This document shows, piece by piece, positions 1 through 4,273 of a stretch of DNA of 4,273 nt. The stretch lies in the IMG/VR virus record IMGVR_UViG_2695420650_000010; one strand, given 5' to 3'. The translations under genes and the position numbers were made by a program. The stretch is from a virus. Lineage: Duplodnaviria > Heunggongvirae > Uroviricota > Caudoviricetes. A model generated the notes under the pieces. The model had not been told where the DNA came from, made no database searches, and saw nothing but the letters and a program-made list of their open reading frames with translations. Positions within the stretch are counted from its first letter, which is position 1, and every line of letters begins with the position of its first letter.

Positions 1-25
1 GGGAAAAATATCATCAGATGGCTGC

Positions 26-214
26 TTAAAAAAAGAACAAATGGTAGTGTCCGCTATTGCCAGTACACCTCAGGGTATAAGGGGTTATGGCCACCGGACT
101 ACCAAACGGCTGCCAGCCCTCTTTCAGTTTATGTGTCAGCTTTTCCGCAAGATCTGACGGCGGCGCCGCCCTGACAACATCATAGTGTTTAAATGCCATG
201 GTTCTTTCCACCAT
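26..214 (-). CDS. hypothetical small protein of the phage late region (62 aa from ATG at 214; 57 aa if the internal ATG at 199 is the true start)
   Basis: Open frame on the late-operon strand, stop TAA at 26-28. The internal ATG at 197-199 is preceded by GGTGGAAAG (weak Shine-Dalgarno-like, about 7-nt spacer); the first ATG has none. The sequence MAFKHYDVVRAAPPSDLAEKL... feels familiar as a small conserved lambdoid-prophage protein, but I cannot name the family with certainty. Confidence 0.5.
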   Translation of the reverse strand: MVERTMAFKHYDVVRAAPPSDLAEKLTHKLKEGWQPFGSPVAITPYTLRCTGNSGHYHLFFF

Positions 215-459
215 CTGAAAAATAATTCTTTAAAATACCTGACATGTAATACAGAAAAAACACAAAACCATACCTTAAATAAAAACCTGATTATCAAGCA
301 GATATGCATGGATAAACTACAAGACGAGATATAAACCACCCTGCATTTAAATAAACAATAAACAACATCAGAAAAATAATTCTGCTCTATGGTTTACATT
401 CAAAAATATCATTTATACTTTTCAGAACATCACCAGCAAGGCATAAACAAGGAAACTAA
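215..459. promoter_or_regulatory. AT-rich divergent intergenic region with a 13-bp direct repeat GAAAAATAATTCT (217-229 and 371-383)
   Basis: Lies between the minus-strand ORF starting at 214 and the plus-strand ORF starting at 460. The exact 13-mer occurs twice, one copy abutting each flanking gene's upstream region. Confidence 0.35.
393..419 (+). promoter_or_regulatory. candidate sigma70 promoter for the plus-strand ORF at 460
   Basis: TTTACA (393-398), 15-nt spacer, TATACT (414-419). The spacer is short, so this is weak. A Shine-Dalgarno AAGGA (449-453) sits 6 nt before the ATG at 460. Confidence 0.25.
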
Positions 460-1229
460 ATGAAGTGGATTGTGATTGATACAGTTATCCAGCCATCATG
501 CGGAATATCTTTTTCAGTCATATGGAGTAAAATAAAATTAATAATCTGGTATCAATCGGATGCTTTCTTACCTCCTGAAAGTATATTTACACTGACTCAC
601 ACAGGCATCATGCTCAATAACAAAGTGCTACCTGTAACCATTTACAACGTAGTACCATTCAATAAAACATTCTGGAATTCAATCAAAAATAGCCAGGAAT
701 GCCCTACAAATACAGATAANNNNNNNNNNNNNNNNNNNNNNNNNNNNNNNNNNNNNNNNNNNNNNNNNNNNNNNNNNNNNNNNNNNNNNNNNNNNNNNNN
801 NNNNNNNNNNNNNNNNNNNNNNNNNNNNNNNNNNNNNNNNNNNNNNNNNNNNNNNNNNNNNNNNNNNNNNNATATAGCACCCTGACTGATACTGTAGTAC
901 CTAAGGTTCCAGAAACTGTGATGTATCNNNNNNNNNNNNNNNNNNNNNCAGTCATATGGAGTAAAATAAAATTAATAATCTGGTATCAATCGGATGCTTT
1001 CTTACCTCCTGAAAGTATATTTACACTGACTCACACAGGCATCATGCTCAATAACAAAGTGCTACCTGTAACCATTTACAACGTAGTACCATTCAATAAA
1101 ACATTCTGGAATTCAATCAAAAATAGCCAGGAATGCCCTACAAATACAGATAACGTATTGAATGAATGCTTTAATAACCGTTGCACTCTGCAAATATGTC
1201 CTTATGGACTAAAACAACAAAGTCCATAA
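460..1229 (+). CDS. hypothetical Cys-rich small protein; frame runs through two N gaps and a duplicated 205-bp segment (about 111 aa if the duplication is collapsed)
   Basis: ATG at 460 with AAGGA Shine-Dalgarno; stop TAA at 1227-1229. The frame is open across AT-rich DNA, where stops are frequent by chance. The C-terminal part has C-x10-C-x4-C-x4-C spacing ([23 protein letters not shown]). The minus strand here has no comparable ORF. True length is unknown because of the gaps. Confidence 0.4.
515..719. repeat. direct repeat copy 1 (205 bp), matching 949-1153 by eye
   Basis: Visually identical sequence at a 434-bp offset, ending exactly at the start of the N run. Confidence 0.8.
720..871. 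other. assembly gap (run of N)
   Basis: Contiguous n characters. Confidence 0.95.
928..948. other. assembly gap (run of N)
   Basis: Contiguous n characters; the 56 bp at 872-927 between the two gaps occurs nowhere else in the window. Confidence 0.95.
949..1153. repeat. direct repeat copy 2 (205 bp), matching 515-719 by eye
   Basis: Starts immediately after the N run and keeps the same reading frame as copy 1. Confidence 0.8.
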
Positions 1230-1232
1230 GGA
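1199..1232. repeat. 12-bp perfect inverted repeat TCCTTATGGACT / AGTCCATAAGGA with 10-nt spacer, overlapping the stop codon of the plus-strand ORF
   Basis: Arms at 1199-1210 and 1221-1232 are exact reverse complements. Function unknown; could be an RNA hairpin or a protein-binding site. Confidence 0.6.
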
Positions 1233-1248
1233 GTTTACTCACATCTGA

Positions 1249-1285
1249 CAAAATCAATATAAACAGCCCCTCCGGAGAGGGGCTG
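1249..1285 (-). terminator. rho-independent terminator-like hairpin for minus-strand transcripts
   Basis: 9-bp GC-rich stem CAGCCCCTC / GAGGGGCTG (1264-1272 and 1277-1285) with 4-nt loop. On the minus strand it is followed by the U-rich tail TTTATATTGATTTTG; on the plus strand there is no U tract. Confidence 0.5.
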
Positions 1286-1676
1286 GAGAGTGGCGCTATG
1301 TGCCATTGCATGGTGCCGGGTGCCTCCCGGTGAATTCAGTACCAGCACCTGAATCCGCGATTATCCCATATACCTACTCGCTGATTGCCCCTCCGCACAG
1401 GGGGATTCACCATGCCAGTTTCTTTTAACAAACTCCCCGCAAACCAGACAACAGTCAACCGCCTGAATTGTGAAGTATTTAAAAATTTCTCCCGCTAACT
1501 GATACCCGGCTAACAGTCTGGCGTTTTCTTTTTCAGCAACGGGAAAGCAACAACCACCACACCCGCCACCAGCACACCGTCAGCCAGCACTGACATTATC
1601 CGGCTGCTGCAATGCCATTCACAAAAACAGTAAGCAATCACTTTTTACCGTAACAGGTGATAATCCAGATATGTAT

Positions 1677-2030
1677 CTACCCCAGATGAGTAATCCGAAG
1701 TTCATCCATACCACAGGTCCTGGCTATTCTGTTGTACTCCTGAACAAGAGCAAATAATTCTGAATTAGCAACCATGAACTCATCGCAAACCCTCTGTATA
1801 GCATCACTATTCAGAATAATAACGTCTCTTCCCGAAAGACGATCAGGAGTACAGAACAAAACTGTCAAACGGCTGAAGGCCTTTGCTCGTGCTGCATTGA
1901 CTATATCAATACGCTGCCTAAGGATGAAACACCCCGACGCCTCATCAATATTCACTCTACCCACACCATATGAATGATAAATATTTAATGCTGAAAAAAC
2001 CATTAGACCGTATAACAAACACTCAATCAA
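1677..2030 (-). CDS. hypothetical protein (117 aa from TTG at 2030; 108 aa from the first ATG at 2003)
   Basis: Longest ORF in the cargo segment and in late-operon orientation. No convincing Shine-Dalgarno before either start and no recognisable motifs, so confidence is low. Confidence 0.35.
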   Translation of the reverse strand: MIECLLYGLMVFSALNIYHSYGVGRVNIDEASGCFILRQRIDIVNAARAKAFSRLTVLFCTPDRLSGRDVIILNSDAIQRVCDEFMVANSELFALVQEYNRIARTCGMDELRITHLG

Positions 2031-2140
2031 TACTTAACAGAACTTTTATTTTTGACAAACATAAAATATTTTCAACAATATCCTGAGCCAGGTATATTTC
2101 AGTATAAGGCTCTGCCGGAAGGAATCTGGAAGAATGAATA

Positions 2141-2217
2141 TGGCGCGCTGTACTGGATTCGAACCAGTGACCGATTGCTTAGAAGGCAATTGCTCTGTCC
2201 GGCTGAGCTAACAACGC
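2141..2217 (-). tRNA. tRNA-Arg (anticodon UCU), 77 nt with encoded CCA
   Basis: Reverse complement folds as a cloverleaf: acceptor GCGTTGT/ACAGCGC (one G-U pair), D-arm GCTC...GAGC, anticodon stem ATTGC/GCAAT with loop CTTCTAA, T-arm ACTGG-TTCGAAT-CCAGT, discriminator G, CCA. Similar from memory to E. coli argU; likely argN or argO of a lambdoid prophage, but I cannot tell which. Confidence 0.85.
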
Positions 2218-2230
2218 ATGATGCAGATAA

Positions 2231-2258
2231 TGGACCGCCATCGGGGACTTGAACCCCG
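2231..2258 (-). tRNA. partial tRNA, 3' end only (T-arm, acceptor 3' arm, discriminator U, CCA); 5' part lies in the N gap
   Basis: Minus strand reads CGGGG-TTCAAGT-CCCCG (a T-arm with TTCRANY loop), then ATGGCGG-T-CCA. Identity cannot be assigned. Confidence 0.4.
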
Positions 2259-2299
2259 NNNNNNNNNNNNNNNNNNNNNNNNNNNNNNNNNNNNNNNNN
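2259..2299. other. assembly gap (run of N) inside the tRNA cluster
   Basis: Contiguous n characters; true gap length unknown. Confidence 0.95.
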
Positions 2300-2367
2300 G
2301 TACTGGATTCGAACCAGTGACCGATTGCTTAGAAGGCAATTGCTCTGTCCGGCTGAGCTAACAACGC
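2300..2367 (-). tRNA. tRNA-Arg (anticodon UCU), second copy, 3' end truncated by the N gap
   Basis: The visible 68 nt are identical to the corresponding part of the tRNA-Arg at 2141-2217, including the anticodon loop. Confidence 0.75.
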
Positions 2368-2376
2368 TGAATACCG

Positions 2377-2399
2377 ATAATGGACCGCCATCGGGGACC
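2377..2399 (-). repeat. 23-nt tRNA 3'-end fragment, direct repeat of 2227-2249
   Basis: GATAATGGACCGCCATCGGGGAC occurs at both places. At 2227-2249 it continues into a proper T-arm; at 2377-2399 the adjoining sequence has no T-loop, so this copy is a remnant. Confidence 0.6.
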
Positions 2400-2467
2400 C
2401 GCCCCCGCACCAACAACCCTGTTATCGTGTCGTCTGCTCTTCCTGATAAGCTAATGGCGGTTTGTGA

Positions 2468-2543
2468 TGGTGGCCCTTGCTGGATTTGAACCAGCGACCT
2501 GGCGATTATGAGTCGCTCGCTCTCACCACTGAGCTAAAGGGCC
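2468..2543 (-). tRNA. ileZ: tRNA-Ile2 (anticodon CAU, lysidine type), 76 nt with encoded CCA
   Basis: Reverse complement GGCCCTTTAGCTCAGTGGTGAGAGCGAGCGACTCATAATCGCCAGGTCGCTGGTTCAAATCCAGCAAGGGCCACCA. Acceptor GGCCCTT/AAGGGCC, anticodon loop CTCATAA, T-loop TTCAAAT. Closely resembles E. coli ileX/ileY as I remember them. The ileZ-argN-argO arrangement is characteristic of lambdoid prophages. Confidence 0.85.
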
Positions 2544-2583
2544 GGGAGCAGAATAATAACGGCGCGTAATTAATTCTTCAATA

Positions 2584-3642
2584 TCATCCGTTCTGGCTGA
2601 CTAAATCCTGTACTTCCCGAACCGTCTGCTCAAAACGTTCAGTCTCCAGCTCAACGCCAATTGCACGACGCCCGAGCGCCAGTGCCGCTTTCACTGTCGA
2701 ACCCAACCCCATGAAAAAATCTGCAATCAGGTCACCCGGACGACTGCTAGCGCTGATTATCTGCTGCAGCATTTCTGCCGGTTTTTCGCACGGATGTTTC
2801 CCGGGATAGAACTGCACCGGTTTATGCGTCCACACATCGGTATACGGCACCTGCACCGTCACGCCAAAATACCGCCGCAGATGTTTATATTCACTCAGCA
2901 GCTCCGCATACTGCCGGTTCAGTGAGGTATACGTATCCACCAGCTGGTGGTGGAGCTTTTCCAGTTCACCACGCCGATGCTTCTCTTCTGCCACCCGGGC
3001 AAACAGCGCCTGTAATTTCAGATAATCGCTTTCATTCGGCAACTGCCACTGACCGGCACTGAACCAGTGCGACACCATGTTTTTCTTTCCTGTGGCATCT
3101 GCAATCTGTTTTGCCGTTATCCCCAGGGCAGCTCGCGCATCACGAAAGTAAGAAATCAGCGGGGCCATCACATGCTGTTTCAGTGCACTGCCCTTCGCCG
3201 CATACCCGGCATCTTTCGGACGATACGGCCCCTGATAATGTTCCGCGAACAGAATGCGCTCTGTGGCGGGGAAATACGCCCGCAGGCTTTCCTTGTTGCA
3301 TCCGTTCCAGCGTCCGGACGGCTTCGCCCAGATAATATGGTTCAGCACACTGAAGCGTTCACGCATCATGATTTCGATATCAGATGCCAGGCGATGACCA
3401 CAGAACAGGTAAAGACTTCCGGCAGGTTTCAGCACCCGCCAGAACTGCGCCAGACACTGGTCCAGCCACTTCAGGTAATCATCGTCGCCCTTCCACTGGT
3501 TATCCCAGCCCTCAGGCTTCACTTTAAAGTACGGCGGGTCCGTGACTATCAGGTCAACAGAATTTTCGGGTAACGACCGGATAAATTCCAGGCAGTCGGC
3601 GTTGATTAACTCACAACTGGATATTTTTACAGTATTAAGCAT
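2584..3642 (-). CDS. DNA methyltransferase, beta-class N6-adenine or N4-cytosine (N6_N4_Mtase family), apparently orphan
   Basis: 352-aa ORF, ATG at 3642, TGA at 2584. Motif IV DLIVTDPPYF near the N-terminus; HPCEKP (HPxxKP-type) and AdoMet-binding motif I DFFMGLGST near the C-terminus. That order is typical of beta-class amino-methyltransferases (CcrM, M.HinfI, M.RsrI-like). No endonuclease gene is adjacent in the window. Target site cannot be inferred. Confidence 0.92.
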   Translation of the reverse strand: MLNTVKISSCELINADCLEFIRSLPENSVDLIVTDPPYFKVKPEGWDNQWKGDDDYLKWLDQCLAQFWRVLKPAGSLYLFCGHRLASDIEIMMRERFSVLNHIIWAKPSGRWNGCNKESLRAYFPATERILFAEHYQGPYRPKDAGYAAKGSALKQHVMAPLISYFRDARAALGITAKQIADATGKKNMVSHWFSAGQWQLPNESDYLKLQALFARVAEEKHRRGELEKLHHQLVDTYTSLNRQYAELLSEYKHLRRYFGVTVQVPYTDVWTHKPVQFYPGKHPCEKPAEMLQQIISASSRPGDLIADFFMGLGSTVKAALALGRRAIGVELETERFEQTVREVQDLVSQNG

Positions 3643-3674
3643 GGATCATTAAGCCTGTCTCTGATAGGCTCATT

Positions 3675-3693
3675 CTGCTTTTGCGCAAAGCAG
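3675..3693. promoter_or_regulatory. near-perfect 19-bp palindrome CTGCTTTTGCGCAAAGCAG upstream of the methyltransferase start
   Basis: Arms CTGCTTT / AAAGCAG around a central GCGC, 33-51 nt upstream of the ATG at 3642. A weak promoter-like pair, TTGCGC then 16 nt then TATCAG on the minus strand, puts the -35 at the palindrome centre. Candidate operator. Confidence 0.35.
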
Positions 3694-3734
3694 TGGGCCT
3701 GAGGTTTGCTTGTGAACCCAACGCATGAGCAGAT

Positions 3735-3774
3735 GGCTGGTGGGTGCCCCTAACACCCACCNCCCCCCCCAGCC
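3735..3774. repeat. inverted repeat GGCTGGTGGGTG / CACCCACC...AGCC interrupted by a poly-C tract (poly-G on the coding strand) containing an ambiguous base
   Basis: Left arm 3735-3746; right arm 3754-3761 plus 3771-3774, split by c-n-cccccccc at 3761-3770. The minus strand is G-tract rich (G8, GGTGGG, GGGG). Confidence 0.6.
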
Positions 3775-3791
3775 GCCCATTTACCACAAAT

Positions 3792-3815
3792 AAAAAAGCC
3801 TTCACTGCGGAAGGC
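3792..3815 (-). terminator. rho-independent terminator-like hairpin overlapping the stop codon of the 65-aa ORF
   Basis: 6-bp stem GCCTTC / GAAGGC (3798-3803 and 3810-3815) with 6-nt loop, followed on the minus strand by TTTTTTATTTG. The stem is short, so moderate confidence. Confidence 0.45.
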
Positions 3816-3999
3816 GTCTGTAACAACCGAACTGATAGTCTGCCAGACCCGCCATAACCAGCTGGGTCAGTATTAACTGGCAGCGTTCGCGTGAAAGGTA
3901 AGTATTCTGCGCTATCTCCCCGACTGTCGCCGGTTCGGTAACGCTTAATTCATTAAACACCACTCTGGCGGTTTCTGTCATATCCTGCTGTTTTAGCAT
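3802..3999 (-). CDS. hypothetical small protein (65 aa), possible helix-turn-helix DNA-binding protein
   Basis: ATG at 3999 preceded by a good Shine-Dalgarno (AAAGGAAAAG, about 6-nt spacer); stop TGA at 3802-3804. The segment TVGEIAQNTYLSRERCQLILTQLVMAGL has an HTH-like pattern. Sits between two terminator-like hairpins, directly upstream of the methyltransferase. Confidence 0.6.
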   Translation of the reverse strand: MLKQQDMTETARVVFNELSVTEPATVGEIAQNTYLSRERCQLILTQLVMAGLADYQFGCYRRLPQ

Positions 4000-4117
4000 G
4001 TCTTTTCCTTTTCCGGTTAACGTGACACACCAATAACTCTTGTCGAAAAAGCCAGCAAGCTGAAAGACAGGTATTCACCGCCACCAGCGCGTTTACTGTA
4101 CTGACGCGATTTCAGTC

Positions 4118-4143
4118 ATAAAAAACCCGCTCGGCGGCGGGTT
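4118..4143 (-). terminator. rho-independent terminator (tR'-like) for minus-strand transcripts
   Basis: Stem CCCGC / GCGGG (4126-4130 and 4137-4141), extendable by two A-T pairs, followed on the minus strand by six U (complement of A 4120-4125). Sits about 45-65 nt downstream of the candidate promoter. Confidence 0.6.
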
Positions 4144-4190
4144 GTAGAAACTCTTCTAACGTCAGGCATAAAACGCCCATCGTTATGACG

Positions 4191-4218
4191 AATTTACCAC
4201 AGATTCCGGAAAAATCAA
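4191..4218 (-). promoter_or_regulatory. candidate late promoter (pR'-like) with extended -10
   Basis: On the minus strand: -35 TTGATT (complement of 4213-4218), 16-nt spacer, TGgTAAATT (complement of 4191-4199). As I remember it, the lambda pR' -10 region is GGGTAAATT with -35 TTGACT. Position between the end of an upstream ORF and a terminator fits pR'/tR' architecture. Confidence 0.45.
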
Positions 4219-4273
4219 CCTTGTTACCTAGTTACCTTTTTTAACTGCCGCTCAGCCCATGCTTCTTCAATAT

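What the first reader, a model, noticed from the sequence alone, without database searches (positions are those of the whole stretch)
1..4273. Window reads as the Q-dependent late switch region of a lambdoid prophage, with an unusually loaded segment between tR' and the tRNAs
On the minus strand the order is: 3' end of an upstream ORF, pR'-like promoter, short transcript terminator, small HTH-like ORF, second terminator, DNA methyltransferase, ileZ-like and argN/argO-like tRNAs, a cargo segment, and a small late ORF. In the lambdoid Shiga-toxin phages I know, Q, pR' and tR' are followed almost directly by the tRNAs and stxAB. Here a regulator-like gene and a methyltransferase sit between the terminator and the tRNAs, and the toxin position holds unrelated ORFs. 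Everything downstream of pR' should be expressed only after Q antitermination, so these genes would be induction-coupled.
Basis: partly seen in the sequence, partly recalled or inferred. Interest (0 to 1): 0.6.

Follow-up and report, generated by a model that had tools for sequence, protein, structure and literature searches.

The report
Ordinary lambdoid prophage late-gene switch region
The window is the start of the late operon of a very common E. coli/Shigella lambda-like prophage, and the gene arrangement flagged as unusual is already described and occurs in over a third of complete E. coli genomes.

Summary
The features and their order on the minus strand are real. They are the Q 3' end, a lambda-type pR' with its pause element, tR', a 65-aa winged-helix ORF, a second terminator, a DNA methyltransferase, tRNAs, cargo, and the 5' part of a nanS-p-type esterase gene. 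Near-identical loci in complete genomes have a 273-aa lambda-Q homologue upstream and a holin/lysozyme/Rz cassette downstream, so the late-switch reading holds.

The "unusually loaded" reading does not hold. The tR'-ORF65-methylase-ileZ segment occurs at 80% coverage or more in 2009 of 5426 complete E. coli genomes. Stx2a phages such as Stx2_EH1910 carry it on the same backbone, and PMC8456039 describes it. Phage 933W keeps an in-frame remnant of the methylase 3' end, so its direct Q-to-tRNA layout looks like a deletion derivative.

The methylase belongs to the M.EcoGI/GII non-specific adenine methylase family, which is silent in lysogens. The toxin slot holds two small ORFs (phrog_2873 and DUF3927). 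The known sRNA STnc100 follows, where it follows stx2B in Stx2 phages.

Not everything is Q-coupled: there is a pT-like tRNA promoter, iraM is antisense, and the sRNA has been detected without deliberate induction. Window 1-73 is an IS600 end. Two duplications around N runs look like assembly artefacts.

Verdict: already known, low interest.

The parts
4224..4273 (-). 3' end (last 16 codons plus TAA) of the late antiterminator gene Q
   Evidence: Aligns to the end of the annotated 273-aa 'antitermination protein' in L001, L002 and L073. That protein hits Pfam Antiterm PF03589 (E = 1.5e-50), lambda Q in the PDB (7UBM, E = 1.4e-39) and lambda Q directly (31% identity, E = 1e-39).
4191..4218 (-). 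pR'-type late promoter: -35 TTGATT (4213-4218), 16-nt spacer, -10 TAAATT (4191-4196)
   Evidence: Same -10 hexamer as lambda pR', conserved in related loci. It scores 8 of 12 and so falls below the threshold of the generic scan. Function is inferred from homology and position.
4176..4184 (-). -10-like pause-inducing element AACGATGGG (part of qut), 6 nt after the -10
   Evidence: Identical sequence and spacing to lambda. The combined pattern occurs once in the window and 0 times in 200 shuffles.
4118..4143 (-). tR' intrinsic terminator (7-bp G+C-rich stem, 6-nt loop, TTTTTTAT)
   Evidence: Terminator scan and fold. Also present in phage 1720a-02, which has a different Q gene. If the start site lies 6-8 nt after the -10, the terminated transcript would be about 65 nt (inference).
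3802..3999 (-). ORF65, a single-domain winged-helix protein (phrog_331; named 'TrmB family transcriptional regulator' by NCBI)
   Evidence: phrog_331 E = 1.4e-37. Pfam TrmB match is weak (E = 0.0026, below cut-off). 334 homologue clusters in Escherichia, Salmonella, Klebsiella and Citrobacter. AF2 model pLDDT 91 with H-H-H-beta-beta topology. Foldseek matches the winged-helix domains of IclR, OhrR and SelB, TM up to 0.82, probability 1.0, best E only 1e-3.
3790..3815 (-). Second intrinsic terminator; the ORF65 stop codon lies in its loop
   Evidence: Terminator scan. The stem is conserved and the loop varies among 7 loci.
3643..3789 (-). Conserved, strongly structured leader upstream of the methylase; function unknown
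   Evidence: Mostly invariant across 7 loci. Fold energy z = -4.0, including a 12-bp perfect hairpin. The GGGGGGGGN at 3762-3770 is unique to the window.
2584..3642 (-). Beta-class N6-adenine DNA methyltransferase of the M.EcoGI/M.EcoGII family (DPPY motif, then central domain, then FxGxG motif)
   Evidence: Pfam PF01555 E = 8e-42. 93% identical to the M.EcoGII sequence printed in the supplement of PMC11551740, which is machine-read text, so this is a lower bound. 95% identical to the phage 1720a-02 methylase, which PMC5778455 names as very similar to M.EcoGII.
2553..2581 (-). pT-like promoter for the tRNAs (TTGAAG, 17 nt, TATTAT)
   Evidence: Promoter scan. Aligns with the feature annotated 'pT; putative tRNA promoter' in 933W.
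2468..2543 (-). ileZ-type tRNA (anticodon CAT; annotated tRNA-Ile in RefSeq)
   Evidence: ARAGORN and Rfam. Every column is invariant in the alignment with 933W ileZ.
2381..2461 (-). Decayed argN-type tRNA: acceptor and T arms kept, anticodon region replaced
   Evidence: Alignment with 933W, Stx2_EH1910 and ATCC 11775, where ARAGORN calls tRNA-Arg(TCG). It is not called in the window or in L001.
2294..2367 (-). argO-type tRNA-Arg(UCU), copy 1; its 3' end is masked by N
   Evidence: Rfam tRNA 50.3 bits. 2300-2398 matches 2150-2248 at 96%.
2141..2217 (-). argO-type tRNA-Arg(UCU), copy 2, preceded by a 3' fragment of an argN-like tRNA (2231-2258)
   Evidence: ARAGORN and Rfam; alignment.
1677..2003 (-). 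ORF108 (phrog_2873), a small protein of unknown function in the slot that holds stx2AB in Stx2 phages
   Evidence: phrog_2873 E = 3.8e-70 over the full length. 23 homologue clusters, with Escherichia or Shigella the only organisms named, down to 54% identity with a conserved core. AF2 gives a helical hairpin, pLDDT 76. No PDB fold match at E <= 0.001.
1510..1641 (-). DUF3927 small hydrophobic protein (43 aa)
   Evidence: Pfam PF13064 E = 1.7e-27. phrog_1470, 'TciB-like' moron. Annotated in L001 and L002.
1255..1444 (-). STnc100-family sRNA gene (related to PasD) with its terminator hairpin at 1264-1285
   Evidence: Rfam RF02076, 132.4 bits against a gathering score of 47, E = 4.7e-30. Terminator scan. 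The same family sits directly downstream of stx2B in 933W and Stx2_EH1910 (PMC12370729).
460..1229 (+). iraM (anti-adaptor protein) on the opposite strand. In the window it is split by N runs, a 56-bp foreign island (872-927) and a 205-bp perfect duplication (515-719 = 949-1153)
   Evidence: The intact 111-aa gene in L001 scores 162 bits against a cut-off of 121 for NCBIfam NF007393. Duplication. The island belongs to another allele.
74..199 (-). 5' part (DUF1737 domain) of a nanS-p-type sialate O-acetylesterase gene, truncated
   Evidence: Pfam DUF1737 E = 1.5e-15. The full 617-aa DUF1737-SASA-DUF6645 gene is at this position in JJ1886 and the S. sonnei-like loci.
1..73 (.). End of an IS600 (IS3 family) copy; probably a contig break
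   Evidence: 100% identical to several IS ends next to IS3-family transposase genes in L075-L079. Found in 2665 E. coli genomes under 'IS3-like element IS600 family transposase'.

Best explanation
The window is the promoter-proximal part of the late operon of a lambdoid prophage of the ompW(yciD)-integrating family, in an E. coli or Shigella genome. It is the stx-less counterpart of Stx2a phages such as Stx2_EH1910.

Proposed mechanism:
1. A lambda-type Q protein, whose gene ends at 4224, engages RNA polymerase paused at the -10-like element just downstream of pR' (4176-4218). This step is inferred from homology to lambda.
2. Without Q, transcripts stop at tR' (4118-4143). Any that escape stop at the terminator after ORF65 (3790-3815).
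3. With Q, polymerase reads through into ORF65 (a winged-helix protein) and an M.EcoGI/GII-family non-specific adenine methyltransferase. It then continues through the tRNAs, small moron ORFs, an esterase gene and the lysis genes.
4. The methylase is thus kept silent in the lysogen, where it would be harmful. It is made late in lytic growth, when it can methylate progeny phage DNA against restriction. This role is inferred.

Some features do not depend on Q:
- The tRNAs have their own pT-like promoter.
- The STnc100 sRNA has its own terminator; no promoter of its own could be identified.
- iraM, on the other strand, needs its own promoter, which was not identified here.

In this copy the operon is cut by IS600 inside the esterase gene.
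For: - Context: near-identical loci (95-98%) in complete genomes show the order RusA, Q (273 aa), ORF65, methylase, tRNA-Ile, tRNA-Arg, DUF3927, iraM (antisense), DUF1737/SASA esterase, holin, lysozyme, Rz, terminase.
- Integration site: an ompW gene or gene fragment lies at one edge of the prophage in L001 and L075.
- Q is a lambda Q homologue.
- pR' -10 and pause element: identical sequence and spacing to lambda, with 0 of 200 shuffles matching.
- Two intrinsic terminators.
- Same backbone with stx2AB in the slot in Stx2_EH1910.
- STnc100 flanks the slot in 933W, Stx2_EH1910 and the window.
- The methylase is 93% or more identical to M.EcoGII. M.EcoGI/GII are not expressed in the lysogen and are deleterious when expressed constitutively (PMC5778455).
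- pR' is constitutive and terminated at tR' in lysogens of Stx phages (PMC7547250).
- The arrangement is described in the literature (PMC8456039).
Against: - No expression or read-through data exist for this Q/pR' type in the sources read.
- The Q gene and lysis genes are not in the window, and the window's own contig could not be found, so the context comes from homologous loci.
- The S. sonnei-like loci, which match the window exactly from Q to the methylase apart from the poly-G run, are heavily IS-ridden prophage remnants. The switch may be inert in the source strain.
- Generic promoter and terminator scans are not enriched over shuffles.
- The methylase specificity is inferred from 93% identity and was not measured.
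- The identity of the M.EcoGII reference rests on machine-read supplementary text.
Confidence: 0.85

Rival explanations
1. One reading: an unusual late region in which an extra regulator and methylase have been loaded between tR' and the tRNAs, making a novel induction-coupled cargo set.
For: 933W and VT2-Sakai-type phages do go from Q/pR'/terminators almost directly to ileZ-argN-argO. Natural variants lacking exactly ORF65 and the methylase exist, with window 4118 joined to 2583 in L007, L024 and L061.
Against: The loaded form is present in 2009 of 5426 complete E. coli genomes at 80% coverage or more. It is also in many Stx2 phages and is described in PMC8456039. 933W retains the last 36 methylase codons in frame, so the short form is probably the derived one.
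Confidence: 0.04
2. Decayed remnant: the features are real by descent but the switch no longer works in the source genome. The prophage is cryptic and IS-ridden, Q is never made, and ORF65 and the methylase are permanently silent. Only the independently transcribed parts (tRNAs, STnc100, possibly iraM) matter to the host.
For: An IS600 end sits at 1-73 inside the esterase gene. argN is decayed. In the S. sonnei-like loci identical to the window over 2563-4273 apart from the poly-G run, IS1 and IS3-family insertions interrupt the region upstream of Q. Those loci also show no intact lysozyme and IS copies among the tail genes.
Against: Q, ORF65 and the methylase reading frames are intact in those loci. 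The exact methylase protein is listed in 4314 blocks of the collection. Other carriers such as JJ1886 have complete lysis and morphogenesis modules. This rival concerns the state of this copy, not what the element is.
Confidence: 0.35
3. ORF65 and the methylase are transcribed in the lysogen from a promoter of their own, acting as an orphan epigenetic regulator of the host rather than as late phage genes.
For: A conserved, structured 150-nt leader precedes the methylase and could hide regulatory signals. ORF65 has a good Shine-Dalgarno sequence (read directly from the window).
Against: No promoter-like site was found between tR' and the methylase start. Two terminators precede the methylase. 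SMRT methylomes show no activity of M.EcoGI/GII homologues in lysogens, and constitutive expression is harmful (PMC5778455; PMC6602927).
Confidence: 0.07

Closest known systems
Stx2a-converting phage Stx2_EH1910 (LC567834) and the 45-kb yciD/yecE-integrating Stx2a phage group described in PMC8456039
   Same: Same gene order: 273-aa Q (quuQ), 65-aa ORF, DNA methylase, tRNA-Ile2, tRNA-Arg, [slot], STnc100, iraM (antisense), nanS-p esterase, holin, endolysin. Identity is 92-94% from the Q end to the tRNAs.
   Different: The slot holds stx2AB in the phage, but ORF108 (phrog_2873) and DUF3927 in the window. argN is intact in the phage and decayed in the window. The window's esterase gene is cut by IS600.
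Phage 933W late region (Q933, pR', qut, terminators, pT, ileZ-argN-argO, stx2AB, STnc100, nanS-p, S-R-Rz)
   Same: Same logic and same order from pT onward. ileZ is identical, and pT and STnc100 are at equivalent positions.
   Different: 933W has a different Q family and pR' leader (StxS). It has no ORF65 and only a 36-codon remnant of the methylase.
Phage lambda Q / pR' / qut / tR' (6S RNA)
   Same: Q is a homologue (31% identity, E = 1e-39). It shares the -10 TAAATT and the AACGATGGG pause element with identical spacing, followed by an intrinsic terminator.
   Different: Q is 273 aa rather than 207, with a 66-residue insertion carrying extra CxxC motifs. The sequence between -35 and -10, where lambda Q binds, differs. 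The terminated transcript would be about 65 nt, compared with 194 nt in lambda (figure from memory). In lambda the lysis genes follow almost directly.
M.EcoGII / M.EcoGI (non-specific adenine DNA methyltransferases of E. coli O104:H4 C227-11 prophages; PMC5778455)
   Same: At least 93% identity over the full length and the same DPPY ... FxGxG beta-class layout. The gene is prophage-borne and silent in lysogens.
   Different: 352 aa rather than 349, with a different C-terminal tail and about 20 substitutions. Activity and lack of specificity have not been measured for this allele.
STnc100 (Rfam RF02076) / PasD prophage sRNAs
   Same: Full-length covariance-model match of 132 bits with a terminator, in the late region of a prophage with a PF03589-type Q. 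This is as reported for PasD and STnc100 (bioRxiv 10.64898/2026.05.13.724894).
   Different: It scores lower than the 933W copy (208 bits) because of an 11-nt deletion in one internal hairpin. Its targets are unknown.

Membership tests
Lambdoid Q-dependent late antitermination switch | Q antiterminator gene immediately upstream of the late promoter | tested here: met
   The window holds only the last 16 codons. Loci 95-98% identical have the full 273-aa gene, homologous to lambda Q.
Lambdoid Q-dependent late antitermination switch | Sigma-70 promoter followed by a -10-like promoter-proximal pause element (qut) | tested here: met
   TAAATT-N6-AACGATGGG is identical to lambda in sequence and spacing, with 0 of 200 shuffles matching. 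Pausing itself was not tested.
Lambdoid Q-dependent late antitermination switch | Intrinsic terminator(s) between pR' and the late genes | tested here: met
   4118-4143 and 3790-3815.
Lambdoid Q-dependent late antitermination switch | Lysis and morphogenesis genes downstream on the same strand | tested here: met
   They are not in the window, which ends in IS600. Holin, lysozyme, Rz and terminase are present in L001 and L002. L003 has them too but with a frameshifted lysozyme gene. L075 has the holin but no intact lysozyme gene.
Lambdoid Q-dependent late antitermination switch | Q-dependent read-through of the terminators | not testable with these tools
   Needs reporter or transcript assays with and without Q.
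Shiga-toxin-converting phage | stxA and stxB between the tRNAs and STnc100/nanS-p | tested here: not met
   The slot 1445-2140 holds ORF108 and DUF3927 only. In phage records the alignments cover the flanks only, and stx2A/B lie between the aligned pieces.
M.EcoGI/GII non-specific adenine methyltransferase family | Beta-class motif order: N-terminal DPPY, central domain, C-terminal FxGxG | tested here: met
   DPPY at residues 35-38 and FMGLG at residues 310-314 (read). Pfam N6_N4_Mtase covers residues 29-340.
M.EcoGI/GII non-specific adenine methyltransferase family | Close full-length sequence identity to M.EcoGII | tested here: met
   324 of 349 residues (93%) match the sequence in the PMC11551740 supplement, which is machine-read, so this is a lower bound. 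95% identity to the 1720a-02 homologue named in PMC5778455.
M.EcoGI/GII non-specific adenine methyltransferase family | Methylates adenine in any sequence context | not testable with these tools
   Needs expression followed by SMRT/LC-MS analysis.
STnc100 sRNA (RF02076) | Covariance-model score above Rfam's gathering threshold over the full model | tested here: met
   132.4 bits against 47, model positions 1-206.
STnc100 sRNA (RF02076) | Expressed as a discrete small RNA | not testable with these tools
   Only a terminator (1264-1285) is visible, and no convincing promoter was found by eye or by scan. Expression of family members is reported in PMC12370729.
933W-type phage tRNA cluster ileZ-argN-argO | Three intact tRNAs: Ile2(CAU), Arg(UCG), Arg(UCU) | tested here: not met
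   ileZ is intact and identical. argN is decayed and not called. argO-type is present twice.
Winged-helix (TrmB/MarR/IclR-like) DNA-binding regulators, for ORF65 | Winged-helix fold | tested here: met
   AF2 pLDDT 91 with H-H-H-beta-beta topology. Foldseek TM up to 0.82 to winged-helix domains, probability 1.0, best E only 1e-3.
Winged-helix (TrmB/MarR/IclR-like) DNA-binding regulators, for ORF65 | Sequence membership of Pfam TrmB | tested here: inconclusive
   18 bits against a cut-off of 25.6, E = 0.0026. NCBI names its homologues 'TrmB family' or 'DprA-like winged helix'. DNA binding is untested.
IraM anti-adaptor | Full-length match above the NCBIfam cut-off | tested here: inconclusive
   The intact homologue in L001 scores 162 bits against 121. 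In the window the gene is split by N runs and a duplication that may be an assembly artefact.

The most novel reading that the evidence does not exclude
Two things about this common module remain uncharacterised.

1. The roughly 65-nt transcript expected from the constitutive pR' and ended at tR' could be a trans-acting sRNA, as StxS is for the unrelated 933W/Sp5 leader.
2. ORF65, the winged-helix protein that is the first late gene, together with the conserved and strongly structured 150-nt leader, could control or target the otherwise indiscriminate M.EcoGII-type methylase. One possibility is that it limits methylation to phage DNA or times translation.

Nothing here excludes either idea, and nothing tests them.
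Probability: 0.12. Interest if true: 0.4.

Novelty: already known. Interest (0 to 1): 0.1.

Why it matters
It matters little as a discovery. The arrangement is widespread, annotated in RefSeq, and described for Stx2a phages.

Two points are useful:
- The gene's position behind pR'/tR' gives a simple explanation for why M.EcoGI/GII-type non-specific adenine methylases are silent in lysogens.
- The 933W layout, often treated as the reference, still carries a methylase remnant and so is probably the reduced form.

Tried and rejected
- Finding the source contig: an exact scan of genome contigs with the 56-bp island found nothing. The same pattern in viral contigs gave 67 loci. None of the dozen best-matching loci listed was collinear with the whole window. 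Lookup by the exact methylase protein gave S. sonnei-like chromosomes. These match the window exactly from 4273 to 2563, apart from the poly-G run, but diverge from 2562 on. The window is therefore a mosaic or chimera whose own flanks could not be read.
- ORF108 function: no Pfam or NCBIfam hit. The AF2 helical hairpin gives only generic coiled-coil matches, none at E <= 0.001.
- Homology of ORF65 to lambda orf-64, which sits at the analogous position: none.
- A weak Rfam hit of the pR'-tR' leader to Trp_leader (21.8 bits against 41, E = 0.44) and a plastid-ycf2 hit antisense to the tRNA were treated as chance.
- A promoter for STnc100 or for ORF65/methylase: no convincing match by scan or by eye.
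- Similarity of the pR'-tR' leader to the 933W StxS region: none detected by blastn.
- The supplement of PMC5778455, wanted for a clean M.EcoGII sequence, is not held. The machine-read sequence from PMC11551740 was used instead.

Full report
**What is in the window**

Late transcription runs on the minus strand.

The window begins (4273-4224) with the last 16 codons and stop of a gene. In loci 95-98% identical from complete E. coli genomes, this is the annotated 273-aa antitermination protein. That protein hits Pfam Antiterm PF03589 (E = 1.5e-50). It is a lambda Q homologue: PDB 7UBM at E = 1.4e-39 and 31% identity to lambda Q at E = 1e-39, with a 66-residue insertion rich in CxxC.

Directly after the stop codon lie the promoter elements:
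- TTGATT (4218-4213), then 16 nt, then TAAATT (4196-4191).
- Six nt later, AACGATGGG (4184-4176).

The -10 hexamer, the six-base spacing and the pause-type element are identical to lambda pR' in the alignment. The combined pattern is found once in the window and in 0 of 200 shuffles. The generic promoter scan misses the site because it scores only 8 of 12. That scan shows no enrichment overall, and neither does the terminator scan (7 against 6.8 expected and 6 against 4.2). The evidence is therefore homology and position, not consensus counts.

A 7-bp G+C-rich hairpin with a T run follows at 4143-4118.

**ORF65 and the methylase**

ORF65 (3999-3802) is preceded by an AGGA-type ribosome binding site (read directly from the sequence).
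- It belongs to phrog_331 (E = 1.4e-37).
- It has 334 homologue clusters across Escherichia, Salmonella, Klebsiella and Citrobacter, often named 'TrmB family transcriptional regulator'.
- It models with pLDDT 91 as helix-helix-helix-beta-hairpin.
- It superposes on the winged-helix domains of IclR, OhrR and SelB, with TM up to 0.82.
- The Pfam TrmB match is below the cut-off.

'HTH-like' is therefore right at the level of fold. DNA binding is untested.

The ORF65 stop codon lies in the loop of the second terminator (3815-3798 plus T run). The stem is conserved and the loop varies among seven loci.

A 150-nt leader follows. It is conserved and strongly structured (z = -4.0), with a 12-bp perfect hairpin.

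The methyltransferase follows at 3642-2584.
- Pfam N6_N4_Mtase, E = 8e-42.
- DPPY motif near the N-terminus and FxGxG motif near the C-terminus.
- 95% identical to the methylase of phage 1720a-02.
- 93% identical to the M.EcoGII sequence printed in the supplement of PMC11551740. That text is machine-read, so 93% is a lower bound.

PMC5778455 describes M.EcoGII as a non-specific adenine methylase on a prophage. It is one of a very large family in E. coli prophages, with 1720a-02 named as a close relative. It is not expressed in the lysogen and is deleterious when expressed constitutively. The authors think it is likely switched on as the prophage excises.

**tRNAs and cargo**

Immediately after the methylase stop is TTGAAG-17-TATTAT (2581-2553). 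It aligns with the feature annotated 'pT; putative tRNA promoter' in 933W.

The tRNA region contains:
- An ileZ-type tRNA (2543-2468), invariant in the alignment with 933W.
- The argN position (2461-2381), which keeps its acceptor and T arms but has a replaced anticodon region. It is not called as a tRNA. The same is true in strain 300709.
- An argO-type tRNA-Arg(UCU) that occurs twice (2367-2294 and 2217-2141) through a duplication of about 150 bp. The junction of the duplication is masked by N.

The slot that holds stx2AB in Stx2 phages contains two small ORFs:
- ORF108 (2003-1677): phrog_2873, E = 3.8e-70, with Escherichia or Shigella the only organisms named among its homologues. It is predicted to be a helical hairpin and has no informative fold match.
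- A 43-aa DUF3927 protein (1641-1510).

It scores 132 bits against a gathering score of 47 and has its own terminator at 1285-1264. The same family sits just downstream of stx2B in 933W and Stx2_EH1910, as PMC12370729 reports. A 2026 preprint links STnc100 and PasD to prophages that carry a PF03589 Q.

iraM lies on the opposite strand (460-1229; NCBIfam).

It is the DUF1737 N-terminus of a nanS-p-type esterase gene (start at 199) running into the end of an IS600 copy, which occupies 1-73.

**Context**

- In strains 300709 and JJ1886, the region sits between RusA/Q on one side and nanS-p, holin, lysozyme, Rz and terminase on the other. The prophage lies next to ompW in 300709. In ATCC 11775 the lysozyme gene is frameshifted.
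- In the S. sonnei-like chromosomes that encode the identical methylase, the same region lies in an IS-ridden prophage next to ompW, with Q upstream and the esterase and holin downstream.
- Those loci are identical to the window from 4273 to 2563 except for a poly-G insertion.

The late-switch interpretation therefore stands.

**Is it unusual? No.**
- The whole window is matched at 80% coverage or more in 497 of 5426 complete E. coli genomes.
- The tR'-ORF65-methylase-ileZ segment is matched in 2009 of 5426, with a median of two matching places per genome and up to 14.
- Phage records with the same module include Stx2a, Stx2c, Stx2d and Stx2e converting phages.
- Stx2_EH1910 has exactly this backbone: Q 273 aa, 65-aa ORF, methylase, three tRNAs, stx2AB, STnc100, iraM antisense, esterase, holin.
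- PMC8456039 states that the 45-kb qO111-type Stx2a phages carry a transcriptional regulator and a DNA methylase between q and the tRNAs, unlike the 61-kb 933W-type group.
- 933W itself retains, just after its second terminator and before pT, an in-frame remnant encoding the last 36 residues of the methylase.
- IMG/VR contigs exist in which window position 4118 is joined directly to 2583, removing exactly ORF65 and the methylase.

**How it most likely works**

Shown:
- The sequence elements and their homology.
- The conserved gene order.
- The family assignment of the methylase.

Inferred:
- By analogy with lambda and Stx phages, pR' is constitutive and terminated at tR' in lysogens (PMC7547250).
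- Q made after induction lets polymerase read through both terminators into ORF65, the methylase and the rest of the late operon.

This fits the reported silence and toxicity of M.EcoGI/GII. It suggests late, indiscriminate adenine methylation of progeny DNA as protection against restriction.

- The tRNAs have a pT-like promoter.
- iraM cannot be read from pR'.
- STnc100 RNA was detected by RT-PCR in outer-membrane-vesicle preparations from STEC cultures, with no induction step mentioned in the passages read.

In this copy, and in the S. sonnei-like relatives, IS insertions may have made the switch inert. That is a rival about the state of this copy, not about what the element is.

**Quality of the window**
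- 515-719 and 949-1153 are identical, and they flank two N runs and a 56-bp island. In other genomes the island lies next to STnc100 in a different allele.
- The second argO copy carries flank variants of another allele.
- GGGGGGGGN at 3770-3762 is absent from six related loci.
- The window ends in IS600.

Together these suggest a short-read scaffold that mixes paralogous prophage copies.

**Verdict**

The late-switch interpretation is supported, the 'unusual' claim is not, and the 'all induction-coupled' claim holds only in part. The arrangement is already known and of low interest.

Noticed in passing
window 1-73: This is the end of an IS600 (IS3 family) copy, 100% identical to many copies elsewhere. 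It truncates the nanS-p-type esterase gene after its DUF1737 domain and probably marks a contig break.
   Followed up: yes
window 515-719 and 949-1153, with N runs 720-871 and 928-948 and the island 872-927: A 205-bp perfect direct duplication inside iraM surrounds two N runs and a 56-bp island. In ATCC 11775 and S. sonnei-like loci the island lies beside STnc100 in a different allele. This is probably a scaffold chimera of paralogous prophage copies.
   Followed up: partly
window 3762-3770: A GGGGGGGGN run is inserted relative to six related loci, inside the outer stem of a conserved hairpin. It looks like a sequencing or assembly artefact.
   Followed up: yes
L072 (933W) 2970-3080, compared with window 2587-2694: 933W carries an in-frame remnant of the last 36 codons of the M.EcoGII-type methylase between its second terminator and pT. 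Some GenBank records annotate it as 'putative DNA methylase'.
   Followed up: yes
L007, L024 and L061 (IMG/VR contigs): These natural variants join window position 4118 (the end of tR') directly to 2583 (just after the methylase stop). ORF65 and the methylase therefore behave as a precise insertion/deletion cassette. The same contigs also hold several late-region copies in tandem.
   Followed up: partly
window 3643-3789 (equivalent to L075 9851-10000): A conserved 150-nt leader lies between the ORF65 terminator and the methylase start. It has three hairpins, including a 12-bp perfect stem without a U tract, and a fold z-score of -4.0. It has no Rfam match and its function is unknown.
   Followed up: partly
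window 2381-2461 and 2231-2258: At 2381-2461 is a decayed argN-type tRNA with acceptor and T arms intact and the anticodon region replaced. At 2231-2258 is a second, better preserved 3' fragment of an argN-type tRNA in front of the duplicated argO copy.
   Followed up: partly
L003 (E. coli ATCC 11775) 8570-8779 and 9057-9247: Two STnc100-family copies lie in tandem in the late region of the type-strain prophage, which lacks iraM at this position.
   Followed up: no
L001 11227-12048 (Q protein): This Q is lambda Q with a 66-residue insertion that carries additional CxxC pairs. It gives two PF03589 matches and a sub-threshold DnaJ zinc-finger hit.
   Followed up: no
window 4118-4143, compared with L071 (phage 1720a-02): Phage 1720a-02 has unrelated Q genes and an unrelated promoter region, but it shares the sequence from the tR' hairpin onward. 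The mosaic junction therefore lies at or just before the terminator.
   Followed up: partly

Follow-up and report, generated by a model that had tools for sequence, protein, structure and literature searches.

A very probable iraL anti-adaptor gene antisense to the late genes of a lambdoid prophage

Gene content of the window and extent of the antisense gene

The window analyzed in this work is a 4,273-nt stretch of a Caudoviricetes genome (IMG/VR record IMGVR_UViG_2695420650_000010). Its minus strand begins with the 3' end of the antiterminator gene Q (4224..4273), which was located by alignment to E. coli 042: window positions 4118-4273 align to 5483-5638 of the 042 locus, where the Q coding sequence starts at 5589. 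Next on this strand are a 65-aa ORF of phrog_331 and an N6/N4 DNA methyltransferase gene (2584..3642; Pfam PF01555, 7.9e-42), which lies between Q and the tRNAs as in Stx phages. The tRNA block (2141..2543), also present in CFT073 and in Stx2 phages, contains a tRNA with anticodon CAT (2468-2543) and two tRNA-Arg genes, namely tRNA-Arg(TCT) at 2141-2217 and a second copy interrupted by an N-run (2259-2299). It is followed by a 117-aa ORF of phrog_2873, a small DUF3927 ORF (1510..1641; phrog_1470) that resembles the moron TciB, the slot holding the gene studied here, and a DUF1737 ORF (26..214; Pfam PF08410, 1.5e-15), the first late gene downstream of that slot. A matching order was found in the potB prophage of CFT073, the prophage of 042 and phage vB_EcoS-640R1, in all of which holin, lysozyme and Rz genes come next.

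The preliminary description had proposed a plus-strand ORF at 460-1229, opposed to late transcription. The antisense orientation was confirmed, with Q, the methylase, the tRNAs, DUF3927 and DUF1737 all on the minus strand. The start at 460 and the stop at 1227-1229 also stand, but the frame between them is not continuous, being broken by N-runs and a duplication; the ORF listing divides it into 460-885 and 918-1229, each of which crosses Ns. Four N-runs are present in the window, at 720-871 (152 nt), 928-948 (21 nt), 2259-2299 and 3762, and the first two fall within the proposed ORF.

Detailed inspection of this region revealed how its pieces relate to finished genomes. Self-comparison of the window showed that 515-719 and 949-1153 are identical over 205 nt, and alignment showed that 70-719 and 949-2248 are colinear on one E. 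coli 042 locus with an overlap of the same 205 nt, both copies falling on identical 042 bases (4001-4205). In 042 iraL is a single uninterrupted gene, and both halves of the window align to it. The 5' part of the coding sequence (nt 1-260, codons 1-86) is therefore assigned to 460..719 on the plus strand, where 258 of 260 nt equal the 042 iraL, and the 3' part (nt 261-336, ending in the stop codon TAA) to 1154..1229. The sequence at 949..1153 repeats nt 56-260 of the coding sequence as an uncollapsed overlap of contig ends. The N-runs at 720..871 and 928..948 are scaffold gaps; the first contains no biological sequence, and its flanks overlap on finished genomes. Between the two gaps lies an orphan contig of 56 nt (872..927, plus strand), which is absent from the 042 locus and 100% identical to positions 3001-3056 of a prophage locus of ATCC 11775 (L004). 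Its counterpart there belongs to a slot without iraL, just upstream of a hairpin region common with the window, and it appears to have been misplaced by scaffolding. The gap at 2259-2299 is likewise flanked by a repeat, of 99 nt and 95% identity, over the tRNA-Arg genes.

Joining 460-719 to 1154-1229 restores a 336-nt ORF of 111 codons for amino acids. Its translation equals a public protein (P0021) that occurs as an exact match on at least 1000 public contigs, which validates the reconstruction. Judged from these alignments, the 770-nt span is a scaffolding artefact and the true iraL gene is 336 nt long. We read the arrangement as the product of short reads assembled through paralogous prophages, in which overlapping contig ends were left unmerged and a contig from a sibling prophage was placed in the gap. 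Since the gaps interrupt the gene in this assembly, its intactness is deduced from the finished genomes. The artefact further shows that the genome contains two or more related lambdoid prophages.

Identity, expression signals and distribution of iraL

The preliminary description had not recognized the sequence, and had recommended profile searches and structure prediction. The profile search resolved the matter: the protein scores 162 bits with the NCBIfam model NF007393 (IraM), whose cutoff is 121, and residues 1-110 of 111 align to model positions 1-113 of 114. The sole relative with a solved structure is IraM(1-78) bound to RssB (PDB 8TWD), which gave a match at E 6e-31. The 042 copy and the CFT073 gene C_RS06710 (iraL, c1429) encode one protein, WP_000871291.1, for which the RefSeq name in 042 is IraM. 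The window protein agrees with CFT073 IraL at 110 of 111 residues; the sole change, S74 for L74, adjoins the reported RssB-contact position 75 and is a widespread allele, carried by the UniRef representative IRAM_ECO27.

At the nucleotide level the coding sequence is identical to the 042 copy at 334 of 336 positions. Direct alignment with CFT073 showed 2 mismatches in nt 1-260, while for the last 76 nt the 042 copy alone served for comparison. The study that characterized iraL sets at least 95% nucleotide identity to CFT073 over the whole coding sequence and at least 96% over the upstream region (PMC4045071); the window gene has the coding identity that separates iraL from iraM in that study, and its promoter and mapped start conform by sequence as well. 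We therefore consider it very probable that the ORF is iraL, an RssB anti-adaptor gene of the IraM/IraL/RssC family that a lambdoid prophage carries as an antisense moron between Q and its lysis genes. This gene is already known and experimentally characterized, and the ORF no longer counts as an unknown one.

The closest described system is IraL of the uropathogenic E. coli strain CFT073 (c1429/C_RS06710; Hryckowian et al., mBio 2014, PMC4045071), whose coding sequence is ~99% identical and whose promoter and 5' end are alike. Its prophage shares the lambdoid order of Q, tRNAs, DUF3927, antisense iraL, DUF1737 and holin, but carries an IS200 between Q and the tRNAs, where the window prophage has the DNA methylase module. 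IraM of K-12 (YcgW/ElbA) is more distant. It belongs to the same family and shares the fold, ~62% identity, the RssB-contact residues and the cysteine spacing C-x10-C-x4-C-x4-C, but with 107 aa it lacks the QQSP that ends the window protein, its locus lies next to e14, and it is induced by Mg2+ starvation, whereas expression of IraL occurs in log phase.

The expression signals proposed in the preliminary description were largely corroborated. The published 5'-RACE end of the iraL mRNA from CFT073, ACATCACCAGCAAGGCATAAACAAGGAAACCA (PMC4045071), matches window positions 427-458 at 31 of 32 bases, as none of 200 shuffled sequences did, and on this basis the transcription start was placed at 427. 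The promoter region from -127 to -2 (126 aligned nt) is identical to that of CFT073, where a sigma-70 promoter was assigned to iraL from predicted -10 and -35 elements (PMC4045071). In the window, a -10 element TATACT (414..419) was read from the sequence and from its identity with CFT073, 7 nt upstream of the start, and a -35-like TTTACA (393..398), 100% identical in CFT073, was placed from the transcription start with a spacer of 15 nt. The 5' UTR spans 33 nt (427..459) and contains the Shine-Dalgarno sequence AAGGA (449-453), separated by the 6-nt spacer AACTAA (454-459) from the ATG at 460, just as had been described. The gene thus possesses its own promoter, as had been suggested.

A consensus scan did not flag this promoter, because its spacer is only 15 nt and the scan demands 16-18 nt. 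Two candidates that the scan did yield, at 352-380 and 511-538, are unsupported by the mapped start and were discarded. An alternative -35, GTTTAC at 392-397, would give a spacer of 16 nt.

Regulation of iraL has been reported in other settings: its mRNA or protein rises in a fur mutant of CFT073 (PMC7157518) and after a shift from 23 to 37 C (PMC12890032). No Fur box was found within 3 mismatches, the best site matching at 11 of 19 positions, the same as in shuffled sequences, and the effect of the fur deletion on iraL is probably indirect. A weak candidate for a PhoP-like box, with 1 mismatch, is present on the minus strand (348-364); 21 of 200 shuffles equalled it. The rise in the fur mutant may also be taken as a loose hint at an iron link for the C-terminal tail described below.

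The structured 3' end that had been described was found as a strong G+C-rich hairpin of 9 bp (7 of them G-C) at 1264..1285, 35 nt past the stop codon. The region 1225-1330 folds on the plus strand with a z-score of -3.2, and none of 200 shuffles folded as well. A canonical terminator for iraL was not found, however: a T-run follows the hairpin only on the minus strand, that of the late genes, which argues against such a function. [quoted passage not shown] Polymerase modified by Q would be expected to override it.

The G+C content of iraL is 34.5%, compared with 53% in the methylase and 49-53% in the flanks, and the ATCC 11775 prophage has colinear flanks around a slot that lacks the gene. The gene can be regarded as a moron since it has its own promoter, a low G+C content and is absent between the colinear flanks of ATCC 11775; together with the hairpin, these features, including presence or absence between colinear phages, fit the definition of such genes.

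A search of 5426 complete E. coli genomes detected the promoter and 5' coding sequence in 1446 (about 27%), with up to three copies each, and 1445 complete genomes carry at least 80% of this query in one uninterrupted match. With these genomes and the contigs, numbering at least 1000, that encode the identical protein, the gene occurs far beyond chance. A paralogue is found in Stx2 phages. The Stx2a phage Stx2_EH2201 has, in order, Q, a small ORF, the methylase, three tRNAs, stx2A, stx2B, an antisense gene annotated as iraM, nanS-p and holin. The encoded protein is 73% identical, and the gene lies directly downstream of stx2B, toxin and paralogue occurring together. It was found in about 40 Stx2 or Stx2c phage records, many of which are unannotated at the gene. 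These phages, among them Stx2_EH2201 and phage 2851, share with the window the antisense orientation, the upstream module of Q, methylase and tRNAs and the downstream lysis genes; they differ in that the paralogue sits between stx2B and nanS-p, whereas the stx position in the window is occupied by the phrog_2873 and DUF3927 ORFs. A functional study of the Stx-phage copy was not found in the literature searched.

RssB binding and competing explanations

Functional data come from near-identical sequences. In CFT073 iraL is transcribed in mid-log phase, and its deletion lowers log-phase sigma-S in both CFT073 and Shigella sonnei (PMC4045071). IraL affects both the level and the stability of sigma-S, and iraL was also assayed in K-12 from a plasmid with the native promoter (PMC4045071). 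RssB co-purifies with IraL, and two-hybrid assays detected an interaction through RssB's N-terminal domain; IraL was reported to contact only that domain in this assay, whereas IraM contacts both (PMC4045071). In the crystal structure, residues 1-78 of IraM form a beta-barrel, a hairpin and a helix (PMC10844676). This core binds the 4-5-5 face, the segmented helical linker and helix alpha-8 of RssB, which is kept open yet unable to bind sigma-S (PMC10844676).

Comparison of the window protein with this structure suggested a common mode of action. Of the 14 RssB contacts reported for IraM, 10 are identical in the window protein and the other 4 are conservative replacements (T13S, L75I, H63N and I64V). 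An AlphaFold2 model was built from a 41-sequence alignment for a family member 97% identical to the window protein (P0001), and it answered the call for structure prediction. Its core, with pLDDT of 85-96, superposes on chain A of 8TWD in Foldseek with a TM-score of 0.90 and an rmsd of 1.3 A over 78 columns, and residues 1-78 of the P0001 model contain the PmrD-like antiparallel beta-barrel, hairpin and helix of the family. The different use of RssB domains implies that the binding mode seen in the IraM structure may not transfer fully to IraL.

On the basis of these comparisons, a sequence of events can be proposed for the lysogen. By analogy with near-identical genes, iraL would be transcribed from its own sigma-70 promoter, starting at 427, during exponential growth, and the 111-aa protein would bind RssB, so that the log-phase level and stability of RpoS (sigma-S) would rise. 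Going by the IraM-RssB crystal structure and the conserved residues, residues 1-78 are predicted to form the PmrD-like barrel and helix, and this core would dock on the 4-5-5 face of the RssB receiver, the helical linker and helix alpha-8. RssB bound in this way could then not load RpoS onto ClpXP. We infer a broadly similar block of RssB by the window protein, which would thereby raise RpoS in growing lysogens.

Three other explanations were weighed against this one. The two N-runs, the 205-nt repeat and the unrelated 56-nt piece within the gene could mean that it is truly disrupted, by an internal duplication that left a pseudogene or by a foreign insertion at codon 86, and that no functional anti-adaptor is made. 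This is very unlikely, given that the repeat copies are 100% identical and both fall on one stretch of a reference that has no interruption, that the 56-nt piece derives from the iraL-less slot of a sibling, a pattern expected of short-read scaffolding through paralogous prophages, that the gap at 2259-2299 has a similar flanking duplication, and that the 1445 complete genomes mentioned above contain the uninterrupted match. Another explanation concerns the target rather than the gene: the protein could be a connector of the PmrD type that shields another response regulator, for example phospho-PmrA, and does not act on RssB. The fold resembles PmrD in Foldseek (4HN7, with a TM-score of 0.74, and also 2JSO and 2RQX), both being small proteins with a beta-barrel and a C-terminal helix that act on the receiver domain of a response regulator, and the family bears precomputed PF11183 (PmrD) tags of unstated strength. 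Nevertheless, identity to the PmrD structures is only 12-20%, and our own Pfam scan gave no match to PF11183 at E <= 0.01, which leaves the protein outside the PmrD family. PmrD differs further in its target, PmrA, in its length of 81-88 aa and in lacking the four-cysteine tail, while the window protein passes the IraM-specific NCBIfam cutoff and keeps the RssB-contact residues. A protein that differs from it by one residue binds RssB and stabilizes sigma-S in experiments (PMC4045071), and the connector explanation is highly improbable.

The preliminary description had suggested a lysogenic-conversion factor at the toxin position, possibly stabilized by disulfides, and had advised prediction of signal peptides. 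A secreted or disulfide-stabilized, toxin-like factor would account for the four cysteines within 22 residues of the C-terminal part and for a gene that adjoins the stx slot. The N-terminus does not resemble a signal peptide, however, since the first beta-strand of the barrel occupies residues 2-11 in the model. The homologues work on RssB in the cytoplasm, which makes the idea of secretion unnecessary. Stable disulfides are unlikely in the reducing cytoplasm, which also counts against a toxin of this kind, and we regard its probability as negligible. The placement in the toxin slot does not hold either: the gene lies beside that slot, and the Stx2-phage paralogue just downstream of stx2B. Lysogenic conversion is retained in its broad sense, as a prophage gene that stabilizes the RpoS of its host. 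The toxin, the PmrD orthologue and the truly disrupted pseudogene were all rejected on this evidence, and an RssB anti-adaptor remains the preferred reading.

The four-cysteine tail and implications for the lysogen

The C-terminal motif C-x10-C-x4-C-x4-C, pointed out in the preliminary description as a possible metal-binding knuckle or disulfide-stabilized domain, is real and proved to be under very strong constraint. Its codons span 1134..1199 on the plus strand, namely C81 (1134-1136), C92 (1167-1169), C97 (1182-1184) and C102 (1197-1199), and the C81 codon also appears in the first copy of the repeat (700-702). Among 16 family members with 53-97% identity, all four cysteines are invariant, as are P82, I101, P103 and G105.

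Conservation was also examined at greater distance. An exhaustive profile search with P0001 as the query returned 95 representatives, of which 48 reached E <= 1e-10, and the distant set comprised 39 full-length representatives whose identity to the window protein is 20-51% (median 32%). In this set C81, C97, C102 and W72 are conserved at 100%, and C92 and P103 at 97%; the one exception at C92 has a cysteine displaced by two residues. The only invariant columns of the 41-sequence alignment are M1, C81, C97, C102 and P103. The tail follows the consensus W-x8-C-P-G-N-x7-C-x4/5-C-x4-C-P-[YF]-G, and the signature C-x10-C-x4/5-C-x4-C-P, an unpublished family criterion of our own, is present in the window protein and conserved at 97-100% across 40 representatives. 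Ten distant members were looked up, and the six that have a source name, from Salmonella, Citrobacter, Enterobacter, Cronobacter, Intestinirhabdus and Dryocola, are all named IraM.

The published structure does not include this part of the protein. Residues 79-107 of IraM were removed from the crystal construct, the full-length protein having been proteolysed, and the tail was termed less conserved and flexible; the truncated IraM was still stably complexed with RssB (PMC10844676). A role for the IraM/IraL tail, its cysteines or a metal was not mentioned in the literature searched. A Pfam scan at E <= 10 with the window tail and three distant tails gave no usable match to a metal-binding domain, the single tail match being zf-CCCH in one distant tail (E 0.31, 11.5 bits against a cutoff of 20.5). 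The pLDDT of the tail was below 50 with 15 sequences and 48-56 with 41, and AlphaFold does not model metals.

The tail (residues 81-102) may be a separate module, most plausibly a small metal site that would control stability or regulation rather than RssB binding. A more specific proposal, offered tentatively, is that it constitutes a Zn- or Fe-S-binding or redox-sensitive module, dispensable for docking on RssB, which could control stability, activity or a second interaction.

The presence of iraL would allow a lysogen to hold RpoS high while it is growing. High RpoS through iraL has been linked to the niches of UPEC and Shigella (PMC4045071). The paralogue next to stx2 in many Stx2 phages, which is often unannotated, may deserve attention in the stress biology of EHEC. 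The conserved four-cysteine tail is the only novel angle on this gene, and if it does form a metal or redox module, the prophage and Stx-phage copies would couple the stabilization of RpoS to metal or redox status.

IraM-family genes of Stx2 phages and small ORFs of the slot

A 73%-identical relative of iraL, belonging to the IraM family, was found in the Stx2a phage Stx2_EH2201 (L005, 6001-6324), where it is in antisense orientation and immediately separates stx2B from nanS-p. The 73%-identical gene recurs with this placement in some 40 further Stx2/Stx2c phage records, and in many of the records no annotated feature covers it. No functional study of the Stx-phage copy was found in the literature.

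In the window, a 117-aa ORF on the minus strand (1677-2030) immediately follows the tRNAs and takes the place that stx would have. It matches phrog_2873 (3.8e-70), has no Pfam match, and is unannotated in the 042 and CFT073 RefSeq records. The 43-aa DUF3927 ORF (1510-1641, minus strand) is a candidate second small moron in this slot; its match, phrog_1470, carries the description 'TciB-like inhibition of cell division or resistance to colicin'.

Sites upstream of iraL

A PhoP-box-like direct repeat, TGTTTA-N5-TATTTA, with one mismatch, is located on the minus strand at 348-364, some 70 nt upstream of the transcription start of iraL. Mg2+ starvation induces iraM in K-12. As a putative regulatory site this sequence is a weak lead only, because a site of equal quality occurred in 21 of 200 shuffles. 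A 21-nt direct repeat (209-229 and 363-383; CACCATCTGAAAAATAATTCT and CAACATCAGAAAAATAATTCT, 19/21 bases matching) was also observed, the first copy overlapping the start of the DUF1737 ORF and the second spanning iraL promoter positions -64 to -44. Chance or a shared regulatory site could account for the repeat.

Gaps, repeats and sibling prophages

The lone N at 3762, within a C homopolymer (cacccaccNcccccccc) in the intergenic region between the methylase and phrog_331, is probably a base-calling ambiguity. In the slot of the E. coli ATCC 11775 prophage (L004), two ORF translations (about 2536-2652 and 3047-3136) share the terminal peptide ...MVPGASR, suggesting that the G+C-rich hairpin element found at 1264-1330 of the window is repeated there.

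The 56-nt island at 872-927, between the two gaps in iraL, derives from a version of this prophage slot that lacks iraL (L004 3001-3056), the E. coli ATCC 11775 type, which 346 complete genomes contain. It is therefore probable that the source genome carries two or more related lambdoid prophages, with iraL present in one and absent from another.

The N-run at 2259-2299 is bracketed by a 99-nt repeat pair (2150-2248 and 2300-2398, 95% identity) spanning tRNA-Arg. The left copy runs on into the normal T-arm of the second tRNA-Arg, as in CFT073, and the right copy into a tRNA-like stretch (about 2381-2460) shared with E. coli 042, for which there was no ARAGORN call and no RefSeq annotation at that place in 042. 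These different continuations suggest that contigs of different sibling prophages were joined here, as at the other gap.

Follow-up and report, generated by a model that had tools for sequence, protein, structure and literature searches.

A conserved small gene at the position of stxA behind prophage tRNAs in Escherichia coli

Shiga toxin, the most consequential cargo of lambdoid phages, is encoded in the slot that follows the ileZ-argN-argO tRNAs, and in the established lambdoid model Q-modified RNA polymerase reads through from pR′. The hallmarks of Shiga toxin A as a ribosome-inactivating protein are an RIP domain (PF00161), a signal peptide and a length of ~315 aa, with the B subunit following. 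In Stx2a_WGPS2, the gene order is Q ... 65-aa ORF, DNA methyltransferase (MTase), ileZ, argN, argO, stxA, stxB and an esterase gene. In P1 (locus L105, 21413-26009), dmt is followed by tRNA-Asn, tRNA-Thr, tciA (TerB-like), tciB (DUF3927), tciC and tRNA-Ile2. Late-operon cargo of lambdoid phages is a class that is already well known, and the cargo that non-toxigenic relatives carry in the stx slot aids the reading of prophage evolution and lysogenic conversion.

What occupies this slot in the DNA studied here? We analysed a stretch of 4,273 nt as a whole (hereafter, the window), for which a preliminary description had singled out an uncharacterised ORF of 117 aa directly behind a tRNA cluster, at the position of stxA in toxin-converting phages. 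An ORF finder recovers this frame on the minus strand, from a TTG start, at 1677-2030. In our analysis, the description of the ORF as uncharacterised cargo in the stx slot, with a composition suggesting separate acquisition, held up; its length and the suspicion that it might be a decayed remnant did not. On balance, we lean toward the view that in 1677..1955 a lambda-like prophage of E. coli carries a cargo gene that starts at GTG 1955 and specifies a soluble, cytoplasmic hairpin of 92 residues, which would be expressed with the late operon and act by binding protein.

The stx slot and its occupant in the window

Read along the minus strand, on which all features named below lie unless stated otherwise, the sequence of the window resembles the beginning of a lambdoid late operon. 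A strong intrinsic terminator, picked up by a terminator scan at 4143..4124 (region 4117-4223), has a sequence common to mEp460 and sits just downstream of Q; it is most likely the tR′ of the late promoter region. A weak Rfam 'Trp_leader' match (E 0.44) at 4117-4223 probably reflects merely this hairpin. Then come a 65-aa ORF of PHROG 331 (3999..3802) and the gene of a 352-aa N6/N4 DNA methyltransferase (3642..2584; PF01555, E 8e-42). In the spacer between the two, a single N at 3762 interrupts a C run (cacccaccNcccccccc), probably a homopolymer base-calling ambiguity.

The tRNA cluster follows. A tRNA with CAU anticodon (2468..2543), labelled 'Met' by ARAGORN, is of the ileZ type (tRNA-Ile2, reading AUA), its homologue being named tRNA-Ile/ileZ by PGAP and in phage records. 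Directly upstream of the ORF lies an argO-type tRNA-Arg with UCU anticodon (2141..2217; ARAGORN; Rfam tRNA, 68 bits), which is identical in Stx2a phages. A second copy of it (2294..2367; Rfam tRNA, 50 bits; direct repeat D2) adjoins a run of Ns: positions 2150-2248 and 2300-2398 flank the run and share 95% identity over 99 nt, and fragments resembling a tRNA 3′ end (…GGTCCCCGATGGCGGTCCA) come after each copy, at 2225-2259 and 2380-2460. Homologous E. coli loci have a single tRNA-Arg and tRNA-Ile2 only.

An AT-rich spacer (2031..2140) separates the last tRNA from the ORF and forms the left boundary of the cargo block. It holds one weak sigma-70-like site (TTGAAA-16-AAAAAT at 2075..2048, 9/12 matches), and its RNA shows no unusual structure (z +1.2). 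The best-supported coding sequence, 92 codons plus TAG, occupies 1677..1955 and is preceded by an in-frame extension at 1956..2030. The gene of a hydrophobic, TciB-like DUF3927 peptide of 43 aa, annotated by PGAP, lies at 1510..1641 (PF13064, E 1.7e-27) and begins 35 nt beyond the ORF stop. A full-length STnc100 sRNA gene comes next (1255..1444; Rfam RF02076, 132 bits, E 5e-30), and its intrinsic terminator at 1285..1264 is the first that the scan places downstream of the ORF on the same strand. On the plus strand, positions 460-1229 encode an IraM-like anti-adaptor (NF007393, E 5e-36; 'anti-adapter protein IraM' in the PGAP annotation of a homologous locus). The gene appears doubled, with an exact duplication of 205 nt (515-719 and 949-1153) flanking N runs, which looks like a masking or scaffolding artefact and not biology. 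Last in the series is a DUF1737 fragment.

How does this layout compare with that of toxin-converting phages? The MTase-ileZ-argN-argO block is ~92% identical to many of the Stx2a-converting phages. In a four-way alignment, the likeness to the Stx2a phage ends within ~20 nt past the 3′ end of the last tRNA, and E. coli strain 64 and phage mEp460 stay colinear with the window beyond this break. Synteny with Stx2a_WGPS2, together with the break in homology at the tRNA, shows that a different cargo block fills the stx slot here and that the ORF is its first protein-coding gene. In agreement with the preliminary description, it directly follows the tRNA cluster in the same orientation, 111 nt downstream of tRNA-Arg(UCU). 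As is typical of lambdoid late-operon cargo, the gene is located downstream of Q/pR′-tR′ and of ileZ-argN-argO, upstream of the lysis cassette, and is co-oriented with them; this placement is seen in homologous loci, where holin and lysin genes lie downstream of the ORF, and in the synteny with both Stx2a_WGPS2 and mEp460. Its composition sets it apart from the flanking phage genes, as in morons: the core has a GC content of 0.44 and a GC3 of 0.41, versus 0.53 and 0.60 in the methyltransferase, which suggests separate acquisition. A moron in the strict sense, as an autonomous transcription unit, would have its own promoter and terminator; here, one weak sigma-70-like site lies upstream, and the nearest terminator downstream is that of STnc100.

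Given its position, Shiga toxin A or another ribosome-inactivating protein was considered as an identity for the ORF and rejected. Pfam returned a sub-threshold RHIM match only and no PF00161, the frame spans just 92-117 aa, and the next gene encodes DUF3927.

A conserved protein-coding gene and its start codon

Protein and HMM searches and the comparison of related loci, both proposed at the outset, returned homologues with a conserved frame. Residues 10-117 of the ORF match positions 1-108 of the PHROG 2873 profile (E 3.8e-70), and the ORF is 97-99% identical to catalogued clusters. A word-indexed search of 5.8 billion proteins yielded 23 clusters, among them another clade from E. coli (53-60% identity). 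A profile search yielded 31 clusters, all of them named 'hypothetical protein', with members in E. coli, Shigella, the Citrobacter freundii complex and Salmonella, and an HMM search, run exhaustively over 1.8 billion representatives, brought up full-length relatives that are 91-95 aa long and 32-41% identical. These sequences fall into seven subfamilies (32-63% identity, all 91-95 aa), and within E. coli we refer to clade A (the window), clade B (locus L008) and clade C (locus L092). We discarded one protein from a Mu-like tail region (P0033, 21% identity), probably a false positive due to coiled coils.

Clades A, B and C align over the 279 nt between GTG and stop with no indel. Counted by codon position, the three clade pairs differ at 24/22/44, 19/21/43 and 24/21/39 sites, with an excess at third positions in each (chi-square p = 0.007, 0.002 and 0.036), and dN/dS amounts to 0.26, 0.22 and 0.32. 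The core is intact in 84/84 clade-A loci, which represent 12 alleles; both amino-acid pattern and length are kept down to 32% identity; and the ORF frame is the only one of the six that is free of stops across the seven subfamilies. By these comparisons, 1677..1955 is a real and conserved protein-coding gene that evolves under purifying selection. The intact loci, the low dN/dS (0.22-0.32) and the distant full-length relatives contradict the earlier suggestion of a decayed remnant.

Where does translation begin? Comparative evidence argues strongly for GTG 1955, which gives 92 aa, and against TTG 2030 (117 aa) or ATG 2003 (108 aa). Amino-acid conservation sets in at the codon aligned with 1955, which in some alleles is an ATG, and upstream of it the clades align only with frame-breaking indels. 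The originally reported length of 117 aa probably does not hold, since the start of the family falls on GTG 1955: all subfamilies align to positions 17-108 of PHROG 2873, the sister family PHROG 4827 comprises 96 positions, and four subfamilies carry in-frame stops upstream of the equivalent codon. In clade B, the extension is frameshifted at L008, with a stop three codons before the GTG, and at L004-L007 the extension has given way to an IS3 element that borders directly on the gene. More than 20 contigs have such an IS3-family element (HTH_Tnp_1 and rve) inserted right in front of the clade-B gene (in L004 at ~3760-5000); the insertion gives rise to a chimeric ORF call of 119 aa, and the 92-aa core is unaffected. 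In clade C, AGGAG stands 4 nt ahead of the corresponding GTG, and Shine-Dalgarno motifs precede an ATG start at L091 (GGGAG), L101 (AAGGGA) and L094 (GAGGGG). In the window, translation signals are weak, as had been noted: the motif before GTG 1955 is degenerate (GTGGGT), and TTG 2030 and ATG 2003 have no Shine-Dalgarno motif before them. The extension has a GC content of 0.31 as compared to 0.44 in the core, and when the full 117 aa are modelled with AlphaFold2, residues 1-25 reach a pLDDT of ~51 versus 88-96 in the core. The 75 nt at 1956..2030 are probably an untranslated leader.

Distribution, neighbourhood and alternative readings

Of 5426 complete E. coli genomes, 1187 (~22%) contain the segment 1600-2140, nearly always at ≥95% identity. 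In all 30 RefSeq complete genomes listed, PGAP annotates over this segment only the DUF3927 gene or nothing at all, and two RefSeq records inspected in detail (L002, L003) contain no gene call for the ORF. The same 30 genomes have an unannotated gap of ~500 bp that reaches from the tRNA to the DUF3927 gene, though the ORF is intact. Some GenBank/RefSeq protein entries do exist, for instance WP_097292279.1. Among 50,697 phage records, a single one, mEp460_ev081, carries the gene, and it is unannotated there too; among the GTDB species representatives, only that of E. coli has it. For pangenome, Ribo-seq and proteomics studies, a gene that occurs in about a fifth of complete E. coli genomes, has no recognised domain and goes unannotated in the RefSeq records listed is a blind spot.

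Across 80 IMG/VR loci, the block of tRNA-Ile2, tRNA-Arg, leader, ORF, DUF3927 and STnc100 is essentially fixed, with DUF3927 linked to the clade-A ORF in 79/80 loci and STnc100 in 76/80, and the variable parts are the methyltransferase (~25 loci) and the IraM-like gene (~49 loci). A 2026 preprint on Pas and STnc100 RNAs (10.64898/2026.05.13.724894), which covers the same region and makes no mention of the ORF, relates STnc100 to the PasD sRNAs found in pathogenic E. coli. Since the STnc100 terminator is the first one downstream of ORF and DUF3927, the sRNA could derive from the 3′ end of their transcript.

Relatives of the gene likewise sit between Q and holin. The order is Q ... MTase, YdeO/GadX-like AraC regulator, ORF, TerB-like gene (PHROG 632), DUF3927 and holin in clade C; Q ... 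tRNA-Thr ... ORF, TerB-like gene, DUF3927 and holin in Citrobacter; and Q, tRNA-Thr and ORF at L091. In clades B and C, the AraC regulator (PHROG 1450; L008 3969-4694, L092 4142-4870) precedes the gene in place of the tRNAs, a neighbour that recalls the acid-resistance regulators borne by prophages. One subfamily, whose 91-aa members are 35% identical to the ORF, is found on Rep3/ParA-SopB plasmids (L098-L100, 6500-8600), preceded by tRNA-Thr(UGU) and 1.2 kb away from a PapB-type regulator and a K88/Pap-like chaperone-usher fimbrial operon. As a tRNA-Thr still precedes it, this arrangement suggests a fragment of a phage late region that was captured by and transplanted to a plasmid, and its location beside a fimbrial operon means that the role of the ORF need not be tied to the late phase of a phage.

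Which other readings would account for this locus? That the frame is spurious or decaying, and that the region acts instead as RNA (a 5′ leader or precursor of the DUF3927 mRNA and STnc100) or encodes the antisense 67-aa ORF at 1774..1977 on the plus strand, would fit with PGAP not calling the gene, with an ORF RNA whose folding is somewhat more stable than that of shuffled versions (z −2.3), and with an antisense frame that shares third positions and has a similar dN/dS. The antisense frame is, however, broken by 2-7 stops in six of the seven subfamilies, neither strand of 1677-2140 contains an Rfam family even at a permissive threshold, a terminator-like hairpin inside the ORF (1841..1823) is not conserved in clade B, and an RNA-level role would sit ill with an amino-acid pattern and length conserved to 32% identity; from the sequence comparisons, we regard this reading as largely refuted and very improbable. 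A longer protein, as taken by the preliminary description and most gene callers (117 aa with TTG 2030 as start, 108 aa with ATG 2003), whose N-terminal 16-25 residues would be functional, hydrophobic and possibly membrane-associating, seems unlikely to us, yet several observations speak for it. The clade-A frame is open to 2030, the PHROG 2873 profile has 108 positions that are matched from residue 10 onward, two clade-B alleles (P0014 and P0015) possess a similar open extension (MIDCIRYSLNVFS...), and AlphaFold2 draws a helix at residues 2-20. Since the frame is open in clade A, gene callers and the PHROG profile use the 108-aa form; against a functional extension stand its loss of frame in L008, its replacement by IS sequence in L004-L007, its absence from four other subfamilies with their in-frame stops, its low GC content and pLDDT, the missing Shine-Dalgarno motifs at 2030 and 2003, and the alleles with ATG at the 1955 position.

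The main rival concerns the neighbours of the gene and not its boundaries. Here, the ORF would be the first gene of a module with the TciB-like DUF3927 membrane peptide, with or without a TerB-like TciA, that acts at the cell envelope and might serve in stress tolerance, in the exclusion of other phages or colicins, or in lysis timing. DUF3927 directly after the ORF in nearly all clade-A loci, the order ORF, TerB-like gene, DUF3927, holin in clade C and in the Citrobacter subfamily, the classification of the TerB-like gene (PHROG 632) as 'tellurite resistance', moron, and the presence of tciA-tciB after the tRNAs of JLK-2012 and P1 are all in line with such a module. It is weakened by P1 and JLK-2012 themselves, both of which have tciA and tciB without the ORF—tblastn with 11 family members found no homologue better than E 0.7 between tRNAs and tciA in either (L105 and L104)—and by clade B, L091, L094 and the plasmid subfamily, which have the ORF without a recognisable DUF3927. 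Moreover, Tci functions are named by homology only. Taken together, we consider a joint envelope module possible but doubtful, and return to the ORF as a cargo gene whose product would act as an independent, protein-binding factor.

The predicted protein and its place among known systems

What might the product do? AlphaFold2, run on six sequences, predicts an antiparallel hairpin of two helices (residues 3-35 and 50-81; pLDDT 85, pTM 0.71), a model that is reproduced with an alignment of 16 sequences. The short beta-turn tip (F-S-R-L-T-V-L-F-C-T-P-D-R) joining the helices carries the most conserved motif, FSRLTVLFCTPDR, and R23, P37, N64, Y74 and N75 are invariant. By sequence, the protein has neither signal peptide nor membrane segment. 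Neither the ORF nor six distant relatives have a Pfam, NCBIfam or PADLOC family, one subfamily member showing a marginal PADLOC match (E 0.009) to the long HEC-06 model; a profile search against PDB sequences gave nothing below E 0.35, Pfam gave no match to PerC (PF06069; PerC/Pch regulators) in the ORF or any subfamily and none to TerB/TciA (PF05099) or DUF3927 (PF13064) in the ORF, and a search of the full-text literature found nothing on it. At the level of sequence, the ORF is unrelated to Shiga toxin, PerC/Pch, Tci proteins and known defence proteins.

With two amphipathic helices and no features of an enzyme, a DNA-binding, a secreted or a membrane protein, protein binding appears the most likely activity. 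We tentatively picture, from the model and with low confidence, a modulator, probably a hairpin dimer or oligomer, that would bind to a protein partner and thereby affect a host or phage process. The gene lies within the late operon and points in the same direction as the methyltransferase, the phage tRNAs, DUF3927, STnc100 and the downstream lysis genes. The terminator scan found no minus-strand terminator between tRNAs, ORF and DUF3927, so that ORF and DUF3927 are probably co-transcribed; as a tR′-like terminator lies upstream, Q-dependent read-through after induction is predicted to transcribe the ORF, as with stx in toxin phages. A weak promoter-like site of its own (2075..2048) may additionally provide some expression in lysogens. 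Of the 92 codons, 8 (8.7%) are AGA, AGG or AUA, those decoded by the adjacent tRNA-Arg(UCU) and tRNA-Ile2, compared to 1.1% in the methyltransferase and 1.1-6.4% in the subfamilies that are not beside these tRNAs. Resting on 8 codons, this link between the gene and the phage tRNAs is suggestive.

More speculatively, and in our view improbably, the hairpin family might be a group of host modulators borne by mobile elements of Enterobacteriaceae, a cargo alternative to Shiga toxin in the same tRNA-flanked slot that, possibly together with DUF3927 or the TerB-like protein, binds and neutralises a host regulator, an envelope factor or a protein of a competing phage. If true, lysogens would gain a selectable phenotype, overlooked because RefSeq usually omits the gene, in about one in five complete E. 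coli genomes. Leaving this aside, the ORF is an ordinary and widespread hypothetical prophage gene, and the finding solid but modest. New are the corrected gene model (92 aa from GTG 1955), the evidence of selection, the confidently predicted fold and the definition of a fixed block from tRNAs through ORF and DUF3927 to STnc100 in which standard annotation usually misses the ORF. With gene model, fold and defined block at hand, a targeted knockout or a screen for interactions becomes straightforward.

Compared to described systems, the family itself was already catalogued: the ORF is a direct member of PHROG 2873, with sister PHROG 4827 and the entries WP_097292279.1 (108 aa) and QDE47237.1 (92 aa), from which it differs only in the likely start codon, and these entries come without function, structure or Pfam domain. 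The structural resemblance to the TraM anti-activator (2q0o), the prefoldin beta subunit (1fxk/2zdi) and the type III secretion protein CdsO is one of shape only; the Foldseek matches are not significant (E ≥ 0.3, 3-16% identity) and of a kind common to thousands of coiled-coil hairpins. Shiga toxin A, whose place the gene takes, is unrelated to it in sequence and fold: the ORF has no RIP domain, signal peptide or B-subunit partner, and its product is predicted to be a helical, cytoplasmic protein of 92 aa. With stxA/stxB and with other lambdoid late-operon cargo (the nanS-p esterase, tciA/tciB and lpxR), it nevertheless shares the slot and the orientation. The dmt-tRNA-tciA-tciB-tciC region of P1 differs in having no homologue of the ORF, its TciC (35 aa) being unrelated, but displays the same modular order of DNA methyltransferase, tRNAs and small accessory genes including DUF3927/TciB. 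This parallel in sequence organisation suggests that a cassette of methylase, tRNAs and small accessory genes is common to P1-like and lambdoid phages.

Follow-up and report, generated by a model that had tools for sequence, protein, structure and literature searches.

An apparent argO duplication in a lambdoid prophage tRNA cluster is probably an assembly artefact

The locus

The window, the whole 4,273-nt stretch of IMG/VR virus record IMGVR_UViG_2695420650_000010 analysed here, is a short draft scaffold, rich in gaps, that crosses the late-regulatory region of a lambdoid prophage. Four N runs interrupt it (720-871, 928-948, 2259-2299 and a single N at 3762), and all of its tRNA genes lie on the minus strand (Table 1). 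Judged from gene content and order, the locus is an ileZ-argN-argO tRNA cluster of lambdoid or Stx-type prophages. The earlier note on this DNA had rightly named it as a cluster of this type, and both order and synteny match those of annotated relatives.

Table 1. Features of the window, with positions counted from its first nucleotide
Feature	Position	Strand	Basis
Second gap region, repeat 515-719 / 949-1153 inside iraM	515..1153		Repeat search, reference mapping
argO tRNA-Arg(UCU) copy 1, complete	2141..2217	-	ARAGORN; Rfam, 68 bits
Direct repeat 2150-2248 / 2300-2398, bracketing an N run	2150..2398		Repeat search, alignment
Intact-type argN tRNA-Arg(UCG), last 28 nt, at left contig end	2231..2258	-	Identity to O104:H4, Eco889
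41-N run, taken as a scaffold gap and the join of two contigs with different alleles	2259..2299		Flanks overlap on references
argO tRNA-Arg(UCU) copy 2, visible part 2300-2367	2291..2367	-	Rfam tRNA, 50.3 bits at 2294-2367
Decayed argN homologue, tRNA-like pseudogene, 80 nt	2381..2460	-	Alignment, fold
ileZ-type tRNA, anticodon CAU	2468..2543	-	ARAGORN; Rfam tRNA, 72.5 bits
N6/N4 DNA methyltransferase gene	2584..3642	-	Pfam PF01555, E=7.9e-42
Single N and C8 run, NCCCCCCCC	3762..3770		Comparison with 32 related loci

The gene neighbourhood is that of known prophages. Along the minus strand the order is a tR'-like terminator, a small TrmB-like ORF, the DNA methyltransferase, ileZ, argN, argO and a DUF3927 ORF, which places the tRNA cluster downstream of the methyltransferase gene. 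The DUF3927 ORF and iraM, the latter on the plus strand, follow downstream as they do in the cryptic prophages of EC958 (ST131) and O104:H4. Synteny of methyltransferase and tRNA genes is the same in phiP27, EC958, O104:H4 and ATCC 11775, with Q just beyond in relatives, and this methyltransferase context is the late-operon module of lambdoid prophages. On the sequence as it stands, ARAGORN calls two tRNA genes, a tRNA-Arg(UCU) at 2141-2217(-) and a CAU tRNA at 2468-2543(-). It labels the CAU tRNA Met; RefSeq and phage records carry it as tRNA-Ile or ileZ, and the homologous position is annotated ileZ/tRNA-Ile in phiP27, Stx2a_WGPS8 and EC958. Both ileZ and argO are near-identical to annotated genes of phage records, and the complete argO aligns with the annotated argO of phiP27 and Stx2a_WGPS8.

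Gene order, orientation and position downstream of the antiterminator Q / DNA methyltransferase module are shared with the ileZ-argN-argO clusters of 933W-type Stx2 phages, phiP27 and cryptic lambdoid prophages of E. coli. One report mentions Stx2 phages with two tRNA-Arg genes and one 'tRNA-Met' (PMC7946995). Unlike the Stx-phage cluster, that of the window is followed by the DUF3927 / iraM module and not by stx genes. Its right-hand allele differs from the typical cluster in carrying a decayed argN, resembling phiP27, and its apparent second argO is foreign to the known arrangement. Our open-access literature search found no paper naming ileZ, argN and argO together. The underlying biology, comprising rare-codon tRNA genes, a late operon and an often-decayed argN, is already known or incrementally descriptive.

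Two smaller features lie at either side of the cluster. A GC-rich hairpin followed by a T run at 4143-4124(-), upstream of the small TrmB-like ORF and the methyltransferase, would fit the lambdoid late terminator tR' by its position. Between the DUF3927 gene and argO, a 117-aa ORF at 1677-2030(-) is without a match in Pfam, and EC958 and O104:H4 have no annotated CDS at the corresponding place; it is unlikely to be a gene.

A decayed argN allele

The middle gene of the cluster is present in the window in decayed form. The 80-nt segment at 2381-2460(-) matches argN of Stx2a_WGPS8 and O104:H4 in a column-by-column alignment, and alignment across Stx2a_WGPS8, O104:H4, ATCC 11775, phiP27, mEp460 and EC958 makes it the positional homologue of argN, tRNA-Arg(UCG). 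The acceptor stem and D arm are kept. On folding, a 7-bp stem with a 3-nt loop takes the place of the anticodon arm, the 7-nt anticodon loop is missing, and the T loop reads GCGGGU in place of the UUCAAGU of intact argN. For comparison, the intact argN of O104:H4 folds as a cloverleaf, and ARAGORN reads the argN anticodon as UCG across relatives.

ARAGORN makes no call at 2381-2460, nor does the Rfam tRNA model hit it at E<=10, and we rejected the idea that the segment is still a tRNA; it does not supply a functional tRNA-Arg(UCG) between ileZ and argO. The other argN sequence in the window, the intact-type end at 2231-2258, is at 28 nt too short for its tRNA function to be judged.

The decayed allele is not peculiar to this scaffold. 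A 100-nt interval containing it is identical and single-copy in mEp460 and EC958. phiP27 carries a close variant, and its record annotates ileZ and argO only. The decayed argN also occurs as a single copy in many IMG/VR contigs. Run over 127 related clusters, ARAGORN finds argO/argN(UCG)/ileZ in 77 and argO/ileZ in 37, so that about 37 of the 127 lack a callable argN. As a side observation, the allele is conserved and was also seen at related loci L001, L002 and L004.

The middle tRNA also varies between prophages in other ways. L027 has an argN backbone with anticodon UCU, L093 has GCG, and the trio of the IMG/VR locus L068 differs altogether, with Arg(UCU), Thr(UGU) and Ile(UAU).

A 99-nt direct repeat around the tRNA gap

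The irregularity of the cluster resolves into one direct repeat. Positions 2150-2248 and 2300-2398 match over 99 nt at 95% identity with a period of 150, one copy on either side of the N run at 2259-2299, a resemblance far beyond chance. The five mismatches all fall in the 13-nt argO-argN spacer, which reads ATGATGCAGATAA in one copy and TGAATACCGATAA in the other; the right flank carries TGAATACCGATAA. Within the repeat, the argO core is identical over 68 nt (2150-2217 and 2300-2367), just as the earlier note had said of two tRNA-Arg(UCU) copies. The Rfam tRNA model places argO copy 2 at 2294-2367(-), with its 3' acceptor strand hidden in the Ns.

Beyond the left-hand argO lies the end of an intact-type argN. 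The minus strand of 2231-2258 reads CGGGGTTCAAGTCCCCGATGGCGGTCCA, comprising a perfect T-arm, the acceptor 3' strand, a discriminator U and CCA, which bears out the earlier description of these elements. From 2141 to 2258 the sequence is 100% identical to argO plus the intact argN 3' end in O104:H4, Eco889 and others, and RefSeq annotates two tRNA-Arg genes at the matching position in O104:H4, Eco889 and other genomes.

Two further readings in the earlier note fared differently. It had described a 23-nt copy of this tRNA end at 2377-2399, lacking a T-arm. The shared 23-mer GATAATGGACCGCCATCGGGGAC does exist, one position away from where it had been placed, at 2226-2248 and 2376-2398; 5 nt of it are spacer and 18 nt are tRNA. 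The 23-mer is neither a separate feature nor an orphan: it forms the tail of the 99-nt repeat, and at its right-hand occurrence it is the 3' end of the 80-nt decayed argN. The note had also placed the body of a further tRNA in the gap. Nine of the 41 Ns are owed to argO copy 2, so only 60 nt are available for such a tRNA, and a complete 77-nt argN cannot fit at 2259-2299 provided that the N run has its true length. The two argN 3' ends are separated by about 127 nt, which are mostly the argO copy and include the 41 Ns.

The gap flanks overlap on gap-free relatives

We compared the flanks of the tRNA gap with six gap-free relatives, EC958, O104:H4, Eco889, ATCC 11775, mEp460 and phiP27. On the EC958 locus, window 949-2248 maps to 2050-3349 and window 2300-4271 maps to 3251-5216, so the first 99 nt after the gap fall on reference positions that the sequence before the gap already covers. 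The flanks map to overlapping coordinates in O104:H4, Eco889, ATCC 11775, mEp460 and phiP27 as well. Since the flanks overlap in every gap-free relative examined, the repeat unit is single-copy in each of them.

The flanks have different closest relatives. The left flank, 949-2258, aligns ungapped at 99.2% identity with O104:H4 and Eco889 as far as and including the intact argN T-arm. On the right flank, 2300-2583 is 98.6% identical to mEp460, and EC958 and mEp460 have exactly the same decayed argN sequence. By these alignments the two flanks are different alleles of the cluster, the left with an intact argN and the right with a decayed one.

The cluster segment is multi-copy in many E. coli genomes, occurring in up to 11-15 places per genome, and its copies share the 68-nt argO core unchanged. 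Nine of 120 IMG/VR contigs with an argO core end less than 200 nt from that core (for example L071, L074, L082, L049 and L076), which suggests that assemblies tend to break near it, a count of 9 in 120 that stands without a baseline for comparison.

The same signature at other gaps of the scaffold

A second gap, inside iraM, shows the same pattern. Here 515-719 and 949-1153 are 100% identical over 205 nt with a period of 434 and flank the N runs at 720-871 and 928-948. The gap flanks overlap on EC958, O104:H4, Eco889 and the near-identical IMG/VR contig L070, each of which has one iraM. Between the two N runs lies a 56-nt island (872-927) that is absent from all four. An ATCC 11775 prophage contains it at 100% identity, in a cassette that occupies the iraM position; 8 nt downstream of the island, that prophage has the homologue of window 1261-1485. 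An island from an ATCC 11775-type cassette implies that the scaffold threads together alternative cassettes of paralogous prophages.

A smaller oddity occurs at 3762-3770, where NCCCCCCCC sits between CACCCACC and AGCCGCCC. In 32 related loci CACCCACC runs directly into AGCCGCCC, and the nine bases of N plus C8 are absent. This element is probably a 1-N join or a homopolymer sequencing artefact.

Searches for a tandem argO

The tandem arrangement was sought directly, with a gapped pattern requiring two argO cores 134-164 nt apart. The window itself served as positive control and was found, and a control pattern of argO followed by ileZ matched at least 120 IMG/VR contigs. The tandem-argO pattern returned zero matches in IMG/VR, GTDB representative genomes and JGI metagenomes, and the 120 IMG/VR loci each lack a second argO core. 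One IMG/VR locus with two tRNA-Arg(UCU) calls, L027, was considered as a candidate and rejected: it has no argO duplication, and its second call is an argN backbone whose anticodon has changed from UCG to UCU.

Alignment searches gave the same answer. Tandem argO is absent from the best 40 records in a search of 5,426 complete E. coli genomes. Each match among the best 30 and the best 40 complete E. coli records is 150 nt shorter than the query, and among phage records every one of the 25 matches listed, of 289 in all, likewise spans 150 nt less than the query. The best complete E. coli match is 98.8% identical; a genome with both alleles in tandem would rank first at 100%.

Origin of the apparent duplication

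The irregularities most likely come from a mis-join in scaffolding or from gap filling, within a prophage tRNA cluster that is otherwise ordinary. Two contigs carrying different alleles of a single-copy cluster would have been placed next to each other with the 41-N gap between them. Of these, the left one (949-2258) would run through argO into the intact-argN allele, and the right contig (from 2300 onward) would start inside argO and continue into the decayed-argN allele. Measured against any gap-free genome, the two contigs overlap by about 99 nt and are not separated. Writing such an overlap as a positive gap yields an apparent 150-nt tandem duplication, with a second argO and a second argN 3' end. 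The source sample would then hold at least two related prophages, or two strains, and the join may have been made by a scaffolder or a gap-closer.

Several results argue for this origin. The direct repeat abuts the N run, and its flanks overlap on gap-free references. The segment is multi-copy in E. coli, and no tandem argO turned up in the pattern searches or among the best-ranked and listed records. The pattern recurs at the iraM gap of the same scaffold, and the N plus C8 at 3762-3770 adds a further irregularity. Duplicated flanks of draft-assembly gaps have the same properties, with repeats that abut N runs, flanks that overlap on finished references, and more than one gap in a multi-copy prophage region. 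The tRNA gap differs from these in that its two copies are two alleles, which points to a join between paralogous loci or strains and not to a simple unmerged overlap. Two considerations run the other way: non-identical repeat copies also fit an old, diverged duplication or an unequal crossover between prophage alleles, and the N runs may be masks that hide real sequence and keep its length, which would count against an artefact. The earlier note had listed a mis-join as its last alternative, and the overlapping flanks, the two alleles and the matching signature at the iraM gap all favour it. Its observation was largely accurate; the prophage tRNA cluster is a known one, and what was described on it is most likely an artefact.

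A real tandem duplication of 150 nt, arising for instance by unequal crossover of two lambdoid prophages with different cluster alleles, is unlikely. It would give the minus-strand order ileZ, decayed argN, argO, truncated intact-type argN, argO. That is how the sequence reads in the record; tRNA clusters vary between prophages, and the five spacer changes and different T-arms are the trace expected of a two-allele crossover. Against this, neither the pattern searches nor the best-ranked E. coli and listed phage records gave a gap-free sequence with two argO cores about 150 nt apart, the junction falls exactly in the N run, and the 41 Ns would leave the intact-type argN truncated to 60 nt or less. 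A single duplication also leaves unexplained the iraM gap, with its same duplicated-flank signature and its piece of a paralogous cassette. We consider it rather improbable that the arrangement is real in the specific form of an unequal crossover between co-resident lambdoid prophages, one with intact and one with decayed argN, giving a 150-nt tandem unit. Were it so, argO, the gene of the rare-codon tRNA-Arg(UCU), would be present twice in the prophage, together with a truncated remnant of argN. An under-sized gap is very unlikely. Under that explanation the adjacency is real, a composite or tandem prophage has two tRNA-cluster modules separated by some kilobases, and the missing part of argN, an ileZ and further genes are concealed by the Ns. 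The sizes given to scaffold gaps are estimates, and the left contig would naturally continue into argN, ileZ and onward, as in O104:H4; however, no relative examined has two clusters close together in direct orientation, and the iraM gap of the same scaffold shows flanks duplicated by overlap and not by distance.

The footprint of site-specific integration, as the earlier note had read the duplicated tRNA ends, is almost certainly not the explanation, and we rejected it. It would require the argN 3' end to have been duplicated as attL and attR by an element lying in the gap or since lost. tRNA 3' ends are common att sites, and an 18-nt tRNA 3' end including CCA does occur twice in direct orientation, as at the attL/attR of prophage and genomic-island integrases. 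The window repeat, however, is much longer than a tRNA end: it covers the whole of a second tRNA gene, argO, with the spacer and 18 nt of argN, and so extends beyond the 3' end of the target tRNA. Its copies are 150 nt apart, and only the short interval between the argN 3' ends would be left for an element. No inserted element is present in the window, and Pfam gave no integrase on five of the six window ORFs or segments tested; the 117-aa ORF and an iraM segment had no match. The supposed fragment belongs to a full-length, conserved decayed argN that is single-copy, without a partner repeat, in EC958, mEp460 and phiP27, so 2381-2398 is no att-like remnant of an event at this locus. EC958 and mEp460, with their single copies, carry it independently of any insertion, and the share of related clusters without a callable argN is in keeping with decay of that gene.

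A mis-join of this kind has consequences for how such records are read. Where a short scaffold crosses multi-copy modules of lambdoid prophages, it can show tandem duplications and att-like tRNA 'fragments' that do not exist, and tRNA counts, integration-site calls and prophage boundaries drawn from such scaffolds are untrustworthy without gap closure.

Mosaicism of the methyltransferase side

The two sides of the window differ in how closely known sequences match them. The left side is 99-100% identical to known prophages, and the methyltransferase side (2300-4273) reaches at most 96.7% identity to any of the 5,426 complete E. coli genomes. Nearly every 32-mer of 2300-4273 occurs in some related locus, as in a fine-scale mosaic. 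In a test for assembly chimerism, a greedy exact-match cover of 2300-4273 by the 127 related loci takes 11 segments and leaves 3 unmatched bases; natural controls take 1-25 segments, with a median of 4.

Follow-up and report, generated by a model that had tools for sequence, protein, structure and literature searches.

A probable lambdoid prophage late-operon cassette in which an M.EcoGII-family methyltransferase follows a small winged-helix protein gene and a conserved structured leader RNA

M.EcoGII and M.EcoGI are non-specific N6-adenine methyltransferases encoded in prophages of E. coli O104:H4 C227-11 (PMC5778455). M.EcoGII is non-specific, toxic on expression and silent in lysogens, and is presumed to protect exported phage DNA (PMC5778455, PMC12707154); the methyltransferase of phage 1720a-02 was named as its relative by Murray et al. 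(PMC5778455). In phage Mu, com precedes mom, and in Mu-like prophages com is followed by the non-specific methyltransferases hin1523/hia5; these systems are precedents for the control of a harmful late DNA-modification gene by a small upstream ORF and a start-occluding RNA (PMC6483171, PMC3299994). C proteins of restriction-modification systems, such as C.PvuII and C.Esp1396I, are small HTH-type proteins found beside a methyltransferase, with a dyad, the C-box, upstream in the regulator's own promoter (PMC12707154). In lambdoid and Stx phages, the Q gene is followed by a late promoter and an intrinsic terminator (PR′–tR′), as described in the work on StxS (PMC7547250).

Here, we analyzed a 4,273-nt stretch of DNA (the window) from a Caudoviricetes virus (IMG/VR record IMGVR_UViG_2695420650_000010), in which a gene of the M.EcoGI/M.EcoGII family lies downstream of a 65-aa ORF. 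The methyltransferase, the 65-aa ORF and an inverted repeat, which the first-pass annotation had reported, were all present where it had placed them, on the minus strand. The features of the locus, read 5′ to 3′ on that strand, are as follows:

4224..4273, minus strand: 3′ end of the Q antiterminator gene, TAA stop at 4226-4224 (frame read from the sequence)
4191..4218, minus strand: putative late promoter PR′, TTGATT, 16-nt spacer and TGgTAAATT (extended −10) (read from the sequence)
4114..4143, minus strand: intrinsic terminator T1, tR′-like, stem AACCCGC/GCGGGTT followed by a T-run (terminator scan; inverted repeat I9)
3802..3999, minus strand: 65-aa winged-helix ORF, family phrog_331 (ORF, family, coding signature, fold and synteny)
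3788..3815, minus strand: intrinsic terminator T2, GCCTTC-CGCAGT-GAAGGC followed by TTTTTTATTT (terminator scan)
3640..3790, minus strand: structured 5′ leader RNA of the methyltransferase, ~150 nt (covariance model, covariation)
3735..3774, minus strand: leader hairpin P2, 12 bp (inverted repeats I3 and I5; comparison with the clean relative L004)
3713..3719, minus strand: internal GGGUUCA segment (GGUCA or GAUCA in relatives), predicted partner of the start-proximal UGAUC
3675..3693, minus strand: inverted repeat I10, which is leader hairpin P4 (inverted-repeat search, covariation)
3643..3648, minus strand: start-proximal UGAUCC, containing GATC, immediately 5′ of the AUG (sequence)
2584..3642, minus strand: methyltransferase of the M.EcoGI/M.EcoGII family, beta-class N6-adenine, 352 aa (Pfam, identity, motifs)
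2141..2543, minus strand: tRNA genes on the same strand, 3′ of the methyltransferase (ARAGORN; Rfam)
2468-2543, minus strand: tRNA-Met(CAT)
2294-2367, minus strand: second tRNA, probably tRNA-Arg by homology with the Stx phage trio
2141-2217, minus strand: tRNA-Arg(TCT)

The methyltransferase and its place in the late operon

The methyltransferase matched the Pfam family N6_N4_Mtase (PF01555) over residues 29–340 with an E-value of 7.9e-42 and 144.1 bits, far above the cut-off of 26.7 bits, so the profile search bore out the family proposed by the first-pass annotation. DPPY occupied residues 35–38 and FMGLG residues 310–314, and the order of DPPY before FxGxG is that of the beta class. Asp-35, Pro-36, Pro-37, Tyr-38, Phe-309, Phe-310, Gly-312 and Gly-314 were invariant in 12 relatives, down to 61% identity; the conservation of both catalytic motifs thus held in the homologue alignment. 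Within FxGxG, the window enzyme had Leu where Ser was found in M.EcoGII and in 11 of the 12 relatives. Over the full length, 324 of 349 residues (~93%) were identical to M.EcoGII, the reference being the sequence printed in the SUPREM supplement with a few OCR errors, and identity to the phage 1720a-02 methyltransferase was 95%. The window copy shares with M.EcoGII its prophage location, its motif order and a central helix-turn-helix-containing recognition domain (the central insert, residues 167–195, gave a weak HTH_3 match in Pfam); it differs in its length (352 versus 349 aa) and in its C-terminal tail. No endonuclease gene was found in the window or in the annotated relatives, where the neighbors were Q, tRNAs, lysis genes and accessory cargo genes. 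Together, these results support the earlier description of an orphan beta-class methyltransferase. The 93% identity suggests that the window enzyme would, like M.EcoGII, be non-specific, toxic and silent in lysogens.

The window opens, on the coding strand, with the end of the Q gene, and quuQ (antitermination protein Q) is annotated at the homologous position of the Stx2a phage Stx2_EH1910. The putative PR′ was assigned because it lies just 3′ of Q, as in lambdoid/Stx phages (PMC7547250); it scored below the threshold of the consensus promoter scan. No promoter-like site was detected by consensus scan between the two terminators and the methyltransferase gene. T2 contains the stop codon of the 65-aa ORF, and in relatives a hairpin is kept at this position with different stem sequences.

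A Q gene preceded the module in every locus examined, with Q belonging to three unrelated Pfam families (PF06323, PF03589 and PF06530), and lysis genes, tRNAs or stx stood 3′ of the module across these loci. The module lay between the Q gene and the holin/endolysin genes in Klebsiella, Mixta and Providencia as well as in viral contigs. In Stx phages, the gene order was Q, hypothetical protein, methylase, tRNAs and stx, and the same tRNA trio was present 3′ of the methylase. The locus therefore shares with lambdoid and Stx phages not only the Q–PR′–tR′ arrangement but also the placement of accessory cargo (tRNAs, stx and other inserted genes) ahead of the lysis genes. It differs from PR′–tR′ phages in that the winged-helix ORF, a second terminator and the methyltransferase are inserted between tR′ and the tRNAs, and from the 933W and Sakai Sp5 and Sp15 phages in its Q type and leader; StxS was not detected in the window. 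With Q and two intrinsic terminators upstream, and tRNAs and lysis genes downstream, the layout supports late expression and a counter-restriction role. Both had been proposed in the first-pass annotation: late co-transcription agrees with the position of the gene behind Q, and counter-restriction fits this position and the presumed protection of exported phage DNA by M.EcoGII. The M.EcoGII papers cited here give no description of an upstream winged-helix ORF, of two terminators or of a structured leader.

A conserved structured leader before the start codon

A covariance model of the leader (R1) matched the window with 87.9 bits (E = 3.4e-21) and matched related loci once each, on the sense strand and abutting the ATG; the leader was conserved across Enterobacterales. 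Rfam 15 left it unmatched at E ≤ 1 in the window and in six related loci, among them five clean relatives, and again when the whole window was searched at gathering thresholds. A SAM or SAH riboswitch gained no positive support, with no Rfam match and few of the unpaired junction bases conserved. The present methylase leader is not mentioned in the papers on StxS, the anti-sRNA and Pas sRNAs.

Two folds were evaluated. In fold A, a three-way junction of P1, P2 and P3, 85.9% of cells were paired across 77 distinct leaders, compared with 35–44% in slid registers, and 24 of 39 pairs had changed on both sides, which was equalled in 0 of 500 shuffles. Fold B, which is predicted to occlude the start, reached 91.6% paired cells, with both-sided changes at 21 of 34 pairs, when scored on the alignment fitted to fold A, and was the fold obtained when single leaders were folded (z-scores −3.6 to −4.1). 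Both-sided changes affected 10 of 12 pairs in P2 (94.9% of cells paired) and six of seven in P4 (88.5%); in the window, a G-run with an N interrupts the 5′ arm of P2. P3 of fold A was only 78% paired because of many C–A mismatches, which would be G–U pairs on the antisense strand. Independent covariation events are fewer than these cell counts suggest because much of the covariation separates few clades. Together, these results indicate that the leader is a conserved structured RNA, absent from Rfam, with extensive compensatory base changes.

We considered whether the intergenic stretch is instead selected as DNA, for Chi hotspots, a promoter or a protein-binding site, and not for RNA structure. 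The 5′ arm of P2 is a Chi sequence (GCTGGTGG) in most E. coli and Klebsiella leaders and in many of the Providencia type, the window contains five Chi sites against 0.12 expected, and the center of P4 is often perfectly palindromic. A strand test over the whole leader was a tie (155 G–U versus 175 A–C cells), with P3 pairing better on the antisense strand. However, G–U pairs favored the sense strand in P2 (40 versus 12) and P5 (95 versus 32), and the arms of P2 change completely among relatives (GACUGUAAAAGUG, GACAGUGAGGAUG, GGCAGAAGAGUG, GACCGAUGAGUG), with complementarity kept and Chi lost. Moreover, the element always adjoins the start codon on the coding strand, the promoter scan was negative, and a long-range helix to the start region covaries and stays in register with the start codon, including in leaders where the AUG has shifted into cAUGAUC. 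Selection at the DNA level is thus an improbable explanation of the leader.

Two candidate features within the leader were tried and rejected. A promoter (TGTGGTAAAT, resembling the extended −10 of the putative PR′) had neither a conserved hexamer nor conserved spacing, and the scan was negative. For a conserved leader peptide (AUG GGC GGC UGG UGG GUG UUG UAG; MGGWWVL), the start codon was AUG in ~70 and GUG in 6 of the 77 leaders; the same bases are explained by pairing, and the frame stops after 7, 8, 36 or 54 codons or enters the methyltransferase gene.

No canonical Shine-Dalgarno sequence precedes the methyltransferase AUG. GAUC was nearly invariant in the leader alignments, and in the leaders examined the minimum-energy fold left the start-proximal bases paired. 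The long-range helix between the internal segment and UGAUC was 86–88% paired, with three pairs changed on both sides, and was present in the minimum-energy fold of four of five singly folded leaders. In the E. coli-type leader L004, the GGUUCA/UGAUC pairing was absent from the minimum-energy fold; in the most divergent leader, L168, the start-occluding helix was kept with an entirely different sequence. The long-range helix thus gives a computationally predicted RNA structure that would occlude the start, comparable to that of the Mu Com system. Some contigs carried shorter type B leaders without P3′ and P4 and with no obvious start occlusion; two of four were strongly structured (z about −3.7), and a shared start-occluding helix was found in none.

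In the 5′ UTR of the MS2 maturation gene, a distant upstream segment pairs with the ribosome-binding region across a structured domain. The present leader is similar in that a complementary segment tens of nucleotides upstream is predicted to pair with the ribosome-binding region. It differs in belonging to the late mRNA of a DNA phage and in sharing no sequence or structural homology with MS2, and kinetic control is here only a possibility.

The 65-aa protein and hairpin P4

The 65-aa ORF is truly coding: variable sites were distributed 34/30/58 over the three codon positions, and synonymous codon differences (2494) outnumbered non-synonymous ones (1545). AlphaFold with 33 sequences gave a model with a pLDDT of 92.9 and the topology H1-b1-H2-H3-b2-b3 of a winged helix; this run replaced an earlier one on a shallow 22-sequence alignment (pLDDT 68). 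Foldseek returned a probability of 1.00 for all of the top 50 matches. The best were N-terminal winged-helix dimerization domains of SAM-dependent methyltransferases (RedM, DsyB, PigF and BchU), a group that also includes the only match at E ≤ 0.001; the SelB–SECIS complex and DNA-binding regulators such as MarR and IclR were among the others. The Pfam families TrmB (18.0 bits against a cut-off of 25.6, E = 0.0026), MarR_2, DprA_WH and HTH_24 all matched below their cut-offs, HTH_3 gave no Pfam match, no NCBIfam model matched, and a PDB sequence search returned nothing meaningful (best E = 0.63). Relatives are labeled 'TrmB family transcriptional regulator' at NCBI, a name that is an over-annotation and reflects the winged-helix fold only. 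The first-pass annotation had called the ORF HTH-like, which the fold upholds in the form of a winged helix but not of an Xre-type HTH; its doubt that the protein is a canonical C protein agrees with this fold.

The association of the small ORF with the methyltransferase was far beyond chance. In a search by the small protein, the methyltransferase lay ~150 nt 3′ of the small ORF in 23 of 24 loci from different species, and in a search by a Providencia methyltransferase, the two were found together in 77 of 80 viral contigs. Phage 1720a-02 carries the same small ORF upstream of its methyltransferase (63 of 63 aligned residues identical). In a third set, 22 of the 78 contigs with upstream sequence had the leader and methyltransferase without the small ORF. 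The small protein never occurred without the leader in our sample, except in L020, which retains a leader remnant.

The first-pass annotation had also described a 19-bp palindrome at 3675–3693 and likened the gene pair to controller-protein/C-box regulation. A repeat is indeed present, although it consists of two perfect 7-nt arms (CTGCTTT/AAAGCAG) with 5 nt between them and corresponds to hairpin P4. Taken alone it is not unusual, because the 1.9 kb searched held ten inverted repeats with arms of at least 7 nt; what makes it significant is solely its conservation and covariation across related loci. If the 65-aa protein were a C-protein-like factor setting methyltransferase transcription from a DNA operator at 3675–3693, the winged-helix fold, common to many DNA-binding regulators (MarR, IclR), and the synteny of the two genes would be in keeping with that role. 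So would the perfectly palindromic center of P4 in many lineages (AGCGCT, GTGCAC, ACGCGT, GTCGAC), which an RNA hairpin does not need. However, in several other lineages P4 is simply a hairpin whose loop is not self-complementary (UGCUG-CGAA-CAGCA, GCUG-CUUAA-CAGC), or carries a one-sided bulge. The dyad lies 109 nt 3′ of the small ORF stop, past T2 and inside the methyltransferase leader, with no promoter-like site nearby, whereas a C-box is upstream of its regulator. Furthermore, P4 behaves as a helix within a structured RNA, persists in lineages lacking the small ORF, and is missing from type B leaders that accompany the ORF. The protein is acidic, with a fold unlike the Xre/HTH_3 fold of C proteins, and an endonuclease is absent. 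The residues at the start of its helix 3 vary among relatives (SRERCQ, TDSSCR, SVGRCQ), and helix-3 residues showed no consistent pattern of co-variation with the P4 sequence. These results do not support the controller-protein/C-box analogy or the reading of the repeat as a C-box, and make transcriptional control through a DNA operator highly improbable.

We then weighed two roles beyond DNA binding. The small protein could bind the leader RNA and shift it from the closed fold to the open three-way junction, activating late translation of the methyltransferase as Com does for mom. The anatomy is that of Mu com–mom, with an upstream small ORF, a start-occluding structure and a harmful promiscuous enzyme (PMC6483171, PMC3299994); covariation backs each of the two mutually exclusive folds, and winged helices can bind RNA, SelB–SECIS being among the structural matches. 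In constrained folding, the closed fold was ahead by 5–19 kcal/mol in most clades bearing the small ORF and the open fold was equal or favored in clades without it, a comparison that rests on an imperfect column mapping and few independent clades. In contrast, ensemble accessibility of the start region was alike with and without the small ORF (0.38 versus 0.41), and L157, L164 and L167 have lost the ORF yet keep leaders nearly identical to those of ORF-bearing relatives. The protein is not a zinc finger; of its cysteines, only Cys-40 is nearly invariant, Cys-59 being lost in many relatives. It is acidic, with a median pI of 5.1 and a median net charge of −2, and neither the basic residues that would contact DNA nor any basic patch is conserved, which argues against strong nucleic-acid binding. 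A Com-like action of the small protein on the leader is therefore unlikely.

Alternatively, the small protein could bind the methyltransferase itself and temper, time or direct its activity, for example to lessen host damage or to give preference to phage DNA. The best structural matches are dimerization domains of SAM-dependent methyltransferases, an acidic protein suits protein contacts better than nucleic-acid contacts, and in our sample the protein did not occur apart from the methyltransferase module. Beta-class methyltransferases are, in addition, dimers with a division of labor (PMC7544214). Nevertheless, these matches are to a very common fold with modest E-values, M.EcoGII needs no partner for its full, non-specific activity in vitro and in vivo (PMC5778455), and the small ORF is dispensable in several lineages. 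The small protein also diverges much faster among relatives (37–98% identity) than the methyltransferase does (61–97%). We regard a partner-subunit role, too, as doubtful.

Proposed control of the methyltransferase and its significance

On balance, we favor with moderate confidence the view that the locus forms the opening cassette of a late operon in a lambdoid prophage, in which an M.EcoGII-family methyltransferase is controlled by Q read-through of T1 and T2 and by a start-occluding leader. Transcription would begin from the late promoter immediately 3′ of Q, and the methyltransferase would be reached only by Q-modified RNA polymerase reading through both terminators; the gene would therefore be silent in the lysogen and on together with lysis and packaging. 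Broad methylation of progeny DNA would then protect it against restriction in the next host. The ~150-nt leader would act as a second lock: a GGUCA(C)AAGC-type internal segment would pair with UGAUC and flanking bases 5′ of the AUG, and this closed fold would occlude the start site, which lacks a canonical Shine-Dalgarno sequence. The alternative three-way junction P1/P2/P3 would sequester the internal segment and free the start site, with the 3675–3693 'palindrome' serving as hairpin P4 of the leader. The 65-aa protein would be an accessory of the module and would most likely modulate the expression or activity of the methyltransferase, through the leader in the manner of Com or as a partner of the enzyme. 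Within this scheme, the present analysis established the family and motifs of the enzyme, the order of the genes, the terminator-like sites, the conservation and covariation of the RNA and the fold of the small protein, while non-specificity, toxicity and lysogen silence come from published work. It is from the anatomy of the locus that we infer Q dependence of the window copy and translational gating; the switch between leader folds and the action of the small protein are likewise proposals.

By analogy with phage Mu com–mom, the leader may thus be a translational gate on a toxic enzyme. The two systems would share a harmful, broad DNA modification confined to late expression, an upstream ORF of ~62–65 aa on the same transcript and a start-occluding RNA, which is predicted here. 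They have no homologous part: a winged helix stands in place of a CCCC zinc finger and a beta-class methyltransferase in place of Mom, and Q antitermination takes the place of the C activator with Dam/OxyR control of Mu. In addition, the two ORFs are set ~150 nt apart here with a terminator between them, and RNA binding by the small protein is only putative and is disfavored by its charge. A more ambitious and rather unlikely reading is that the leader is a new bistable regulatory RNA gating M.EcoGII-type methyltransferases, with the phrog_331 protein as its dedicated trans-acting effector; this effector may activate by binding the RNA, as Mu Com does, or may link the activity of the methyltransferase to the leader.

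M.EcoGII is in wide use as a reagent for non-specific m6A labeling, chromatin-accessibility mapping and RNA-methylation tools, and its natural control had previously been summarized only as 'not expressed in the lysogen'. The present analysis offers a testable account of this silence, namely Q read-through of two terminators and a leader folded over a start lacking a Shine-Dalgarno sequence, and draws attention to a conserved accessory protein left out of earlier studies of this enzyme. It also shows that the analogy with restriction-modification controllers fails here, and corrects the name 'TrmB family transcriptional regulator'. The leader is a candidate new family of cis-regulatory RNA in Enterobacterales prophages, Stx phages included, where it sits on the toxin transcript. 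Should the reading as a bistable RNA with a dedicated effector prove true, the module would represent a new, non-homologous solution to the com–mom problem, spread over Enterobacterales prophages behind three unrelated kinds of Q antiterminator.

An M.EcoGII-type methyltransferase module in the late region

All relevant features lie on the minus strand of the window, which is laid out as follows.

Features of the window
stop 4226-4224 (-): last codons of the Q antiterminator gene
4218-4191 (-): plausible late promoter, TTGATT-16-TGgTAAATT
4143-4114 (-): intrinsic terminator T1
3999-3802 (-): 65-aa ORF (small ORF)
3815-3788 (-): second terminator, T2, with the stop codon of the small ORF inside it
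3790-3640 (-): leader of the methyltransferase, 150 nt
3642-2584 (-): methyltransferase, 352 aa
(-): three tRNA genes, after the methyltransferase in the direction of transcription
1677-2030 (-): 117-aa phrog_2873 protein, function not assigned
460-1229 (+): IraM-like anti-adapter ORF, opposite strand, named from the RefSeq annotation of near-identical loci
26-214 (-): DUF1737 protein (E=1.5e-15)
720-871, 928-948, 2260-2299 and 3762: N-runs, flanked by duplicated sequence
about 513-719 / 949-1155 and 2150-2217 / 2300-2367: repeats

In Stx2a phages, which are 93-94% identical to the window, the genes are annotated, in order, as Q, hypothetical protein, DNA methylase, tRNA-Met, tRNA-Arg, tRNA-Arg and stx2AB; the phrog_2873 protein of the window sits in the slot held by stx in Stx phages. 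Non-Stx lambdoid prophages in many E. coli genomes, ST131 strains included, are 97-98% identical to the window. Downstream of the tRNAs, STnc100 (RF02076), a prophage sRNA, is matched over its full length at 1255-1444(-), with a score of 132 bits (gathering score 47); in the Escherichia albertii locus L004 there are two full copies and a weak one.

The IraM-like ORF and a tRNA-Arg are each present twice in the window, and comparison with L004 revealed a G-run of 8-10 bases with an N that breaks the 5' arm of leader helix P2. Because of the N-runs, the duplicated segments and this G-run, the window looks like a gapped draft assembly, these features resembling scaffolding and sequencing artefacts. 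Chi sites (GCTGGTGG) cluster in the window at 1566-1573(-), 2937-2944(-), 2943-2950(+), 3736-3743(+) and 4081-4088(-), giving five exact copies in 4.3 kb versus 0.12 expected, a number reached in 0 of 200 shuffles. Two of them overlap within the methyltransferase gene to form the palindrome CCACCAGCTGGTGG, and among clean relatives P2 has an additional Chi, on the late-sense strand, as its 5' arm.

The methyltransferase is an enzyme of known type. The Pfam N6_N4_Mtase HMM matched with E=7.9e-42, and the nearest solved structures were beta-class enzymes (E about 1e-25 or weaker), none of the structures compared being from its own family. It is 95% identical to the enzyme of phage 1720a-02, a close relative of M.EcoGII according to Murray et al. 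(PMC5778455), and 93% identical to M.EcoGII as printed in the SUPREM supplement. The catalytic motifs are conserved, with DPPY, F309, F310, G312 and G314 invariant in 12 relatives of identity down to 61%. Motif I of the window enzyme reads FMGLG (Leu313; codon about 2704-2706) versus Ser (FMGSG) in 11 of the 12, M.EcoGII included; the Leu313 allele is real, since the identical protein is found in four viral contigs. M.EcoGII methylates adenine regardless of sequence context, is toxic if expressed, is silent in the lysogen and is presumed to be turned on at prophage induction (PMC5778455, PMC7544214, PMC12707154). Since the enzyme is of the M.EcoGII type, the literature agrees and no endonuclease gene was found near the methyltransferase in any locus inspected, the first-pass annotation's reading of an orphan, late, counter-restriction enzyme stands; it is sound, and already known for this family.

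A search with the small protein, using one genome per species, yielded 24 loci, including Escherichia, Salmonella, Klebsiella, Kluyvera, Citrobacter, Buttiauxella, Mixta, Providencia and Mangrovibacter. An M.EcoGII-like gene begins about 150 nt downstream of the small ORF in 23 of them; in the sole exception, L020, the methyltransferase is deleted and a leader remnant is kept. Among viral contigs found with a Providencia methyltransferase, the small ORF was present in 77 of 80 loci. In a third search, 22 of the 78 contigs that include upstream sequence (two further contigs lack it) had no small ORF, the Q gene and its terminator being followed immediately by the leader and methyltransferase; L157, L164 and L167 of an earlier set likewise have the leader and methyltransferase without the small ORF. 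Thus the small ORF was never seen without the module in our sample, whereas the module does occur without the small ORF. A Q gene, from one of three different Pfam families, directly precedes the module in all loci examined, and holin and endolysin genes or accessory cargo genes follow it. In the Providencia prophage locus L021 (5523-7021(+)), the late-operon cargo behind the methyltransferase includes a eukaryotic-type Ser/Thr protein kinase together with a PP2C phosphatase. An E. coli-type cassette with 97-98% protein identity was also present in L003 (JBJEFM010000100.1), a contig of 2.5 kb that bears the label of a Bacillus metagenome-assembled genome and is probably a binning contaminant.

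A leader RNA with two predicted folds

The aligned intergenic regions were conserved above the level of the small protein and contained compensatory changes. A covariance model built on 56 distinct leaders gave exactly one match per locus, on the sense strand and ending at the ATG (3790-3640 in the window, 87.9 bits); an Rfam search over the leader returned no matching family. In fold A, a three-way junction (P1, UGGGC/GCCCA; P2; P3) is followed by hairpins P4 and P5. Across 77 distinct sequences, 85.9% of its cells were paired versus 35-44% in slid registers, and both sides had changed in 24 of 39 pairs (10 of 12 in P2 and 6 of 7 in P4), which was reached by 0 of 500 shuffles. In fold B, P2 and P4 are kept, AUGGGC pairs locally with GCYCRU, and a long-range helix is added between GGUCA-C-AAGC (or GAUCA-C-GGA) and GCUU-AC-UGAUC (or UCC-UGAUC) directly before the AUG. 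Here 91.6% of cells were paired and 21 of 34 pairs had changed on both sides, in an alignment that had been fitted to fold A. Comparison of the leaders supports both folds.

Leaders folded singly adopt fold B (z-scores -3.6 to -4.1). The most divergent leader, L168, keeps a start-occluding helix made of different bases (GGAGAGU/AUUUUCC), and in one lineage the AUG has shifted into cAUGAUC, placing the start codon itself under the same helix. Most leaders have no canonical Shine-Dalgarno sequence. The leader UGAUC could pair with the GAUCA located close to the 16S rRNA 3' end; if so, the internal GAUCAC would, we infer, mimic the rRNA segment. A GATC (Dam site) lies one base 5' of the methyltransferase start codon (3643-3648(-)) and is almost invariant in the longer, type A leaders; we take it to belong to the UGAUC pairing element. 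The leader 5' end also carries a start codon (3778-3780(-)); of 77 leaders, about 70 have AUG here and 6 have GUG. This codon opens a short frame that reads MGGWWVL* in many relatives and is a 36-aa ORF (3670-3780(-)) in the window; the frame varies in length, ending after 7, 8, 36 or 54 codons or reading on into the methyltransferase gene.

A large part of the covariation distinguishes a small number of clades. P3 contains many C-A mismatches that are G-U pairs if read on the other strand, and the strand test was a tie overall, with P2 and P5 clearly favouring the sense strand. The minimum-energy fold of the E. coli-type leader has P5 and a different closing helix instead of GGUUCA/UGAUC. The shorter type B leaders (viral contigs L169-L199; some 90-110 nt upstream of the methyltransferase), which accompany a divergent small-protein subfamily (36-48% identity), retain GUGAAAUGG and the P2 hairpin and are without P3' and P4. 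Two of the four type B leaders folded were strongly structured (z about -3.7), and none of the four showed start occlusion of the same style.

The 3675-3693 palindrome, which the first-pass annotation likened to a C-box, is P4 of this leader. As a palindrome it is unremarkable: 1.9 kb of the window contains ten similar inverted repeats, this one included. Its stem covaries among relatives (GCUUU/AAAGC, CGCA/GCG, UGCUG/CAGCA, GCUG/CAGC). In many lineages its centre is self-complementary too, which could hint at a DNA dyad. We nevertheless favour an RNA hairpin over an operator as the probable identity of P4, because the hairpin of other lineages has an ordinary loop (CGAA, CUUAA) or a bulge on one side, because the element is retained where the small ORF is missing, and because type B leaders accompanied by the small ORF lack it. 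The methyltransferase, the small ORF and the palindrome are real. The controller-protein/C-box analogy fails when the locus is compared with the defining features of such systems.

The small protein and predicted control of the module

The small ORF is a genuine gene, since its variable sites fall mostly at third codon positions (58 third, 34 first and 30 second, of 65) and synonymous codon differences exceed non-synonymous ones. Its product belongs to phrog_331, function not assigned; no NCBIfam model matched, and several winged-helix Pfam families matched, all of them below threshold. Scanned without a profile, 1.8 billion cluster representatives gave just 61 clusters, and the named relatives, like the loci fetched, were almost all from Enterobacterales. 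AlphaFold modelling with a diverse alignment (pLDDT 92.9) gave H1-b1-H2-H3-b2-b3, the canonical winged-helix order. Structural matches included MarR and IclR regulators and the SelB RNA-binding domain. Helix 3 supplies the invariant core through its hydrophobic part (LILTQL.MAGL); polar residues vary both where this helix begins and in the wing.

Expression of the methyltransferase would be locked twice, transcriptionally and then translationally: the first lock would be opened by Q-dependent read-through of T1 and T2, and the second would be the leader folded over the methyltransferase start site. The nearest functional precedent is Mu com-mom, together with the com and non-specific methyltransferase pairs of Mu-like prophages, in which a 62-aa upstream-encoded protein opens a translation-inhibiting hairpin (PMC6483171, PMC3299994). 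The small protein may be a Com-like RNA effector, which we consider rather unlikely: constrained folding favours the closed fold in most clades with the small ORF and not in those without, but ensemble accessibility of the start region is alike with and without it (0.38 vs 0.41), and the acidity of the family (median pI 5.1, net charge -2) argues against binding of RNA or DNA. A C-protein-like DNA regulator is highly improbable. The top structural matches, winged-helix dimerisation domains of SAM-dependent O-methyltransferases, would fit a partner of the methyltransferase, a tentative reading as plausible as the Com-like role. In these rough estimates, the remainder goes to an unrelated or other role.

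Together, these results add two pieces of new information on M.EcoGII-type enzymes: a winged-helix accessory protein that is specific to the module, its role not assigned, and a conserved, uncatalogued structured leader RNA that predicts translational gating of these enzymes.

Follow-up and report, generated by a model that had tools for sequence, protein, structure and literature searches.

Does a run of G/C pairs in front of a prophage DNA methyltransferase gene act as a switch for that gene? In Helicobacter, Neisseria, Haemophilus and Campylobacter, homopolymeric G/C tracts underlie the phase variation of methyltransferases, and a tract of this general appearance is found in the stretch of DNA analysed here (4,273 nt; hereafter the window). 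Plus-strand positions 3761-3770 read c-n-cccccccc, which makes poly-G on the coding (minus) strand; in coding direction the methyltransferase ATG follows 120-128 nt further on. The original prediction, that such a tract cuts through a 12-bp inverted repeat some 120 nt before the gene, is borne out by the sequence itself and by a repeat search of the window, which confirmed the inverted repeat as two arm pairs around the tract; without nine extra bases, its stem pairs perfectly over 12 bp. The function proposed for the tract is another matter. As argued below, the tract is almost certainly not a real feature, and the uninterrupted hairpin would be the real sequence.

The window is the start of the late region of a lambdoid, Stx-phage-like E. 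coli prophage, with its genes on the minus strand. The antiterminator gene Q is annotated just upstream in relatives, and the same gene order, with Q before and stx or lysis genes after, occurs in phage 1720a-02, Stx2a phages, phiP27 and E. coli chromosomes. The methyltransferase has a single PF01555 domain; annotations of Stx2 phages and of phiP27 call it a DNA methylase, and it is classed here as an orphan phage enzyme of the Q-dependent late operon. A late transcript would need Q to pass two upstream terminators, and the hairpin would lie between the second of these and the methyltransferase. Downstream of the methyltransferase come tRNA genes and then a match to the STnc100 sRNA, and an IraM-like ORF lies on the plus strand. 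The STnc100 match is a strong one in Rfam (1255-1444, minus strand; 132.4 bits, E=4.7e-30) and sits downstream of the tRNAs, beside a small DUF3927 ORF. Coordinates are collected in Table 1.

Table 1. Positions of the features discussed, in window coordinates
Feature	Position	Strand	Remarks
Scaffold gap, 152 N	720..871	.	preceding 205 nt (515-719) recur at 949-1153
Scaffold gap, 21 N	928..948	.	preceded by a foreign 56-nt piece, 872-927
Scaffold gap, 41 N	2259..2299	.	next 68 nt (2300-2367) repeat 2150-2217 (tRNA-Arg)
DNA methyltransferase, 352 aa	2584..3642	-	PF01555 (N6_N4_Mtase), E=7.9e-42
Non-coding leader, about 155 nt	3643..3797	-	between terminator and methyltransferase ATG
P4	3693..3675	-	hairpin after the junction
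P1	3779..3775 with 3698..3694	-	UGGGC/GCCCA; 100% paired, one double change
P3	3733..3728 with 3710..3705	-	covarying helix
Hairpin P2	3735..3774	-	sense RNA GGCUGGUGGGUG-UUAGGGG-CACCCACCAGCC once the 9 bases are removed
GGCTGGTGGGTG	3735-3746	+	arm of the inverted repeat
Chi octamer, intact	3736..3743	+	distal palindrome arm
Loop CCCCTAA	3747-3753	+	sequence read
CACCCACC	3754-3761	+	8 nt preceding n
Sense-strand Chi position	3754..3773	-	broken here by the 9 extra bases
Uncalled base n	3762	.	the window's fourth N-run; read as a scaffold join of two contigs over one N
C8 run	3763-3770	+	interpreted as a miscalled second copy of CACCCACC
AGCC	3771-3774	+	sequence read, after C8
Intrinsic-terminator-like hairpin with T-run	3798..3815	-	after the 65-aa ORF
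65-aa ORF	3802..3999	-	PF01978 TrmB-family (helix-turn-helix regulator) match, E=0.0026, below family cut-off
tR'-like intrinsic terminator	4124..4143	-	downstream of the antiterminator Q gene of relatives

The nine extra bases (n plus eight C) are unique to the window among all the related sequences compared. All 23 phage matches are shorter by 8-9 nt at the tract, and a four-way alignment shows a single clean 9-nt gap within an otherwise conserved leader. The 188-nt leader has 3212 homologous places in 2055 of the 5426 complete E. coli genomes, every one without the tract; the best of these are identical at 179 of the 188 positions, that is, at everything but the nine bases, and none scores higher, so that no complete genome among those searched carries even a partial tract. 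A locus from E. albertii (L006) is likewise identical, at 179/179 positions, to the window minus the nine bases. The identical 352-aa methyltransferase recurs very widely (4314 index blocks), and in the ten genomes read that encode it the hairpin is uninterrupted in every case; from position 4273 to about 2563 (1.7 kb) the window is 100% identical to these ten genomes, the nine bases excepted.

A broader search led to the same result. The pattern CTAACACCCAC-N{1,25}-CAGCCGCCCATT, which describes any insertion of 1-25 nt at the tract and matches the window itself, had no match among 2.9 million viral contigs or 185,579 species-representative genomes, and only one unrelated chance match in 241 million metagenome records. 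The C8 run is also unusual for the DNA of such loci: there is no G or C run longer than 6 in 393.5 kb from 96 related loci. No tract-length polymorphism was found among the relatives compared (23 phages, 3212 E. coli places, 10 genomes and the three collections). Of the two meanings that had been offered for the uncalled base, then, length heterogeneity falls away with the lack of any relative that has the tract, while a sequencing problem survives, in the form of an unmerged contig join.

The quality of the draft bears directly on this second meaning. The window comes from a scaffold-level draft, and duplicated, unmerged sequence adjoins all three of its long N-runs (Table 1). The 56-nt piece between the first two gaps matches ten related loci (L086-L095) at 3116-3171, right after the STnc100 region there, and is assigned on this match to a different prophage arrangement. 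The scaffold is partly chimeric, and neither the gene content of 460-1230 nor the tRNA-Arg count is to be trusted.

The tract resembles these other gaps on a smaller scale, in that the n stands at a junction and is followed by a near-copy of the 8 nt that precede it. C8 matches CACCCACC at 6 of 8 positions, the two differences being A-to-C (T-to-G on the minus strand), and the 20 nt after the n (CCCCCCCCAGCCGCCCATTT) match the true sequence, CACCCACCAGCCGCCCATTT, at 18 of 20. The arithmetic of length agrees as well, since one N and 8 nt make up the nine extra bases relative to every relative. Written on the coding strand, the region reads ...GGGCGGCTGG[T>G]GGG[T>G]G-n-GGTGGGTG..., where each presumed miscall copies the preceding base; the presumed errors come directly after GGCGGC, at the point where the 12-bp inverted repeat begins. 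From this signature, rather than from reads, we infer that the c-n-cccccccc tract very probably marks two contigs joined without merging and is absent from the DNA of the organism itself.

How might such a join have come about? Two short-read contigs would have been set end to end over a one-N gap, with an 8-nt overlap left unmerged. On the minus strand the first contig would end ...AATGGGCGGCTGGgGGGgG, where the true sequence is ...GGCTGGTGGGTG, two T having been called as the preceding G; after the n, the next contig would restart at GGTGGGTGTTAGGGG... Two causes for a break at this place are likely. In one, the GGCGGC motif and the very stable 12-bp inverted repeat would derail Illumina base calling. 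Sequence-specific Illumina errors are known at GGC motifs and inverted repeats, where the miscalled base is usually the same as the preceding base and assembly gaps result (Nakamura et al. 2011, PMC3141275). The window has GGCGGC directly upstream, a 12-bp inverted repeat, a gap exactly there, and two miscalls that both equal the preceding base; it is by this signature alone that it is assigned to the published error profile. In the other, the assembly graph would be split by several slightly different prophage copies of the module in one genome. A single genome has up to six copies of the module, which differ slightly in this very hairpin arm, and several divergent copies of this kind would be sufficient alone to split the graph at the tract. 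The exact error mechanism is a matter of conjecture from the same features.

Three considerations count against a contig join. First, the 6/8 match of C8 to CACCCACC is weak taken alone, because the region is C-rich. Second, miscalls are absent from the contig ends that border the three long gaps, which would make the junction at the n the sole exception. Third, a very recent insertion private to this strain would look the same in every comparison made above. A general bias of the assembly toward C miscalls was also considered, on account of ggggacccgcccccg at 2396-2410, and was rejected when the same sequence was found in a complete genome. A degenerate tRNA-like remnant (...ggggacccgcccccgcacc... 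within 2368-2467, between the tRNA-Arg and tRNA-Met/Ile genes) has a similarly error-like look, yet it is identical in a complete genome (L004).

The best of the alternatives to a contig join is that the nine-nucleotide G-rich insertion is real, recent and private to the strain, and that it breaks the sense-strand Chi octamer (see below) and weakens P2 without any switching. The comparative data fit a private mutation and an artefact equally, and the flanks are in perfect register on both sides. Against this reading, expansion by slippage needs an existing run and the ancestral sequence has only GG here. There are no intermediate lengths in thousands of relatives, the site is otherwise strongly conserved, an uncalled base lies inside the tract, and unmerged overlaps are present elsewhere in the same scaffold. 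We consider this reading unlikely. A bolder form of it, in which a real G-run of at least 8 in one strain has destroyed Chi, remodelled P2 and created a nascent contingency locus in an E. coli prophage, is very unlikely; if true, the insertion would be a mutable, G-quadruplex-capable element in front of a late-operon methyltransferase.

The proposal that the tract is a slipped-strand contingency switch, turning the methyltransferase on and off, fares worse still. It draws on the likeness to phasevarions (Type III mod and Type I hsd systems in Haemophilus, Neisseria, Helicobacter and Campylobacter), in which a G/C homopolymer is likewise found near a methyltransferase gene. The likeness does not extend further. 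The tract is 120 nt upstream of the ATG, in a transcribed leader downstream of a terminator, rather than within an ORF or a promoter spacer; no sigma-70-like promoter was found on either strand in 3500-4273, and the methyltransferase would be transcribed from the upstream Q-dependent late promoter. The enzyme is assigned to the orphan PF01555 phage methyltransferases of late operons, not to Type I or Type III mod, and no res or hsd genes are annotated near it in relatives. The host is E. coli, relatives show no length polymorphism (none having a tract to vary), runs longer than 6 are absent from the 393.5 kb of related DNA, and the tract itself is most likely not real. We consider a phase-variation switch highly improbable. 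The case carries a caution of some general use, namely that homopolymers with ambiguous bases in scaffold-level drafts can mimic contingency loci, and that comparison with close relatives quickly settles the status of a suspected contingency tract in a draft.

The companion idea, in which the G-rich strand would fold into a G-quadruplex, as DNA or within the leader RNA, and so regulate the methyltransferase, is likewise highly improbable. A canonical G3+N1-7 motif is present with the tract, but a regex scan for four runs of three or more G, separated by loops of 1-7 nt, gave 0 matches in the restored form, which is the form in all relatives, so that the idea stands or falls with the reality of nine extra bases. 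The G-rich arm would also be sequestered in a 12-bp hairpin of -29.8 kcal/mol.

With the tract read as a contig join, attention turns to the uninterrupted hairpin, P2. The restored hairpin folds at -29.8 kcal/mol (z=-4.8), and 0 of 200 shuffles are as stable; with the insertion the fold is weaker, at -23.1 to -25.7 kcal/mol. The 46 aligned leaders in which it is conserved come from Escherichia, Salmonella, Citrobacter, Enterobacter, Klebsiella, Kosakonia, Mixta, Erwinia, Buttiauxella, Morganella and Providencia. The 5' arm of the sense strand, GGCUGGUGGGUG, is almost invariant in these leaders, and the 3' arm varies mostly by G-U changes that preserve pairing (UA:22/UG:19 at one pair, GC:38/GU:7 at another). 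Since these changes keep G-U pairing on the sense strand, they point to an RNA helix in the late transcript.

A wider set of 30 sequences, extending from Escherichia to Providencia, Xenorhabdus and Photorhabdus, gives the same picture. The seven basal pairs are 96.7% paired, compared with 22-57% in slid controls, and at three pairs at the base of P2 both partners have changed; none of 500 shuffles attains the covariation score, although such shuffles overstate significance because the sequences are related. Compensatory changes are seen in the hairpins of Providencia and Xenorhabdus. In Providencia and some Xenorhabdus, multiple compensatory changes keep the stem while the Chi octamer within it is lost, so that the hairpin structure is conserved in its own right. 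These patterns indicate that the hairpin is under selection in its uninterrupted form; what it does we can only infer, and the functions suggested for it below should be read in that light.

The second conserved property of the hairpin is the Chi octamer, defined here as exact 5'-GCTGGTGG-3'. The sense-strand octamer is exact in 41 of the 46 aligned leaders, and most Enterobacteriaceae loci have a Chi before the methyltransferase, near locus position 1379. The perfect palindrome of E. coli puts Chi on both strands. In the window, exact Chi octamers are found at 1566-1573(-), 2937-2944(-), 2943-2950(+), 3736-3743(+) and 4081-4088(-), five in all against 0.12 in shuffles, and a sixth is broken by the tract. 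Four of these six are on the sense strand of the late genes, just downstream of Q. The same bias is seen on a larger scale in 80 related loci (L006-L085; 311.5 kb), which contain 186 sense but only 39 antisense Chi. Within the methyltransferase ORF, CCACCAGCTGGTGG forms a palindromic double Chi.

In lambdoid genomes, co-oriented Chi have been described as clustering close to the right end, in the orientation that acts on RecBCD coming in from cos (Zheng et al. 2025, PMC12315714; Bobay et al. 2013, PMC3784561); such clusters are taken to recruit or tame the RecBCD that arrives from there (PMC12315714). The cluster in the window, downstream of Q and mostly on the sense strand, appears to be of this known kind and fits the right-end clusters of PMC12315714. 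By the orientation argument of that study, the leader Chi, an exact octamer that RecBCD entering at the cos-proximal (right) end would meet from its 3' side, is predicted to be oriented so as to stop RecBCD arriving from that end of the phage. The window departs from the described clusters in two respects: one candidate Chi lies in the stem of a conserved hairpin and is mirrored by the palindrome in E. coli, and the hairpin persists without the octamer in Providencia and some Xenorhabdus. A Chi octamer in a hairpin found across the Enterobacterales, within a co-oriented Chi cluster downstream of Q, is of real if modest interest.

P2 is one element of a larger leader. About 135 nt of the leader could be aligned over the 46 sequences, with a mean column identity of 84%, while the protein encoded downstream is only 62-80% identical in these loci. 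A three-way junction in which P1 encloses P2 (the Chi hairpin) and P3 is supported by the pair counts. In P3, the column pair 47-73 occurs as CG:22, AU:8, UA:8 and UG:4, and the pair 50-70 as UA:38 and CG:4. For the fold as a whole, 91.3% of cells are paired and the covariation score is 0.081 versus 0.047 in shuffled alignments, with 0 of 500 shuffles reaching the observed score, subject to the same overstatement as for P2. Compensatory changes across taxa are thus found in the leader helices. Two alternative pairings, AUGGGCG/CGCUCAU and GGCCCAC/GUGAGCC, also pair well but covary less (0.058; 68 of 500 shuffles reach this score), and were not adopted; there is room here for a leader that alternates between conformations.

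What kind of RNA might this be? Searches of Rfam 15 with the window and with the uninterrupted E. albertii leader gave nothing over threshold at the hairpin or leader. Two weak matches, one to the Pseudomonas sRNA P26 on the antisense strand (24.2 bits, cut-off 36) and one to Trp_leader at the tR' terminator (21.8, cut-off 41), were taken as chance. The Pas prophage sRNAs, as described in a preprint, are also a poor fit, in that they end in intrinsic terminators and the leader does not. In being non-coding and conserved over about 135 nt, with covarying helices, the leader is like the structured 5' leaders and cis-regulatory RNAs of phage genes in Rfam, from which it differs in having no Rfam family match. 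It is apparently a structured RNA that has been described nowhere before. Our best guess is that it forms a cis-acting 5' structure of the methyltransferase message, as part of the Q-antiterminated late transcript, and that it might affect stability, processing or translation. A structured leader RNA of about 135 nt, with no Rfam family, upstream of a widespread orphan prophage methyltransferase again has a real but modest interest, and the Chi hairpin or the leader could bear on the protection of Stx-type prophages and on expression of the late region.

Several smaller features of the leader deserve mention. The methyltransferase ATG (3642) has no recognisable Shine-Dalgarno sequence, and GATC (3645-3648) lies directly upstream of it. 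Most genera keep this GATC in the context CUGAUC(U/C)AUG, which might be covered by an AUCAG/CUGAU helix. Immediately 5' of the hairpin (3775-3790, minus strand) is GTG(A/G)AAATG, a motif that persists also in Photorhabdus and Xenorhabdus, whose leaders are otherwise different. The sequence GTGAAATG before the hairpin was considered as a weak extended -10, or as a ribosome-binding site plus AUG of a mini-ORF, and was rejected, the length and frame of the ORF not being conserved across genera. The candidate mini-ORF in question, MGGWWVL followed by a stop, is present in many Enterobacteriaceae and takes its two Trp codons from Chi. A 63-aa ORF that begins with TTG (3635..3826) is regarded as an artefact, since single-base indels in the 46-sequence alignment exclude a conserved frame.

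Finally, the hairpin site is also a place of rearrangement. The hairpin, the terminator and the 65-aa ORF travel as one module. In phiSTEC1575-Stx2k (L097, 2480-2560), the hairpin and the next few nucleotides are kept, while a helix-turn-helix gene takes the place of the remaining leader and of the methyltransferase; since the hairpin is retained where the methyltransferase has been replaced, it belongs with the upstream module of 65-aa ORF and terminator rather than with the methyltransferase. A different rearrangement is found in phage PhiR5_1 (L096, about 2500-2530), where the leader sequence GGCTGGTGGGTG is fused directly to TGGTGGTTGTTGC... of the DUF3927 gene, with removal of the methyltransferase and the tRNAs (compare window positions 3735-3774 and about 1540-1575). 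This fusion looks like a deletion between two short repeats that contain Chi. The arrangements in these two phages, PhiR5_1 and phiSTEC1575-Stx2k, mark the hairpin site as a mosaic junction.
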